Source: an uncultured Collinsella sp. (GTDB taxonomy: Bacteria; Actinomycetota; Coriobacteriia; Coriobacteriales; Coriobacteriaceae). Taken from it: a DNA stretch of 64,000 bases. The stretch lies in assembly GCA_900543275.1 (NCBI GenBank), contig UQQL01000001.1, forward strand, positions 39,674-103,673. The letters are read 5' to 3'. This document shows, in pieces, positions 1 to 64,000 of this stretch. Positions within the stretch are counted from its first letter, which is position 1; each line of letters begins with the position of its first letter. Made by a program: the position numbers and the translations under genes. A model generated the notes under the pieces. The model was not told the origin of the DNA. It saw nothing but the letters and a program-made list of their open reading frames with translations, and searched no databases.

Positions 1-1
1 C

Positions 2-549
2 CATGACGTCGACGACGATGACCTAAAGCCTCTCGGCGATCCCAACAGCCTGTACGACGATGATGACGATGACGACGAGGATGGCGGCGAAGCAACGCTC
101 TCTGAGCAGAACCTCTACCGCCGACTGAGCGAATACTACGACCTGCTCGAAGATCTCGACAGCCAGGTCCGTGGCTGCGCGCAGAACTTCAACGGCAACT
201 ATCTGGAAGAGGATCGAACCACCCGTCAAAATCTCGCCGACGTCGCCGAGCGCACGGAGGACACCATCGAGCAGTATTACGACATCGTCGAGGACCTGGA
301 CGTCCCGACGAGCTCCAAGAACTACAGCTCCTGGAAGGATATCATCGCCCTGTACGACGACCTGGATCACCGCATTGACGCAATCTGTGATGCCTGGGAG
401 ATCAGCCTGAAATACGCCAAGCCTGCGGACCACAAGAATGAGATCGTGGCGCCGCTGTCGCGCGACAACGTGGCGGGCACCAATGACAATAAGTACCGCC
501 TAGACTTTGAGGAGCGCTATCCCGGCGCCAAGCCCGTCGAGGTGAACTA
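2..549 (+). CDS. hypothetical acidic protein, 5'-truncated at window edge (C-terminal 182 aa)
   Basis: Frame 2 is open from nt 2 to the TAG at 547-549 with GC3-rich codon usage typical of this genome. Product is Asp/Glu-rich. The ORF track misses it only because there is no in-frame Met. The 23..433 minus-strand ORF is its antisense shadow. Confidence 0.55.
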
Positions 550-568
550 GCGCTTTGTCGTTCCCGAG

Positions 569-626
569 CCGGTAGTTAGGGACGTTCCTAAACTGCCGGC
601 AGAAAAGGAACGTCCCTAACTACCGG
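569..626 (+). repeat. long perfect hairpin containing the GGGACGTTCCTAAA motif (family A copy 1)
   Basis: ccggtagttagggacgttcctaaa ... aggaacgtccctaactaccgg, a 22-bp stem. It lies immediately after the stop of the upstream CDS. Confidence 0.6.
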
Positions 627-630
627 TCAA

Positions 631-670
631 AAAAACGAGCAAGGATCGCGGGGTCCTCGCTCGTTTTTTT
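631..670. terminator. bidirectional rho-independent terminator between the partial CDS (+) and topA (-)
   Basis: aaaaaaacgagc-aaggatcgcggggtcc-tcgctcgttttttt: a GC stem flanked by an A-run on one side and a T-run on the other. Confidence 0.7.
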
Positions 671-692
671 GGGCAATGTTTCGACTGCGCCG

Positions 693-3284
693 TTACTTGT
701 CGGCGGCTGTTTTCTTGGCAGTCGACTTCTTCGCGGTCGTCTTCTTGGCGGCAGTGGCTTTCTTAGCCGTGGTCTTCTTGGCCGTCGTCTTCTTCGCCGT
801 GCTCGCCTTGGTTGTGGTCTTGCGGCCGCGGGCAGGCTTCTTCTCCTTGGTCGGGCAGTCCATGTTCACGCAGATACGCCACGGGCCGCGCGCCGTGTTG
901 ACCACCACGATGGGAGCGCCGCACTCGGGACAGGTCTCGCCCGTCGCCTCGAGTTTTCCACGCGCCGGCAGTGGATAGCTCACGCCGCAATCGTCATAGT
1001 TGGTGCAGCGGATAAAGCGCTTGCCGCTCTTCTCGCTCTTGTGTGCGATCAGGTCGCCATGGCGTCCGGCCTCGGCACACACCTTGCACTCGCCCACCTT
1101 AAGGTCGGGCTCGTAGTTGGTGGGACACGTCGGGTTCACGCAGATCTCGAAAGCCTTCTGGCGGAACGGCTGACACTTAATGCGCGGCGCACCGCATTCG
1201 GGGCACACGGCGGCCTCGCCCTCGAGCGGGCTCACCTTGACGCCGCTCGGCACCGGATAGGTCACGTCGCAGTCGGGCCAGCCCATGCAGCCGATAAAGC
1301 TGCCGCGGGTCTTGGCGCTCGTCTTCATAACCAGGTCCTTGCCGCACTTGGGGCAGGCGCCCACGCGCGCATCGGCCGTGACGGCGTCGCTGATGGCGTC
1401 GCCGAGCTCCTGCGTATGCTTGAGCAGCTCGTCGAGCACGCCGGCCAGCAGCGCACGCGAGTGCGTCACGACATGTTCTTCGGTGTCCTCGCCGCGCTCG
1501 ACGCGAGTCATGTCGCCGTCGAGCTCGCTGGTCATATCGGGGCTCGTTATGCGCGGGGCAAACTGCGTCAGCGCGTCGATGATGGCGATGCCCAGCTGGC
1601 TCGGCTCAACGGGATCGTTTTTGAGATAGCGCACGGCATACAGGCGCTCGATGATGCTCGCGCGCGTGGACTTGGTGCCCAGGCCGCGCTTTTCCATCTC
1701 CTGCACGAGCTTGCCCTGGCTGTAGCGCGCGGGCGGCTCGGTCTGCTTGGCCTCAAGCTTAATGTCGAACACGTCGACCGTGTCGCCCTGCTCCAGCGGC
1801 GGCATCTGCTCGTCGCGCTTGAGCCCGTACGGGTACGCCTCGCGGAAGCCCGGGGTCACGAGCACGTCGCCCGAGGCCACGAACGGCTCGCCGCTCACGT
1901 CGAGCTCGAGCTTGGTGTTCTCGATGGTCGCGGGACCCATAAGCGTCGCCAGGAAGCGGCGGGCGATGAGGTCGTAGAGCTTACGCTGGCCGCCATCGAG
2001 CGTGGACGGATCGCCCTCGCCCGTGGGATAGATAGGCGGGTGGTCGGTGGTCTCGACTTTGCCGCGCGTGGGCTTCATAGGGCCGGCAAGCACCTTTTTG
2101 CACACGGGCGCCAGCGCCGGGTTGATCTTTGCCAGGTCGCTCACCACGGCGCCCAGATCGAGCGTCGCAGGGTACACGGTGTTGTCGACACGCGGATAGC
2201 TGATGAGGCCCGCCATGTAGAGGGACTCGGCGATGCGCATGGTACGTGCAGGTGAGATGCCCTCGGCCGCGGCGGCAGCCTGCAGCGAGGTCGTCGCAAA
2301 CGGGGTGGGCGGCTGCTGCTTGCGGGAGCGCTTGGTCACCGCGGCGACGGTTGCCGTCGTAGCGCCGTCGACGTGGCCGTACGCCGTCTCGGCAGCATCT
2401 TTATCGGTAAAACGTGCCGTCTTGTGCGCAATCTTAAAGCGGTCATCCTCGGCAGCACCCTGAGCGGCACCCATGCCGCGAATCTGCCAATAGTCCTCGG
2501 GCACAAACGCCATGCGCTCGCGCTCGCGCTCGACCACCAAGGCAAGCGTCGGCGTCTGCACGCGGCCGGCGGAGCGCACGTTGCCAAAGCCGCCAAACTT
2601 GGCGAGCGTCAGGTAGCGCGTGAGCACCGCACCCCAAATGAGGTCGATGTGCTGGCGGCTCTCGCCGGCGTCGGCCAGATTCTGGTCGAGCGAGACAAGA
2701 TTATCGAAGGCCTGCGTGATCTCGGCCTTGGTAAACGAAGAATACTGGGCGCGGGCGACCGGCAAGTCGGGCGCCACCTCGCGCACCTTGTTGAGGGCGT
2801 CCGAACCGATCAGCTCGCCCTCGCGATCGAAGTCCGTGGCGATGATGACGCTGTCGGACTTTTTGGCGAGGTTCTTAAGCGAGCGGATGAGCTCTTTCTC
2901 GGCCGGAAGCTTAATGACGGGCGCCCAGGTGAGATAGGGCAGGCTCTCGAGCTTCCAGCCCTTGATGGAAATGCCATCGGCAAGGAACGGCTTGCGCTTG
3001 GTGTCGTACGGCGGGCGGGCCAGGCCATCGGGCATATCGGCCGGCAGCATTTCGCCGTCCTCCGTGACCGAATACCAGCCCAACTTTTTATCGAACAGCA
3101 CACTGTCGCAAAAATCGGGTGCCAGGATGTGACCGGCAAGGCCGATGGTCACGCACTCCTCGCCCTTCCACTCAAAACGGTAGATGGCGGTGTTGTACAC
3201 CTTGTCCTTTTTGGGTTTGCCCGTGGACAGACGCTCGGCAATCTGACGCGCGGCGTCGTTTTTCTCTGCGATGATGAGCTTCAA
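693..3284 (-). CDS. topA: DNA topoisomerase I (type IA) with C-terminal zinc ribbons and a lysine-rich tail
   Basis: Toprim N-terminus (IIAEKNDAARQIA) and a type IA core (GVQTPTLALVVERERE). Several C4 zinc-ribbon motifs are present (CPKCGKD, CPECGAP). C-terminal KKTTAKK repeats. TTG start at 3284 preceded by AGGAG. Confidence 0.95.
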   Translation of the reverse strand: MKLIIAEKNDAARQIAERLSTGKPKKDKVYNTAIYRFEWKGEECVTIGLAGHILAPDFCDSVLFDKKLGWYSVTEDGEMLPADMPDGLARPPYDTKRKPFLADGISIKGWKLESLPYLTWAPVIKLPAEKELIRSLKNLAKKSDSVIIATDFDREGELIGSDALNKVREVAPDLPVARAQYSSFTKAEITQAFDNLVSLDQNLADAGESRQHIDLIWGAVLTRYLTLAKFGGFGNVRSAGRVQTPTLALVVERERERMAFVPEDYWQIRGMGAAQGAAEDDRFKIAHKTARFTDKDAAETAYGHVDGATTATVAAVTKRSRKQQPPTPFATTSLQAAAAAEGISPARTMRIAESLYMAGLISYPRVDNTVYPATLDLGAVVSDLAKINPALAPVCKKVLAGPMKPTRGKVETTDHPPIYPTGEGDPSTLDGGQRKLYDLIARRFLATLMGPATIENTKLELDVSGEPFVASGDVLVTPGFREAYPYGLKRDEQMPPLEQGDTVDVFDIKLEAKQTEPPARYSQGKLVQEMEKRGLGTKSTRASIIERLYAVRYLKNDPVEPSQLGIAIIDALTQFAPRITSPDMTSELDGDMTRVERGEDTEEHVVTHSRALLAGVLDELLKHTQELGDAISDAVTADARVGACPKCGKDLVMKTSAKTRGSFIGCMGWPDCDVTYPVPSGVKVSPLEGEAAVCPECGAPRIKCQPFRQKAFEICVNPTCPTNYEPDLKVGECKVCAEAGRHGDLIAHKSEKSGKRFIRCTNYDDCGVSYPLPARGKLEATGETCPECGAPIVVVNTARGPWRICVNMDCPTKEKKPARGRKTTTKASTAKKTTAKKTTAKKATAAKKTTAKKSTAKKTAADK

Positions 3285-3338
3285 AAGAGGCTCCTATCTC
3301 GTGTGTCTGCGGCTGCGCCCGCCCTCTTGGCGGCCGAC

Positions 3339-4022
3339 TTACGCCCTTGCTTGCTCAATCTGCCCGATGAGCCAATCGCACCAGGCATCCATGCCCTCGC
3401 CCTTGCGCGCGCTCACGGCAAACCGCGGCGCCTGCGGATTGAGGTCATCGAGTGTCTTAGTATACCTATCCATGTCAAAATCGAAAGCCGGGGCCACGTC
3501 GACCTTATTGAGCAGCTGCGCGCCGGCGTGCTGGAAGATGCCCGGGTACTTGATGGGCTTGTCGTCGCCCTCGGGCACCGAGAGGATCATGATGGACAGG
3601 TTCTCGCCCAGGTCAAAGTCGACCGGGCAGACCAGGTTACCCACATTTTCGATAAAGATGACGTCGATGTTCTCCAGACCGACGGCCTGGTCGAAGGCGT
3701 CGACGGCCTCCATGATCATGTTGCCCTCGAGGTGGCACAGGCCGCCCGTGTTGATCTGGATGGCGGGCATGCCGGCTTCCTTCATGGTGATGGCGTCGAC
3801 GTCCGAGGCGATATCGCCCTCGATAACGGCACAGCGCAGGCTGGCTTTGTCACGCAGGCGCTCGTTGGTGCTCAGAATCGTGGTGGTCTTACCCGAGCCA
3901 GGGCTCGACAGCACATTGATCACGTAGGTGTTCGTCTGCTCAAACCGCTGACGCAGCTGATCTGCCAGGCGCTCGTTGCGCGACAGGATCGGCGACGCGA
4001 TATCAATCGTTTTCTCGGCCAT
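3339..4022 (-). CDS. hypB: hydrogenase nickel incorporation GTPase HypB
   Basis: P-loop SSPGSGKTT, ENVGNLVCP and CxxC motifs are typical of HypB rather than UreG. It sits directly downstream of hypA. Confidence 0.85.
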   Translation of the reverse strand: MAEKTIDIASPILSRNERLADQLRQRFEQTNTYVINVLSSPGSGKTTTILSTNERLRDKASLRCAVIEGDIASDVDAITMKEAGMPAIQINTGGLCHLEGNMIMEAVDAFDQAVGLENIDVIFIENVGNLVCPVDFDLGENLSIMILSVPEGDDKPIKYPGIFQHAGAQLLNKVDVAPAFDFDMDRYTKTLDDLNPQAPRFAVSARKGEGMDAWCDWLIGQIEQARA

Positions 4023-4077
4023 ACTTAGCGCTCCTTACTTTGGCCCCTTTATACCCCATCATTAGATGGCTAGCGGG

Positions 4078-4434
4078 CTAATCGTCGGGGGTTTCGATTT
4101 CGATACTTGCGATATCGAGCTCGCGGCCGTGCAGCAGGCGCACGTTGGCGCCGCCACACTGGGGGCAGCGACAATGGAAACGGTCGTGCTCAAAGACCTC
4201 GCCGCAGTCCAGGCACTCGCTTTGTGGATGGACCTCCTCCACGGCAAGCTCGCAGCCGCGCGTGAGCGGGTCCTCATCGCGAAACGTCTCCCACGCAAAG
4301 TCGAGTGCCTCGCGCACGACCTCGGTCATATCCCCGATACGAAGCGTTACCAAAACGGCGCGCGAGGCCCCCGCCCCACGCGCCGCGCGAATCACTGTAT
4401 CGAGTATGCCGTTGACAATGCCAACCTCGTGCAT
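4078..4434 (-). CDS. hypA: hydrogenase nickel insertion protein HypA
   Basis: N-terminal MHE nickel site and two CxxC pairs (CLDCGEVF...CPQCGG), 118 aa. Confidence 0.9.
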   Translation of the reverse strand: MHEVGIVNGILDTVIRAARGAGASRAVLVTLRIGDMTEVVREALDFAWETFRDEDPLTRGCELAVEEVHPQSECLDCGEVFEHDRFHCRCPQCGGANVRLLHGRELDIASIEIETPDD

Positions 4435-4440
4435 ACCGAT

Positions 4441-5232
4441 TTACTCCTCGTCGTCCTCGTCGTCCGAGAACAGGTCCAGACGGCTCACGAACAGGCCCTC
4501 CTTGCCCTCGCGCGCGGTAATGACCACGCGAGCGATGGCGAGCGAAATCTCGTAGAGCGAGAGCAGGGCGCCATACATGAGACCCAGCGTAACGGGCGAG
4601 CCGTCGGGCGTAATCACAGCCGAGCCCACAAGCAGGCCTACGTACACGTAGCGCCAGGCGCTGCGGAAGGCCGCATAGGACACGATGTGAAAGACGGACA
4701 GATAGAAGATGATGAGCGGCAGCTCAAACGCCACACCAAAGCCGATCATAAAGAGCAGCTCCATGTTGACGTAGTTCTCCAGGTCGGGCAGCGCCGTAGC
4801 GACGGCCGAGGTCTCGCCGATGAGCCACTCAAAGCCCGCCGGGATGATGATGAAATAGCAGAAGATGGCACCCAGGAAGAACAGCACCGTCGAGGCGAGC
4901 ACCGTGGGCACGACCCACTTGCGCTCGTTGGGGCGCAGCGCCGGCAGGAAAAATGCCAGGATCTGCCAGATGATCATGGGCGTGCACATGACCACGGCCA
5001 TCTTGATGGCCAGCGAGAAGCGCAGGCCAAAGCCGCCGAGTGTGGTGGTGATGTAGAACTTACCGTCCGGCACAAACGAGCGGATGGGGTCTTCCAGGAT
5101 ATCGAGCACCACGGGCGTGGCAAAGTACAGCACGATGGCGGCGGCAAACACCGACACGACCACGATGGTCAGGCGGCGACGGAGCTCTCCCAAGTGATCG
5201 AAGAGCGGCATTCGCGCGGGTCCGATAGGCAT
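4441..5232 (-). CDS. tatC: twin-arginine translocase subunit TatC
   Basis: MPLFDHLGELRRRL signature and six predicted TM helices. The start overlaps the tatA stop (TAATG). Confidence 0.9.
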   Translation of the reverse strand: MPIGPARMPLFDHLGELRRRLTIVVVSVFAAAIVLYFATPVVLDILEDPIRSFVPDGKFYITTTLGGFGLRFSLAIKMAVVMCTPMIIWQILAFFLPALRPNERKWVVPTVLASTVLFFLGAIFCYFIIIPAGFEWLIGETSAVATALPDLENYVNMELLFMIGFGVAFELPLIIFYLSVFHIVSYAAFRSAWRYVYVGLLVGSAVITPDGSPVTLGLMYGALLSLYEISLAIARVVITAREGKEGLFVSRLDLFSDDEDDEE

Positions 5233-5819
5233 TACTCATCGCCTCCCTTCGAGGCGTCGGCGGCAGTGGCTTCGTCCTCGGCCTCGAGCTCGCGAGCGAG
5301 CTGGTCGACGACAGCCTTGCGCTTGCGGGGACGACGGGCGTAGAGGTCAGCCGTCGTGGGCTCTGCCGGCTCGGGCTCGGGCTCTGCAGCAGGCTCGGGC
5401 TCGACGGCAGGCTCGGCGGCAGCGGCAGGCTCGGCCTCGGCACCCTCGGCCTCGGACTCCTCAGCAGCACCCTCGCCCTCGGCGGCAGCCTCGCTCGCGG
5501 CCTTCTCGGCAGCAAGGCGGGCACGACGCTCGGCAAAGGTCTCCTTCTTGGCGGGCGCTACCGTCTCGGCGGCATCCTCGTCCGCATCGGAATCGTCATC
5601 GACGGCAGCCTTCTTGGGCTTGACCGGAGCCGAAGCGGCCTCGCTTACCGGATCGATGATCTCGGACTGGACAACCGCCGTCATCTTTTCCTGCGTCTCG
5701 CGGAACTGACGGATGGCACGGCCGATCGTACGGCCCATCTGCGGGAGCTTATCCGGGCCAAACAGCAAAAAGCCGAAGACCACGATGATTGCCAGCTCAC
5801 CTTCTCCAATACCAAACAC
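5232..5819 (-). CDS. tatA: Sec-independent translocase TatA/TatB family protein with a long Ala/Glu-rich tail
   Basis: FGIGEGELAIIVVFGFLLFGPDKLP TatA signature. Probable GTG start at 5819, 5 nt after GGAGG. The track's upstream Met extension is unlikely to be real. Confidence 0.75.
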   Translation of the reverse strand: MFGIGEGELAIIVVFGFLLFGPDKLPQMGRTIGRAIRQFRETQEKMTAVVQSEIIDPVSEAASAPVKPKKAAVDDDSDADEDAAETVAPAKKETFAERRARLAAEKAASEAAAEGEGAAEESEAEGAEAEPAAAAEPAVEPEPAAEPEPEPAEPTTADLYARRPRKRKAVVDQLARELEAEDEATAADASKGGDE

Positions 5820-5972
5820 ACATACCTCCAAGGCTCGATGTGATTCGAGCCCGCACCGCGCCATTCGGCCGGAACTCGTCTATTCATTCGGTCAAGTATA
5901 GCGCCCGGACGCCAAAACGTCCGAGCGCATCACAAACATATGCCAAACGGCACGCCCTTTTGGGGACAAAGA

Positions 5973-6287
5973 TTATGCAGCGGTGATCGAAATCTCCTGG
6001 TCGACGCCCAACAGCTGAACCACGCGCATCACCGGGGGCTGCACGTTGACGCAGCTAAAACGCTTACTATGATCAGCTGCGTGGTGTGCGGCGCCCACAA
6101 GCACGCCAATGCCCGTCGAATCGATGTAGCTCACCTGGGCAAAATCGAGCTCAACGGCCTCAGTGGGCTGCTCGAGCGCCAGGTCGATGGCATTGCGCAG
6201 GCTATCGGCGTTAGAGATATCGATCTCACCGGTCACCTTAATGGTGTAGAGCTCTGGCGTGGGGTTGGTAGAAATACCCAAATCCAT
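5973..6287 (-). CDS. STAS-domain anti-sigma factor antagonist-like protein
   Basis: SpoIIAA-like pattern (LDFAQVSYIDSTGIGVLV) and an AAAGGAG RBS. Confidence 0.7.
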   Translation of the reverse strand: MDLGISTNPTPELYTIKVTGEIDISNADSLRNAIDLALEQPTEAVELDFAQVSYIDSTGIGVLVGAAHHAADHSKRFSCVNVQPPVMRVVQLLGVDQEISITAA

Positions 6288-6353
6288 GTATACGCTCCTT
6301 TACGTATCGAAAGTGCGGATAGTACTAGGCGCGGACTTGCGGGGCCCTACGCG

Positions 6354-7658
6354 TTAGGCGCGCTCGGTACGCGCAAGCTCGGCAGCGACGAGCTTGACAG
6401 CCAGCACCAGCACATCGAGCGCAGCCTCCAGGTCCTCGACCGTGGGATAGCTCGGCGCGATGCGGATGTTGGTGTCGCGCGGATCCTTGCCATAAGGCCA
6501 GGTGGCACCAGCCGGCGTGAGCTTGACGCCCAGGTCGGCACAAAGCGCGGCGACCTTTTGGGCCGAGCCCTCGGGACCATCGAAGCTCACAAAGTAGCCG
6601 CCGCGGGGATGCGTCCAAGTGGCGCAACCCGTATCGCCCAGACCCTCGGTGAGCTTGCGCTCAACGGCCTCAAAGCGCGGGCGCAGGAACTCGGCATGCT
6701 TTTTCATGTGTTCCTTGACCGCCTCGATGGTGGGAAGGAAGCGCACGTGGCGCAGCTGGTTGAGCTTATCGGCGCTAATAAGACCGGCCTTCAGGCGCTT
6801 GGAGAACTCGGCGATGACCGCGGGGCTCGCACCGATAAAGCCGATGCCGGCGCCCGGGAAGGTGATCTTGGACGTCGAGGCAAAGGCCACCACGCGATCC
6901 TCGGTGCCCGCCGCGCGAGCGAGGTCAAAGATATTTGCGAGCTCGTCGGTCTCGTCGTACAGGTCGTGCACGCAGTAAGCGTTGTCCCAAAAGATGCGGA
7001 AATCGGGCGCGGCCGTGGGCATCTCGACCAGGCGGCGCACAGTGTCCTCGCTAAAGGTGATGCCCGTGGGGTTGGAATACTTGGGCACGCACCAGATGCC
7101 CTTGATGGAATCGTCGGCGGCAACCAGGCGCTCAACCTCGTCCATGTCGGGGCCGTTGTCGGTCATCGCGACGGGGACGTTCTCGATGCCCAAGTCGGCG
7201 GTGATGCCAAAGTGGCGATCGTAGCCGGGAACGGGGCACAGGAACTTGACCTTCTTGCCGTCGTGCGCGGCCTCGTAGGCGTCCCAGGGCTCGCTGCCGC
7301 ACGAGCCACAGCGCCAGAACATGCCGGCGATGTCATGCTCAATCAAAAGGCTCGATGAGCCCAGTACGAGCGTCTGCTCGGCAGGACAACCCAGGAACTC
7401 CCCCGCCAGCTTGCGTGCCGAGGGAATGCCCTCGAAGCAACCGTAGTTGGAGCAGTCGACATTGCCGTCGTGCAGATCGGCATCGGCATTGAGGATATCG
7501 AGCATGGGGCGAGAAATGTTCACCTGGGAGGGCGACGGCTTGCCGCGCGCCATGTCGAGCGCCAGGCCCTTGGCCTTGACCTCGGCAACCTCGGCTTTAA
7601 GCGCCTCGATGGCGGCATCGAGTTCGGTGGTTTCCATCTTCTGGTAGATCGTCTGCAT
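6354..7658 (-). CDS. PLP-dependent aminotransferase (class I/II fold, aspartate-aminotransferase-like family)
   Basis: 434 aa with an SKITFPGAGIG lysine region and overall fold-type I aminotransferase layout. Confidence 0.75.
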   Translation of the reverse strand: MQTIYQKMETTELDAAIEALKAEVAEVKAKGLALDMARGKPSPSQVNISRPMLDILNADADLHDGNVDCSNYGCFEGIPSARKLAGEFLGCPAEQTLVLGSSSLLIEHDIAGMFWRCGSCGSEPWDAYEAAHDGKKVKFLCPVPGYDRHFGITADLGIENVPVAMTDNGPDMDEVERLVAADDSIKGIWCVPKYSNPTGITFSEDTVRRLVEMPTAAPDFRIFWDNAYCVHDLYDETDELANIFDLARAAGTEDRVVAFASTSKITFPGAGIGFIGASPAVIAEFSKRLKAGLISADKLNQLRHVRFLPTIEAVKEHMKKHAEFLRPRFEAVERKLTEGLGDTGCATWTHPRGGYFVSFDGPEGSAQKVAALCADLGVKLTPAGATWPYGKDPRDTNIRIAPSYPTVEDLEAALDVLVLAVKLVAAELARTERA

Positions 7659-7808
7659 GGGGTGCGACCTTTCGCGAAGCGGTACGTTGCAGTTCGTCTA
7701 AGTATAGACCGCCATCGTCGCAACGTTATGAAGCCGTGATAGATTAAGTTCATCGCAATCAATTACGAATCGCCGCGCATGCCGGCGTGGGGCGCCCAAG
7801 GAGGCACT

Positions 7809-8063
7809 ATGGAGTACGGATCGTTTCAGGCCGAGGAATTCGGCGACTTGCAGCGCCTGGTCGACGGACTGTTTTACGACCGCCACGCCATCGACCGCCT
7901 GGATCTGATCGTACAGGCCGAAATCTTGGACCTGGCGCCCGACCTCATGGAGATCGTGAATCTTTTGCCGCCCGGCTACTACGACCGCCAGTCACTTTGC
8001 GACCAGCTCAACTCCGCCTTGGCCGCCCACGGCTGGGGCGCCGTCTACGGCACCGTGGAATAA
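7809..8063 (+). CDS. small hypothetical protein
   Basis: GGAGG followed 5 nt later by ATG at 7809. Compact 84-aa ORF, followed by the family A hairpin and a terminator. Confidence 0.5.
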   Translation: MEYGSFQAEEFGDLQRLVDGLFYDRHAIDRLDLIVQAEILDLAPDLMEIVNLLPPGYYDRQSLCDQLNSALAAHGWGAVYGTVE

Positions 8064-8067
8064 AACC

Positions 8068-8094
8068 AGTCATTGGGGACGTTCTTAAATGACT
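8068..8094 (+). repeat. family A hairpin motif copy 2 (agtcatt-GGGGACGTTCTTAA-atgact)
   Basis: 7-bp stem around the conserved 14-nt loop, directly after the stop codon. Confidence 0.6.
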
Positions 8095-8095
8095 A

Positions 8096-8134
8096 AAACG
8101 CCGCCTGTGATGGTGTTCACAGGCGGCGTTTTTA
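8096..8134 (+). terminator. rho-independent terminator
   Basis: aaaacgccgcctgtga-tggtgt-tcacaggcggcgttttt. Confidence 0.75.
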
Positions 8135-8159
8135 AACTTGCACAAACTTGTATGTGCTC

Positions 8160-9518
8160 TTACTCGTCCTTGGGCGCGGGGTGTTTGCAGACCACGCTCA
8201 TGTAGATCATGCCCAGCACCGCGGCGGTGACAGAACCGGCAAGAATGGCGGCCTTGGCGGCCAGGACCTCAAACTGAGCCGTGGGAAAGGCGAGGCCACT
8301 GATGAGAATCGACATGGTAAAGCCGATGCCGCCCAAAATGCCCACGCCGGCGATCATGTGCCAGTTAACGTTATGCGGCAACTCGGAAATCTTGAGTTTA
8401 ACCAGGGCAAACGTCATGCCAAAGATACCGATCGGCTTGCCCAGCAGCATGCCAAAGTACACGCCGAGCGTCACCGGATCGGTGAGCAGCGTGCTCATGT
8501 CCACGCCCACTAAGCGAACCTGAGCGTTTACGAACGCAAAGATCGGCAGGATCACAAAGTTGACCGGCGTGGAGATCAGACGCTCCATACGGATAAGCGG
8601 CGGGGTCACGCGGTGCATGACGCGCTCGACCTTGGTAGTCGAGACGGTAAAGTCATGCTGGCCCAGGATGTGTGCCTCGTCGTCGTAGCGGTCATCGAGC
8701 AGCGGCAGGCACTCGCCCAGCCAATCGGTGAGACTATCGAGCTTGACGCCGCACTTGGCCGGAATGGTGAAGGCCAGGATGACGCCAGCAAGCGTGGCAT
8801 GTACGCCGCTCTTGAACATGCAGAACCACAACAGCAGCCCCAGTACCGAATACGGGGCAAGGCGGTAATGCTGCGTCTTGTTGAGCCACACGAGCGCGCA
8901 GGTCACAAGCGCGGCGGCGCCCAACCAAAACGGATTGGGGCTCTGACCGTAGAAAATGGCGATGGCGGCGATGGAGATCAGGTCGTCGGCGATGGCGAGC
9001 GTCGAGAAGAACACGCGCACGCCGTTGGGCACGCGATTGCCCAAAAGCGACAGCACGCCCAGCGCAAAGGCAATATCGGTTGCCATGGGGATGGCCCAAC
9101 CGTTACGGGCACCGGCATGGTTAAAGATCAGGTAGATGCAGGCGGGAACGACGACGCCGCCCACCGCCGCCAACATGGGAAGCATGGCCTGACGCGGATT
9201 CTTGAGCTCGCCGACCGTCATCTCGTACTTAAGCTCAATGCCCACCAACAAAAAGAAAATCGCCATGAGGAAGTCGTTGACGAAAAGCTCAACGGTGAGA
9301 CCAGCCGTAAGGTTGCCCAGACCCACATACAGCGGGGTCTCCAAAAAGTGATGGATGGCCTCGTAGGCATCGGTATTGGCGCAGATGACGGCGGCGATGG
9401 CGGCGATCACCATGACGGCGGCAGAAATGGTGCCGTTCTCGGCAATGCGCTCCCAGATGTCGTGACGTTCAAAGCGCTTGCGCTCACGAACATTGAACAG
9501 CTGCTCAGTTGCTGCCAT
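8160..9518 (-). CDS. nhaA: Na+/H+ antiporter NhaA
   Basis: NhaA family TM topology and conserved motifs; AAAGGAG RBS. Confidence 0.9.
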   Translation of the reverse strand: MAATEQLFNVRERKRFERHDIWERIAENGTISAAVMVIAAIAAVICANTDAYEAIHHFLETPLYVGLGNLTAGLTVELFVNDFLMAIFFLLVGIELKYEMTVGELKNPRQAMLPMLAAVGGVVVPACIYLIFNHAGARNGWAIPMATDIAFALGVLSLLGNRVPNGVRVFFSTLAIADDLISIAAIAIFYGQSPNPFWLGAAALVTCALVWLNKTQHYRLAPYSVLGLLLWFCMFKSGVHATLAGVILAFTIPAKCGVKLDSLTDWLGECLPLLDDRYDDEAHILGQHDFTVSTTKVERVMHRVTPPLIRMERLISTPVNFVILPIFAFVNAQVRLVGVDMSTLLTDPVTLGVYFGMLLGKPIGIFGMTFALVKLKISELPHNVNWHMIAGVGILGGIGFTMSILISGLAFPTAQFEVLAAKAAILAGSVTAAVLGMIYMSVVCKHPAPKDE

Positions 9519-9785
9519 GGGCGGCTCCTTTCACGGGAAAGCTCCCGTCTTAAAAAAGCACGGCCCGCCCAGATGGCGGCGCCGCGCTCTAACGTATTAC
9601 GCTTGCATCTAGCCTACCCTGCGCGACAAGCGCGCAAGCGCGGCCGAAAAGCGGAACCACAGGTTGAACATTATTTGCTCAACGGCACGGGCGCCCCTGT
9701 CCAATAGGCGACGTGGTCCCGCGCACAAAAAACGACCGGAGCGCGGGGCGTCCGCGATCCGGTCGGGGCGTTTGGTCAACTAAAC

Positions 9786-10709
9786 CTAGCAGGCGGCCAT
9801 GATGGGGGCAGCGACCTGCTTCTTACGGGAGAGGACGCCCGGCATCCAGACGCCGTCGTGCTCGTCGGCAATGCCCAGGCCCTTCTGAGCAGCCTCGGTC
9901 TCGCCCTCGAGCAGGACCTGCGAGCCCTCCTCCATGATGTCGGTGATGCACAGGACAATGCCGTCGGCGCCCTTCTCGGCGGCGTAGGCGCGCATGGCCT
10001 CGCGGATCTCGTCGATCATGCCGAGTGCGCGGCTCTTGTCGACGGTCTCGTACTGGCCAATGAGCAGCTTCTTGCCAGCGGGCTCGAACATCTTGATGTC
10101 GTTGCCGACCATCTCGGCTGCAGTGAAGGAGCCGGACGGACGGGTGAGGAAGACCTCCATGCCAAACTTGACCGGGTCGACGCCCACCTGCTCGCCGAGC
10201 TTGGCGGCGACGGCGCGGTCGACATCGGTGGTGGTGGGGCTCTTGAGCATGAGCGTGTCGGTCATCATGGCCGAGAGCAGCAGCTTGGCCTGTACGTCGG
10301 AAAGCTCAGCGCCGAGCACGCCGGCGAGCTTGGTGACGATGGTGCAGCTGGAGCCCCAGGGCAGGCAGATGTAATGCAGCGGGCCGGCGGTCTCGAAGTC
10401 GCCGATGCGGTGATGGTCGACGACGCCAAAGACCGTGGCGTCCTTAAGGCCCGCGACGGACTGGGCGGACTCGTTGTGGTCGGTGAGGACGACAAGCTGA
10501 CCGGCCTCGACGGACTCAATCACGCGGGGCTCGGCAATGCCGGCGTCGGCGAGCAGCTTGGCGGACTCTGCCGGAAGCTGACCAAGGGCGCAGGCCTCGT
10601 AGGTGTTGCCGGCATACTCAACCTGGTTGAGCAGCTGGGACAGGACGACGGCGCTCATGATGGCGTCGTTATCGGGGTTCTGGTGACCAAAGACAAGAAC
10701 GTTTGCCAT
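9786..10709 (-). CDS. ppaC: manganese-dependent inorganic pyrophosphatase (family II, DHH-DHHA2)
   Basis: N-terminal VFGHQNPDNDAIMSA DHH motif, 307 aa; GGAGGA RBS. Confidence 0.9.
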   Translation of the reverse strand: MANVLVFGHQNPDNDAIMSAVVLSQLLNQVEYAGNTYEACALGQLPAESAKLLADAGIAEPRVIESVEAGQLVVLTDHNESAQSVAGLKDATVFGVVDHHRIGDFETAGPLHYICLPWGSSCTIVTKLAGVLGAELSDVQAKLLLSAMMTDTLMLKSPTTTDVDRAVAAKLGEQVGVDPVKFGMEVFLTRPSGSFTAAEMVGNDIKMFEPAGKKLLIGQYETVDKSRALGMIDEIREAMRAYAAEKGADGIVLCITDIMEEGSQVLLEGETEAAQKGLGIADEHDGVWMPGVLSRKKQVAAPIMAAC

Positions 10710-10868
10710 GGATATCCTCCACTTGATATGTGTACTTGGACGTAGCTATGGTAGCACGCCGATGCCGAGCCTTATGAGACGGAAGGGTCGCGGCACAATT
10801 TGGGGCAAGCGCTGAGGCGAGGTCAGGGACGAAGCCTGTCCCCCTTTCACCACCTGCCCCCGCACCAG

Positions 10869-11822
10869 CTATTTACCGGCGGCGCGCAGGGCTACGTAAG
10901 CGGCACCGATGATGCCGGCGTCGTTGCCGAGCGAAGCGACCTTAATGGGCGTCTCGCGCGAGGCGGAGAGCGCGTACTGCTTAAAGTGCTCGCGGACCTT
11001 GTCGAGGTAGACATCGGCCGAAGCGGATGCGCCGCCGCCGATCAGGAACATCTCGGGATCAACCACGTTGGCAATAAGCGCCAGGGCGCGGCCGAGATAG
11101 TCGGCCATGGTATCGGCAGCTGCCAGCGCGAGCTTGTCACCCTCGCGGCAGGCCTGGAACACGTCCTTGGAATCAGAAGGCCCGGTGAGCTCGATGGGCT
11201 CGACGCCCGCCTTCTTGCACTCGGCAAGGTAGTTACTCACCACGCCGGTGGCGCTGGAATACTGCTCCAGATGGCCATGGCCGCCACAGCCGCAGGTGCG
11301 CTCCTCAGCCGGGTTCAGGCACATGTGGCCAATCTCGCCGCCGGCACCCACAACGCCCGACACCACGTCGCCGTTGACGATAACGCCGCCACCCACGCCG
11401 GTACCAATGGTGACCATCACCACGTTCTGTACGCCCTTGGCAGAGCCGAGCCAGGCCTCGCCCATGGCAGCGGCGTTGGCATCGTTCTCGTATTTAACAA
11501 CCGCGTCGGGGCAGTGCTCCTGAATGGCGACTCTTAGCTCGGGCAGGTTAATGGCAATGTTGGCCTTGACCTTGGCATCGCCCGATGCCGGAATGGGGCA
11601 CGGAACGGCCAGGCCAATACCCGCCACAAAGGCGCGCGGAATCTGGGCCTTGGCGACCACCTGGTCGATAGCCTCGGTCACCGCGGCAAAGCCCGCGGCG
11701 TCAACGATAGGCGGCGTGGGCACGCTGGCCTTGGCCAGCAGGTTACCGTCCTCGTCGAACAGGCCCTCCTTAACCGAAGTGCCGCCGACGTCGATGCCGA
11801 TGTAATACTGCTTAGGTTCCAT
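10869..11822 (-). CDS. glcK: ROK-family glucokinase
   Basis: YYIGIDVGGTSVK ATP site and CGCGxxGHLE zinc motif. Start chosen at the Met with a GAAAGG RBS; the track's upstream extension overlaps a terminator hairpin. Confidence 0.85.
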   Translation of the reverse strand: MEPKQYYIGIDVGGTSVKEGLFDEDGNLLAKASVPTPPIVDAAGFAAVTEAIDQVVAKAQIPRAFVAGIGLAVPCPIPASGDAKVKANIAINLPELRVAIQEHCPDAVVKYENDANAAAMGEAWLGSAKGVQNVVMVTIGTGVGGGVIVNGDVVSGVVGAGGEIGHMCLNPAEERTCGCGGHGHLEQYSSATGVVSNYLAECKKAGVEPIELTGPSDSKDVFQACREGDKLALAAADTMADYLGRALALIANVVDPEMFLIGGGASASADVYLDKVREHFKQYALSASRETPIKVASLGNDAGIIGAAYVALRAAGK

Positions 11823-11866
11823 GGGAGCCCGCCTTTCTCGTTTAAACATTGCCTGTATGGTACCGC

Positions 11867-11906
11867 TCCCAAGGCAAAAACCTGCCAAAAAGGGACAGGT
11901 TTGTTT
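11867..11906. terminator. strong hairpin terminator (aaaacctgccaaaa...ttttggcaggtttt)
   Basis: 14-bp stem flanked by A and T runs, downstream of the PTS operon and upstream of glcK. Confidence 0.65.
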
Positions 11907-12063
11907 TGGCAGGTTTTATCTGGGGAAGCGCGAATGGTCACTCAATAGATCGCGCAAGACCTTCCCCAAATATAAAGGCGCCGGGAGGCGGAGACTCCCG
12001 GCGCCCGTCAAAGGGACTATGTTGTCTGTCGGACCGCACGGTCCTTCGCGGCGATAACGCTGA

Positions 12064-12405
12064 CTAGGCCTTAAGTGCCTGCAACTGTTTGTGAACCTCG
12101 ATGAGCTCCGTCGCCATGACGCGCATGGTCTCGGTACCGGCCATCTGGTCCTCGGCATGCAGCAGAATCAACGGAGCCTCACCGTTACGCTCGCCGTTGG
12201 CCTCCTTCTTCAGAAGCCCCATGTGAACATCGTGGCCACCGTTATAGGCCTCGTCGCCCTGCTTGATAAGCTCCTCGGCGGCGTCAAAATCGCCCTCCTT
12301 GGCCTTTTGCACGGCATTGATGTACATGCTCTTGGCGGTGCCAACGTAGCTGATGATCTCGAAGCAGGTCATCTGCAGCTCGTTCATATCCTCCATGTGC
12401 TGCAC
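12064..12405 (-). CDS. PTS lactose/cellobiose-family EIIA
   Basis: PTS_IIA type-3 helical bundle sequence, 113 aa. Confidence 0.85.
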   Translation of the reverse strand: MQHMEDMNELQMTCFEIISYVGTAKSMYINAVQKAKEGDFDAAEELIKQGDEAYNGGHDVHMGLLKKEANGERNGEAPLILLHAEDQMAGTETMRVMATELIEVHKQLQALKA

Positions 12406-12708
12406 CTAGCCCATCACGCTGACGCAGTGGTCGATGATGCCGGCGGCGTTCATACGGCCGTAATCGACCATGTTGATGACCTCGACCGGGAAACGGCCGG
12501 CGGCCTCCTTCTCAAAATCGCCCTTGGTGTAGCCAATCTGCGGACCGAGCAGCAGGATATCGCACTCGTCCAGGTGATCGTGGGCCTCGTTCATGGGACG
12601 AGCCTCGACCTCGATGTCCAGACCGCGGCTTGCAACCTCGGCCTGCATCTTCTGGACCAGCAGGCTCGTGGACATGCCGGCGTTGCAGCAAAGCATGATC
12701 TTCTTCAT
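12406..12708 (-). CDS. PTS lactose/cellobiose-family EIIB
   Basis: MKKIMLCCNAGMSTS with the active-site Cys, 100 aa. Confidence 0.9.
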   Translation of the reverse strand: MKKIMLCCNAGMSTSLLVQKMQAEVASRGLDIEVEARPMNEAHDHLDECDILLLGPQIGYTKGDFEKEAAGRFPVEVINMVDYGRMNAAGIIDHCVSVMG

Positions 12709-12861
12709 GGTTTTCTCCTTATAACTGCGCGGCGCGCAGACGACAACTGGTTTTATTCCTTGCGGCTATTGTGCCCACCCCCTGCGTCTTTACACAAGGA
12801 GAGAGCCGCGGGCATCGGCACCGCGTACCGGCGCCCGCAACGGTGAAAGGGAGAACGACGT

Positions 12862-14214
12862 TTAAGCGTTCTGCTCGGCAAGGGCCTCCTGCTTGGCGAT
12901 GGCCTTCTCGGAGATCCTCATAAAGGGCAGGTAGACAGCCATGCCGATGACAAGCTCGAGGGCCTGCCACACGCCGGCACGCCAGTCAAAGCCAGTGGCA
13001 AGCAGGGCGTTGATAACGGGAGGCATGGTCCAAGGCACCTGGGCAATGCAGGGGCTAATGATGCCCGCGCAGGTCAGAGCATAGGTGATGCCGATGAACA
13101 GGTCGGGAAGAAGCACGAACGGAATCATGAGCGGCAGGTTGTACACGACGGGGTAACCGTAGATAACCGGCTCGTTGATGTTGAACAGGCCAGGAACGAT
13201 AGCCATCTTGGCAACGGTCTTGGAAGCCTTGTTCTTGGAGAACAGGAAGGTGTCGAGCAGGAGCATGAGGGTGCAGCCCGAACCGCCGATGAGGGCGAAG
13301 CTGTTAACGATCTGCATGTTCATGTAGTGATCGGGCTGGATGGTGCCGCCGGCGGCGAAGGTAGCCATGTTGTCGACGATGAGCATGGTCAGGATCGGCT
13401 CGACGGTAGCGCCAGAGATGGTGGACTGGTGAATACCGACACAGAACAGCAGGTTCGCAAGGGTGTAGATGAGGATGACAGCCCACGGGCCGGCGTTCAT
13501 GATGCTCTTGAGCGGGTTGGAGATGCACGTGGAGATGATGGTGCACAGATCGGTGCCGGCAAACACGGCGAGCAGGGCTGCGGCAACAGCGAAGATAGAG
13601 AGGTTGAGCAGCATCGGGATCATGACGTTAAAGGAGTTGGAGACCGCGGGAGGCACGCCCTCGCCCAGCTTGACCTTAAGCTTCTCGACGCCGGAGATCT
13701 TGATGAAGAGCGTGACGGAGAGCAGGGCGATGATAATAGCCGCGAACAGACCGTTGGTGCCGGTGTTGGCAGTCGAAAGGGCGCCCGTGACCTCGGCAGA
13801 GGTGATCTTGTCGGTGAGCAGCGGGCTCGTGGCGGCAAGCGTGGCGGTGATCTGTTGCGGCATCATGATGACGAAAGCGGAGATTGCGACGACCACGCAG
13901 GCAAGCGGGTTATCGAAGCGCTCGTTCTTAGCGAGGCTGTAGCCAATCAATCCGGCCAGGATAATGGCAGAGACGTTGAGGGTGCCCAGCGTAATTGCCG
14001 AACCCCAGGTCTGGAGGTTGGCAAGACCCGCCGCATCGAGCGGGAACAGAGGGAACACGACATTGTTAATAAGAACCGCGATACCCGCAAGGATATAGAG
14101 CGGCGTGATGGTTGCGAAGGCATCGCGCAGGGAACGCAGGTGAACCTGGTTTCCCACCTTCGCAGAGACCTCGGCAAATTTGTCGAGGAAGCTCTTTCCG
14201 TTTTCACTGGCCAT
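12862..14214 (-). CDS. PTS lactose/cellobiose-family EIIC permease
   Basis: 450 aa polytopic membrane protein with a CelB-like N-terminus. Confidence 0.9.
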   Translation of the reverse strand: MASENGKSFLDKFAEVSAKVGNQVHLRSLRDAFATITPLYILAGIAVLINNVVFPLFPLDAAGLANLQTWGSAITLGTLNVSAIILAGLIGYSLAKNERFDNPLACVVVAISAFVIMMPQQITATLAATSPLLTDKITSAEVTGALSTANTGTNGLFAAIIIALLSVTLFIKISGVEKLKVKLGEGVPPAVSNSFNVMIPMLLNLSIFAVAAALLAVFAGTDLCTIISTCISNPLKSIMNAGPWAVILIYTLANLLFCVGIHQSTISGATVEPILTMLIVDNMATFAAGGTIQPDHYMNMQIVNSFALIGGSGCTLMLLLDTFLFSKNKASKTVAKMAIVPGLFNINEPVIYGYPVVYNLPLMIPFVLLPDLFIGITYALTCAGIISPCIAQVPWTMPPVINALLATGFDWRAGVWQALELVIGMAVYLPFMRISEKAIAKQEALAEQNA

Positions 14215-14334
14215 GATTGCTCCTAACTTTCAAATCCGGCCTTTTCCTATGCGCACGGTGGTCTGTCGCCCTCTGCCACCAGATGTGCCATGTTTTGCGC
14301 GCGGCGGCGCGCGGTCTGGACGTTTGCCCGGTCG

Positions 14335-15738
14335 CTAGTCGACCACGTGGGTCGTTGCGACCTGCTTGAGCCAAGCTGCCGACTTCTTAAGGCGGCGCTT
14401 GTAACCGTCCATGAGGTCGACCTCGACAAATCCGTAACGGTTCTTAAAGGCATTGGCCCAAGACCAGTTATCGATGACAGCCCAGTAGTGATATCCGCGG
14501 CATTTGGCGCCCTCGGCGATTGCCTTGGCGACCCACTCCAGGTGCTGGCGCACAAAGTCGACGCGGTAGTCGTCCTGGATGGTGCCCTCGGCGTCACGGT
14601 TCTTGTATTCGTCCATGATTCCGATGCCGTTCTCGGACACAAACCACTCAAGATCGGGGTAATTCCTAGCGCAGTCCATGCCAAAGTCGTAGAGACCCTG
14701 CGGGTAGATCTCCCAGCCGCGACTCTTGTTCATAACGGCGTTGGGCCACACGTACTCGTCGGCAAAGTGCGGCAGACCGTACTGGTCGATCTTGCTCGCC
14801 GGGGCCTGAACGCGCGTGGGGTGGTAGTAGTTGCAACCGAGCCAGTCGACAACGCCCTGCTTGAGGATCTCATGGTCGCCGGCACGGAACGGGAGCCTAA
14901 CGCCGCCCTCGGCCAAGCTGTCGAGCACGTCGGCGGGAAGCTCGCCCTTGGTAATAAGGTCGAGCCACCAGCGATTGTTGATACCGCTGGTCATGCGCAC
15001 GGCCTCGAGGTCCGCCTCGCTGGGGTTCTCCTTGGTGTAGACCGGGGTAAAGCAGTTGATCATGCCAATCTTGGCATCGGCACGAACGGCGTCCTCGTCA
15101 TAGGCACGGCGATAGTTGGCCACGGCCAGCGCGTGCGCCAACGAGATGTGATACTGCACGGTGCGAGCGCGGTTATAGTCATGGAGCTGCGGGAACCACA
15201 CGCCCTCCTGGTAGCGCTGCTCGGGCTCGACGATGGGCTCGTTAAAGGTGAACCAGTACTTGATCTCCTGGCCAAACTCGCGGAAGGCAACGTCGGCGTA
15301 ATGGGCGTAAGCCTCGACGACCTCACGGCTCTCCCAACCGCCGCGGTCAAAGAGGTGGGTGGGCATGTCAAAGTGGTACAGGTTGACGAACGGCTCCAGG
15401 CCGGCCTCGCGAGAGGCACGGAACAGCTCGTGGTACCACGCGGCGCCCTCCTCATTAAGGTTGCCGTTAGCATCGAGCAGACGACTCCACTGGATGGAGG
15501 TACGGTAGGTATCCAGGCCCAAGTCCTTCAAAATGCGAAGGTCCTCCTGGTACTTGGCCATAAAGTCATTGCCGGCATAAGAACCAACGCGGTTATAGAA
15601 CGAATCCAGATCCTGGATGGACCAGGTATCCCACAGGTTCTCGAGCTTGCCGCCCTGGTTCCACTGACCCTCAGTCTGCGGGCCGGACATAGCGGCGCCA
15701 AAGAAGAAGTCACGGGGCAGCTGATACTGTGCCATCAA
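14335..15738 (-). CDS. 6-phospho-beta-glucosidase (glycoside hydrolase family 1)
   Basis: GH1 signatures (TFNEP acid/base, ENG nucleophile region) and an N-terminal FFFGAAMSGPQTEG motif. Confidence 0.9.
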   Translation of the reverse strand: MMAQYQLPRDFFFGAAMSGPQTEGQWNQGGKLENLWDTWSIQDLDSFYNRVGSYAGNDFMAKYQEDLRILKDLGLDTYRTSIQWSRLLDANGNLNEEGAAWYHELFRASREAGLEPFVNLYHFDMPTHLFDRGGWESREVVEAYAHYADVAFREFGQEIKYWFTFNEPIVEPEQRYQEGVWFPQLHDYNRARTVQYHISLAHALAVANYRRAYDEDAVRADAKIGMINCFTPVYTKENPSEADLEAVRMTSGINNRWWLDLITKGELPADVLDSLAEGGVRLPFRAGDHEILKQGVVDWLGCNYYHPTRVQAPASKIDQYGLPHFADEYVWPNAVMNKSRGWEIYPQGLYDFGMDCARNYPDLEWFVSENGIGIMDEYKNRDAEGTIQDDYRVDFVRQHLEWVAKAIAEGAKCRGYHYWAVIDNWSWANAFKNRYGFVEVDLMDGYKRRLKKSAAWLKQVATTHVVD

Positions 15739-16039
15739 AGTCCTCGCTTTCGTGTTCTAGAGCTTCCGGTTGGAGACGGGTTTGCCTTGGCAGGTTATCC
15801 GGCGCGGGCGCGCACCTGATATCTGGATATTCAGCCCGCCAAAACAAAGCCGCCCCCAAACGGTCGGGCCTGCCGTGCGGCATGGTTCCGTTTGTTGGCT
15901 ACAACTATAGCGCTCTAATTTAATAAGTAAAGCGTCTTTTTCTTTTTTCTTTCTCGAACTTCTTTTATAAAAGTAATATGGGTGCCTCGTTGCGGGTTAT
16001 ACTTACTTATGTATTGATATATGTCGGAAAGGAGGTTCC
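15739..16039. promoter_or_regulatory. AT-rich divergent promoter/operator region between the bgl-PTS operon and the gntR-family regulator
   Basis: GC falls sharply across 15900-16040 relative to the flanks. Confidence 0.4.
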
Positions 16040-16759
16040 ATGATTCCCAAATACGAGGCGATAGCTGCGGATATTCGTCGAAGCATCGAAGACGGCGCTC
16101 TTAAGCCGGGCGACAAGCTGCCCACCGTCGTTGAGTTCTGCGAGCTCTATAGCGTTTCCAAGATCACCGTCAAACGAGCGATTGAGCAGATTACTGAGGA
16201 AGGCCTCATTACCAGCCGACGCGGATCGGGCACCTACGTCAAGGACACGGCGGGACTTCCCAGCAAGGCGTTTTTCCAGGGCAAGAACGACCGTGCCCAG
16301 GGCTTTTCGTATGAGCACCGCGGGGAGAAGGTGACCTCGGTGGTCTACGATTTCTCGATTGTCAATCCACCGGCGGACGTCGCTGCCCAGCTGGGAATTG
16401 CCGAGGATGACTTTGCCTACCACATCGTGCGCGTGCGCCAGGTTGACGAGAAGCCCATCGTTATCGAGTACACCTACATGCCCCTCGAGCTGATTCCGGG
16501 CCTTAAAAAGAAGGACCTGTACGGATCGGTCTACAGCTTCATCCGCAAGCAATGCGGGCTGAAGATTTCGAGCTTCCACCGCACCATTCGCGCCGTAGCG
16601 GCAACCGAGGAAGAGGCTGAGCGCCTGGACACCAAACCCGGCTCTCCCCTGCTCGAGCTCAACCAGATTGGCTTTTTGGATAGCGGCACCGCCTTTGAGC
16701 ATTCGATCTCGCGCAACGTTGGTGACCGCTTTGAGCTGCACAACGTAACGTTGGCATAG
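16040..16759 (+). CDS. GntR/HutC-family transcriptional regulator (HTH plus UTRA effector domain)
   Basis: N-terminal winged HTH (LPTVVEFCELYSVSKITVKRAI) and a C-terminal UTRA domain; GAAAGGAGG RBS. Confidence 0.85.
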   Translation: MIPKYEAIAADIRRSIEDGALKPGDKLPTVVEFCELYSVSKITVKRAIEQITEEGLITSRRGSGTYVKDTAGLPSKAFFQGKNDRAQGFSYEHRGEKVTSVVYDFSIVNPPADVAAQLGIAEDDFAYHIVRVRQVDEKPIVIEYTYMPLELIPGLKKKDLYGSVYSFIRKQCGLKISSFHRTIRAVAATEEEAERLDTKPGSPLLELNQIGFLDSGTAFEHSISRNVGDRFELHNVTLA

Positions 16760-16834
16760 GTTTTTGTAGTCATGCGGGCGCTCGTTACGGCTCGTTTAGA
16801 GTGGGCGGCCGCGCAACACCATGGGGGTATGAAC

Positions 16835-17767
16835 ATGTCCGATTTGATTAAACTGACGCCGATCTTTCACGAGAAGATCTGGGGCGGCCGCCAGCTCGAA
16901 ACCGTATTTGGTTATGACATTCCCGAGGGTCCCATCGGTGAGTGCTGGGCCATCTCGGCACACCCCAACGGCGACTGCCAGATCGCTGAGGGCCCGTACG
17001 CCGGTCACGCGCTGTCATGGCTGTGGGCCGAGCACCGCGAGCTCTTTGGCAACTGCGAGGGCAAGGAGTTCCCGCTGCTCATTAAGATTCTGGACGCCAA
17101 GGACGACCTTTCGATCCAGATCCATCCCAACGACGAGTACGCCGCCGAGCACGAGAACGGCAGCCTGGGCAAAACCGAGTGCTGGTATGTGCTGGACTGC
17201 GAGCCCGGCGCCACAATCATCGTCGGCCAGCGCGCCAAGGACCGCGCCGAGGCTGCACAGATGATCGAAGACGGCCGCTGGGACGACATGCTCAACGTGC
17301 TGCCGATCCACAAGGGCGACTTTTTCCAGATTGATTCCGGTACCGTCCACGCCATCAAGACCGGCACGCTCATTTTGGAGACGCAGCAGTCGAGCGACGT
17401 GACGTATCGCCTGTACGACTACGACCGTCCCGGCACCGACGGCAAACTGCGTCCCCTGCACATTGAGCAGAGTCTCGACTGCATCGACTTTGATTCTCAG
17501 GCCCCGACCGACGGCACCGTGACCGCGCCCGAAGTCGACGGCGTGACCGAACTCGAGTCCAACCCCTGCTACACCGTCGATCGCGTGCGTGTTGACGGCA
17601 GCAAGACCCTCGACCAGCGCTGGCCATTCATGTGCCTGTCGGTCATCGACGGCGAAGGCACCGTCTGCGGCGACCCCGTCCACAAGGGAAGCCACCTGCT
17701 GGCCCCCAGCACCGTGAAGTCCATTGACCTCGAGGGCAAAATGGAGCTGATCATCTCGCACCTGTAG
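16835..17767 (+). CDS. manA: mannose-6-phosphate isomerase, class I
   Basis: Cupin PMI with the His/Glu/Gln zinc-ligand pattern. Confidence 0.85.
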   Translation: MSDLIKLTPIFHEKIWGGRQLETVFGYDIPEGPIGECWAISAHPNGDCQIAEGPYAGHALSWLWAEHRELFGNCEGKEFPLLIKILDAKDDLSIQIHPNDEYAAEHENGSLGKTECWYVLDCEPGATIIVGQRAKDRAEAAQMIEDGRWDDMLNVLPIHKGDFFQIDSGTVHAIKTGTLILETQQSSDVTYRLYDYDRPGTDGKLRPLHIEQSLDCIDFDSQAPTDGTVTAPEVDGVTELESNPCYTVDRVRVDGSKTLDQRWPFMCLSVIDGEGTVCGDPVHKGSHLLAPSTVKSIDLEGKMELIISHL

Positions 17768-17925
17768 GTCGCACCAACAACCCAAACGCAACAAGGGGCT
17801 CCCCCGCCCATCAACGGGGGAGCCCCTACTCGTATCTATATATCAGCCCACCCGGCTCTCCAGATCAAAAAGCGGACGAGCAAAGCGACGTTCGTAAGCT
17901 GCAGGCCAAAACGCCACAAGGAAGA

Positions 17926-18040
17926 GGGCGCGCCGGGGGCTTTGGTCGATCGCGAGTTCCGCACGAGCCGGAGAGCACTTAATGTGCTCTCCGTGCGAGC
18001 AGGACTGTCCGAGCAGGCGACCAAAGCCCCCGGCGCGCCC
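17926..18040. repeat. perfect 23-bp inverted repeat flanking a 69-nt spacer with an inner 10-bp hairpin
   Basis: gggcgcgccgggggctttggtcg ... cgaccaaagcccccggcgcgccc, with inner ccggagagcac/gtgctctccg. Sits between the convergent manA and pcrA. Confidence 0.6.
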
Positions 18041-18054
18041 GGTCAACCTCGCAG

Positions 18055-20958
18055 TTAGGCATTCAGCTTGACGATCGGTGCAAAGCCCTTCATTAGCTTT
18101 TTGGTCTGGCCGGTCTTTTCGAACTGAACCTCGATCATGTCTCCAACGACCGAGATCACAGTGCCCGTGCCAAAGGTCTTGTGACTCACGGTATCGCCCG
18201 CGGCAAAGTCCTGCGATGCGCTGGCGCGATCGACCTTGCGCTCCACCGTCGGGGACACCTTAGATGACGGCTTTTTGGCTCGCGGCGCGCCCGACCCAAA
18301 GGTCGAGGCAACGCGGCCGGCATCGGGCGAGACCCCACGATGGCGCTCGGTACCATAGGTGCTGCCACCAAAGAAATCGTCGAAGCTCGACCCGCCGCGC
18401 GAACCGGAACCGCCGGTCGAGCGCGTATGCGAGCCAAACACCTTGCCGCCATACATGTCCGAGCCCATACCCGAGCCAAAGGTGCCGTGTCGGTCGCCAC
18501 GCTTCTCCCAACCCGTGCCCTCAAAACCGGCAGAACCGATACCGCTAAACTCGATGTCCTCAAACGGAATCTCGTTGAGGAAGCGCGAGCGCGGGTTGGC
18601 AGAGGTCGAGCCGTAGGTGCGGCGCGTAGCGGCGTAAGTCAAGAACAGGCGCTTGCGAGCACGCGTGATGGCGACGTAGGCCAAGCGACGCTCCTCCTCG
18701 AGCTTGCCCGGATCGTCACTACCGCCAAAGTCGTGCACGTGCGGGAAGATGCCTTCCTCCATGCCGGCCACGAACACCGCGGGGAACTCCAAGCCCTTGG
18801 CGGAGTGAATGGTCATCATGGTGATGGCATGCGTCTCGCCGGCCAGAGAATCCAAGTCGGAGCGCAGAGCCAGCCACTCCATGAGTGCAGGCAACGCCTT
18901 ACAGGTGAGCGGGCCGTAGGTGCGCTCGATCTCATCGGCATGCACGGCACCGGCGGGCAGCTCTGTCGGCGCGGCATACGCGTTGCCCGCGATGGCGGCG
19001 GCCAGAGCATCTTGCGGAGAAAGCGCCGGGGCGGCCAAACTATCGAGCGGATTGGAGCCCGCGGCGTCACGGGCGCCGACAAGCGCCTCAAACGAAGACG
19101 CGGGCGCAGACGGGCCAGGCTCGGGCGCAGGTGCGCTCACCACAACGGGCTCGGGCTCAGCGTCGGCAGGCACATCGGCAACACCGGCCGCACGCAGCTC
19201 TTCCAAGCTCTCGAGCGTGCCTTCGATATCCTCGTGCGTCTCCTCAAATTCCGCCGCAACGCCCAGGAATTCCTGGATGTTCTCGGCGCGGCTCTCGGAC
19301 TCCATGGTGCCCTCGGCGCGGAAGGCCTGCAGCAGGCCCGTCTTGTCGACAATCATCTCGACGACGTCCTTGAGCTCGCCGTCCATGCGCCGGCCCTCGC
19401 GCACCAGCGCCACAAAGCTCGACAGGCCGTTGCGCACCTTGGCGCTAAACATGCCCGTCTCGGCCGTCGCAATCTCACAGGCTTGGAAGAACGAGCAGCG
19501 GTTGTCGCGTGCCAGCTGCTCAATCTTTTGAATCGAGGTGGAGCCGATGCCGCGGCGCGGCGTGTTGATGACGCGCTTGACGCTCATCTCGTCGGCCGGG
19601 TTCACGATCATCTTGAGGTAGGCCATGACGTCGCGGATCTCGGCACGGTCGAAGAATCGCGTGCCGCCGACGACCTTGTAGGGCACGCCCGCGCGCAGGA
19701 ACATATCTTCGAGGATACGCGACTGGGCGTTGGTGCGATAGAACACGGCGATGTCGTCGTAGCTCGTGCCCTTGGAGTGCAGCTTTTCGATCTCGCCGGC
19801 AATCCAGCGGCCCTCGTCGCGCTCATCGCTCGCTTGGAAGGCCTGAATCTTCTCGCCATCGCCCTCGGCCGTAAACAGACGCTTGTCCTTGCGCTGCGAG
19901 TTGTGGCGAACAACGGCGTTGGCGGCGCTCAGGATGTGACCCGTGGAGCGATAGTTCTGCTCCAGCTTTACGGTCTTGCAGTTTTTAAAGTCCTTCTCAA
20001 AGTCCAGGATGTTGGTGATGTCGGCGCCGCGCCAGCTATAAATGGACTGGTCATCGTCGCCTACGACCATGAGGTTTTGGTACTTGGCGGCCAGCAGGTT
20101 GGCGATCTCGTACTGGACGTGGTTGGTGTCCTGATACTCGTCGACGCTAATGTAGCGGAAGCGCTCCTGGTACTTGTCGAGCACCTCGGGGCGGGTGCGC
20201 AGCAGCTCGAGCGTGCGCACGAGCAGGTCATCGAAGTCCATCGCGTTGGCGGCGCGCAGGCGACGCTCCAGCTCCATATAGACCTGTGCGGCCTTTTTAT
20301 CGTTGGGGCTATCGGCAGATTTGAGCATGTCCTCGGGCCCGATCATGGCGTTTTTGGCCGAACTGATCTTGCTGCGGATCATGTTGATGGGGAACTGCTT
20401 TTGCTCGATACCGAGTGCCTGCATAATGTCGCGCACCATGCGCTTGGAATCGTCGTCATCGTAGATGGTGAACTGACCGGTATAGCCCAGCAGGTCGGCG
20501 TCCTCGCGCAGCATGCGCACGCACATGGCATGGAAGGTGCACACCCACATGCCACGGGTACCGCTGGGAATAAGTGCCGCCAGACGCTCGCGCATCTCGG
20601 CCGCGGCCTTGTTGGTAAACGTGATGGCAAGGATCTGCCAGGGCTTAACACCCAGGTCGCCGAGCATATGGGCGATGCGGAAGGTCAAGACGCGGGTCTT
20701 GCCCGAGCCGGCGCCGGCAAGCACCAGCAACGGGCCCTCGGTGGTCAGAACTGCCTCGCGCTGGGCGGAATTAAGGCTGTCGATGTCGACGAGCGGCTTG
20801 GCGGGCTTGGGCGCCGGCGCGGGAGCGTCGTAGATGTCGAGCGGAACGAGCTCGGGCTCCGGCGCGGCGGGGGCAGTGTATGCATCGAGCGGCACGGGTT
20901 CCGGCGCGGGCGGCACGGCCGCGGCGGTGTTCTTTTCCCAGGGCAAGGGCTGGGTCAT
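18055..20958 (-). CDS. pcrA: ATP-dependent DNA helicase PcrA/UvrD with a long low-complexity insert and a C-terminal Tudor-like domain
   Basis: Walker A AGAGSGKTRVL and SF1 motifs. A Gly/Ser/Ala-rich region of about 250 aa precedes the C-terminus. GAGGAG RBS before the MTQPLPW start. Confidence 0.9.
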   Translation of the reverse strand: MTQPLPWEKNTAAAVPPAPEPVPLDAYTAPAAPEPELVPLDIYDAPAPAPKPAKPLVDIDSLNSAQREAVLTTEGPLLVLAGAGSGKTRVLTFRIAHMLGDLGVKPWQILAITFTNKAAAEMRERLAALIPSGTRGMWVCTFHAMCVRMLREDADLLGYTGQFTIYDDDDSKRMVRDIMQALGIEQKQFPINMIRSKISSAKNAMIGPEDMLKSADSPNDKKAAQVYMELERRLRAANAMDFDDLLVRTLELLRTRPEVLDKYQERFRYISVDEYQDTNHVQYEIANLLAAKYQNLMVVGDDDQSIYSWRGADITNILDFEKDFKNCKTVKLEQNYRSTGHILSAANAVVRHNSQRKDKRLFTAEGDGEKIQAFQASDERDEGRWIAGEIEKLHSKGTSYDDIAVFYRTNAQSRILEDMFLRAGVPYKVVGGTRFFDRAEIRDVMAYLKMIVNPADEMSVKRVINTPRRGIGSTSIQKIEQLARDNRCSFFQACEIATAETGMFSAKVRNGLSSFVALVREGRRMDGELKDVVEMIVDKTGLLQAFRAEGTMESESRAENIQEFLGVAAEFEETHEDIEGTLESLEELRAAGVADVPADAEPEPVVVSAPAPEPGPSAPASSFEALVGARDAAGSNPLDSLAAPALSPQDALAAAIAGNAYAAPTELPAGAVHADEIERTYGPLTCKALPALMEWLALRSDLDSLAGETHAITMMTIHSAKGLEFPAVFVAGMEEGIFPHVHDFGGSDDPGKLEEERRLAYVAITRARKRLFLTYAATRRTYGSTSANPRSRFLNEIPFEDIEFSGIGSAGFEGTGWEKRGDRHGTFGSGMGSDMYGGKVFGSHTRSTGGSGSRGGSSFDDFFGGSTYGTERHRGVSPDAGRVASTFGSGAPRAKKPSSKVSPTVERKVDRASASQDFAAGDTVSHKTFGTGTVISVVGDMIEVQFEKTGQTKKLMKGFAPIVKLNA

Positions 20959-21176
20959 GGGCGACTCCTCATCTGACGGACGGCGCGCCTGCGGGCAGCG
21001 CCATAGTTTGAGCCGTACCAGTATACCGAGCCGCGCGGACACCGACGCAAATCACACCACGACTCCGTGCGCCACCGTCAGGCCCGCCCCAGCGGATTTG
21101 GCGCAATGGGTTCAGGTTACTTTGCACCAATCTATTGACAATCACGAAACCGCCGATGTCATGGCAGCAGCAGCGA

Positions 21177-21276
21177 GCGGCGGCCAGAGCGAACAAATTG
21201 GCATGAAAAGAGGGCGGCATAGACCTTTTGGTCATGCCACCCTCTTTGAATGACAAGTTGTCGCTCTGGCCGCCGC
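21177..21276. repeat. nested inverted-repeat element (19-bp outer arms plus inner hairpin) between uppP and pcrA
   Basis: gcggcggccagagcgaacaa ... ttgtcgctctggccgccgc, with inner aaagagggcggcat/atgccaccctcttt. Confidence 0.5.
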
Positions 21277-21291
21277 GCAGCGTCAACCAAG

Positions 21292-22272
21292 TTACAGGCC
21301 GAGCATAGGCTCCAGAACGAAGAAGTACGCGAGCACCACGATGCCCAGGATGATGCGGTAGACGCCGAAGCACTTGAAGTCGTGACGGCGAACGAAGCCC
21401 ATGAGCCACTTGATGGCAATGAGCGACACCACAAAGGCGACGACGCAGCCCACGCCCAAGATGGCGATCTCGTTGGTGCCGAACGCGCCGCCCTTGATGA
21501 AGTACTTGACCAGCTTGAGCGCACTCGCGCCAAACATGACAGGGATGGCCAGGAAGAACGTGAACTTAGACGCCACCGAGCGCGTGCAGCCCAAAAGCAG
21601 GCCGCCGATGATGGTAGAACCGGAGCGAGACGTACCAGGCACCAGCGAAAGCACTTGGAAGCAGCCGATACCCAGCGCAGTCTTCCAGCTTAGATCCTCG
21701 AGCGTGGCGATGGAACCAAAGTCCAGATTCTCGTCATCGTCCTCATCCTCAGCGGTAGCCGTGGCGGGCGCCGCAAAGTGCGCACCGGCGGGACGTTCAC
21801 CCGACACCACAGCACGCGAACCAAACGAACCGGCAACGGCCATTTCCTCGCGCTTGCTCGCGCGCCAGTTCTCGATCACGATAAACAGCACGCCGTACAC
21901 GATGAGCGCCAGCGCCACGACGGGAGCATTGTAGAAATGCTCCTCCATCCAGTCGTTGAGCGGCAGGCCGATCGCCGCCGCAGGAATGCAACCGAGCACA
22001 ATCTTGCCCCACAGCACCCAGGTGTTGCGACGGCCCTCCTTGCCCTTGCTGGGCGAGAACGGATTGAGCTCATGGAAGAACAGCACACAGACGGCCAAAA
22101 TGGCGCCAAGCTGAATCACGACCAGGAACATGTTCCAGAACGTCTCGCTCACGTTCATCTTGACGAACTCGTCCACCAAGATCATGTGACCGGTCGACGA
22201 AACAGGCAGCCATTCGGTGATGCCCTCGACCAGGCCCATGAAGGCAGATTTTAAAAGCTCGATGATATCCAA
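21292..22272 (-). CDS. uppP: undecaprenyl-diphosphate phosphatase UppP/BacA with an acidic insertion
   Basis: GLVEGITEWLPVSSTGHM signature. TTG start after GAGGGGG. The 100-aa upstream extension in the track is not coding. Insert AEDEDDDENLDFG. Confidence 0.8.
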   Translation of the reverse strand: MDIIELLKSAFMGLVEGITEWLPVSSTGHMILVDEFVKMNVSETFWNMFLVVIQLGAILAVCVLFFHELNPFSPSKGKEGRRNTWVLWGKIVLGCIPAAAIGLPLNDWMEEHFYNAPVVALALIVYGVLFIVIENWRASKREEMAVAGSFGSRAVVSGERPAGAHFAAPATATAEDEDDDENLDFGSIATLEDLSWKTALGIGCFQVLSLVPGTSRSGSTIIGGLLLGCTRSVASKFTFFLAIPVMFGASALKLVKYFIKGGAFGTNEIAILGVGCVVAFVVSLIAIKWLMGFVRRHDFKCFGVYRIILGIVVLAYFFVLEPMLGL

Positions 22273-22520
22273 AGGGACCCCCTCGTTAGACACCCGCCGA
22301 TATTGTTCTGCGGACGGTGCGGGCGATGTCCCATTATCAACCGTTGGCGGCGCGCCTGCGCCTACCCTTACCAAAAAACTCGCCCGTTCACAGAATTGCG
22401 AGCGGTCAAACCCAAATCCTTGGGTATAACTGCAACAAGATAAAGTGTCCGGCGGCCAACGCGCCCGCGCCCGCCCGATGCACGAGCCCCGCGCCCGTGC
22501 GATAGACCAAGGAGGAAACC

Positions 22521-22958
22521 ATGAACGAGGGCTACACCAAGGTATTTGTTTCACTCGACGGTACTGAACAGCAGGATTTTGTGCTCGCACGCGCCATCAA
22601 GGTCGCCGCGAACAACGGCGCCAAGCTAATCATCGGCCACGTTATCGATTCCACGGCGCTCGAGAGCGCCGGTTCCTATCCGGTCGATCTGGTCAACGGC
22701 CTAGAGGAGGCATTTAAGAACTCCATCGCCAAGCAGCTCGAAGAGGCCAAGGCCAATCCCGACATTCCCGAGGTCGAAGTCATGATTCGCGCCGGCCGTA
22801 TTCGTGAGACGCTCAAAGACGAGATGCTCGACGTGGTCAAGCCCGACCTGGTGCTCTGCGGCGCCCGCGGCCTGTCCTCGATCAAGTATGCGCTGCTGGG
22901 TTCGATTTCGACGTTCCTGCTGCGCAATACGGACTGCGACATTTTGGTCGTGAAGTAG
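22521..22958 (+). CDS. universal stress protein UspA family
   Basis: USP fold (KVFVSLDGTEQQDF...GARGLSSIKYALLGSIS); AGGAGG RBS. Confidence 0.85.
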   Translation: MNEGYTKVFVSLDGTEQQDFVLARAIKVAANNGAKLIIGHVIDSTALESAGSYPVDLVNGLEEAFKNSIAKQLEEAKANPDIPEVEVMIRAGRIRETLKDEMLDVVKPDLVLCGARGLSSIKYALLGSISTFLLRNTDCDILVVK

Positions 22959-22974
22959 CGTTGCTCCCACCGGC

Positions 22975-23075
22975 CGCGGGGCCTGCGGGGTTTCCACGGG
23001 CACGTCCTCGCCGCGTTGCGGCTGCGGGATGTGCCCTTAGGAAACCCCTCCCGGCCCCGCGGCCTTCGCAGCCTT
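22975..23075. repeat. nested imperfect inverted repeat downstream of usp
   Basis: ccgcggggcctgcggggtttcc ... ggaaacccctcccggccccgcgg, with inner gggcacgtcc/ggatgtgccc. Confidence 0.4.
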
Positions 23076-23115
23076 ACTTCAGCGAGTTGGCTGATAAAAG
23101 ATAGCGTGCCGCCCC

Positions 23116-23185
23116 GTTTGGGGTGGCACGTTTTGTTTGGGGTGGCACGTTTTGTTTGGGCTGCACGTTTTTGTTTGGGTGGGCG
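23116..23185. repeat. tandem repeat, 19-bp unit x about 3.7 (gtttggggtggcacgtttt)
   Basis: Two identical units, a third with two substitutions, and a partial fourth, immediately 3' of the histidine kinase gene. Confidence 0.7.
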
Positions 23186-23198
23186 TCTGCCGCGTGCG

Positions 23199-24242
23199 TT
23201 ACTCGAAATATTGAAACTTATTCGTTGAAAACGCGAATGTTACGACGAAGCCTTCGCCGAGCTCGGATGCCGCGGTGACGTCGATGCCCATCTTGGAGCA
23301 CAGGCGCGCCACCAGGTAGAGGCCGATGCCCGTTGCGCGCTTGGTGGTGCGGCCGTTGTCGCCGGTAAAGCCCTTCTCGAACACGCGCGGCAGGTCGGCC
23401 GCGCTCACGCCGCAGCCGTTGTCCGCGACGGTGAGCTCGATGCGTTCGCTCGCCAAGCCCTCGTCCAGCAATGCGCCCGAAAACACGATCTTCGCGCCGT
23501 CCTCGCGCGCATATTTAATGCTGTTCTGAATGAGCTGACCCAGGATAAATTCGAGCCATTTTTCGTCGGTAAAGACCTCAAAGTCAAGGTTCTCGCACAC
23601 CGGAGCCACATGCGCCGCAATGAGCTCGCGCGCGTTGGCTTTAATCGCACCCGTCACCAAGGTCTTAAGATCCCAGCGGCGAATCAGGTAATCGCGCTCC
23701 ACGACTTCCGAGCGCGCATAGTACAGCGCCTGATCGATATAGCGCTCCACGCGGGCCAGCTCGCGACCCAGGTCATCCACGCGCGAGAGGTCACCTTCGC
23801 TGCCGTCCAGGTTTTCCAAAATCAGATGAGCTGCCGCCAGGGGCAGCTTGGCCTCGTGGACCCAGCTCTCGATATAGTCGCGATAGTCATCGGTCTGACG
23901 TCGGCCTTCGGCAACCTCGTCGCATGCCGCCTTGCCCACCCGGCACAGGACCTCGTACTCGAGCTCGCCCTCGGCATAGGTTGGGCATTGCACCATCTCC
24001 TGCACCCATGCGGGACTCTCGAGCTCCTCTGCCGCGCGCTCCAACTGACGCAGAAAACGGCGACGGCGAGCGTACTCGATCACGATGCCGAGCATACCGA
24101 AGATAAAGGACACGCCAACCGCCACGACCACGATAGAAACGGGTGCGCCGGCGACCGTCAGCACAAAGCAGCTCAGCAGCACGCCGCACGTCCACACGGC
24201 GACGGGAAGCAGTGCATCTTTAAAGAACTTGCCAAACGACAT
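23199..24242 (-). CDS. sensor histidine kinase, intramembrane-sensing type (two TM helices, no extracytoplasmic domain)
   Basis: N-terminal two TM helices, H-box VHEAKLPL, HATPase_c N/G boxes (NSIKYA, DNGCGV, GIGLYL). Confidence 0.85.
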   Translation of the reverse strand: MSFGKFFKDALLPVAVWTCGVLLSCFVLTVAGAPVSIVVVAVGVSFIFGMLGIVIEYARRRRFLRQLERAAEELESPAWVQEMVQCPTYAEGELEYEVLCRVGKAACDEVAEGRRQTDDYRDYIESWVHEAKLPLAAAHLILENLDGSEGDLSRVDDLGRELARVERYIDQALYYARSEVVERDYLIRRWDLKTLVTGAIKANARELIAAHVAPVCENLDFEVFTDEKWLEFILGQLIQNSIKYAREDGAKIVFSGALLDEGLASERIELTVADNGCGVSAADLPRVFEKGFTGDNGRTTKRATGIGLYLVARLCSKMGIDVTAASELGEGFVVTFAFSTNKFQYFE

Positions 24243-24251
24243 AGCCGGCCC

Positions 24252-24923
24252 CTAGACCGAATAGCCTTGGCCGCGATGCGTCGTCAAATACCCCTTGATG
24301 CCGATTTTTTCGAGCGTGGTGCGCAGGCGGTTGATGTTGACGGTGAGCGTATTGTCGTCCACGAAGGCGTCGGAGTCCCACAGGTCCTGCATGATGGCCG
24401 AGCGCGAGACGATCTTGCCCGCGCGGCTCAGGAGCAGCGAGAGAATGCGCAGCTCATTTTTGGTGAGCTCGGTGCTTTCGCCGGTCGCCGTGTTGGTGAC
24501 CATAGAGCGGGCGAGGTCGAGCTCCAGCCCCTTGTGGACGAGCGTGCTGCGCTCGCCTGACGCCGCGGTGCGACGCAGCAGTGCGTTGATGCGCGCCACG
24601 AGCACGCGCGCGCTATAGGGCTTGGGAACAAAGTCGTCCGCGCCGAGCGTCATGGCCATGACCTCGTCGATCTCGGTCGTGCGCGAGGTGAGGACGATGA
24701 TGGGGACCTCGGATTCGCGGCGAACCTCGTGGCAGATATGCTGGCCGTCCTTGACGGGAAGCGTGAGGTCGAGCAGCACCAGGTCGGGCGCGGCGGCCAG
24801 GATGTCACGCGAGACATGCTCGAACGACTCGCAGGCCTCGACCTCAAAACCGGCACGGGCAAGGATATCGACAAGCTCGCGACGAATGGGCTCGTCGTCC
24901 TCAACGACATAAATCAGCGCCAT
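24252..24923 (-). CDS. OmpR-family response regulator
   Basis: REC domain (YVVEDDEPI...LLDLTLP) and a winged-helix output domain. Confidence 0.9.
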   Translation of the reverse strand: MALIYVVEDDEPIRRELVDILARAGFEVEACESFEHVSRDILAAAPDLVLLDLTLPVKDGQHICHEVRRESEVPIIVLTSRTTEIDEVMAMTLGADDFVPKPYSARVLVARINALLRRTAASGERSTLVHKGLELDLARSMVTNTATGESTELTKNELRILSLLLSRAGKIVSRSAIMQDLWDSDAFVDDNTLTVNINRLRTTLEKIGIKGYLTTHRGQGYSV

Positions 24924-25092
24924 GTGTCCTCCCGTTTCTCGTAACTTGCACTTTCCACACCATTATGCCCACGGCGTCGCAGCGATGCGACCCCGTGGGC
25001 ATCTAATGTGACAATAGTGTTCGGTAGCCTTGAGAGAGAGTAGGGGCCCTCGGTCCTAAACCGATCGGCCCCATCACTTCGGCCTCGAGCCT

Positions 25093-26222
25093 CTACTCGA
25101 GCGTACGCATGTACGCCGAAATGGCATCCAGGCCCTTCTGCAGGTCATCGGTGTTGTCGGAGTATGCATAGCCGATGCGCATGCTCTTGGGTTCCTCGAA
25201 GCAATCGCCCGGGGTGACGAGCGCGCCGGACTTCTTAATCATGTCGGTGCAGAACGTCCTGGAGTCAATGTCGTAGTCGTAATACACGAGCGCGGTGCTA
25301 CCCGCCTCGGGCTTGACGAACGACAGGTGCGGCTCGCTCTCGACCCACTTCTCCAGAACAGCAAGGTTCTGACGGACGATGCGACGGCTGCGCTCAAGGA
25401 TCACGGAAGCGTTGCCCAGAATCAGCTCCGCCACCGACTCGCTGAATATGCCGGCGGAAATCAGGTTGTAGTCGCGATGCGAGAGCAGCGCGCGACGGAG
25501 CTCCGGGCTCTTGGTGACCGCCCAGCCCAGACGCAGGCCGGCGAACGACCAGACCTTGGACATGGATGCGGTGGCGACGGCCTTGTCGTACAGGTCGACC
25601 ACGGACTCGGCGTACTCATCCGTCTGAGTAAGCAGACGGTAGACCTCGTCGCAGAGCAGCCACGCGTCGTGTTTGCGTGCGACCTCGACAATCGCCTTGA
25701 GCGTATCGGCGTCGAGCAGGGCGCCCGTGGGGTTGTCCGGGTTATTGATGCAGATGAGCTTGGTATCGTCGGTCACCAAGGCATCGAGTGCGTCGACGTC
25801 GACGTGGTAACCGTTCTTGCGATCGAGCTGAAGGATATCGACCTTCGCACCGCACATCTCGGGAATCGAATAAAGCTGCTGGTAGGTGGGCTTGACGGAG
25901 ACTACATGATCGCCCGGTCGACGAGCGTGGAAATAACCAGGGAGTTGGCGCCGGTCGCGCCGTGCGTGGGCACGATATGCCCGGGCTCGACCGTCTTATA
26001 GAGACGCGCGACCCCCTCGAGGAAGCCGGGCTGTCCCTCGATGTCTCCATAGGTGAATCGGCGCGAGCACAGGCTATCGAGCCACGCCTTCTTGTCGGTG
26101 TTCGTAAGCTCGAACAGCTGGTCGAGTGTGAGGGAGTAGACGCACGTCTCCGCAACGTTGTGGGTGCACTTGGTCTCCCACTCGTTCATCCACTGCTCGA
26201 CGGCGAAATCCTTGATCTGCAT
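25093..26222 (-). pseudogene. class I/II PLP-dependent aminotransferase disrupted by a -1 frameshift near 25905
   Basis: N-terminal ORF 25902..26222 ends ...ISTLVDRAIM*. Shifting by one base continues as PGDHVVSVKPTYQQLYSIPEMCGAKV into ORF 25093..25857. One C appears missing in a CCGGG run. Confidence 0.7.
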
Positions 26223-26246
26223 TGTCGTTTCCTTTCCTTGACTTTC

Positions 26247-27278
26247 TTACAGTTCCACCACGGTGCCCAGCCCCGCCTCGACGGCGCGGTCGTAGGCGAT
26301 TTTCGATGCCGAAAGGTCCTGAACGGCGATGCCCGACGTATCGAACACCGTCACCTGTTCGTCATCCGAACGTCCCGTAGCCGTGCCGGCGATGACTTCA
26401 CCGAGCTCCGCTTTGATGTCCTCGGGGGTGATGGCACCCTCGGCAACCGGAATCTCCAGCTCGCCGGATGCGACCGATTGCTCGCGGTCGTCGACGTAAA
26501 CAGCGGCGCGGGCGACAAGTGCCGAGGCGAGCTCCTGTTTGCCGGGCATGTCGGCACCGGCGCAGGAAATATGCGTACCGGGGCGCACCCATGCATCGGG
26601 GATGATGGGCTTGGTCGCCGGCGTGATCGTCACGATGATGTCGGCCTCTGCCGCGGCGCCTTGGCCGTCGGCCGTCGCCTCGATGGAATAGGTGGATGCC
26701 TCGCGAGCATGCTCGCAAGCGCCCAAGATATGGGCGACCTCGTCTCGCATGCGCTCGACGCGAGCCTCGGGCGCGGCATCGGAAACCGGCTCCCACACCT
26801 TGACCTCGCTCACTTTGGGACAGGCGGCGAGCACGCCCGCCACCATATAGGTGCTCATGTGGCCGGCACCCGCAACAAGCAGTTTGGACGCATCCGCCCG
26901 AGCCAGCCACTTGGCGCCGAGCGCAGCGGCAGCACCGGTGCGAAGTCCAGTGACGGCGGAGGCATTGAGCAGCGCCAACGGCTCGCCCGTCGCGTTGTCG
27001 CACAGCAGCGTAGTGCCAAAGATCTCGGGGAGCCTCTTTTTGGGATTCTGAGAGAACCAAGCAGTGAGCTTCAGGCCGAAGAGGCCGCTTCCCGCCAACT
27101 CGCCCGAGCGGATATCCATATCGGCCACGCCGGGTTCGAACTGCTCATATACCATCGGCCACGCAACACCCTTGCCCGTTGCCTTCTGGCGATATGCCTC
27201 CTCCACGGCAGCGATTGCATCCTCGATCGTCAGCACCTTGGAAACTTCCTCGGCCGAAAGCACCACCATCTGCCCCAT
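26247..27278 (-). CDS. ornithine cyclodeaminase/mu-crystallin family protein (possible ketimine reductase or cyclodeaminase)
   Basis: OCD_Mu_crystall family Rossmann motif (LLVAGAGHMS); AAAGGAG RBS. Confidence 0.85.
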   Translation of the reverse strand: MGQMVVLSAEEVSKVLTIEDAIAAVEEAYRQKATGKGVAWPMVYEQFEPGVADMDIRSGELAGSGLFGLKLTAWFSQNPKKRLPEIFGTTLLCDNATGEPLALLNASAVTGLRTGAAAALGAKWLARADASKLLVAGAGHMSTYMVAGVLAACPKVSEVKVWEPVSDAAPEARVERMRDEVAHILGACEHAREASTYSIEATADGQGAAAEADIIVTITPATKPIIPDAWVRPGTHISCAGADMPGKQELASALVARAAVYVDDREQSVASGELEIPVAEGAITPEDIKAELGEVIAGTATGRSDDEQVTVFDTSGIAVQDLSASKIAYDRAVEAGLGTVVEL

Positions 27279-27489
27279 CATCGCTCCTTTCAGCGAAAGC
27301 TTTACGTTGCTTCACTGTACGGTTTAGTAACGATGCCGCCAAGGATCATTTTTTGTTGGAATCTACAACAATTCTTAATCTGATTTTTTGCTCTATCAGC
27401 AGATATTTGAACTATTTCTCGCATCAACGGCATACGGATGTGCGATTATCCTTTTTATGCCGGTATTTATTGTAGTGATTTACAGGGTG

Positions 27490-28677
27490 ATGTTGATGCT
27501 ATACACCGTCTCGGACTTCTCACGGGAATATGAGGGGTCGGTCCGTCTAATCGCCGGCAGCGATGGCATCTCGCGTGCCGTCTCCGGCGTTGGGATCCTC
27601 GATTATGAACTCATGCCCGGCCTCAAGAACAAGTACCAGCGCGTCAACTTCAGCTCAGACGAGATCGTCCTCAGCACCTTCCTCTATGCGAAGGACGACC
27701 CGCACCTCATCACTGAAGCCGTGAAATACCTCGTCGCCAAGGGAACGAGCGGTCTCATCATCAAAAACGTCCTGCACATCCCGATTCCCGACCAAGCCAT
27801 CCGCTACGCCAACGCGCGGCACTACCCGGTCTTTCTCACGACCGACGACTCACTGTTCTTTGACAGCGTCATCTATGAGGTCAAACGGCATATCGAGCAG
27901 CTCGCGTCCATCGACTTCGCACAGCGCGAGATCGATGCCCTGAGGACAGACGTATCGCCCGAGTCCATCTGCCGACGCATCCGAGGCCTCAACCCGTCAT
28001 TTCTGGACGAAGCGGTCGCCCTGTTCACATCGTTTGCAGAGCCCCTCGACCCGCGTACGTTTTTGCAAATCGAACGTCTCCGTGCAAAATCGACCCTCGC
28101 CGGATGCCACAACATGCTGGCACCCTATGACGGAGGTCTGTTATTCGTAGCGACAAGCGACTCGGAGCAGACGCTCGATGTGGAGCGAATCGTGCAGGCG
28201 CTCACGGAGCTCATCGAGGCTAGCGGCATCGATGGCGGAGCGGAAGGGCTTGGCATCAGCGATATTCTGTTTGGAGACGAGGCGGTGGCGCAGGCGATCT
28301 CGCAGGCGATTTACGCACAGCGCCTATCTTGTCAACGAGCCGAGGGTCCCGTCCGCTATACGCAGCTCGGCATCCTGAGAACCGTGATGCCTTTTGCGGA
28401 AACCCCGGAGATGCGATCGTTCTCGGAGGCGATTCTCTCGCCGATACGCGAGCACGACAGTGAGCATGGCAGCGAGCTGGAATCCACGCTCGCCGCATTC
28501 ATCGAGAACGACCGACGTATCGAGCGAACCGCCAAGCAGACTGGCCAGCACCCGAACACGATTCGATATCGCCTCGATAAGGTGACGGCTCTCACCGGAC
28601 TGAGCTACAAATGCGCCCCGGAGATGGAGCAGCTGTCGCTCGCCTACGCCATCGAACGCGCTCGCTCGCTTCAGTAA
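27490..28677 (+). CDS. PucR-family transcriptional regulator
   Basis: C-terminal PucR HTH (TAKQTGQHPNTIRYRLDKV) and an N-terminal PurC-like domain. The track's first 34 aa fall in an AT-rich promoter region and are not coding. Confidence 0.75.
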   Translation: MLMLYTVSDFSREYEGSVRLIAGSDGISRAVSGVGILDYELMPGLKNKYQRVNFSSDEIVLSTFLYAKDDPHLITEAVKYLVAKGTSGLIIKNVLHIPIPDQAIRYANARHYPVFLTTDDSLFFDSVIYEVKRHIEQLASIDFAQREIDALRTDVSPESICRRIRGLNPSFLDEAVALFTSFAEPLDPRTFLQIERLRAKSTLAGCHNMLAPYDGGLLFVATSDSEQTLDVERIVQALTELIEASGIDGGAEGLGISDILFGDEAVAQAISQAIYAQRLSCQRAEGPVRYTQLGILRTVMPFAETPEMRSFSEAILSPIREHDSEHGSELESTLAAFIENDRRIERTAKQTGQHPNTIRYRLDKVTALTGLSYKCAPEMEQLSLAYAIERARSLQ

Positions 28678-28695
28678 GCCCACCCCACCTTGAGG

Positions 28696-29430
28696 TTAGG
28701 AACGGCGGGCACGGAGCTTTTCGTAGCCATCGGCGAAGAAGGCGACCGTGGCGGCGTCGGCCTCGGCGGCGTCCGTCTCGGTTGCGGGGACCACGCCGTG
28801 CTCGTCGCTCACCAGGAACAGCGCGCCCTTAAGCTGCGCGGGAATATCTACGCGCGCGACCGGGATGTCCTTGGTCTGGGCCAGCTGTTCGATGAGCGTC
28901 GCCGTGCCGCACAGGCACTCGTCCGCCGGCGCCACAAAGGCCAGCTCGCCGTCGTTGACGGCAGCAAGCAGCTCGGGCGCCACGCCGGTTTCGTCGGCCT
29001 CGGAACGGGCCTCGGCAGAGCGGGCACGCAGCGCCTTGGCTGACGTATCGGCGAGCGGCTCGTACTCCCCCACTGTCATGGCGGCGTTGCCGTTGATGTC
29101 GATCACCAGCATGAGCACGCCGTCGTGCGCAGTATAGTCGCCCTCGGCTAGCGACCACTCAACGTGCTGCTTGGCCCAGCTGAGCATGTTATGGGTAAGT
29201 GGCTCGCCCTGCACCAGACGCTCGGACAGCGCGCGGATGTGGCGGTTGAGCATGGGCACCTTTTTGTTGGACATGCGCCAACGGCAGACAAGCGCGGGCT
29301 TGTCGAGCGTAAACTTCTCGACCGCCTCCTGATTGGCGCAAAAGTCCTCGTACGCACGCTGGTCCTCGGCATTGCCAAACAGCTCTGCATCATCAATCTG
29401 GGGCATGGTTGTACCTTTCGTGTTAGTCAT
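28696..29430 (-). CDS. hypothetical protein
   Basis: 244-aa ORF with good codon usage and no confidently recognisable domain. Lies downstream of RNA element copy A. Confidence 0.5.
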   Translation of the reverse strand: MTNTKGTTMPQIDDAELFGNAEDQRAYEDFCANQEAVEKFTLDKPALVCRWRMSNKKVPMLNRHIRALSERLVQGEPLTHNMLSWAKQHVEWSLAEGDYTAHDGVLMLVIDINGNAAMTVGEYEPLADTSAKALRARSAEARSEADETGVAPELLAAVNDGELAFVAPADECLCGTATLIEQLAQTKDIPVARVDIPAQLKGALFLVSDEHGVVPATETDAAEADAATVAFFADGYEKLRARRS

Positions 29431-29446
29431 TCCGTCCTCTTATACC

Positions 29447-29482
29447 AAAAAGACGGCCCTCCAAACGGAGCAGCCGTCTTTT
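29447..29482 (-). terminator. rho-independent terminator of purH
   Basis: On the minus strand: aagacggctgctccgtttggagggccgtctt followed by TTTTT. Confidence 0.7.
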
Positions 29483-29558
29483 GCAGAGATTATTTTGACG
29501 ATATGGTCAGGCGACCGAACAGTTTAATGGGATAGAGAAACATCCCATTAAGGGTTTT

Positions 29559-29652
29559 CCAAGTGCCCGAGATTGCCCCGAAAGAGGAGCGCCGCGTACT
29601 AAATGTACGCAAGCGACGGTTTGAGGGGCAAGGTCGGGTGCTTGGGAAAGCC
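29559..29652 (-). ncRNA. candidate structured RNA element (family B copy A), 3' of purH
   Basis: About 85% identical to 57396..57488. It has three long-range helices with compensatory changes against copy B and an inner 6-bp hairpin GCGTAC/GTACGC whose extension uses U-G pairs only on the minus strand. Confidence 0.5.
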
Positions 29653-29653
29653 T

Positions 29654-31261
29654 CTAGTGCCTAAAATGTCTGGCTCCGGTGAAGACCATCGCAATACCAT
29701 GCTCGTTGCAGGCCTGGATGCTCTCGTCATCGCGCTTGGAGCCGCCGGGCTGGATGATGCAGGTCACGCCGTGCGCGGCAAGCACGTCGACGTTGTCGCG
29801 GAACGGGAAGAACGCGTCGCTTGCACAGGCAAAGCCGCCCTTCTCCACGCCCTCGCGCTCGCAGAAGTCCTCAGCACGCTCGCAGGCCAGCAACGCGGAA
29901 TCCACGCGGTTGGGCTGACCGGGGCCCATGCCAATGCCGGCCTTACCCTTGGAGACCAGGATGGCGTTGGACTTGACGCCCTTGCAGACCTTCCAGGCAA
30001 ACTCGAGCTCGGCCATCTCGGCGTCGGTGGGCTTACGGTCGGTGGGGAACGTAAAGGTCGCGGGGTCCTCGGTCACGTGGTCGACTTCCTGCACCAGCAT
30101 GCCGCCGTCGATGGAGCGCAGCTCCACATGGGCACCGTGGTCCACGCCGCCGGTAGCCAGCACGCGCAGGTTGGGGCGCTTGGCCATGCGCTCGAGCGCC
30201 TCATCGGTGTAGCTCGGGGCGATGATGACCTCGACGAACTGCTTGTTCTGATCGGCAAAGTGCTCAACCAGCTCAAAGGGAACCTCGCGGTTGCAGGCGA
30301 TGATGCCGCCGAAGGCGCTCTTGGGATCGCAGGCGAAGGCGCGGTCGTAGGCGGCCGTGATGTCCTCGGCAACGGCGGAACCGCAGGGGTTCTGATGCTT
30401 GAGGATCACGCAGGCCGGCTCGTCGAACTCGCGGACCAGGTTCCAAGCGGCATCGGCGTCCAGATAGTTGTTGTAGCTGAGCGGCTTGCCCTGGATCTGC
30501 TCGGAGCCCACGAGCGGGAACTGAGAGCTCGCGGTGTTCTCGCAGCCCTCGGCAAAGCGATAGACCGTGGCCTTCTGCTGCGGGTTCTCGCCATAGCGCA
30601 GGTCGTCGACCTTTTCCAGCGAGATCTCGAGCTTGGCAGAGGTGTCCGCCACGTCGCTTGCCTGGGCGGCAAGCCAACGGGAGATAGCCGTGTCGTAGGC
30701 GGCGGTGGTCTGGTAGACCTTCACCTGCAGGCGACGACGGGTGGAAAGCGTGGTGCAGCCACCGGTCTCGCGCATCTCGGCCAGGACGGCATCATAGTCG
30801 GCCGGGTCGGAGATGACGGTAACGCTCGCGGCGTTCTTGGCGGCAGAGCGCAACATGGAGGGGCCACCGATGTCGATGTGCTCGATGGCATCCGCAAAGG
30901 TGACCTCGGGGTTGGCGACGGTCTTCTCGAACTCGTACAGGTTGACGACGACCAAGTCGATCAGCTTAATGCCGTGCTGAGCGGCCTCCTGCATGTGCTG
31001 CTCGGAATCGCGGCGGGCCAGCAGCGCGCCGTGAACCTTGGGGTGCAGGGTCTTAACGCGGCCGTCCATCATCTCGGGATAGCCCGTGAACTCCTCGATG
31101 GGGGTTACGGGAACGCCCGCGTCCTCGATGGCACGAGCCGTGCCGCCCGTAGAGATGATCTCGACGCCAAAGTCATCGACCAGCGTCCGTGCGAAATCGA
31201 CGACGCCCGTTTTATCGGTAACCGAGATCAACGCGCGTGCGATCTTCACATCAGATCCCAT
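29654..31261 (-). CDS. purH: bifunctional AICAR transformylase / IMP cyclohydrolase
   Basis: MGS domain [10 protein letters not shown] and the AICARFT core, 535 aa; GGAGGA RBS. Confidence 0.95.
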
Positions 31262-31526
31262 GCAGTCCTCCTGTCTGGTACGCCGCCGTGCTCTGTGAGT
31301 CGGTGATACGTCGATCTGCAGCGCTCGCGCAGCGGCATTGAAAATACTGATTCAATGTAGCGCATCGAGCGCATCGATGCACCCCGCAACGGGCGCATGT
31401 GCAGAAAAAGTTTGCGCGCGGAGGGGATGGGCACGGTGAGTTCATGGAACACAGGGGCACCATAATTAGATGCCAATGGCGTGGTAGAACTGTGCTCGAT
31501 ATGTATCCGCAATAGAAAGAGGCACC

Positions 31527-32168
31527 ATGGTCTCGCGGGTTCTCTACCGACCGTTTGATACCGAAGATTTCGACGCCATCGCGCTGATCTTGCAGCAGCT
31601 TTGGCACAACAACTCGGATAACGATGAGTACAACCGCCTCGAAGCCGCGTGCGACCTCGCCTATTGCCTTTCTTCCTCAACGTTTTCGCAGGTTGCAGTT
31701 ATAGATGGCGAGGCGCGCGGCATTTCGCTTGCGCGTGCGGGACAGAGCTCCGGCACCGCCGTCAGGGAACATTGGATGGATACTGAGCGTACACTGCTGT
31801 CGCAGATGCGTGAGCTAGAACCCGAGTCGTGCGCCGAGTATCTCTCGTTTGTGCGCGCCACCATTCGAACCAACAACCGCCTGCTCGAGAAAAGCCCACT
31901 GCCGCATGACAATGAGGTCACGCTGCTCGCCGTCGACCCTGACGTCCACGGCCTGGGCGTGGGATCGGTGCTGCTCGACGCCGCAATCTCACATCTGTCC
32001 TCGTGCGGGGCGACCAGCGCACACCTGTATACCGATTCCAACTGCTCGTGGAAATTCTACGAGCTGCACGGCTTTAAGCGCACGGCCACGCACCGCGCCA
32101 ACCGCGAAGAGCGCCGTCACGACATGCCGCGTGAAAGCTTTCTCTACGAACTCGACCTAACAGCCTAG
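31527..32168 (+). CDS. GNAT-family N-acetyltransferase
   Basis: Acetyl-CoA motif A (LAVDPDVHGLGVGSVLL); AAAGAGG RBS. Confidence 0.8.
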   Translation: MVSRVLYRPFDTEDFDAIALILQQLWHNNSDNDEYNRLEAACDLAYCLSSSTFSQVAVIDGEARGISLARAGQSSGTAVREHWMDTERTLLSQMRELEPESCAEYLSFVRATIRTNNRLLEKSPLPHDNEVTLLAVDPDVHGLGVGSVLLDAAISHLSSCGATSAHLYTDSNCSWKFYELHGFKRTATHRANREERRHDMPRESFLYELDLTA

Positions 32169-32184
32169 CCCAGGCAGCCACACC

Positions 32185-32213
32185 TAGTCATTTAAGTCTG
32201 TCCCCAATGAGTA
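32185..32213 (-). repeat. family A hairpin motif copy 3 (reverse orientation, degenerate loop)
   Basis: tagtcatttaagtctgtccccaatgagta versus tagtcatttaagaacgtccccaatgact, the reverse complement of copy 2. Confidence 0.5.
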
Positions 32214-32250
32214 GCCTTGGTGATCTGCAAATAGCTGTGGTCAAAAAACA

Positions 32251-32453
32251 TCAAATATGAGTACTGTTACCTTTTTAGTAGCAGCGATTTGGGGCATTTT
32301 TGATGCTTGTAGGCATGACGACCAGCTGCACGAGCTGACGTAGCTCCCCAAATGTTCAATAAAATAGGCTCCTAACGAGAAGTACTCTCATTAGGAGCCA
32401 TTATTATGTGCAAACATATGTGACCAACGCAGCAACAGTACTCATATTTGGCA
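32251..32453. mobile_element. MITE-like AT-rich insert with 17-bp perfect terminal inverted repeats
   Basis: CAAATATGAGTACTGTT at 32251-32267 and AACAGTACTCATATTTG at 32437-32453. The roughly 170-bp interior is near 40% GC in a roughly 65% GC genome. It has internal hairpin ggctcctaa...ttaggagcc. Confidence 0.4.
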
Positions 32454-32578
32454 TTTTTTGTCCACTGCCCCTTGCGCGAAGGTCCTCAGCGGAAAGTTTG
32501 ACCCGTTTCGATGCACAAAAATGGGATGAATCTTCCCTGGCAACCGCCCAGAAAGATCCACCCCAAAGCAAGCGCTCG

Positions 32579-34525
32579 CTAGAACGTTCCGCCGCCGCCT
32601 CCGCCGACGCCGCCACCGCCGCCACCGGAAAAGCCGCCGCCGCTGCCGCCGCTCGAGCTATCGGAACTCGAAGCCAGCTCGCGGATGGTCTCGTGGTACA
32701 CATCGTTGAACGAATCGAGCGGGGACTCGTTGCCGTAGTGATGGTAATACCACCAGTAGCAGGGGTAGTTGTCGTAGAAATCGTCGCTGTTGCGCAGGTC
32801 CGCTGGCACGGCCTCGGCCAGCTGTCGCAGCACTTCTTTCGAAACGCCCAGGGCAACGCCCATCACCAGCAGTTTGTTCCACAAGATCAGGTCGCTGGGA
32901 ATGGCCTCCTTCAGGCGCGTAAAGTCCTCAAGCCAATGCTTGAGCGCCTTGCAGCGAGCCGCCACCTCGGCGCCCTCCGGCGTGTAGCGGCGGAAGGTGC
33001 AGCTCAGGACAAAGCCCACGATCGTGACGGGGATCGAGATCATAGCGGCACCGACGTTGGCGTCCGCAAAGTCGGTATAGATCAGAGAGCCCAGAATGCC
33101 AAAGACGATGATGATACCGATAACCAAGCCGGCAACCAGGGCGATGGTGCCGTCCGATGCAATAAGCTCGCGCGCCTCCAGCTTGCCCTTAACTGCGCTC
33201 TGATAGTCCTCGAGCTTGTCGCCAACAGATGTGGTGCGCTCGCTAGCGTACTCCTCCAGCTCGCTAAACGTGCGCGAACGGACTCCGTCCTTATCGGGCT
33301 TAACGCCGGCGAAGAAGACCTTGAGCACATCGCGATCGATGCCGTCCTTCTTGGCAGCCTTCCAGGCCTCGTCGGTCACTGTGATGCGATACGTCTGCTC
33401 CTCTTTTTCGCGACGGAGCAGACCCTTCTTCTTGGTCTCGGTCGCTTCTTCCAGCTTGATCACGCGGTCGTCGGTGAGCTTCATAAGCGTGGCGATATAT
33501 GCCTGATCGGGCACGTCGTTCCAGCTCATGAGGGCCGAAAGCACGGCGGGATGGTCGGCCGAAGGCACATCGCGGAAATATTCGTCCTGGAAAAGCGGCT
33601 TGGGCTTGCGGCGGCGCAGCTTGAGCACAACGATTGTGCCGGTAAAGGCCACCGCCGCGACAACACTTAGCACGGCAAGCGCATTGGCAATCATGCGAGC
33701 GTGAGCGCGGCGAGCGTTGGCCTCGTCGGCCCATTCCTTCTCTTCGCTCAGAATCGTCGACATGCGCTTTTCGCCCGAGACGGCAAGCTGCGGCACCCAG
33801 TCGCTGGGGAAGGCGATGCGTGCCTCGGCGAATTCGCCCTCATGCACGCAGGGAATGGTATAGGTGACCATGGGCTCGTCCGCATCGAGCGACACGTCGC
33901 CCGTCAGTGGGCCGTGGCCCCATGCGCGGAAGTTATCGCCCTTGACGGCAGCCGTCCCGGCAGCGGCATTTGCAAAGTAGACTTCCATCTCGACGTCATC
34001 GGAATCCGCCGACCAGCCGTCACCCACGAACTTCCAGTAGAGCTCGGCGGTATCGGCCCAGTTCATAACCGCACCGGTCATGGAATAACTCACGTAGTAG
34101 ATTGCGCTGTCGCCGCTCTCGTGGGGGCTGAACACCTTAATCTTTACGCCGTCGTCGGACTGCTCCACCGTGTAAACGCCGTCGTCGCCTTTGTTTGCGC
34201 TGTCGACCTTGTTAAACGCAGCGTCGTCTTCCTCGACGCTCAGCACATTGACGACCACCGAGCCGCCTTGCTGGTTAGAGCCTGTATTGATATCCCAATA
34301 CACGCCGTTAATGTCGTCGTCGAAATCGAACTGGCGTCCCTCGACAACGGTCAGCGAGCCATCGGCCTCAACCGTGGCACCGATATAGGTTTGGCTCATG
34401 GAGTAGCCGTCGGCGTGCGCGACGGCAGGCAGCAGCAACAACGCAAGCGCGACGAGTGCGCAGACGGAAGCGAACCGCGCAAACAGGCGGCGCTGCCGAC
34501 AGGGCTGGGCAACGGGGGCGTTCAT
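32579..34525 (-). CDS. DUF2207-family membrane protein (signal peptide, extracytoplasmic domain, TM region, Gly-rich tail)
   Basis: Signal peptide ending AHADG, internal TM helices and a C-terminal SSGGSGGGFSGGGGGGVGGGGG tail typical of DUF2207. Start at the Met preceded by AAAGGA. Confidence 0.7.
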   Translation of the reverse strand: MNAPVAQPCRQRRLFARFASVCALVALALLLLPAVAHADGYSMSQTYIGATVEADGSLTVVEGRQFDFDDDINGVYWDINTGSNQQGGSVVVNVLSVEEDDAAFNKVDSANKGDDGVYTVEQSDDGVKIKVFSPHESGDSAIYYVSYSMTGAVMNWADTAELYWKFVGDGWSADSDDVEMEVYFANAAAGTAAVKGDNFRAWGHGPLTGDVSLDADEPMVTYTIPCVHEGEFAEARIAFPSDWVPQLAVSGEKRMSTILSEEKEWADEANARRAHARMIANALAVLSVVAAVAFTGTIVVLKLRRRKPKPLFQDEYFRDVPSADHPAVLSALMSWNDVPDQAYIATLMKLTDDRVIKLEEATETKKKGLLRREKEEQTYRITVTDEAWKAAKKDGIDRDVLKVFFAGVKPDKDGVRSRTFSELEEYASERTTSVGDKLEDYQSAVKGKLEARELIASDGTIALVAGLVIGIIIVFGILGSLIYTDFADANVGAAMISIPVTIVGFVLSCTFRRYTPEGAEVAARCKALKHWLEDFTRLKEAIPSDLILWNKLLVMGVALGVSKEVLRQLAEAVPADLRNSDDFYDNYPCYWWYYHHYGNESPLDSFNDVYHETIRELASSSDSSSGGSGGGFSGGGGGGVGGGGGGTF

Positions 34526-34646
34526 AGGCACATCCTTTGTCTGTGGTACCAGTAGCGTCATTGTCCCACGTTTGCGAGTTCATGTGACGAACATCTAGGT
34601 CAGCGGAGCGTCAAAACGGGACAAAAGTCACGCCCGCCGCCGGCAC

Positions 34647-34672
34647 CTGGGGACGTTCCTTATCTGCCGGCA
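34647..34672 (+). repeat. family A motif copy 4 (GGGGACGTTCCTTATCTGCCGGCA, degenerate)
   Basis: Shares the GGGACGTTCCT-A-CTGCCGGCA core with copy 1. Confidence 0.45.
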
Positions 34673-34860
34673 ATCTGGGACACTCCTTGGCATAGCCCGC
34701 TCCGGCAATAGATACCACTTCATAGCTCCATCACAGGTGTAGCGGCTTTGTGTGGGCGCGGCATGCGCTGATTGAGCCGCCAGTTGAGGGGCATAAAGCA
34801 GTTGAGCGAAAACGGTTTGCCCCTTTGCCGTCCGCTTGAGGATCATGTCCCCCTTTTCCG

Positions 34861-34900
34861 CGGAAACCCCGGCAGTTGCGAAGAGCTGCCGGGGTTTCTG
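34861..34900 (+). terminator. strong hairpin in the gluQ leader region (terminator-like)
   Basis: cggaaaccccggcag-ttgcgaagag-ctgccggggtttctg, a 15-bp stem, then tcgtttg. Confidence 0.4.
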
Positions 34901-35034
34901 TCGTTTGAAGGCTAGATTGATTGACGACGATTAAGGCGCCGAGCCGGTGGTCCGGCACGCGCAACGTGTGGCCTCAGCAACTTGCAGGCCACGGCAGCGT
35001 CTCCCCCACCGCGCCCCGCGCTATACTCGTCCGC

Positions 35035-36039
35035 ATGGACATCAACGCACGCAACATAGCAACAACCGCCGCCGACGCGCCAACGACGCCGGCCGCTCCC
35101 GCGCCCGTCGTGGGGCGCTTCGCCCCGTCGCCCTCGGGCCGTATGCACCTGGGCAACGTGTTCAGCTGCCTGTGCGCATGGCTTTCGGCCCGCAGCCAGG
35201 GCGGCAGCATCGTGTTACGCATTGAGGACCTGGACGATCGCTGCAAGCGCCCGGAACTTGCCGCCCAATTGATTGACGACCTGGCCTGGCTGGGGCTGGA
35301 GTGGGACGAAGGCCCCTACTACCAGCACGACCGCCTAGACCTGTACGAGAGCGCCTTGCGCCGGCTGAAAGACGCCGGCCTCACCTATCCCTGCTTTTGC
35401 ACACGCGCCGAGCTCCACGCCGCGAGTGCACCGCACGCGAGCGACGGCACGCCCATCTACCGTGGCGCCTGCCGAAGTCTTTCGGCCGAGGAGGTGGCCC
35501 GCCGCAGCGCCCTGCGCGCCCCGGCCACACGTCTGCGCGTGCCCACCGTCGACGACCTCGCAGACGACGTGATCGAATTTGTGGATCGCACGTACGGCGC
35601 CCAATGCGAAGCACTCGCCACCGAGTGCGGCGACTTTTTGGTGCGCCGCAGCGACGGCGTGTTTGCCTATCAGCTAGCCGTGGTGGTCGACGACGCTGCC
35701 ATGGGCGTCACCGAGGTCGTGCGCGGATGCGACCTGCTGGGGTCCACACCGCGCCAGATCTATCTGCAGCACCTGTTGGGACTGCCCACGCCGCACTACG
35801 GACATATTCCGCTGCTCATGGCACCGGACGGCCGCCGCCTTTCCAAACGAGACCGCGATCTGGACCTGGGCGAACTCCGCGCCCGCTTTGGCACGCCCGA
35901 AGCGCTGCTGGGCTGGCTCGCCGGGCAAACGGGCATCGCGCCGGACACCACGCCGCGCTCTGCCGAGCGGCTGGTCGAGCACTTTAGCTGGGATGTTATC
36001 CGCGCGCACCGAGAGAACATCGCTGTAACGGCCGAGTAG
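35035..36039 (+). CDS. gluQ: tRNA glutamyl-Q(34) synthetase (glutamyl-tRNA synthetase paralog GluQRS)
   Basis: GRFAPSPSGRMHLGN class I HIGH region and a truncated GluRS catalytic domain. The exact start is uncertain; an alternative GTG lies just before GRFAPS. Confidence 0.75.
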   Translation: MDINARNIATTAADAPTTPAAPAPVVGRFAPSPSGRMHLGNVFSCLCAWLSARSQGGSIVLRIEDLDDRCKRPELAAQLIDDLAWLGLEWDEGPYYQHDRLDLYESALRRLKDAGLTYPCFCTRAELHAASAPHASDGTPIYRGACRSLSAEEVARRSALRAPATRLRVPTVDDLADDVIEFVDRTYGAQCEALATECGDFLVRRSDGVFAYQLAVVVDDAAMGVTEVVRGCDLLGSTPRQIYLQHLLGLPTPHYGHIPLLMAPDGRRLSKRDRDLDLGELRARFGTPEALLGWLAGQTGIAPDTTPRSAERLVEHFSWDVIRAHRENIAVTAE

Positions 36040-36056
36040 CCAAATACGCCCCACCC

Positions 36057-36782
36057 CTACGCAACATCCCAAGGCTGGAGTTCGTCGCCCAGGCGAACGA
36101 TGCAGTCGTAGAGCACGGTATGGCGCTCGGTCGGGTTGGCATCCCGATGAAAATGCCCGTAGTACCAGCGCTTGTAGTCCAAGCGGTCTTCCAACTCGTC
36201 AAAAAATGCCGTAAGTCGATCGACGGCGGGGCAATTCCAGCCGGGCGCCGGATAGAGCGTGGGCGAAAGCATGCGCGTAGAGCAGGTGTGGGTGACCACG
36301 TAGTCGACCTTCCAGGCCACGCTGTCGAGCTTCGTCCGTGCCTCCTCAAAGTTGCGCTCGTCCGGCAACTCCTGCGGCCACCAGCTGGAATACGGAATGC
36401 GGTATTCCTTGTCCACGCTCGTGGCGCCGCCCATGATAAAGACCGTTGAGCCGTCGAGTTCAAAAACCTCGCCGCGCGTCAGGCGCCGTATGGGCGAGGT
36501 GTCCGACAGGCGCTGTGTCAGTCCGCCGTGCCACAACTCCATGGGTCGCTCCGCCCAGTGGTCGAAACGTTCGTGGTTGCCGTCGACGAACAGCACGGTA
36601 TAGGGGCGCGACTCCAGCCAAGCGATGTCGGCGCACTCCTCGGCAGAGAAATCCCACGGAAAGCCAAAGTCGCCGGCAATGATGAGATAGTCGTCGCTCG
36701 TCAGGCTTTCCCCAAGATCCCAATCGCGCAGCTTTTGCATGTCGAGGCCGCCGTGAATATCGCCCGTCACATAGACCGTCAT
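36057..36782 (-). CDS. metallophosphoesterase (calcineurin-like phosphoesterase)
   Basis: VTGDIHGG, IIAGDFG, GNHE and GHFH metal-binding motifs. Confidence 0.7.
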   Translation of the reverse strand: MTVYVTGDIHGGLDMQKLRDWDLGESLTSDDYLIIAGDFGFPWDFSAEECADIAWLESRPYTVLFVDGNHERFDHWAERPMELWHGGLTQRLSDTSPIRRLTRGEVFELDGSTVFIMGGATSVDKEYRIPYSSWWPQELPDERNFEEARTKLDSVAWKVDYVVTHTCSTRMLSPTLYPAPGWNCPAVDRLTAFFDELEDRLDYKRWYYGHFHRDANPTERHTVLYDCIVRLGDELQPWDVA

Positions 36783-36867
36783 CGGATCACCACTTCCCTG
36801 TAAGTCGCTAGCCCACATTCTGCGCGATCACTAAGCCAACCGTTCCAGCCCTTCCATCCTTTAGGAC

Positions 36868-37107
36868 CTACCCCTCGCTCTTCCATCCAAACGGGTCAAG
36901 CACCCAAAAAACCAGATCGAGCACGCCGCTGGTCATCATGGCACCGGCAAGGGCCATGCAAACATGCAGAGAACTGGCACTTCGGAGCACGTCAAATGGT
37001 CCCAGAACAGCCAGCAGCGCGACCGCCACGCCGGCCGCGCACAGCACAAGACACGGCCCTGCGTCCTTAACGCACTTCTTTGCGAGATGCTTTGCGTTGT
37101 CACTCAT
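36868..37107 (-). CDS. small membrane protein (79 aa)
   Basis: AAGGAG RBS upstream of MSDNAKH and two predicted TM helices. Divergent from the helicase-nuclease gene. Confidence 0.45.
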   Translation of the reverse strand: MSDNAKHLAKKCVKDAGPCLVLCAAGVAVALLAVLGPFDVLRSASSLHVCMALAGAMMTSGVLDLVFWVLDPFGWKSEG

Positions 37108-37308
37108 CGATATCGAACTCCTTAGAGGGTCGTTGTTCAGATGCATGCCGCCGCGGCGGAGCATGGTGGCAGGGTAAGTGTCACATATCGTGCGGACACG
37201 TCCGAAAGCTCGCGCCAAACCGCCAATCTTAATCGTCATACGCCCAAAATACGAACGATCGATCTGTTATCCTGGCGCCAACATAGTCTTTCGAAAGGTT
37301 TGGCCGGG

Positions 37309-40185
37309 ATGACTACGCAGCAGCAGATTGATATTGAATTCGACTCGCTTGCACGCGAGAACGATTCACCCAAGCTCATCGCCAACTCGAAGGCGACCGG
37401 CGGAACATTACTATCCGTTATCAAGGAGCAGCTCTCGACCTGCAGCTCTTTTGACTTTTGCGTAGCGTTTGTTGCAGACGGTGGCCTTCAAATCTTGGTC
37501 GAAGCGTCCCAGGAGCTCAAGCAGCGTGGCATTAAGGGCAGGCTGCTGACGTCCACCTATCTCAACTTCAACTCACCCGATGCGTTTCGCAAGCTCCTGG
37601 AATACGACAACATAGAAGTTCGCGTATTCCAGGGTAATTTGCATGCTAAGGGATACATTTTTGATAAGGGCGAAACCAGCACGATAATCGTCGGCAGCTC
37701 GAACATGACGCAGACCGCCCTCACCTGCAATAAAGAATGGAACGTGCTGTACCAGACCGTTGAAAACAGCCGCTTGCTCGGAGAGCTTAGAGGTGAGTTC
37801 AATTCGCTGTGGAGTGACGCCTCGACCGTTGCGCTTTCCCAAGACTGGATTGACAAATATGCCGCATATCGATCGGCGCGTCCCCCAAAGCCCAAATCGA
37901 AACCGACGTTCCAGGCAACTGTTAGCCCAACCACGAACGATCTCGAAGAACTCAAGCCCAATAAAATGCAGCAGCGCGCCCTTGAGGCGCTCGGTGCAAT
38001 CCACCGTAAGGGCGAGACTCGCGCCCTGCTGGTCTCGGCAACCGGCACTGGCAAGACCTTCCTGTCGGCGTTCGATGTGCTCGCAACTAAACCCCGGCGC
38101 GTCCTCTTTCTTGCGCACCGCCGGCGCATTATCGACGCCTCCCGTGCAAGCTACGAACGGCTCTTAGGTAGTACCTATATGTTCGACACCTATCAAACTG
38201 GCAAGAATACAAGCGATGCTACCTGTGTGTTTGCCATGTGTTCTTCGGTCGCCAAACATCTGAGCGATTTCCGTCCCGATGAGTTCGACTACATCGTCAT
38301 CGACGAGGCCCACCGCACGGGATCTCAGGGCTACCAATCCATCATGTCGCACTTTACGCCTCGGTTTTATCTGGGCATGACCGCTACACCCAATCGCACC
38401 GACGGCTATGACGTCTTTGCCCTTTTCAATCACGTCATCGCATTCCAGATCACGCTGCAGGACGCTTTGTCCGAGGAGATGCTAGCCCCCTTCCATTATT
38501 TTGGCATTCACGATCTGGAGATTGACGATGAGACGATCGAAAATACCGCCCTGTTCGGGCGCTTAACGTCCGACGAGCGTGTGCGTCACATCACCGAGAA
38601 GATCGAAGAATATAGCGTCACCAAAAGCAGCCGCAGGGGCTTAATTTTCTGCAATCGAAACGCCGAGGCCAAAGAACTGTCGCGCAAATTCAACGCTCTC
38701 GGATATCGAACGGCTGCGATTAGCGGTCAAGATCCCGATGAAGTCCGCGATGCCGTTATCAGCCGACTTGAAGCCGGCGAGCTCGAGTATATTTTCTCGG
38801 TCGATATCATGAACGAAGGCGTCGACATCCCCTCGCTCAATCAGATCATCATGCTTCGACGCACCGACTCCGCAATCATCTTTATTCAACAGCTCGGACG
38901 AGGTTTGCGTCTGAATGATGGTAAGGAATACGCACTGGTGCTCGACTTTATTGGCAACTACCAGAGCAACTTCTTGGTGCCCATCGCGCTTTCGGGTGAC
39001 AAAACGTACAACAAAGATCGCCTGCGTCGTCTCGTCCAAGAGGGCGATTCGACGATCCCCGGATGCTCGACCGTGAGCTTCGATCGTATTTCCGAGGCAC
39101 GCATCTACAAGGCCATCGATGGCGGCGATTTCACCTCCGTCAGGTTTTTGAAAAACGAATATCTCGACTTGCGCCAGAAACTCGGCAAGATTCCCTCGCT
39201 GCTCGAATTTGATCGTAACGGCTCCATCGATCCGCTGCTTATCTTCAAGAATAGCGGCCTGGGGTCCTACCACGCATTTCTATCCAAATACGAGCCGGAC
39301 TACACGGTTCAATTTTCCTCTGATCAAACCAAGATTCTCAAATTTATTTCTCAAAAGCTCGCCGCGGGCAAGCGTTTCGAAGACCTCTATTTGCTTCAAA
39401 CGCTCGTCGAAGCCGGACACGAGGGCTACCGGCATATGCGCGAGGCTGCGCTTAGGAACTACCACACACAGCTTAAGGACAGCGCCGTTAGGTCGGCAAT
39501 CACAGTCCTTAAGGGCGACTTTGCCACTCCCAAGGATTTCGTTTCCCTGCTTATTGACGATGGATGCGGACCTCGTCTGACCGAAGCGTTTGCGACCGCT
39601 CTGCGCAACGCAGAGTTCAAGCGTCAGATTCTCGAGGTGCTGGATTTTGGCATTGCGCGTAACCGACTCGACTATGCCGAGACGTACCAAAACACAAATT
39701 TCGTTCTCAACGCCAAGTACACGTACGAAGAAGTTTGCCGCTTGATGAACTGGGAAAAGAACATCAACGGCCAAAATCTTGGCGGCTACTTCTACGACGA
39801 GAAGACCATTACATTCCCCGTGTTTATTAACTATGACAAGGCACCCGACATTAGCGAGTCCATTCAGTATGAAGACCGCTTTGTTTCGCCGAGTAAGCTA
39901 GTTGCAATCTCTAAGAACAACCGCACGCTCAACTCCCCCGAGATTCAGCGACTGCAGGCATGGCCGGGCAACGGGCTAAAGACGTATTTGTTTATGCGCA
40001 AGAACAAGGACGATAAGGGTGGCAAGGAATTTTACTTCCTAGGCGAAATGCATCCGACTGGCGAGTTCAAAGCTATTAAAACTAAGAGCGGCGACAACGC
40101 CGTCGAAATCGAATATGAACTCAATGCTCCCGTGCGCCAGGACATTTACGAGTTTATGCTCAGCGATCTGAGTGAGACAGAGTAA
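37309..40185 (+). CDS. PLD/HKD nuclease - SF2 (ResIII/DEAH) helicase - DUF3427-like C-terminal domain protein; restriction or defence-like
   Basis: A single HKD motif (HAKGYIFDKGETSTIIVGSSNMT) sits at the N-terminus. Helicase motifs I (SATGTGKT), II (VIDEAHR), III (TATPNR) and VI (QQLGRGLR) follow. The C-terminal roughly 350 aa resemble DUF3427. GC is markedly lower (about 50%) than neighbours. Start at the MTTQQQ Met. Confidence 0.85.
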   Translation: MTTQQQIDIEFDSLARENDSPKLIANSKATGGTLLSVIKEQLSTCSSFDFCVAFVADGGLQILVEASQELKQRGIKGRLLTSTYLNFNSPDAFRKLLEYDNIEVRVFQGNLHAKGYIFDKGETSTIIVGSSNMTQTALTCNKEWNVLYQTVENSRLLGELRGEFNSLWSDASTVALSQDWIDKYAAYRSARPPKPKSKPTFQATVSPTTNDLEELKPNKMQQRALEALGAIHRKGETRALLVSATGTGKTFLSAFDVLATKPRRVLFLAHRRRIIDASRASYERLLGSTYMFDTYQTGKNTSDATCVFAMCSSVAKHLSDFRPDEFDYIVIDEAHRTGSQGYQSIMSHFTPRFYLGMTATPNRTDGYDVFALFNHVIAFQITLQDALSEEMLAPFHYFGIHDLEIDDETIENTALFGRLTSDERVRHITEKIEEYSVTKSSRRGLIFCNRNAEAKELSRKFNALGYRTAAISGQDPDEVRDAVISRLEAGELEYIFSVDIMNEGVDIPSLNQIIMLRRTDSAIIFIQQLGRGLRLNDGKEYALVLDFIGNYQSNFLVPIALSGDKTYNKDRLRRLVQEGDSTIPGCSTVSFDRISEARIYKAIDGGDFTSVRFLKNEYLDLRQKLGKIPSLLEFDRNGSIDPLLIFKNSGLGSYHAFLSKYEPDYTVQFSSDQTKILKFISQKLAAGKRFEDLYLLQTLVEAGHEGYRHMREAALRNYHTQLKDSAVRSAITVLKGDFATPKDFVSLLIDDGCGPRLTEAFATALRNAEFKRQILEVLDFGIARNRLDYAETYQNTNFVLNAKYTYEEVCRLMNWEKNINGQNLGGYFYDEKTITFPVFINYDKAPDISESIQYEDRFVSPSKLVAISKNNRTLNSPEIQRLQAWPGNGLKTYLFMRKNKDDKGGKEFYFLGEMHPTGEFKAIKTKSGDNAVEIEYELNAPVRQDIYEFMLSDLSETE

Positions 40186-40225
40186 CAAAGAAGGAGCGGG
40201 CCGCCATGCGACGTCCGCTCCTTTC

Positions 40226-40621
40226 TCACATAAGCCCGAGTTTCTTTTCGAGTTCCTTAACGACTTTAACGTCCGCCGGAAGCCAATCGACATCCCACAG
40301 GTTATTGGTATCGAGCCACTTCATGTCCTCGTGAGCGTGCTCTTTGAACTCGCCCGAAAGGATGCTAGCTAGGTAGCACTGCATCGACAGATGGAACGTC
40401 TCGTAATCGTGTTCGACCGTGCAAAGATAGTCAAGGTTACCGATCGTGACCTCGAGCTCTTCTTGAATCTCGCGCACGATTGCCTGCTCGCCGGTCTCGC
40501 CCGGCTCGAGCTTACCGCCCGGAAACTCCCAGCCGTCTTTAAACTCGCCGTAGCCACGCTGGCAGCTCAGGATTTTCCCGTCCTTCTGAATAATTGCCGC
40601 TGCAACATTGATTGATTTCAT
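40226..40621 (-). CDS. NUDIX hydrolase (MutT-like)
   Basis: Nudix box GGKLEPGETGEQAIVREIQEELEV. Lower GC, convergent with the helicase-nuclease. Confidence 0.8.
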   Translation of the reverse strand: MKSINVAAAIIQKDGKILSCQRGYGEFKDGWEFPGGKLEPGETGEQAIVREIQEELEVTIGNLDYLCTVEHDYETFHLSMQCYLASILSGEFKEHAHEDMKWLDTNNLWDVDWLPADVKVVKELEKKLGLM

Positions 40622-40948
40622 AACTAGTTATCACCTCTCCAGTTGAGCTCAACCAGTATAGGCGATCGACCGCCCGCCATGTCCCAGTCGCCTGAAAACC
40701 GCCTGCTCGACCAACCCTTGACGCCGTTTTGTACCGGCACCCCATCTCCCGCTATCGAGGTCTAATACTTTTCCCACTGCCACCCAAAAACTCATCCAAC
40801 ATTAATCTTGGCTCAAGAATCGCTTAATCTATAACCTGCACTATAGAGTTCGACCAAGGGCGGGGCGGCGCAACGCAGACCGCCGAACGCAACGCTCGCG
40901 CCCGAGCAAATTGCCCGGCGTCGCGCCCATCGAACGAAAGGACAGGTC

Positions 40949-41491
40949 ATGGACGACCTCGAAAAAGTTGAAACCATCCGCACCAAGTGCAACGTGAGTT
41001 ACACCGATGCCAAGGCGGCGCTCGACGCTGCCGACGGCAACGTTTTGGATGCCATCATTTGGCTCGAGTCGCAGGGCAAGACCCAGACCACGTCGGCGCA
41101 TGCCGCCACCGAGTCCGCGCCAGTCGATGAGCCCTCTGCCGAGATGGTCGCCGCGCAGGCAGCCTACGAAAAGTCGAGCGAAAAGACCGACTTCTCCAAG
41201 AAGATGGACAGCGTGTGGGAGTACCTCAAAAAGCTCTTCCGCCTGAGTCTGGACACCAAGTTTATCGCCACGCGCCGCGATGCGATCATCCTCAACATCC
41301 CCATCCTGATTCCCATCGTCGCGCTGTTTGCCTGGGGCGCCACGATATGGCTGATGCTGATTGGCCTGTTCTTTGGCATGCGCTACCGCATCGACAGCGA
41401 CGGCGACGTGCCCGGCAGCATCAACAACCTTATGGATAGCGCTGCTAACGCCGCGGACGACATCAAGCAAAATCTCAACGACGACAAGTAA
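40949..41491 (+). CDS. hypothetical membrane protein with an N-terminal UBA/EF-Ts-like domain (DUF4342-like)
   Basis: The N-terminal region (IRTKCNVSYTDAKAALDAADGNVLDAIIWL) resembles a UBA fold. One TM segment. AAAGGA RBS. Confidence 0.55.
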   Translation: MDDLEKVETIRTKCNVSYTDAKAALDAADGNVLDAIIWLESQGKTQTTSAHAATESAPVDEPSAEMVAAQAAYEKSSEKTDFSKKMDSVWEYLKKLFRLSLDTKFIATRRDAIILNIPILIPIVALFAWGATIWLMLIGLFFGMRYRIDSDGDVPGSINNLMDSAANAADDIKQNLNDDK

Positions 41492-41509
41492 TCGCAGACG
41501 GGGGCACGC

Positions 41510-42278
<769 letters not shown>

Positions 42279-42295
<17 letters not shown>

Positions 42296-43574
42296 CGCCG
42301 AGACCAAGCGCGTCACCTCCATCGCCCGTGCCATCAACTGGAGCTACATGTGGCGCCGCCTGGCGAGCTACATCTGGCTCGACCTGTGGCTGCTGGTTGC
42401 TGCGGCGGCGATCCTCATCTATGGCTATAACCAAACGCTGCCCGACGGCGCGTTTACCGCGGGATGGATCCCCGGTGCCGCCGTCCACGGCATGTCGCTG
42501 ACGCCCGCGCACGGCTGGGACCCCGCCACGCTCACCTATACCGTCGAGCTTGCGCGCACCACCAAGACCTTCCCCCTCGCGCAGGACCTCATCGCGCTGT
42601 GGCCCCTCTATCTTGTCGTTGCAGGTGGGCAGGTCATCAGCGTGCTCAACATGCTCGGCGGCGCCCGCCGCGTGCGCCGCACCATGGCACCGCTCAACGA
42701 CCTGGCCCTGCGCGTAGACGAGCTCAGCCGTATGCAGCTCTCCGGCGGCAAGATGGAAACGCTGGAGCAGGCCATCGAGCGCGCAAGCGTCGACTCGCCG
42801 AGCGTCACCACCGGCGACGCCGACCTGGCGAGCATCGAGGTCGCGCTCAACCGCCTGCTGCGCCAGATGCAAGAGGCAAAGCTGCAGCAGATGCGCTTTG
42901 TCAACGATGCAAGCCACGAGCTACGAACGCCCATCGCGGTGATTCAGGGTTACGTAAACATGCTCGACCGCTGGGGCAAAGATGACCCGGACGTGCTGGC
43001 GGAATCCATCGCGTCCCTCAAGGCCGAAAGCGAGCATATGCAGGAGCTCGTGGAGCAGCTGCTGTTTTTGGCGCGCGGCGATGCCGGGCGCACGGTCCTG
43101 CGGCGTGCGAATACCAACCTGGCCGCACTGGTCGGCGAGGTATGCGAGGAATCGCAGATGATCGATGCCGCGCACACATATCGACTGGCGTACGATGCCG
43201 CACTTACCAGCGACCCGCGCTGCGACGCGCCCGTTGACGTGGCGCTCGTGAAGCAGGCTCTGCGCGTGATCGTGCAGAACGCCGCCAAGTATTCGGACGC
43301 GGGCACATCCATCTCGTTTGGCGTGACGCCGGATGCGGGCGCGGGCACGATCGACATAAGTGTTGAGGACGAGGGCATCGGCATGAACCAGGAATCCGCA
43401 GCCCACGCGTTTGAACGGTTCTACCGCGCCGACAACGCACGCGATGCCGGCGCGCAGGGCTCGGGTCTGGGGCTTGCCATTGCCAAGTGGATCGTCGACA
43501 GCCATGGCGGTGTCATTGGCGTGACCTCAGTCGAGGGCGTCGGCAGCCGCTTTACGATTCGCCTGCCGCGCTAG
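42279..43574 (+). CDS. sensor histidine kinase (HAMP-less, HisKA plus HATPase_c)
   Basis: H-box SHELRTPIAVI and G-boxes DEGIGM, GSGLGLAI. The start overlaps the regulator's stop. Confidence 0.85.
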
Positions 43575-43593
43575 GAAGCCCCTCGGCATAAAT

Positions 43594-43627
43594 AAAGGGA
43601 TAGGGCCACACGGCCCTATCCCTTTTT
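43594..43627. terminator. bidirectional terminator
   Basis: aaagggatagggcc-acac-ggccctatcccttttt. Confidence 0.75.
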
Positions 43628-43649
43628 GCTAGCTATGGCAGCTTGTGCG

Positions 43650-44024
43650 CTACTCGCGGCACAGATGCACGGCGAAGCCGGCGAACTCGCGCTTAAAGTA
43701 CACGAGCTTGGTGCCGCCGTCGGGCAGCAGCACGCGCGACTCCTCGTTGACCTCGAGCCCGCGCTCGGCAAACCACTTCTCGGCCGCATCGATGTCGTTG
43801 ACGGCAAAGCCAATGTGGCCCTTGGTGCCACGACCGTTCTGCTTCATGACCTCGATCAGCGAATCGTTAAAGTACGAAACCGGGGTCTCGATAACGGGTA
43901 GGCCCATCATCGTCGAGAACAGCTCCGCGATCTCCAGGGCATCGGCCGGGTCGGTGGCGTTAATGCCCACGTGGGCGACGCGCATGCCAAAGAGCTCTAC
44001 CGGGTTGGCGTTCTGCTCATTCAT
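43650..44024 (-). CDS. VOC-family (glyoxalase/bleomycin-resistance fold) protein
   Basis: The VOC-like N-terminal segment (VAHVGINATD) fits a paired beta-alpha-beta-beta-beta fold. Confidence 0.65.
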   Translation of the reverse strand: MNEQNANPVELFGMRVAHVGINATDPADALEIAELFSTMMGLPVIETPVSYFNDSLIEVMKQNGRGTKGHIGFAVNDIDAAEKWFAERGLEVNEESRVLLPDGGTKLVYFKREFAGFAVHLCRE

Positions 44025-44036
44025 TACAGGCAGCGC

Positions 44037-44324
44037 CTACTGAGCCATAACGTCGAGAACGGCCTTCTCGGCAGCGACGCGGTTCATGCCGGTCATGAAG
44101 GGCACGCCGCTCACGTACGGGCAGGTGAGGCCCTCGGGGGCAACGGTGGTGGCGATCAGCAGGTCGGCGCCCTCGTCGCAAGCGTCCTTGGCCTCAGAGA
44201 TGGCGCACTGCACGATCTCATACTTGCCGGCATAACCGTTGGCGTCGAGCATGGTAGCGACCTTCTGGGCAACAAGCGTGGAAGTAGCAGCGCCAGCACC
44301 GCAAGCCAAAACGATCTTCTTCAT
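44037..44324 (-). CDS. PTS EIIB component, galactitol/ascorbate-type (orphan)
   Basis: MKKIVLACGAGAATST with the active-site Cys, 95 aa. No IIC or IIA nearby. Confidence 0.75.
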   Translation of the reverse strand: MKKIVLACGAGAATSTLVAQKVATMLDANGYAGKYEIVQCAISEAKDACDEGADLLIATTVAPEGLTCPYVSGVPFMTGMNRVAAEKAVLDVMAQ

Positions 44325-44487
44325 AGGTAATGTCTCCCTTCATGGTTTACTTTAGGTAAGTGTACCGCAGCGAGCGATGGCACTCAGCCTCGATGAGCTT
44401 TTATGCCAGTTTGCTTGCGCGCTGCGTATAATACATCTAGTACGTGTTGTCATACCGCTCGCTATATGAGCGACTAAGGATCCCAAT

Positions 44488-45111
44488 ATGCCCGATTCCC
44501 GCACACTCTGGACCGCCGTCGTTATCATCTGCATCGGCGTGTCGGTGTTCTTTAGCGTCAAAAAACGCACCACGTTCAAGCGTCTGCAGCAGCTTATGGC
44601 TGCCAAGCAGTGGGACGAGTTCGATCGTTTGCTCGACGGCAAACTCACCAGCATGCTGTACCCGCGCTACAACCGCGACTACCTGCGTCTGAACTCCTAT
44701 CTGCTGCGCGAGGACCACAAGCGCGCCGATGAGATGTTCGATTTGCTGCTGGGGCTCAATCTGCCCAAGATGCAGCGCGTCGACCTGGTGATTAAGGCCT
44801 TTAACTACTATGCTGGCCAGGAGGACCGCAAAAAGTCCAAGGAGCTTCTGCACGAGATCAAGGGCTTTGAGGGCGGTCAGGCCGAGGCGGTCGCACACGA
44901 ATGCCAGCTGATGTACGACACGATGATCCTCAAGCGCCACAACGACATTCCCGAGCTGGAGCGCATGCTCAAGGAAGCCGGTGACGACAAGGTTAAGAGC
45001 TGCCGCCTGGAATACCTGCTAGCCCTGCAGTACCAGAACAAGGGCGACGAGGCCAAGTTCGCCGAGTACTTGGAAAAGTCGGGCCAACACTCGATGGCCG
45101 TCAACGCGTAA
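44488..45111 (+). CDS. hypothetical N-terminally anchored protein
   Basis: AAGGA RBS, one N-terminal TM helix, helical repeat-like body. Confidence 0.55.
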   Translation: MPDSRTLWTAVVIICIGVSVFFSVKKRTTFKRLQQLMAAKQWDEFDRLLDGKLTSMLYPRYNRDYLRLNSYLLREDHKRADEMFDLLLGLNLPKMQRVDLVIKAFNYYAGQEDRKKSKELLHEIKGFEGGQAEAVAHECQLMYDTMILKRHNDIPELERMLKEAGDDKVKSCRLEYLLALQYQNKGDEAKFAEYLEKSGQHSMAVNA

Positions 45112-45142
45112 CGGACGACTTGTGCTAGACTTCTAGTCTCAC

Positions 45143-45227
45143 GGGGGCGTGGCGGAATTGGCATACGCAGGGGACTTAAAATCCCTCGCCGCAAGGATTG
45201 TGGGTTCGAGTCCCACCGCCCCTACCA
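45143..45227 (+). tRNA. tRNA-Leu (anticodon UAA), type II with long variable arm, CCA encoded
   Basis: Acceptor GGGGGCG/CGCCCCU, anticodon stem GGGGA/UCCCU with loop CUUAAAA, T-arm GUGGG-UUCGAGU-CCCAC, discriminator A, then CCA. Confidence 0.85.
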
Positions 45228-45239
45228 TGTAGTGCTTAC

Positions 45240-45276
45240 GAGCCCGTGTCCCCCAGGGATGCGGGCTCATTTCTTT
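45240..45276 (+). terminator. terminator hairpin after tRNA-Leu
   Basis: gagcccg-tgtcccccagggatg-cgggctc then atttcttt. Confidence 0.6.
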
Positions 45277-45405
45277 AAGATGCCGGTGGGGCTCGAACCC
45301 GCGAGGGGGCGAGCGTCAAGCGGACGCGCAGCGTCCGTAGCGAGCCGGCGAGGACGCCGGCAGGCAGCCGAAGCCGGTGCGGATTTGCGCAACAAATACG
45401 CAGAT

Positions 45406-45471
45406 GTCCCACCGCCCCTACCATTTGGCTTTTACGGGCCCGTGCCCCCTGGGGATGCGGGCTCGTTTCTT
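45406..45471 (+). repeat. direct repeat of the tRNA-Leu 3' 18 nt plus a copy of its terminator hairpin (att-like remnant)
   Basis: gtcccaccgcccctacca recurs exactly at 45406-45423. The following roughly 48 nt are about 80% identical to 45228-45275. Confidence 0.7.
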
Positions 45472-45491
45472 CTGGATGCCGTTAAGCCTCT

Positions 45492-45560
45492 AAGTTGCGG
45501 TGGAATAGTTCCTGTTTTGGCAGTTTATCAGCCCATTTAGGAACTATTTCACCGCAACTT
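45492..45560. repeat. 22-bp inverted repeat hairpin in an AT-richer stretch
   Basis: aagttgcggtggaatagttcct ... aggaactatttcaccgcaactt with one mismatch and a 25-nt loop. Confidence 0.55.
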
Positions 45561-45572
45561 ATGAGGGGATGG

Positions 45573-46574
45573 TTAAAGGGCGCTGAGGCTGGGGGTCCAG
45601 CCGATGGTGGGTAGCTCACCGTCGAGAGTCTCGTTGATAGTGGCAGCCATACCGGCGAGGAGGCTGTTCTCACTTACGGTGAGCGTCTTGTAGCCGCCGG
45701 CTCGCATGAGCTCGCGAATCACCACGGCGCCGGCCAGAATCACGCCCGCGCGTTTGGGCTGTACACCCGGTAGCGCGGCGATACCCTCCACATCCAGCGT
45801 AGACATACGATCGATGGCGGCCGAGATCTGCTCCATCGTAAGCTCGCGCAGGTGCACAAAGTTCGAGTCGTACGGCTCCAGTTCGTGGACCAGCGCCACG
45901 AGCGTGGTGACGGTACCGCCCACCGCAACGAGGCGCTCGGCGCGCTCAAAGTCGCTGGGCAGGCCCTCAAAATAGGCGGAGAACTGCTCGCCTGCCCACG
46001 CGGCGGCAGCCGCAAGCTCGTTCGTCGACGGCGGCAGTGCAGAGAAAAACCGCTCCGTCACGCGGCGGCAACCGATGTCCAGTGAGCGCGTTCCCTCCAG
46101 CGCAAAGACCCCGCGCTCAGGCGCATAGACGCCCGTCGCGAGCTCCGTGGATCCGCCACCCGAATCGGCGACGATGATGCGCTCGCCTGCAAAGTCGTGC
46201 GCCACGCCAAAAAACGTCAGGCGCGCCTCGACCTCGCCCGGAATCACCTGCGGTTCGAGCCCCAGATCGCGCAGGCCGTCCAGCAGCAGTGCGGCGTTGG
46301 ACGCATCACGCGCAGCACTCGTGCACGTGGTGCAGATGCACGCGGCCCCAAAGGCACGGGCTTCGTCCACAAACATGTGGCACGCAGCGAGCACGCGCTC
46401 AACGGCCGCCTCGCAAAAGCGCCCCGTCGCGTCCACGCCCTCGCCCAAGTCGGTGATCTCGGTATGCTTGGACGATTCCACGATCGCCCCGCCCTCGACC
46501 TGCGCTAGCACTAGTCGCGACGACACCGTTCCCAAGTCGATCGCGGCCACCTTATATCGTTTGCAATTTGTCAT
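45573..46574 (-). CDS. ppx: Ppx/GppA-family exopolyphosphatase / guanosine pentaphosphate phosphohydrolase
   Basis: ASKHA fold motifs (AAIDLGTVSSRL, ADSGGGSTEL); GAGGGGAG RBS. Confidence 0.85.
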   Translation of the reverse strand: MTNCKRYKVAAIDLGTVSSRLVLAQVEGGAIVESSKHTEITDLGEGVDATGRFCEAAVERVLAACHMFVDEARAFGAACICTTCTSAARDASNAALLLDGLRDLGLEPQVIPGEVEARLTFFGVAHDFAGERIIVADSGGGSTELATGVYAPERGVFALEGTRSLDIGCRRVTERFFSALPPSTNELAAAAAWAGEQFSAYFEGLPSDFERAERLVAVGGTVTTLVALVHELEPYDSNFVHLRELTMEQISAAIDRMSTLDVEGIAALPGVQPKRAGVILAGAVVIRELMRAGGYKTLTVSENSLLAGMAATINETLDGELPTIGWTPSLSAL

Positions 46575-46594
46575 TGCGGGCTCCCCTCTGGGCG

Positions 46595-47353
46595 CTACTC
46601 GCCGCTGGACGCGACCGTCTGACCTTCGACGCCGCTAAACCCAAACAGCATGTCGAGCGTCTGAATGTACCACGGCACGTCCTTGCCGACCTCTTCGATC
46701 TCTTTGGCCACTTCGCTGGCCTTCTTGGCGTTTGAGGACTTTTTGCTCGACGACGAATCCGAATCCTCGTCCAGACCCTGTACTTCAATCCTCTTTTCGC
46801 CGGGCATCACCATGCCCAGTTCCCGTGCCCGATCCTTAATGCCCTCTTCCGAGAGCCACTTGTCAGTGTCTTTTTTCATCTCGTCTCTGTATTGCTCGCG
46901 AATCTCGACCTGCTTGGCCAAGATGTCGCTCGAACGCTTTGCCACGTACAGATCGCGCACGGGGAAATACAGGCTCACGAGCACCAGCGCCACCACGATA
47001 CCGATAAACAGCGGACGCAGAGGGCCATGCGTAAAGTCATAGATCGCCTTGACCACCGCGTTGTCGTTGGCGTAATGCATAAAGTCCGAGCCCGAAAGAC
47101 GGTTCGAGGGCCTACTCGATTTGTCGTGTGCTTGAGTCGAGGGACGCGACGCATGCGACGAACGTGCCGGGCGCACCGGTCCATCTGCCAAGGTATTTGA
47201 TTGAGCATTGGGGCGCGAGGTACTTGTCGGGCGCTGCGCGGGGCGGTCGACGCCGGCGTAGGCGGACCCACCGAGCTGCACCGTGCGCGCACGGCGAGGC
47301 GACGGCTCACGCGAACCGGCGGAATAGTGCCTGTTGTCGTAAATCTGATCCAT
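46595..47353 (-). CDS. septum formation initiator (FtsB/DivIC-like) family protein with a disordered N-terminus
   Basis: Single TM helix then a coiled-coil (LYVAKRSSDILAKQVEIREQYRDEMKK). Sits between eno and ppx as in other Actinobacteria. Confidence 0.6.
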   Translation of the reverse strand: MDQIYDNRHYSAGSREPSPRRARTVQLGGSAYAGVDRPAQRPTSTSRPNAQSNTLADGPVRPARSSHASRPSTQAHDKSSRPSNRLSGSDFMHYANDNAVVKAIYDFTHGPLRPLFIGIVVALVLVSLYFPVRDLYVAKRSSDILAKQVEIREQYRDEMKKDTDKWLSEEGIKDRARELGMVMPGEKRIEVQGLDEDSDSSSSKKSSNAKKASEVAKEIEEVGKDVPWYIQTLDMLFGFSGVEGQTVASSGE

Positions 47354-47548
47354 GTGCGCCTTGTGCGGTTGAGGTTTGTTTGCGCTAAGTCCTTTAGTTA
47401 TAGCACGAGCGCCCGCACCGCCTTCGCCAGCCTTTGCTCGACATAAAAAAGGCGCTGAGCCATATGGCCCAGCGCCCACAGCGCTTTGCGGCGTCCAGCC
47501 AAGGCGGGGCGGAACCGAGTCAGCCTCCTCCTCGCCAAATTCGCCCGT

Positions 47549-48850
<1,302 letters not shown>

Positions 48851-49027
48851 TCACTTGGAAACATAGTGGATGCAAGCGACCGGCTGACCGTGCACCGTCG
48901 GTGCGCCTCCGTAAGTTAGCCATGTCGCACTTTTTGCATTATGCCCTAAGTTAGCCGAGGGATACACTTGATTTTCGAAAAATTTAGCGGGAACGATGAG
49001 GCGTGTCAGCCCGTCGTTCCCGCAGTC

Positions 49028-49888
49028 TTACTCCTCCGCCTTTGCGGCATCCCACAGGTCGTTAAGGCCGTGGGTCGAAAGCTCGGCAAGATCCACGTGG
49101 GCGTCAGCCGCCATCTGCTCCATCGCAGCCCAGCGGCGGCGGAACTTGGCCGTGCTCGCGCGCAGGGCACTCTCGGCGTCAATCCCCTCTTTGCGCGCAA
49201 CGTTGACTAGGGCAAAGAGCAGGTCGCCAAACTCCATCTCGCGCTCGGGCGAGCCGGGCTCCTCGGCCTCAAACTCGGCACGCTCCTCGGCGACCTCGTC
49301 CCACACATCCTGGACCGTCTCCCACTCAAAGCCCACGGCCGCCGCCTTGCGCGACACCTTCTGAGCTTGCATCAGCGCCGGCAGGTGCGTGGGCACGCCG
49401 TCGAGCAGGCCTTCGGGCGCAGCCTCGTCCGCCGCCACAGCCTTGTCCTTGGCAGCCTTCTCGGCAAGCTTGACCTCATCCCAGATCTTGAGCACCTCGT
49501 CGGGGTTGTCGGCATCCGCATCGCCAAACACGTGCGGGTGGCGGCGAATGAGCTTGGCGTCGATATCGCGCGCCACGTCGGCCAGCGTAAACTCGCCGGC
49601 GTCCGCCGCAATCTGCGCATGCAGCACCACCTGCATGAGCACGTCGCCCAGCTCCTCGCGCAGATGCGTGGCATCGTCGGCCTCGATACAGTCGAGCGCC
49701 TCATAGGCCTCCTCGATCATGTTCTTGCCAATGCTACGGTGCGTCTGCTCACGGTCCCACGGACAGCCGTCGGGCTGACGCAGGCGCCAGATGGTCTGCA
49801 CCAGATGCTGCAGCTCGGCCGACGCGTCGACCAGCGTAGACAGGTCGCGCGAGCCCTCGGCATTTTGCTGAGCCATGTGCTGCGCCAT
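49028..49888 (-). CDS. mazG: MazG-family nucleoside triphosphate pyrophosphohydrolase
   Basis: Two MazG EExxE motifs (EEAYEALDC, EELGDVLMQV); GGAGGAGG RBS. Confidence 0.85.
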   Translation of the reverse strand: MAQHMAQQNAEGSRDLSTLVDASAELQHLVQTIWRLRQPDGCPWDREQTHRSIGKNMIEEAYEALDCIEADDATHLREELGDVLMQVVLHAQIAADAGEFTLADVARDIDAKLIRRHPHVFGDADADNPDEVLKIWDEVKLAEKAAKDKAVAADEAAPEGLLDGVPTHLPALMQAQKVSRKAAAVGFEWETVQDVWDEVAEERAEFEAEEPGSPEREMEFGDLLFALVNVARKEGIDAESALRASTAKFRRRWAAMEQMAADAHVDLAELSTHGLNDLWDAAKAEE

Positions 49889-49890
49889 GG

Positions 49891-50439
49891 TTATTCCTCC
49901 TCCAGGATCACGTGACGGAACGCGCCGCCCTCGTAGATGCCGTAGCTGTGCGTACCGTCCTTGGGAATGCTCACGCTGCCGGGGTTGAAGAGCCACAGGC
50001 CCGGGTGCGCCTCGCTTGCCTCGTTAACCTTGATATGCGTGTGGCCGTAGACGAGCGCGGAGCCCTCGGGCAGCGCGGGCGCGTGGTCGACGCTGTTGTG
50101 CATGCCGGCGCCAAAGACGTGGCCGTGCGTCAGGAACAGCTCGCGGCCGGTCTCGTCGAACAGCGTGGCGTAGTCCGCCATGACGGGGAAGTCGAGCACC
50201 ATCTGGTCGACTTCGGCGTCGCAGTTGCCGCGCACCGCGATGATGCGGTCGGCCAGGGCGTTGAGCAGCGGAATCACGCGCTTGGGGGCGTAATCGCGCG
50301 GCAGGTCGTTGCGCGGGCCGTGGTAGAGCAGGTCGCCTAGCAGCACGATGCGGTCGGGCTGCTCGGACTCGATGGCGGTGCAGAGGCGCTCAGTCCAATA
50401 TGCCGAGCCGTGAATGTCGGAGGCGATGAGGTATTTCAT
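49891..50439 (-). CDS. YfcE-like metallophosphoesterase
   Basis: MKYLIASDIHGS, LGDLLYHGP, GNCD and GHTH motifs; AAAGGA RBS. Confidence 0.8.
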   Translation of the reverse strand: MKYLIASDIHGSAYWTERLCTAIESEQPDRIVLLGDLLYHGPRNDLPRDYAPKRVIPLLNALADRIIAVRGNCDAEVDQMVLDFPVMADYATLFDETGRELFLTHGHVFGAGMHNSVDHAPALPEGSALVYGHTHIKVNEASEAHPGLWLFNPGSVSIPKDGTHSYGIYEGGAFRHVILEEE

Positions 50440-50512
50440 GGGGAGTCCTTTCGGTGTGGGGTTGATGGGGGCTGAATACGGAGTCCAGCGGATGTGGAGC
50501 CCATCTACTGTG

Positions 50513-51037
50513 TTACTCAAATCGAAGCGCCGCACTCTGAGCCGCCTGCATCACGCGTTGGAGCGGCACGCCATGTTCGCGGGCAAGACGGGCGCAATCC
50601 TCGTACTCGGGAGCCGCGCGCTCGCTGCCGTCTGGCAGGGTCGCCACCTTAACGGACACCTCGCCCCAAGGCGTCGCTACCTGCTCAAAACGACGCGGCA
50701 GGCAAACGCGTTCCATCACCTGGCGACGAACGGCGTTGGTCGTGGTTTCCAAAAAGATAATCGTCTGCAGGCGTTCGATATCCTCATGCGAGCAGATCAC
50801 CTGCAGCTGCCAGCCGGGGCGGCCTTTTTTGCAGTAGAGGGGCAGCCAGTGCACCTCGCGGGCGCCTGCCTCGCGCAGGCGGTCGGCGGCATAGGCGAGC
50901 ACCTCGGGCGACGCGTCGTCAATATCGCACTCCAGCTTGACGATGGTTTCGGGCGCATCGGTCTCGCGGGACAGCGGAGATGTACTTCCACGTTGCATAC
51001 GGTCCGGATCCTTTCCGCACGGGCTCGTTTTGTTCAT
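50513..51037 (-). CDS. LarC-family (DUF111) C-terminal region only; truncated or standalone fragment
   Basis: Contains the LarC-type IVKLECDIDDASPE motif and downstream region, but the roughly 220-aa N-terminal part is absent. No upstream ORF supplies it. Confidence 0.4.
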   Translation of the reverse strand: MNKTSPCGKDPDRMQRGSTSPLSRETDAPETIVKLECDIDDASPEVLAYAADRLREAGAREVHWLPLYCKKGRPGWQLQVICSHEDIERLQTIIFLETTTNAVRRQVMERVCLPRRFEQVATPWGEVSVKVATLPDGSERAAPEYEDCARLAREHGVPLQRVMQAAQSAALRFE

Positions 51038-51129
51038 CCAAACGCTAGCACATCACGGGCGGCGCAGGGGCGGCGTCATGGGATAGGCGCGACTTTCGTC
51101 CGTCGTCACCCTCGCCCTCATCCAAACAT

Positions 51130-51182
51130 GTACGTCAGCCTCCAAACATGTCATTTTTTGCAGCTTTTGGAGGCTGACGTAC
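51130..51182 (+). repeat. 17-bp perfect inverted repeat hairpin upstream of the ABC exporter gene
   Basis: gtacgtcagcctccaaa (20-nt loop) tttggaggctgacgtac, followed by acgttttgg. Confidence 0.55.
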
Positions 51183-51400
51183 ACGTTTTGGAGCGGGGCC
51201 ACACACGATCAAAATTGCGCCCGCACTCCGTCCACCACAAAGTTCGCCGCACTCAACAATTTTGAACTTTCTACGCAGTTCATCGGCTAAAAATTACCCT
51301 CGGCATACTTATCCGCTGCACGATGTTACTCTAGTTGCATTTGGCTAACTAAGCGGCTGCCGACGACCCAGCCCGGCACCGTTACGGCATAGGAGGTTTC

Positions 51401-54400
51401 ATGTTCGAGAAGCGGCTCTTCTCCCTGGTTCCGCAGGCAACGCCCTACATTATGGCAAGCGTCCTGTTTAAGTGGATCGCGCTCATGGCAAACATCACGG
51501 TGATGTGGATGCTTGCGCGCATCTTGGGCGGCATCGTCACGAACGGTCTTTCCGCCGCGCTCGCCGTCGATGCCCTCGCACAGGCGGCCTTGCCGCTCGC
51601 CGCCGCCATCATCGTGCGCGCCGCCTCCATCTACCTGGCCCAACGCGCCGGCGACAAGGCCGCGTTCGAGGCCGTCCGCCGCGTGCGCTCGCTCGTCTAC
51701 GACAAGCTCACCGCACTCGGCCCCTCCTACACCGAAACCGTCCCCACCGCCGAGGCCGTCCAGACCAGCGTCGAGGGCGCCACGCAACTCCAGGTGTACT
51801 TTGGCGGTTACCTGCCGCAGCTCTTCTTTGCCGGTTTGGCACCCATCACGCTGTTTGTACTGCTCGTGGGCCAAGCGGGTCTTCCCGCCGCGCTACTGCT
51901 CGCCTGCGTTCCGGTCATCCCCGTCTCCATCATGATGGTCATGCGCAACGCCAAAAAGATCGGTGCCGAGTACTGGGGCAGCTATGTCGATCTTGGCGGC
52001 ATGTTCCTGGAGGCCGTGCAGGGTCTCACCACCCTTAAGGTCTACCAGGCCGATCGCAGCTGGCACGAGCGCATCAACGCCGAGTCCGAGCGTTTCCGCA
52101 CAGCGACCATGCGCCTGCTGGTGATGCAGCTGCGCTCCATTTGCGTTATGGACCTGGTCGTCTATATGGGCGCCGCGCTCGGCATTATCGTAGCCACGCT
52201 GCAGCTCGCCACGGGCAAGATTGGCTTTGAGGCTGCCTTCCTCATCGTCTTTCTGTCGCAGGAGTTCTTTTTGCCCATGCGCCGCCTGGGATCGCTGTTC
52301 CACACGGCCATGAACGGCATGGCCGCCTCGCGCCGCATGTTTGGCATTTTGGATACGCCCGAGTCCGAGCGCGGCGATGTTGAGCTTGACGGTCGCGGCG
52401 ATATCGAGCTCACGGACGTGAGCTATGCCTACGGCGACCGCACGGTGCTGGACAGCGCCAGCGCGACCATTGCGCACGGCTCGCTCGTGGCACTCGTGGG
52501 CGAAAGCGGCGGCGGCAAATCTACGCTCGCGGGGATTATCGCGGGCCGCAAGGGTGCCTACCGCGGCAGCGTGCGCATTGGCGGCGTCGAGCTGCGCGAT
52601 GCCACGGCCACCTCACTCATGCGCGCCGTCACGCTGGTGCCCACCAACGGCTACCTGTTTGCCGGCACCCTGCGCGACAACCTGCTGCTCGCCCAGCCCA
52701 GCGCCACCGATACCGAGCTTTTGCGCGCACTCGACCGCACGCGCGTGGCGGCCTTTGTGCAGGCCAACGGCGGGCTCGACATGGTGATTAACGAGGGCGG
52801 CACCAACCTTTCGGGTGGCCAGCGCCAACGCGTGTGCATGGCACGCGCCCTGCTGCACGACTCGCCCATCTATGTGTTTGACGAGGCGACGAGCAATGTG
52901 GACGCTGCGAGCGAAGCCGCGATCGGCGAGGTCATCGCATCGCTTGCCGGCGAGCACACTGTAATTGTGGTGGCACACCGCCTGTCGACGATCGTGGACG
53001 CCGACCAGATTCTGGTGCTGGAACGCGGTCGCATTGTCGAGCACGGGACTCACGGCGAGCTCTTGGCAACCGCGGGCGCCTATGCGCGCATGTGGAACAG
53101 CCAGGAGCAGCTCTCGGCATATGCGTATGCGGAGGATGATGCCGAGGATGCCGGCGCGGTTGAGGCTGTTGACGGCAGCACCGCCCGTGCCGATGGCCTC
53201 AACGGTGCCGGCTCGTCTTCCGCTGCCGCGGCGCCTGACTCCGGCCGCGCCCGTCGCTCGGCGCCGTCCATCATGTGGCGCATGATGGGGCTCGTCCGAC
53301 CGCTTGCCGGCTGGCTTGTGCTAGCCGTCGCGCTGGGCAGCATTGGTATGCTCACTGCCGCGTTCGTGCCGGCCTTTGGCGCCCTTGGCCTTATGGCCGC
53401 GCTGGGCCGCTACGCCTTGGGGCTTGGTCTGATCGCAGCATGCGCGGCCTGTGCCGCCTGCGGCATCGCACGCGGGCCGCTCCACTACGGCGAGCAGCTC
53501 TGCAACCACTACATCGCGTTTCGCCTGCTCGCGCACATCCGCGACTTGGTGTTTGGCGCCCTGCGCCAGCTCGCCCCCGCCAAGCTCGAGGGCCGCGGCA
53601 AGGGCGATCTCGTGAGCCTGGTCACCTCGGATATCGAGCTGCTCGAGGTCTTCTACGCGCACACCATCTCGCCCATTGCCATCGCTCTGGTCTGCACCGT
53701 TGTGTTTGAGGGCTTTTTGCTGGCTGTGAGCCCCGAGCTCGCGGGCATCGCGCTCGTGGCCTACGCGGTCCTGGGCGTGCTACTGCCCCTGACCTCGGCC
53801 AAGGCATGCGGCACCACTGGCCGCCAGAGCCGCGAGGGCGCCGGTAAGCTGGGTGCCTTTGTGCTCGACAGTCTACGCGGCGCGTCCGAGACTATCCAGT
53901 TTGCCGGTGGCGCCGATCGCAGCCGTGCCCTGGGCAAGCTGACCGAGCAAGTCGGCGCCGTGGACGCGCGCCTCAAGCGCCGCCAGGCGGCCAGCGAGGC
54001 CGTAGCCGATGCGCTTATTCTTGCGGCCAATCTGGTGATGCTCGGGCGAGCGCTGCAGCTGGTGGCTGCGGGAACGATCGATTTTGCCGCAGCGTTTGTC
54101 GCCGTCTTTACCTTTGTGTCGTCGTTTGGCTCGGTGATGGCCGTGAGCCGCCTGGGCGCCTCACTGCAGGAGACGCTCGCCTCGGGCGCACGCGTGCTCG
54201 ATTTGCTCGACGAGCAGCCCCAGTGCGCCGAGGTCGCCGATGGACAGGACGTTGAGTTTGCCGGCGCCGCAGCCGAGCATGTGAGCTTTAGCTATGCGGA
54301 CGGCGTGGACGCGGGTGGTGCCGACGCCACAGAGCAGGCCGCGAATGACCCCGCTTCGAGTCTCATCCTCGACGACGTGACCTGCACCTTTGCGCCCGGC

Positions 54401-54967
54401 ACCATGACCTGCATCATGGGGCGCTCGGGCTCGGGCAAGTCGACGCTGCTTAAGCTGCTCATGCGTTTTTGGGACCCCGCAGCCGGCACCATCACGGTGA
54501 GCGGCGTCGATGCCCGCCACATCAACACGGCGAGCCTGCGCAGCCACGAGGCCTATATGACCCAGGACACACATCTGTTCTGCGGCACCGTACGCGAGAA
54601 TCTGCTGGTCGCGCGCGCCAACGCCACCAATGCCGAGCTGCTCGACGCTTGCCGCTCCGCCTCACTCACCACGCTCATCGACCGCCTGCCGCAGGGTCTC
54701 GACACCCCGGTTGCCGAGCTAGGCGACTCGCTCTCGGGAGGCGAGCGCCAGCGCATCGGCCTTGCGCGTATCTTCCTCAACGACGCACCCTTCATCTTGC
54801 TCGACGAGCCCACCAGCGCACTCGACGCTCTCAACGAGGCAGCCGTAATGCAGGCCGTTGACGAGCTCAAGCGCCGCGGCAAGACCATCGTGCTCGTAAG
54901 CCATCGCGCCAGCACCTGCGCCTTTGCCGATTTCTCGCTTTCGGTCGAGCACGGGAGGCTGAGCTAG
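51401..54967 (+). CDS. fused two-half ABC exporter (CydD-like plus CydC-like; thiol-reductant exporter family)
   Basis: Two TMD-NBD units. Each has Walker A (GESGGGKST, GRSGSGKST), signature LSGGQ/LSGGE and Walker B. AGGAGG RBS. Confidence 0.85.
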   Translation: MFEKRLFSLVPQATPYIMASVLFKWIALMANITVMWMLARILGGIVTNGLSAALAVDALAQAALPLAAAIIVRAASIYLAQRAGDKAAFEAVRRVRSLVYDKLTALGPSYTETVPTAEAVQTSVEGATQLQVYFGGYLPQLFFAGLAPITLFVLLVGQAGLPAALLLACVPVIPVSIMMVMRNAKKIGAEYWGSYVDLGGMFLEAVQGLTTLKVYQADRSWHERINAESERFRTATMRLLVMQLRSICVMDLVVYMGAALGIIVATLQLATGKIGFEAAFLIVFLSQEFFLPMRRLGSLFHTAMNGMAASRRMFGILDTPESERGDVELDGRGDIELTDVSYAYGDRTVLDSASATIAHGSLVALVGESGGGKSTLAGIIAGRKGAYRGSVRIGGVELRDATATSLMRAVTLVPTNGYLFAGTLRDNLLLAQPSATDTELLRALDRTRVAAFVQANGGLDMVINEGGTNLSGGQRQRVCMARALLHDSPIYVFDEATSNVDAASEAAIGEVIASLAGEHTVIVVAHRLSTIVDADQILVLERGRIVEHGTHGELLATAGAYARMWNSQEQLSAYAYAEDDAEDAGAVEAVDGSTARADGLNGAGSSSAAAAPDSGRARRSAPSIMWRMMGLVRPLAGWLVLAVALGSIGMLTAAFVPAFGALGLMAALGRYALGLGLIAACAACAACGIARGPLHYGEQLCNHYIAFRLLAHIRDLVFGALRQLAPAKLEGRGKGDLVSLVTSDIELLEVFYAHTISPIAIALVCTVVFEGFLLAVSPELAGIALVAYAVLGVLLPLTSAKACGTTGRQSREGAGKLGAFVLDSLRGASETIQFAGGADRSRALGKLTEQVGAVDARLKRRQAASEAVADALILAANLVMLGRALQLVAAGTIDFAAAFVAVFTFVSSFGSVMAVSRLGASLQETLASGARVLDLLDEQPQCAEVADGQDVEFAGAAAEHVSFSYADGVDAGGADATEQAANDPASSLILDDVTCTFAPGTMTCIMGRSGSGKSTLLKLLMRFWDPAAGTITVSGVDARHINTASLRSHEAYMTQDTHLFCGTVRENLLVARANATNAELLDACRSASLTTLIDRLPQGLDTPVAELGDSLSGGERQRIGLARIFLNDAPFILLDEPTSALDALNEAAVMQAVDELKRRGKTIVLVSHRASTCAFADFSLSVEHGRLS

Positions 54968-55387
54968 ATGGCGCGCACCGCCGACACACCGGAGCTGGCA
55001 CGCAAACGTGAGCGCGAGGCCCAAATGGTGTCGCAGATGATTGCGCTGTGGTGCCGCGGGCATCATGGCGGCGGGCATGCGATCGAGCAGGCTGGCGACG
55101 ATGAGCCCGCGCGCGTGAAGCTCGGCCTTCGGACCATTACGCTCTGCCCCGAATGCGCCGAGCTGCAGAAATACGCCATCGCGCGCATTGAGCACTGCCC
55201 GCACATGGGCACCAAGACATTTTGCTCGGCCTGTCCTTCGCATTGTTACCGGCCTGCCATGCGCGAGAAGATACGCGAGGTCATGCGCTGGTCGGGACCG
55301 CGTATGATCCGCTATCGCCCCATCACCGCCGTGCGGCACGCGATGGTAACGGTGCAGGCCAAACGCGTGGCGGCACGAAGCAAGTAG
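54968..55387 (+). CDS. nitrous-oxide-stimulated-promoter (YgbA-like) family Cys-rich protein
   Basis: LWCRGHHGG...LCPECAEL...CPHMGTKTFCSACPSHCYRP...MRWSGPRM pattern. ATG directly abuts the ABC exporter's stop. Confidence 0.65.
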   Translation: MARTADTPELARKREREAQMVSQMIALWCRGHHGGGHAIEQAGDDEPARVKLGLRTITLCPECAELQKYAIARIEHCPHMGTKTFCSACPSHCYRPAMREKIREVMRWSGPRMIRYRPITAVRHAMVTVQAKRVAARSK

Positions 55388-55506
55388 TCGCCGGCGCCGG
55401 CACGCGCCGCCTGCCCTTTCCAGTCGGTTTCGACTTGCAGCGTTCCCGCCGCGCCGAGGCTGCGCCATTACAATGGAACGGATTCGCCAAATGCAAAGGA
55501 GCCGCC

Positions 55507-56418
55507 ATGTCCGCTTGCCCGCTGGTCGATTGTCACACCCACACCTCGTTTTCGGATGGCCATGCCTCGTTTGAGGACAACGTCCGCGCTGCTGCCGCCG
55601 CCGGCTGCCGCGTTATGGTCTCGACTGACCACCTCACCCTGCCCGCCAGCATGGACGCCAACTGCGAAGTGCAGGTTGTCGAGGGCGACCTGACGGCGCA
55701 TCGCCTGGCGTTTGAGGACGCCCGCAGGCTTGCCGCGCAAATCGCGCCGGAGCTTGAGCTTATCTATGGCTTTGAATGCGACTGGTACGAAGGTTGCGAG
55801 CCTTTGGTTGAGGGCTGGTCCGCGGGTGCCATAGTGCGCTTGGGCAGTGTGCACTGGATTGGCGACCCGGGCGATATCATGGCCGGCGCTGCGGGTACGG
55901 CGGGAACGGAGGGCGTCGCTCGCCCTGATACGCCCGATTCGCTCTGCGGCTGGATCGACGACGACACCAACCTGCATGTTTGGGAAAACCTGGGCGTGCG
56001 CGGCGTGTGGGAGCGCTACGTCGACGACTGGTGCCGTGCTTGCGAAAGCTCACTCAACTTTGATGTAATGGCCCATCCCGACCTGGTCATGCGCTTTTCG
56101 AAGGAAGGCTTTGCGCCCGACTTTGACCCCGCGCCGTTTTGGCAGCAGATGGCCGAGTGCGCCCATGACACGGGCCGGCGCGTTGAGGTCTCGACCGCCG
56201 CACCGCGCAAGGGCCTCGATGACTACTATCCCGCGACCGGATTGCTGCGTTGCTTCGCCCACGCCGAGGTGCCAATCACCTTTGGCTCGGACGCACACCG
56301 CGCCTGTGACATCTGTTGGAATATCCGCGAAGCGCAGGCCCACGCCTACGACTGCGGTTATCGAACCTTCGACATCCCCCACCCCACCGGAGAATGGGAG
56401 TCCACGCCCCTCGCCTAA
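55507..56418 (+). CDS. hisK: PHP-family histidinol-phosphatase (HisJ/HisK type)
   Basis: PHP motifs (VDCHTHTSFSDGH, MVSTDH, FGSDAH). Adjacent to the his operon. AAAGGAG RBS. Confidence 0.7.
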   Translation: MSACPLVDCHTHTSFSDGHASFEDNVRAAAAAGCRVMVSTDHLTLPASMDANCEVQVVEGDLTAHRLAFEDARRLAAQIAPELELIYGFECDWYEGCEPLVEGWSAGAIVRLGSVHWIGDPGDIMAGAAGTAGTEGVARPDTPDSLCGWIDDDTNLHVWENLGVRGVWERYVDDWCRACESSLNFDVMAHPDLVMRFSKEGFAPDFDPAPFWQQMAECAHDTGRRVEVSTAAPRKGLDDYYPATGLLRCFAHAEVPITFGSDAHRACDICWNIREAQAHAYDCGYRTFDIPHPTGEWESTPLA

Positions 56419-56421
56419 GAT

Positions 56422-56450
56422 TAGTCGTTGGGGACGTTCTTAAACGACTA
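56422..56450 (+). repeat. family A hairpin motif copy 5 (tagtcgtt-GGGGACGTTCTTAA-acgacta)
   Basis: Same loop as copy 2. The stem carries compensatory changes (cat/atg to cgt/acg). Overlaps the hisE stop codon. Confidence 0.6.
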
Positions 56451-56765
56451 GTGGCGGCGGGCATTGAGTTCGCCGGCCAGTTCGTCGAGGGTGATGCCGT
56501 AGCGTTCGAGTGTCACGAGCAAGTGATAGATCAGGTCGCCGGCCTCGTAGCGAATGTGATCGTGGTCGTTATCCTTGCAAGCCATGATAACCTCGCTCGC
56601 CTCCTCGGCAAGCTTCTTGAGCAGCTCGTCCTCGACATCGGTCAGCAGACGGGCGGTATAGCTCTCCTGCGGCGACGCATCGCGACGGCCGTGAATCACC
56701 TCAGCAAGGCCGGTCAAGGTCTCGCCGATATTTCCCGGCTGCACGTTAGCGGTTCTGACTCCCAT
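56448..56765 (-). CDS. hisE: phosphoribosyl-ATP pyrophosphatase
   Basis: MazG-like HisE (LAEEASEVIMAC...EAGDLIYHLLV). Confidence 0.9.
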   Translation of the reverse strand: MGVRTANVQPGNIGETLTGLAEVIHGRRDASPQESYTARLLTDVEDELLKKLAEEASEVIMACKDNDHDHIRYEAGDLIYHLLVTLERYGITLDELAGELNARRH

Positions 56766-56780
56766 GGTTATTTCCTCTCG

Positions 56781-57008
56781 TTACTGCAGCGTAAAGTAGG
56801 TACCGGCCTCATCGAACCGAGGCTTTGCACCCTTCTTCCCAAAGAACCCATCGATGACGGCATGGGCCTCATCGAGCCTTTCTTTCTCGGTCTCGAGCCA
56901 AAGCGACTGTGCCCCGCAGGCATCGGTCAGATGCACGCGGCACGGCACGCCCGCACGGAGGAGCTCGGCGTTACAATCGGCGACTTCGAACGGCGTCACG
57001 ACCCTCAT
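56781..57008 (-). CDS. small hypothetical protein (75 aa, possibly DUF2007-like), translationally coupled to hisI
   Basis: ATGA overlap with the hisI stop. GGGGGAG lies 4 nt upstream. A beta-alpha-beta-like pattern. Confidence 0.5.
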
Positions 57009-57349
57009 CGCGCTCCCCCTTCCACGCGCTTAAAGAAGCAGGTACGGTTGCCGGTGTGGCAGGCCGGACCCGGCGAGTCGACCTTGACCAGCAGCGTATC
57101 GCTATCGCAGTCGGCCCAGAGTTCCTTGACCTCCTGCATATTGCCGCTCGTCGCGCCCTTGTTCCAGAGCTCTTGGCGGCTGCGGCTCCAAAACCACGTG
57201 GTGCCGGTCTTGAGCGTCAGCCCCACCGATTCCTCATTCATCCAAGCAACCATAAGCACCTCACCGGTGTCATACTGCTGAACCACACAGGGAATCAGCC
57301 CGCGGGCGTCGTATTTAAGATCAGCAGCTTCTACTACCTCAGTCATCAT
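57005..57349 (-). CDS. hisI: phosphoribosyl-AMP cyclohydrolase
   Basis: [24 protein letters not shown] and CHTG zinc motif. The ATG at 57349/57346 after GGGAG is preferred over the TTG in the track. Confidence 0.9.
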
Positions 57350-57395
57350 TTCTCCCAAGTAATAACAGTAAGCCCCACAGGTCGGCGAGGGTTGT

Positions 57396-57488
57396 CCAGG
57401 TGCCGCAGGTTGCCGCGAAAGAGGAGCGACGCGTACTTTGGTACGCGAGCGACGGTTTGAGCGGCAAGATGCGGTGCCTGGGCAAGCC
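57396..57488 (-). ncRNA. candidate structured RNA element (family B copy B), between hisF and hisI
   Basis: Paralogous to 29559..29652. Covarying helices: CCAGG/CCTGG, CCGCA/TGCGG and TTGCCGC/GCGGCAA here, versus CCAAG/CTTGG, CCCGA/TCGGG and TTGCCCC/GGGGCAA in copy A. Confidence 0.5.
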
Positions 57489-57494
57489 GCAGCG

Positions 57495-58277
57495 CTAGAA
57501 GTCCAACCTGACAGGGATGCCCTGCGAGGCCATGTACTCCTTCACCTGGCGAATGCTGAAGGTTCCAAAGTGAAAGACGCTGGCCGCCAGTACGGCGTCG
57601 GCTTCGCCCTCGATCACGCCCTCGGCAAAATGCTCGAGCGTGCCCACGCCGCCGCTCGCGATGACGGGGATTGGCACCGCGCGCGCCACGGCGCGGGTGA
57701 GCGCCAGGTCAAAGCCAGCCTTGGTGCCGTCGCGATCCATACTGGTCAGCAGAATCTCGCCGGCGCCGCGACGAGCCGCCTCCTCGGCCCATGCCACTGC
57801 ATCGATACCCGTGGCGTTGCGGCCTCCTGCGGTAAAAACCTCCCACTTGTCGGCATCCGGCTGCCCAGGCAGGCCGACGCGCTTGGCATCGATCGCCACG
57901 ACCACGGCCTGGCTGCCAAACGCCGCGGCAGCTTGGCTGATCAGCGACGGGTCACGCACGGCGGCAGAGTTGAGCGATACCTTGTCGGCACCGGCCGCCA
58001 CCATGGTTCGCATGCCCGCCAGGTCGCGGAAACCGCCGCCCACGGTATAGGGAATAGCGAGCTCCTCGGCCGCGTGCGCCGCCATCTCGATGGTCGTCGC
58101 GCGGTTGTCGCTCGTAGCGGTAATGTCCAGGAAGACGACCTCGTCTGCACCCTCGCGGTCGTAGGCACGGGCAAGCTCCACCGGATCGCCCGCATCGCGC
58201 AGGCTCACAAAGTTGACGCCCTTGACCACACGGCCGTCCTTGACGTCTAGACAGGGAATCACGCGCTTGGTAAGCAT
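57495..58277 (-). CDS. hisF: imidazole glycerol phosphate synthase cyclase subunit
   Basis: Canonical HisF TIM barrel ([16 protein letters not shown]). Confidence 0.95.
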
Positions 58278-58280
58278 GGG

Positions 58281-59024
58281 CTACTCCTCCCCTCGGGCGG
58301 CGGCCAACGCCTGTACCAGCGTAAAGTTGCCCTCGTAGAGCGCACGGCCGGTGATGGCACCTTCAATCGCGCCCTCGCCCACCGCGGCGAGCGCGCGGAT
58401 GTCGTCGAGCGTCGAGATGCCGCCCGAAGCCACGACAGGAAATCCCGCGACCTCGGCCACATGGCGATACGCCGCCACATCGATGCCCGTCTGCATGCCA
58501 TCGCGCGCGATGTCGGTATACACCAGATGCTTAAAGCCCAGCTCGGAAAGCTGCGCCACGGCATCGTCGAGCGCCACGCCCGCGCCGTCGCGCCAGCCAT
58601 TCACCTTGACCTGACCGTCGCGCGCGGCAATATCTGCCACCAACAGCTCGCCAAAGCCTTGGGCTGCCACCTCGGCAAAACCCGGCTCAGTCACCAGCAC
58701 GGTGCCCAGTGCGATGCGGCGTGCACCGTAGCCGGCCAGCTCGTCGATGCGCGCGAGCGAGCGGACACCGCCGCCCACGTCCACGGACAGGCCGTCGACG
58801 CCGCAGATAGCCTTAATCGCCGCCGAGTTGGCAGCGCACGCGTCCTCGTCCTCGCCAAAGGCAGCGGACAGGTCGACGACATGCACCCAGTTCGCGCCCT
58901 GCTCGGCAAACGAGCGGGCGACGGCGACGGGGTCGTCGGAATATACCTTGCAGCGGCTGCGGTCGCCGCGCTCCAGGCGCACGACCTTGCCACCGATCAG
59001 ATCGATTGCGGGAAACAGGATCAT
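58281..59024 (-). CDS. hisA: ProFAR isomerase
   Basis: MILFPAIDLIGGKVVRL. Confidence 0.95.
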   Translation of the reverse strand: MILFPAIDLIGGKVVRLERGDRSRCKVYSDDPVAVARSFAEQGANWVHVVDLSAAFGEDEDACAANSAAIKAICGVDGLSVDVGGGVRSLARIDELAGYGARRIALGTVLVTEPGFAEVAAQGFGELLVADIAARDGQVKVNGWRDGAGVALDDAVAQLSELGFKHLVYTDIARDGMQTGIDVAAYRHVAEVAGFPVVASGGISTLDDIRALAAVGEGAIEGAITGRALYEGNFTLVQALAAARGEE

Positions 59025-59722
59025 CGGCCGGCCTCCTCGACGATGTTGACAAAGTTCTTAAGGATGCGCTGTCCCAGCGCCGAGGATTTCTCGGGATGGA
59101 ACTGGCAGCCCCACACGTTGCCGTGGCGCACGATGCACGGAAAGCTCCGCGTATAGTGCGTGCGCGCCAGCACATCGGCGGCATCGGCATCGCCTGCCAC
59201 CGCGTAGCTGTGGGTAAAGTACATGTTGGTGCCCTCGGCAAAACCGGCGAGCAGCGGATCGGCCGCACCGGCGGGCGTCATATGCACCTGGTCCCAGCCC
59301 ACGTGCGGCACCTTCAGGCGACTCGACTCCAAGCGCGTGCACGAGCCGCGCATAATGCCCAGGCCATCGACCCAGGGGCCGCCAGCCTGCTCGGGGGTGC
59401 CGCCATCCGCGACCACGCCCTCGTCCGCAGGCACGCCCTCGTTGCCGCGCTCAAAAAAGAGCTGAAGACCCAGGCAGATGCCGAGCAGCGGAGTTCCGGC
59501 GGCAACGGCATCGAGCACGGCGGCCTCCTCGCCGCTCTGGCGCATAAAGGCGATCGCGTCGTAGAACGCGCCCACGCCCGGGATAACCAGGCCGTCGGCG
59601 TTGCGGATCTGTTCCGGATCGTCCGACGTGCAAGCGGCGGCACCGGCGCGCGCAAGCCCGCGCACGACGCTCGACAAGTTGCCCTTGCGGTAGTCGACCA
59701 CCACGATCTTCGGTTCGCCCAC
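59021..59722 (-). CDS. hisH: imidazole glycerol phosphate synthase glutamine amidotransferase subunit
   Basis: Class I GATase (GICLGLQL Cys, HPEKS His). GTG start chosen after GGAGGAGGGG. The ATG at 59740 is an alternative. Confidence 0.85.
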   Translation of the reverse strand: MGEPKIVVVDYRKGNLSSVVRGLARAGAAACTSDDPEQIRNADGLVIPGVGAFYDAIAFMRQSGEEAAVLDAVAAGTPLLGICLGLQLFFERGNEGVPADEGVVADGGTPEQAGGPWVDGLGIMRGSCTRLESSRLKVPHVGWDQVHMTPAGAADPLLAGFAEGTNMYFTHSYAVAGDADAADVLARTHYTRSFPCIVRHGNVWGCQFHPEKSSALGQRILKNFVNIVEEAGR

Positions 59723-59746
59723 GCGACCCCTCCTCCTCATCTTGTC

Positions 59747-59788
59747 AAAAACCACCACAAAGGGGACAGGCGCCTTCGTGGTGGTTTT
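59747..59788 (-). terminator. intrinsic-terminator-like hairpin between hisB and hisH
   Basis: On the minus strand: aaaaccaccac-gaaggcgcctgtcccctt-tgtggtggttttt. An 11-bp stem followed by a U-run. Confidence 0.45.
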
Positions 59789-59801
59789 ACCCTTGCGGCG
59801 G

Positions 59802-60389
59802 TTACAGTGAGCCCTTGGTGCTGGGGATGCCCTGCACGCGGGGATCGAGCTCGCAGGCGCGGCGCATCGTGCGACCAACGGCCTTAAAGGCGGCTTCGAT
59901 AATGTGGTGCGAGTTGCCGCCCGCCAGCTCGCGCACGTGCAGCGTGAGCTTGGCGTCACGCGCGAAGGCATAGAAGAACTCGACGGCTAGCTCAGTATCG
60001 AAGCTGCCCACGCGCTCGGTCGGCACGGGCAGCTCGCAGTAGGCCTGCCCGCGGCCCGAAATATCAACAGCAGCCATCACGAGCGTCTCGTCCATGGCGA
60101 TCGCCGCGTCGGCAAAGCGCGTAATGCCCACCTTGTCGCCCAGCGCCTGGCAAAACGCCTCGCCCAGCACAATGCCCGTGTCCTCGACGGTATGGTGCGC
60201 ATCGACCTCGACGTCGCCCACCGCGTGCACCGTCAGATCGAACAGACCATGGCGGCCAAAAGCGTTGAGCATGTGGTCGAAAAACAGCACGCCGGTCGAG
60301 ATATCGCACACGCCGCTTCCGTCCAAGTCGAGCTTTACGACAATGTCGGTCTCGCCCGTCTTGCGGGTTACCTCGGCATAGCGGTCCAT
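59802..60389 (-). CDS. hisB: imidazoleglycerol-phosphate dehydratase
   Basis: IGPD motifs (DLTVHAVGDVEVDAHHTVED). Confidence 0.95.
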   Translation of the reverse strand: MDRYAEVTRKTGETDIVVKLDLDGSGVCDISTGVLFFDHMLNAFGRHGLFDLTVHAVGDVEVDAHHTVEDTGIVLGEAFCQALGDKVGITRFADAAIAMDETLVMAAVDISGRGQAYCELPVPTERVGSFDTELAVEFFYAFARDAKLTLHVRELAGGNSHHIIEAAFKAVGRTMRRACELDPRVQGIPSTKGSL

Positions 60390-61505
60390 CTACATCTCCT
60401 CCTTCACCAGCGCGGCAAACGCGGCCAGCACCTCATCGTTTTCCTGCGGGGTGCCCACGGTAATGCGCAGACAATCCGCGAGCCCCGGCGCGTAGCTAAA
60501 GTCGCGCACCAGAATCGAATACTCGTCGCGCAGACGCTCGCGCACGCGCGTGGCATGCGGCGTGCGCGCGAGCACAAAATTCGCCGCGCTCGGCCATACC
60601 TCCACGGGCAGACCCTCGGCAGCCATTGCGTGCAGGGCACACAGTTCGCGCTTGCGCTCGGATGCGACCTGCGCCACCACGGGCGCGTACGCATCGCGGG
60701 CACGCACGCAGGCAAGCGCGGCGGCCTGGCTCAGCACATTGACCGAATAGATCTGGCGAATCGCCGCGAACACATCGATGACCTCGGGCGCCGCGATCAC
60801 ATAGCCCAGACGCGTGCCGGCGGCGCCAAACGCCTTGGACAGCGTATGCAAAATCACCAGGTTGGGATGCTCGGCGATAAGGCCTTGCGCCGTGGTTGCC
60901 GTGCCAAACGAATCGTCGGCAAACTCAACGTAAGCCTCGTCGACCATCACCATGCCGGGACACGCATCGCACAGGGCCGCGACAAAGTCGAGCGGCGCCA
61001 CATCGCCCGTGGGATTGTTGGGCGAGGTCACGATGGCGAGATCGCACTCGGGAGCCGCCGCAAGCACCGCCGCATGGTCGAGCTCAAAGGTCACCGGGTC
61101 GCGCCACACGTCGCGCACCTCGGTCTGGCACAGCGACGCAAAGAACGCGTACTCGCTAAAGCACGGCGGGCAGTTGAGCAGGGTCCGCCCCGCGCCGCCA
61201 AACGCCAGCAGGTAGTTATAGAGCAGCTCATCGCCGCCGTTTCCCGCGCAAATATTCTCACGCGCCACGCCATGCCAGGCAGCGAGCTCATCGCGCAGGT
61301 CGTTGGACATGGGATCGGGATAACGGTTGAGCGGCGTGGCAGCCAAGGCCGCATCAACCGCCTCGCGCACGCCAGCAGGTACGGGATAGGTGTTCTCGTT
61401 GGCCGAAAGATTGATGCGCGTGGGCGTAAAGTTGGGATCGTAGGGCTCGATACCGGCCAAGTAGGGCTGGACGAGCTCCTTCATGCGCGGCGTGAGTTCG
61501 GCCAT
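60390..61505 (-). CDS. hisC: histidinol-phosphate aminotransferase
   Basis: Class II aminotransferase with LSKAFGAAGTRLGY lysine region. GGGGAGG RBS before MAELTPRMKE. Confidence 0.9.
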   Translation of the reverse strand: MAELTPRMKELVQPYLAGIEPYDPNFTPTRINLSANENTYPVPAGVREAVDAALAATPLNRYPDPMSNDLRDELAAWHGVARENICAGNGGDELLYNYLLAFGGAGRTLLNCPPCFSEYAFFASLCQTEVRDVWRDPVTFELDHAAVLAAAPECDLAIVTSPNNPTGDVAPLDFVAALCDACPGMVMVDEAYVEFADDSFGTATTAQGLIAEHPNLVILHTLSKAFGAAGTRLGYVIAAPEVIDVFAAIRQIYSVNVLSQAAALACVRARDAYAPVVAQVASERKRELCALHAMAAEGLPVEVWPSAANFVLARTPHATRVRERLRDEYSILVRDFSYAPGLADCLRITVGTPQENDEVLAAFAALVKEEM

Positions 61506-61506
61506 G

Positions 61507-62943
61507 TTAGGCCTCCCCGCCGGTCGCGCCAGCGGCACCGCCCGCAGCCGCCGCCAGGTCCACGCCCTCGGAGACCGTCGCGGTCGCATCGCCCGGCCAG
61601 GCAACCTTGGTCAGGTCGGCCGCGGCCAGCGACGCGGCACTTACGGCATCCTCGCCCTGCTCCAGCACGCGGCGGCGCAGTGCGGCCGAAAGTGCGTGCG
61701 CCCATAGACCCTCGGCCTCGGCCAGACGCTGCGTAGCAGGAGCGTCGGAGAGCAGACCTTCGGGCGTATAGCAAATGACGCTCGAGCGCTTAACGAACTC
61801 TTCGACCGAAAGCGGGTTGGAGAACATGGCCGTGCCGCCGGTCGGCAGCGTGTGGTTGGGACCGGCGACGTAATCGCCGAGTGGCTCGGAGCTCCAGGCA
61901 CCCACAAAGATGGCACCGGCGTTGCGAATGCCGCCGAGCAGGCCCATCGCGTCCTTGCAGTGCAGCTCAAGGTGCTCAGGCGCCACGGTGTTCACGGCCT
62001 CGACGGCGGCAGCCATATCGGCGGCGACCACGATGGTGCCCTCGTTATCGAGCGAGGCGCGCGTGATCTCGGCGCGCGGGGACTGCGCCACCAGAATGTC
62101 GATACCCGCCTCGACCTCGCGCGCAAACTGCTCGTCGCAGGTCACCAGATAGCAGGCAGCCAGCGGATCGTGCTCGGCCTGCGCCATCAAGTCGGCCGCG
62201 ACCACCATGGGCTTGGCCGTGGCATCGGCCAACACGCAGACCTCGGAGGGGCCAGCGACCATGTCGATGCCCACGTCGCCCGAGACAATCTGCTTGGCAG
62301 CGGCAACAAAAGCGTTGCCCGGACCGGTGATTTTATCGACGCGCGGAATGGTCTCGGTACCGTACGCCAGCGCGGCCACGGCCTGAGCGCCGCCCACCAT
62401 ATAGATCTCATCCACGCCGCCGAGCTTGGCTGCCGCGAGCGTGTAGGGGCTGATCAGGCCGTCCTTTTGCGGCGGGGTCACCATGACCACGCGCTCAACG
62501 CCGGCGACCTTGGCGGGAATGGCGTTCATAAGCACGGTGGAAGGGTACTGTGCACGACCGCCCGGCACATAGATGCCGGCCGCAGCAAGCGGGGTCACCT
62601 TAACGCCGAGCATCGTGCCGTCCGGGCGCGTGGTAAACCAGCTCTGCTCGACCTCGCGCTGGTGGAACTCGCGAATCTGGCGTGCAGCCTTTTCGAGCGC
62701 CGCGACAAAAGCGGGATCGAGGCCTTCGAGCGCGGCATCGATCTGCTCTTGCGGCAGACGGAAGCTCTGCAGTTCAACGCCGTCAAAACGCTGACAGTAA
62801 TCGCGCACCGCGGCATCGCCGTTGGCACGCACGTTGGCCACGATATCGCGGGCGGCGTCAACAATTTTTTGCGGTAGCACGCCCTTGCGGTTGAGCTGAT
62901 TGGTAACGAGACGCTCGCCGGGAGCAAGTTTGATGGTCTTCAT
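61507..62943 (-). CDS. hisD: histidinol dehydrogenase
   Basis: HisD signatures, 478 aa. Confidence 0.95.
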
Positions 62944-63048
62944 ATCGGTATCCCCTATCGGTCGAGATTGTGTTCGAAAAACGAGAGGCCGGGCGGCGGC
63001 GCCAATTGGCCCGCAGCCCGTACGTTGGGGCGCCCGTGCGCGCTCGCG

Positions 63049-64000
63049 CTATTGTGCCGAGCCCGCGACGGGCTCAAAATGCTTGTCCTTCACGGCCGCC
63101 ACCAAGCGATCTGCCAGATTGCGCACGCGCGGATCCAAGCGAGCGGCACCCGGGTTGACAAAGAAGCGGGCCGTGCAGTCCATAATGCGGCCGGTGATGA
63201 CCAGGTCGTTGTCGCGCAGGGTGGCACCCGTGGCGGTAATGTCCACGATGCGATCGGTCATGCCGACAATGGGGCCCAGCTCGATGTTGCCGTGCAGCGA
63301 GACGATATCGGCGTTCACGCCGCGCTCGGCATACCAGGCACTCGCGATGCGCGGGTACTTGGTTGCCACGCGAAGCGAACCGCGGCGGGCATAGTTTCGC
63401 TCGGCCTGCCCGGCGCGCCATGCGGGCTCCGCCTCGATAAAGGTGCACAGGCCATAGCCCAGGTCGACCAGCTGCAGCAAGTTGAGGTCGGCCTCGATGA
63501 GCGAGTCCCAGCCGCAGATGCCACAGTCGGCACCGCCGCAGCCCACAAAGGCAGGCGCATCGCTGGGGCGCACGATGACAAACTCGATATCGCCGACCGT
63601 GCCCTCGCCAGCACGCGTGTCGCGACCGCGCACAATCAGGTGACGGCCGGGATCACGCAGCTCAGAGACGTCCAGGCCCGCGGCCTCGAGCACGTCGAGC
63701 GTATCGGCCTTAAGCGAGCCCTTGGGCACGGCGATGCGCAGCGGACCCTCGGCACCACGGCCCGCGGCGTGATCGCCATCGGAAGCGGCGTCCTCGGCCG
63801 AGGTACGCGCGGCCTCCAGGCGCTCGAGCGAAAAGGCAAAGCCCGCCGCCGGCACCTCGATGCCATCGCCGAACGCGCCGGTAAAGATGGAGTCATAGCG
63901 ACCGCCCGAGCCCACCGGATCGGGCAAGCCGCCGGCATAGGCCTTAAAGACCAAGCCCGTGTAGTAATCAAAAGAGTTCATGATAGAAAAGTCGAACGAC
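63049..64000 (-). CDS. hisG: HisZ (C-terminal part, gene continues beyond the window) fused in-frame to short-form ATP phosphoribosyltransferase HisG
   Basis: Reading into the window, the frame gives a HisZ class-II-like motif (SFDYYTGLVFKAY...GGRYDSIF...GFAFSLERL). An Ala/Asp/Gly linker follows, then full short-form HisG (LRIAVPKGSL...). There is no stop codon between them, and the frame stays open to the window edge. Confidence 0.7.
   Translation of the reverse strand, partial: SFDFSIMNSFDYYTGLVFKAYAGGLPDPVGSGGRYDSIFTGAFGDGIEVPAAGFAFSLERLEAARTSAEDAASDGDHAAGRGAEGPLRIAVPKGSLKADTLDVLEAAGLDVSELRDPGRHLIVRGRDTRAGEGTVGDIEFVIVRPSDAPAFVGCGGADCGICGWDSLIEADLNLLQLVDLGYGLCTFIEAEPAWRAGQAERNYARRGSLRVATKYPRIASAWYAERGVNADIVSLHGNIELGPIVGMTDRIVDITATGATLRDNDLVITGRIMDCTARFFVNPGAARLDPRVRNLADRLVAAVKDKHFEPVAGSAQ

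Follow-up and report, generated by a model that had tools for sequence, protein, structure and literature searches.

Interspersed hairpin repeats of Collinsella and the copy adjoining the hisF stop codon

Introduction

ERIC and Correia elements exert orientation-dependent effects on neighbouring mRNA. REPs lie mostly downstream of open reading frames (ORFs), vary between strains and carry compensatory changes in their hairpins (PMC3733652, PMC3116915), and the phyla reported for tagged REPs do not include Actinomycetota, to which the class Coriobacteriia belongs (PMC3733652). In E. coli, REPs have been reported to lower translation when a stop codon lies fewer than 16 nt away, as described in the passage of PMC12306157 that cites Liang et al. 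2015. For the his operon of Coriobacteriales, promoter control by the HisR repressor has been reported (PMC9413887).

Here, we analyzed a structured element located between hisF and hisI in a contiguous 64-kb stretch of Collinsella DNA (the window). A sequence-only reading of the window had described two copies of the element, the one in the his operon being copy B, and had proposed that it could modulate hisIE expression relative to hisF or serve in processing or stability. We found that copy B belongs to a repeat family dispersed among unrelated genes of the genus, and that this family pairs better on one strand than on the other.

Results

The element between hisF and hisI

The positions of the repeat copies and of the surrounding genes are presented in Table 1. 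Copy B, which runs from about 57380 to 57494 (roughly 115 bases, GGTCGGCGAG...CCGCAGCG), lies up against the hisF stop codon, which is a TAG (57495-57497). Its ends were set by comparing filled with empty hisF-hisI junctions and by the common flanks GTC(A/G)GCGAG...GCAGCG, and a covariance model matched 57377-57501 with 136.2 bits (E = 3.5e-28). The sequence-only reading was right that a real, non-random structured element occupies this spacer, and placed it at 57396-57488, a narrower extent than the unit delimited here.

Table 1 Positions of repeat copies, genes and other features (window coordinates unless a locus is given)
Feature	Position	Strand	Basis or remark
Copy B, full repeat unit	57380-57494	+	+ is the better-folding strand; his mRNA has the reverse complement
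Copy B, long imperfect hairpin	57389-57488	+	stems 57389-57416 with 57461-57488; inner hairpin 57431-57446
GAAAGAGGAGCG, internal loop, 5' side, copy B	57417-57428	+	exact match
AGCGACGGTTTGAG, internal loop, 3' side, copy B	57448-57461	+	alignment of copies
Copy A	29551-29653	+	directly after purH stop codon; covariance model 123.3 bits
purH	29654-31261	-	
Copy C	21165-21289	+	divergent subfamily, core fully paired; covariance model 45.9 bits, E = 2.2e-7
hisB	59802-60389	-	
Terminator-like hairpin AAACCACCAC...GTGGTGGTTTTT	59747-59787	-	in hisB-hisH spacer, 59721-59801
hisH	59021-~59720	-	
hisA	58281-59024	-	
hisF	57495-58277	-	TIGR00735, E = 3.7e-109
hisI ribosome-binding site GGGAGAA	57350-57356	-	read from sequence
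hisI	57005-57346 (likely); 57005-57358 (maximal ORF)	-	NF000768, E = 2e-49
RDAC-family gene, 75 aa	56781-57008	-	between hisI and hisE
hisE	56448-56765	-	stop codon 56448-56450
Small hairpin repeat TAGTCGTTGGGGACGTTCTTAAACGACTA	56416-56450; 8061-8095		related arms at 586-626 and 34640-34680
tRNA gene	45143-45224		
88-nt direct repeat	45210-45297; 45406-45493		80% identical
Y1-like gene, 270 aa	L136:20955-21767	-	C. aerofaciens TSDC17.2-1.1; Y1_Tnp PF01797, E = 2e-8

The distance from hisF to hisI depends on the start codon of the latter. The 136 nt given by the sequence-only reading applies if hisI starts at TTG 57358, the first possible start, whereas the gap is 148 nt to ATG 57346, the likely start since it sits behind the GGGAGAA ribosome-binding site and is picked by gene callers in relatives. 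The spacer had also been taken for the only sizeable one in the operon, which is incorrect: about 80 nt separate hisB from hisH and hold a terminator-like hairpin. A near-identical hairpin comes after a repeat copy in another locus (L118), and an IS3 element is inserted in the hisB-hisH spacer of C. aerofaciens TSDC17.2-1.1.

Further features of the window were recorded on the side. The RDAC-family gene between hisI and hisE is found in three related his loci (L121-123) and is missing from four others (L124, L125, L127 and L129). There is also another small hairpin repeat, TAGTCGTTGGGGACGTTCTTAAACGACTA, one copy of which covers part or all of the hisE stop codon; in L049 its motif is found downstream of an element. 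In addition, the first unit of an 88-nt direct repeat begins within a tRNA gene, at its 3' end, so that the repeat resembles a duplication of the att type or what is left of a tRNA.

Copies are dispersed among unrelated Collinsella genes

The core pattern of the element occurs twice in the window against 0.06 occurrences expected. A covariance model was built from the alignment of copies; it recovered further divergent copies and raised the number in the window from two to three, the third being copy C, which sits 2 nt past the stop codon of a minus-strand gene (21292-22590).

Scanning one genome per species for the exact pattern yielded at least 120 loci, and the matches listed were all from Collinsella. 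Clustering of these loci by their flanks resolved at least 25 genomic contexts. The genes upstream of copies include purH, hisF, guaB, cysS, pheS (at the pheS-pheT junction), dtd, proB and lacB/rpiB, together with genes for NAD+ synthase, 6-phospho-beta-glucosidase, a copper ATPase and double-cubane reductases, and an amino-acid ABC-transporter operon carries copies at both of its internal junctions. All contexts are intergenic, between co-directional or convergent genes, and in nearly all of them the element, or its small hairpin, is found within 0-8 nt of the stop codon, which sometimes falls inside the stem base. Specific targeting of TAG was considered and rejected, for TAG stands at 16 of 27 junctions and makes up ~51% of Collinsella stop codons anyway (among sampled ORFs of the window and L001-L130, TAG ~51%, TAA ~43% and TGA ~6%).

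Copy density is modest and uneven, with three copies in the 64-kb window versus one in 300 kb of strain TSDC17.2. Many copies occupy orthologous sites across many GTDB 'species', and this placement also fits old, retained and perhaps useful insertions. Two copies in atypical orientation were seen, in L043 and L055, each paired with a typically oriented copy of another subfamily 0.5-1.1 kb away, and each of the two inverted pairs (L043, 4121-5398; L055, 1041-1759) brackets one gene.

A covarying hairpin with exchangeable parts

The predicted RNA fold of copy B has a free energy of -72.4 kcal/mol on the plus strand (z = -5.9) and of -52.9 kcal/mol on the minus, mRNA-sense strand (z = -3.3). In the RNAalifold consensus of 94 distinct copies, 20 of the 35 pairs show compensatory double changes, and paired cells amount to 98.1%, compared with 83.6% in shuffles (0 of 500 reached the observed value) and 28-43% when the partners were slid.

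The repeat unit is ~105-125 nt long. The long hairpin and the TGAAA...TTGA junctions are shared between subfamilies, and the flanks GTCAGCGAGCG ... CGCGCAGCGTCGA are present in many copies. In the divergent copies the internal loop (GAGGAGCG / AGCGACGG) is swapped for a fully paired stem of other sequence. Some copies have an added small hairpin and tail: in type II copies (L006, L023, L016, L074, L030, L070, L097 and L113) the stop codon is separated from the big hairpin by a small one with a covarying stem, GTTACGCGGTTTTACCAAACCGCGTAAC, and past the big hairpin comes a conserved tail (...ACATCGGCG). L001 holds a tandem half-copy. This modular, recombining make-up points to a repeat family rather than to a ligand- or gene-specific RNA.

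The CU-rich stretch that the sequence-only reading described as single-stranded is, in the his mRNA, the complement of GAAAGAGGAGCG. It is invariant within the main subfamily only, and in sister subfamilies its place is taken by an ordinary paired stem of other sequence. The string quoted earlier for copy B, GCGCUCCUCUUUCG, is that of copy A; copy B has GUCGCUCCUCUUUCG, which lies ~46 nt from the hisI ribosome-binding site and not ~60 nt.

Searching the window against Rfam 15 at the gathering threshold (T-box, his leader, ZTP and Collinsella-1 included) returned only tRNA and Ref55 matches located elsewhere. With the element region at E <= 10 there was just one 16-nt chance match, and the composite copy in L023 gave nothing relevant at E <= 5. 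The supplementary tables of a human-microbiome RNA-motif paper (PMC8040213) name candidate motifs of Collinsella without giving their sequences.

The his junction is polymorphic in relatives

To compare the site, hisF-hisI junctions were taken from genomes with HisI homologues. The element is present in L121-124, the HisI proteins of which are 92-95% identical to that of the window. In L125/126 (HisI 86%) the gap is 0 nt, with the hisF TAG followed immediately by the hisI ATG, and in L129/130 (85%) a 39-nt gap is found without the element. L127 (84%) holds a copy with a different inner core, and L128 (84%) a main-type core that has decayed by a 21-nt deletion taking out the inner hairpin. The hisF genes of these last two are 98.1% identical and their outer stems match, and their inner cores are unrelated. 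The copy is an insertion behind the hisF stop codon, made in one lineage of Collinsella. It is not required at this junction, given its absence there in related genomes, and its sequence is not conserved at the site, since even strains whose hisF genes are 98% identical differ by an exchange or partial loss of the inner core. No target-site duplication was visible between filled and empty his junctions, in genomes only ~80% identical in which small duplications could be erased.

A second polymorphic site is a convergent intergenic region (L015, 783-1000; L137, 8492-8808). It carries an element in L015, whereas in TSDC17.2 (L137) it holds 315 nt of unrelated sequence that contain a long inverted repeat of their own.

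These results bear on the idea that copy B is a cis-regulatory RNA specific to his, in which the hairpin or the CU-rich loop would tune hisIE against hisF in response to a signal. The element does fill the spacer directly upstream of hisI, its CU-rich stretch resembles an anti-Shine-Dalgarno sequence, and purH and hisF, both followed by copies, are tied to AICAR metabolism. However, the element also follows genes in at least 25 unrelated contexts and, in relatives, is missing from the his junction or present there in decayed form, conservation of the CU-rich loop does not extend from one subfamily to the next, the predicted mRNA fold leaves that stretch unpaired with the hisI ribosome-binding site, and Rfam, ZTP and T-box included, has no match. 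We consider such a role very improbable. The ZTP/AICAR link between purH and hisF was dropped after the other gene contexts surfaced. What stands of the proposal is a generic effect on processing or stability, which is possible because the element necessarily lies within the his transcript. The observation made by the sequence-only reading is confirmed, and its regulatory interpretation is largely without support.

The better-folding strand is mostly antisense to the upstream gene

RNA minimum free energies favor one and the same strand of the element, the plus strand of the window and antisense to the his mRNA, in 29 of 30 independent contexts (mean -68.9 versus -53.7 kcal/mol, ~15 kcal/mol apart), and DNA parameters give the same preference for copies A and B. 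In the alignment, 349 G-U cells at 13 pair positions were counted versus 30 A-C cells at 7. The better-folding strand is antisense to the stop-abutting gene in 23 of 26 contexts (~88%). In two flipped contexts the fold asymmetry travels with the element, and it is therefore a property of the element and not of its relation to the host gene. The mRNA-sense version still forms a predicted hairpin of -47 to -53 kcal/mol, C-rich and with tandem A-C mismatches. Compared with a gene co-orientation of ~72% in 300 kb of C. aerofaciens, a stretch with one copy, the 23 of 26 antisense contexts do not separate a replication-linked from a transcription-linked bias. A purely mRNA-level role does not explain the consistent pairing of the antisense strand.

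Given this asymmetry, the functional molecule might be the plus strand itself, as a structured antisense RNA over the 3' end of the gene or as a site in single-stranded DNA on which a recombinase or transposase acts. The copies would then be strand-specific sites next to stop codons, with a loose analogy to integron attC or to the ends of IS200/IS605. The stabler fold, the excess of G-U cells and the retention of the asymmetry in the flipped contexts would agree with this, as would the exchange of inner cores between near-identical strains. Against it, a promoter scan upstream of and inside the element found no promoter-like site (a candidate -10 falls in a variable loop), no terminator follows the element on the plus strand, the surroundings showed no active Y1 transposase or integrase, attC core sites are absent, and the viral contigs and phage records scanned contained zero copies. 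On balance we regard this explanation as unlikely.

The composition of the opposite strand raises another explanation, in which the element is a Rho-loading or polarity module and Rho loads after the stop codon when the downstream gene is poorly translated. The mRNA-sense strand is indeed C-rich and G-poor in 31 of 31 copies (C:G ~1.5, GC skew 0.21), copies lie directly after stop codons, and Collinsella has a gene for a large Rho. Normally, though, Rho utilisation sites lack structure, in contrast to the hairpin predicted here, and copies lie within essential operons (pheS-pheT, his), where termination would be costly; the argument is one of composition only, and we hold the explanation to be quite improbable.

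An intrinsic terminator or attenuator inside the operon would likewise place a GC-rich hairpin downstream of a gene, and UGUUUUG comes after one of the flipped subfamily copies (class 3_3). Neither strand of copies A and B, however, has a T-run past the large hairpin, copy A is accompanied by a separate canonical terminator further downstream, and essential genes lie downstream of many copies, all of which makes this an extremely improbable function.

Discussion

Copy B is one unit of a genus-wide family of interspersed hairpin repeats that resembles REP/REPIN, MITE and ERIC-type repeats, and in our judgement it is likely to be co-transcribed passively with its neighbors. The his-locus copy was inserted between two genes that abut or lie close together in related genomes. 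Under this reading, it would be a passive part of the his mRNA, which contains the reverse complement of the better-folding strand. The weaker hairpin present in the mRNA would start 0-4 nt past the hisF stop codon and would break any translational coupling between hisF and hisI, so that hisI would presumably rely on its own ribosome-binding site. Since the stem begins less than 16 nt after the stop codon, the hairpin could, as reported for REPs of E. coli (PMC12306157), hold up ribosomes at termination or keep 3' exonucleases from passing; C. aerofaciens encodes RNase Y, RNase J and PNPase. Stalling or 3' protection would shift the hisF/hisI stoichiometry independently of histidine. The orientation bias is strong and leaves the mRNA with the weaker hairpin, perhaps because a highly stable one so close to the stop codon is selected against. 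The strandedness built into the fold may point to spread through a single-stranded intermediate.

The means by which the repeats spread was looked for in the neighborhood of copies. Clustering of ORFs across the at least 120 loci revealed no recurrent transposase, only ABC ATPase paralogues recurring, and no cognate insertion sequence was found for the element; IS3, IS21, IS30 and IS1249 are annotated in C. aerofaciens. A Y1-like gene of C. aerofaciens TSDC17.2-1.1 (Table 1) was evaluated as a mobiliser. The best NCBIfam match of its product is RAYT, at 37 bits versus a cutoff of 80, and the protein has a C-terminal HTH, an HUH motif that reads H-V-R and a tyrosine motif that is apparently lost. 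The candidate was rejected as being below the RAYT cutoff, seemingly catalytically dead and without an adjacent copy. These negative results count against the reading of copy B as a passively carried interspersed repeat, as do the modest copy density, the orthologous sites shared by many GTDB 'species' and the consistent pairing of the antisense strand.

We give a small but appreciable chance to the speculation that the family is a new strand-specific, single-stranded element (DNA or antisense RNA) whose hairpin would be selected on the strand opposite the host gene, and that homes just past stop codons and is moved or exchanged by an enzyme of Coriobacteriia. If this is true, its mechanism would parallel attC or IS200-type recombination with an unrelated sequence. 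The pairing of the antisense strand beside stop codons would strike a specialist as odd, and it is the sole feature that we consider worth following up.

Returning to the reading of copy B as a passively carried repeat unit, the element matters little for the his operon, and annotators should not label it a histidine regulator. HisI database entries of 156-173 aa (P0001, P0002, P0009, P0014, P0015 and others), as against ~110 aa, are overlong because gene callers ran the ORF through the repeat. More broadly, a previously undescribed structured repeat family, with no Rfam match and no describing paper found, is present in one of the most prevalent actinobacterial genera of the human gut, and it may serve as a convenient strain marker.

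Among known repeat systems, the Collinsella repeat resembles the RAYT-mobilised REP, BIME and REPIN sequences of E. coli and Pseudomonas in being extragenic, mostly downstream of ORFs and between co-directional or convergent genes. A hairpin of ~100 nt is shared with REPINs; compensatory stem changes (20 of 35 pairs here), subfamilies and presence or absence among strains are shared with REPs and REPINs, and REPs are classically found in ABC-transporter and his-type operons near stop codons. Unlike REPs, however, the repeat has no clear GTAG or CGTC tag beside its stem: the type II flank GCAGCGTCGA does contain CGTC, at a distance of 7 nt from the stem, copy B reads GCAGCGCTAG there, and the flank is missing from type I copies. 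Its arms are not themselves short palindromes, conservation lies in the middle and the far flanks and not at the arm ends, and no RAYT gene flanked by copies was seen in the at least 120 loci or in 300 kb of C. aerofaciens. Copy number, judged from three copies in 64 kb and one in 300 kb, appears to be much lower than that of REPs, which often exceed 100 per genome.

In length (100-150 nt units) and in forming long RNA hairpins when co-transcribed, the repeat is similar to ERIC, the Correia elements of Neisseria, the pneumococcal RUP and BOX and the SMAG of Stenotrophomonas. It differs from these repeats and from MITEs in that neither a target-site duplication (between his junctions of genomes ~80% identical) nor a cognate insertion sequence was identified, and in that it abuts stop codons, with ~88% of contexts in one orientation to the upstream gene. 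Integron attC sites also lie directly after the stop codon of an ORF, form imperfect hairpins in which structure rather than sequence is conserved, and have their fold selected on the strand antisense to the ORF. The Collinsella repeat, unlike attC, lacks RYYYAAC/GTTRRRY core sites and ends in GTC(A/G)GCGAG ... GCAGCGTCGA, and its hosts are core housekeeping operons, at conserved positions, and not cassette arrays, with no integrase seen; we take the likeness to attC as a resemblance only. Taken together, the Collinsella repeat is filed here among the interspersed palindromic repeats, as a member that belongs to no named family.

Follow-up and report, generated by a model that had tools for sequence, protein, structure and literature searches.

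A single-frame hisZ-hisG gene at the head of the histidine operon of Collinsella

The window analysed here, a stretch of 64,000 nucleotides from an uncultured Collinsella sp., ends within the first gene of a histidine biosynthesis operon that is read from the minus strand. Translation of positions 63999 to 63052 on that strand gives one open frame of 316 codons, with no internal stop, that terminates at a TAG; the frame is still open at the window edge, and the rest of HisZ lies beyond it. A previous sequence-only reading had proposed a single in-frame hisZ-hisG gene at this position, and the proposal is borne out by the 316-codon frame together with Pfam and NCBIfam domain matches. The three HisZ motifs that it had listed (DYYTGLVFKAY, GGRYDSIF and GFAFSLERL) are all found in the translation, the 25-residue linker that it had described comes to 22 residues with the boundaries used here (63807-63742), and the GAGGG with a CTG or GTG that it had placed near 63290 is actually found at 63750-63746, with the CTG at 63741-63739. 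An internal start near 63290 was rejected, as that position falls within HisG domain II. The features of the fused gene and of its operon are as follows.

63808..63999, minus strand: HisZ (HisRS-paralogue) regulatory domain, C-terminal 64 residues (Pfam tRNA-synt_His, TIGR00443)
63969-63955, minus strand: DYYTG motif of the HisZ part
63906-63892, minus strand: GGRYD motif of the HisZ part
63843-63817, minus strand: motif 3, GFAFSLERL, of the HisZ part
63742..63807, minus strand: linker RTSAEDAASDGDHAAGRGAEGP, 22 residues (6 Ala, 4 Gly, 3 Asp), in frame with both domains
63739..63750, minus strand: GAGGG (63750-63746), 4 nt, then CTG (63741-63739), the sole candidate internal start at the junction
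63052..63741, minus strand: short-form HisG (HisGS) catalytic domain, complete, 230 residues, from LRIAVPKG (TIGR00070, Pfam HisG)
63630-63598, minus strand: lineage-specific Arg/Gly loop RGRDTRAGEGT of HisG
63243-63217, minus strand: PRPP-loop motif DITATGATL of HisG
63049..63051, minus strand: TAG stop codon of the fused gene
61507..62943, minus strand: hisD, the next gene of the operon, 105 nt downstream of hisZG (Pfam Histidinol_dh, E 1e-166)
57005-57358, minus strand: hisI, 117 aa, from the ORF translation only
56448-56765, minus strand: hisE, 105 aa, from the ORF translation only

Profile searches find both families on the 316-residue fragment. Its first residues match the end of the Pfam tRNA-synt_His profile (fragment residues 1-61, profile positions 251-308 of 308, E 1e-13) and of TIGR00443, the HisZ model (residues 1-65, profile positions 251-312 of 314). 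Pfam HisG matches residues 144-299 (E 3e-39), PF01634 scoring 134.9 bits against a cutoff of 25.5, and the hisG model TIGR00070 covers residues 87-280 (162.4 bits against a cutoff of 75.75); the HisG domain ends about 17 residues past the Pfam HisG match. The best PDB sequence matches of this half are short-form chains, for example 2vd2, 1ve4, 5m8h_E and 1z7m_E. That the HisG part is a complete short form, as had been suggested from the letters alone, is upheld by the match to positions 1-182 of 183 in TIGR00070 and by a profile search of the fragment and of the full-length protein described below, in which the HisG_C domain had no match at E<=0.01. The pattern D-x-x-x-T-G-x-T-L is taken here to be the PRPP-binding loop motif and the N-terminal P-K-G a HisG motif, and the corresponding columns, DITATGATL and LRIAVPKG, show little or no variation in 90-92-sequence alignments of fused proteins. 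DYYTG and GGRYD in the other half are presumably histidine-pocket motifs.

The part of HisZ that lies outside the window is supplied by a C. aerofaciens isolate contig (L007), which is 100% identical over the 316 window residues and adds the N-terminal ~255 residues, for a full protein of 571 aa. The gene on this contig begins with an ATG placed 8 nt after AGGAGG, a good Shine-Dalgarno sequence.

Downstream of hisD, the ORFs of hisC, hisB, hisH, hisA, hisF, hisI and hisE follow down to 56448. The HisD protein has 478 aa; beyond residue 423, where the Histidinol_dh profile ends, come some 50 residues rich in Ala and Gly, whose coding sequence runs into the 5' end of the longest hisC ORF (60390-61604), and hisC itself probably begins further downstream. 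hisI and hisE are two ORFs with about 240 nt between them. Many bacteria have the two fused as hisIE, so that within one operon a commonly fused pair is split and a commonly split pair, hisZ and hisG, is fused. On the opposite strand and facing the operon, the ORF at 55222-56418 (plus strand) may encode a histidinol phosphatase, to judge from its PHP-type motif, CPLVDCHTHTSFSDGH. In Slackia and in another Coriobacteriia contig the fused gene likewise stands first in the hisD-C-B-H-A operon, and hisZ followed by hisG at the operon head is the usual Firmicutes order (PMC9413887). An Rfam search of L007 (4800-5400, with the 170-nt leader at 5066-5235) gave no match to a T-box or other leader RNA at E<=1, which fits the control of Coriobacteriales his operons by the HisR repressor reported in PMC9413887.

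Elsewhere in the window, the 1188-aa product of the ORF at 51401-54967 (plus strand) has two ABC_membrane and two ABC_tran stretches and looks like both halves of an ABC exporter in one polypeptide. In the 995-aa PcrA/UvrD helicase (18055-21042, minus strand) the match to the 350-position UvrD_C profile stretches over 447 residues, with about 145 more between it and the C-terminal tudor domain, a Pfam layout consistent with the long linkers previously remarked on in PcrA. A 1014-aa protein at 37141-40185 (plus strand) combines a PLD-like nuclease, ResIII/helicase domains and DUF3427.

The conservation of the junction was assessed within Collinsella from a one-genome-per-species scan, which returned 80 loci with at least 99% protein identity to the window fragment, all of them in Collinsella (C. 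aerofaciens and close relatives) or in assemblies named as Coriobacteriaceae or uncultured bacterium. The junction is in frame in 80 of these 80 independent assemblies, and 73 have an identical stop-to-stop frame of 598 codons. Over the 132 nt of the junction there are 58 DNA haplotypes and only 8 protein variants. Within the 22 codons of the linker itself, 20 of the 26 polymorphic sites fall at the third position of a codon, the variant codons comprise 22 synonymous and 7 non-synonymous ones, and indels number zero. The haplotypes and the excess at third positions indicate that the linker is translated and under selection as coding sequence, in one frame with both domains; judged by these substitutions, the linker is under purifying selection in Collinsella. 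At greater distances, orthologues with both Pfam domains and 58-91% identity, mostly of 525-553 aa, are found in Slackia, Atopobiaceae, Parolsenella and other Coriobacteriales. In an alignment of the Coriobacteriia proteins the HisZ end (GFAxSLERL) and the HisG start ((R)PLRIAVPKG) are conserved, and the linker between them differs in length and sequence from genus to genus.

One reading of such a frame is that a single ORF yields two products, with HisG made also or mainly by internal initiation, at the CTG at 63741 or at a GTG at 63729. The window offers it a GAGGG placed 4 nt before the CTG of the first HisG residue, and TTG stands at that codon in 2 of 7 orthologues. A separate start for HisG was one of the two reservations attached to the sequence-only reading, and a comparison of the junction DNA of six diverged orthologues and L007 favours the fusion, as the first HisG codon changes by genus (of the seven, four have CTG, two TTG and one ATC) and no conserved Shine-Dalgarno sequence lies upstream of it at these seven loci; nor do they share any other conserved in-frame ATG, GTG or TTG near the junction. 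The purine-rich GAGGG of the window encodes Glu-Gly, and a conserved Pro directly precedes the first HisG residue in the alignment, where the ancestral initiator Met would sit. Starting at the GTG at 63729 would remove the first beta-strand (LRIA) of the domain, and CTG at a spacing of 4 nt makes a very weak start codon in bacteria. With neither start codon nor Shine-Dalgarno sequence conserved at this point, HisG is unlikely to be translated on its own; the GAGGG/CTG pair, compared across these loci, is judged non-functional, and initiation within the frame is on the whole very improbable.

The fusion of the two domains in one chain was considered in structural terms, with AlphaFold2 monomer models of two orthologues rather than of the window protein, built on the 90-92-sequence alignments of fused proteins. 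The first, P0006 (91% identical; pLDDT 91.0, pTM 0.90), is 27 residues short in HisG domain I when compared with the window protein, and for this reason the prediction was repeated with the intact P0017 (74% identical; pLDDT 93.9, pTM 0.92), with the same outcome. Both models are compact two-domain chains, and pTM values of 0.90 and 0.92 for a chain of two domains imply that the HisG domain has a defined position relative to the HisZ domain. Superposition of the model's HisZ half on HisZ chains of L. lactis gives a TM score of 0.85-0.88 and an rmsd of ~3 A; a comparison with the PDB by sequence and by structure returned no chain that has both domains.

The residues missing from P0006 fall at the Arg/Gly loop. 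P0006, P0007 and P0008 (91% identity, 544-546 aa) are all without 25-27 residues there, including the conserved GRHLIV strand, which raises the question of whether the HisG domain is intact in these three. Relatives of this type are present in NCBI, ENA and Logan assemblies. The loop RGRDTRAGEGT itself (63598-63630, minus strand) is absent from Atopobiaceae and Bacillota orthologues.

A flexible connection between two folded domains could also be a place where the chain is cut, that is, the protein might be translated whole and then cleaved by a protease in the linker to give separate HisZ and HisG subunits. The reduced linker pLDDT in the models could be read in this way, most clearly in P0006, where the linker block has a mean of 60, as could the variation of the linker sequence by genus; in the P0017 model, several loops of the HisZ domain dip as low as the linker or lower. 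Against cleavage, the linkers lack a conserved cleavage motif and the Collinsella linker is under selection as described above. Moreover, the distance from HisZ motif 3 to the N-terminal motif of HisG ranges across lineages from 18 to ~40 residues, with Collinsella near the long end; the shortest natural linkers, in some lineages, leave only 18-22 residues from motif 3 to the HisG start. We know of no precedent for protease cutting of such a fusion, and processing of this kind is highly improbable.

The nature of the N-terminal half can be judged from the full-length L007 protein, in which TIGR00443 matches end to end (residues 9-320, profile 1-312 of 314) and the hisG model TIGR00070 follows at 342-535. 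PF13393 (tRNA-synt_His) covers positions 1-308 of 308 with 217 bits, corresponding to a complete HisRS-type catalytic core. The HisZ half scores 244.4 bits with TIGR00443, below the curated cutoff of 271.65, so that by the NCBI threshold it is a divergent HisZ-type domain and no strict equivalog. This shortfall, together with the retention of HisRS-like motifs, is what could be said for a working histidyl-tRNA synthetase fused to HisG in place of a HisZ regulator. Yet the hisS model TIGR00442 reaches only 149.5 bits on the same half, which ends at the boundary of the catalytic core, and a Pfam search found no anticodon-binding domain in the L007 fused protein. The best PDB sequence match is the HisZ 3od1, the structural match is to L. 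lactis HisZ, and the gene stands at the head of the his operon, the usual position of hisZ. There is very little probability, then, that this half charges tRNA, and it is treated here as a HisZ-type domain.

An exhaustive search of 50%-identity cluster representatives, which reaches past the Coriobacteriia, retrieved full-length matches in a single stretch of 530-600 residues down to 28% identity, and of the 148 best representatives in its list 75 have both domains. Cluster names place fused proteins in Atopobiaceae and, among the distant clusters, in one MAG each of Actinomycetes and Lactobacillaceae and in several of Bacillota. Searching from a distant member added well over a hundred more fused proteins, with Anaerovoracaceae, Clostridia, Gallicola and Oscillospiraceae among the names, and many fused Bacillota proteins stand at about 30-45% identity. 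On these sequence matches, the hisZ-hisG fusion is common in gut Coriobacteriia and in many Firmicutes. To call the architecture unusual, as the sequence-only reading had done, was therefore an overstatement, given that about half of the best cluster representatives are fused, that the architecture is annotated publicly, and that PMC9413887 mentions such fusions. Relatives with a stop codon at the junction, which that reading had named as the evidence that would count against a fused gene, were found neither in the 80 Collinsella assemblies nor in diverged Coriobacteriia or Bacillota. The idea of a sequencing or assembly artefact, in which this assembly has lost a true stop or frameshift that sets hisZ apart from hisG, has in its favour that P0040, P0149 and P0160 carry frameshift-like junk near the junction, so that artefacts of this sort exist in some assemblies, but it is scarcely credible and is already refuted by the comparative sequence data, namely the frame kept in every Collinsella assembly across 58 distinct junction haplotypes and the same fusion in diverged genera and in another phylum.

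How often the two genes were joined is a separate matter. In a neighbour-joining tree of HisZ domains, fused (46) and stand-alone (34) entries are interspersed and 16 Fitch changes are needed, on a tree that has long branches and is poorly resolved and in which at least two of the 'stand-alone' entries, P0149 and P0166, are frameshifted fragments of fused genes. By HisZ-domain score, several stand-alone HisZ proteins of high GC content are nearer to the Coriobacteriia HisZ domain than fused Bacillota ones are. This mixing in the tree and these scores hint at more than one fusion (or fission) event.

Taken together, the data make it very probable, on sequence grounds, that the window holds part of a real hisZG fusion gene, which opens the his operon of Collinsella and encodes one polypeptide of ~571 residues. 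Its predicted layout would be an N-terminal HisZ regulatory domain (a HisRS paralogue lacking the anticodon-binding domain), a short flexible linker and a C-terminal HisGS, the last being the putative ATP phosphoribosyltransferase (EC 2.4.2.17), the first enzyme of histidine synthesis. In the characterised short-form enzymes, two HisGS dimers enclose a HisZ tetramer; HisZ increases kcat, and histidine-bound HisZ transmits inhibition (PMC10795190, PMC9437257). By analogy, the product is likely to be a single-chain ATP phosphoribosyltransferase with an octamer-like assembly, in which four fused chains would come together as in the HisZ4-HisGS4 hetero-octamer, with a HisZ tetramer at the core and two flanking HisG dimers. 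The retention of DYYTG, GGRYD and the HisG PRPP loop and the compact, high-confidence monomer models lend this reading indirect support. The HisZ domain would activate HisG and pass on feedback inhibition by histidine, and the tether would fix a 1:1 stoichiometry and keep the association permanent. The gene probably arose when the stop codon of hisZ was lost in an adjacent hisZ-hisG pair, the former initiator position of HisG being occupied now by Pro.

The fusion as such is already known, as public C. aerofaciens genomes contain the gene and NCBI and JGI have annotated its relatives. NCBI names relatives either 'ATP phosphoribosyltransferase' only or 'regulatory subunit' only, which may well reflect the score of the HisZ half under its cutoff; annotators should record it as a single gene with a bifunctional hisZG product. 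In the literature, PMC9413887 names hisZ-hisG as one of the his gene pairs that 'have undergone fusions'. That single passing sentence is what a search for work on the fusion returned, with no biochemical or structural study found; Fani 2007 (PMC1963479), which PMC9413887 cites for fusions, does not mention hisZ, and none of the enzymology and structure papers on ATP-PRT that were consulted discusses the fused form. The architecture is thus known at the database level and apparently uncharacterised by experiment. It is otherwise an ordinary conserved gene fusion in a well-understood pathway. For enzymology, a HisZ-HisG that is naturally one chain and comes from a bacterium abundant in the human gut could give a convenient 1:1 system for the study of allostery and histidine feedback.

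A more far-reaching proposal is that single-chain HisZ-HisGS enzymes form a third ATP-PRT class, beside the HisGL hexamers and the HisZ/HisGS hetero-octamers, that they had several origins in Coriobacteriia and Bacillota lineages, and that the tether alters allostery. We regard this as possible but rather doubtful. Fused HisZ domains end at the core boundary, and many stand-alone HisZ proteins carry 70-100 further residues; under the proposal, HisG would occupy the place of the C-terminal domain of stand-alone HisZ. If true, it would imply permanent activation, no free pool of low-activity HisGS and possibly a different oligomer.

The closest known counterparts of the Collinsella protein are the HisZ4-HisGS4 enzymes of L. 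lactis (1Z7M/1Z7N), T. maritima (1USY), P. arcticus (5M8H) and A. baumannii (8OY0), which belong to the same two families and act at the same step. The HisG half matches their HisGS chains (E 1e-23 to 1e-26) and the HisZ half their HisZ chains, but in Collinsella the subunits form one polypeptide with a 22-residue linker. Compared with many stand-alone HisZ proteins, the fused HisZ domain also lacks the extra C-terminal region of ~70-100 residues. The long-form HisGL enzymes (E. coli 1H3D, M. tuberculosis 1NH7), typical of other Actinomycetota, share the catalytic fold and likewise have their regulator attached covalently; there, however, it is the small C-terminal HisG_C, whereas the Collinsella regulator is an N-terminal HisRS paralogue of ~320 residues in a protein that has no HisG_C. 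Among his genes more generally, hisIE, hisNB and the eukaryotic HIS4/HIS7 are likewise recurrent fusions of adjacent or coupled genes (PMC1963479, PMC9413887). Those fusions join consecutive catalytic activities, while hisZG joins a catalytic subunit to its allosteric regulator.
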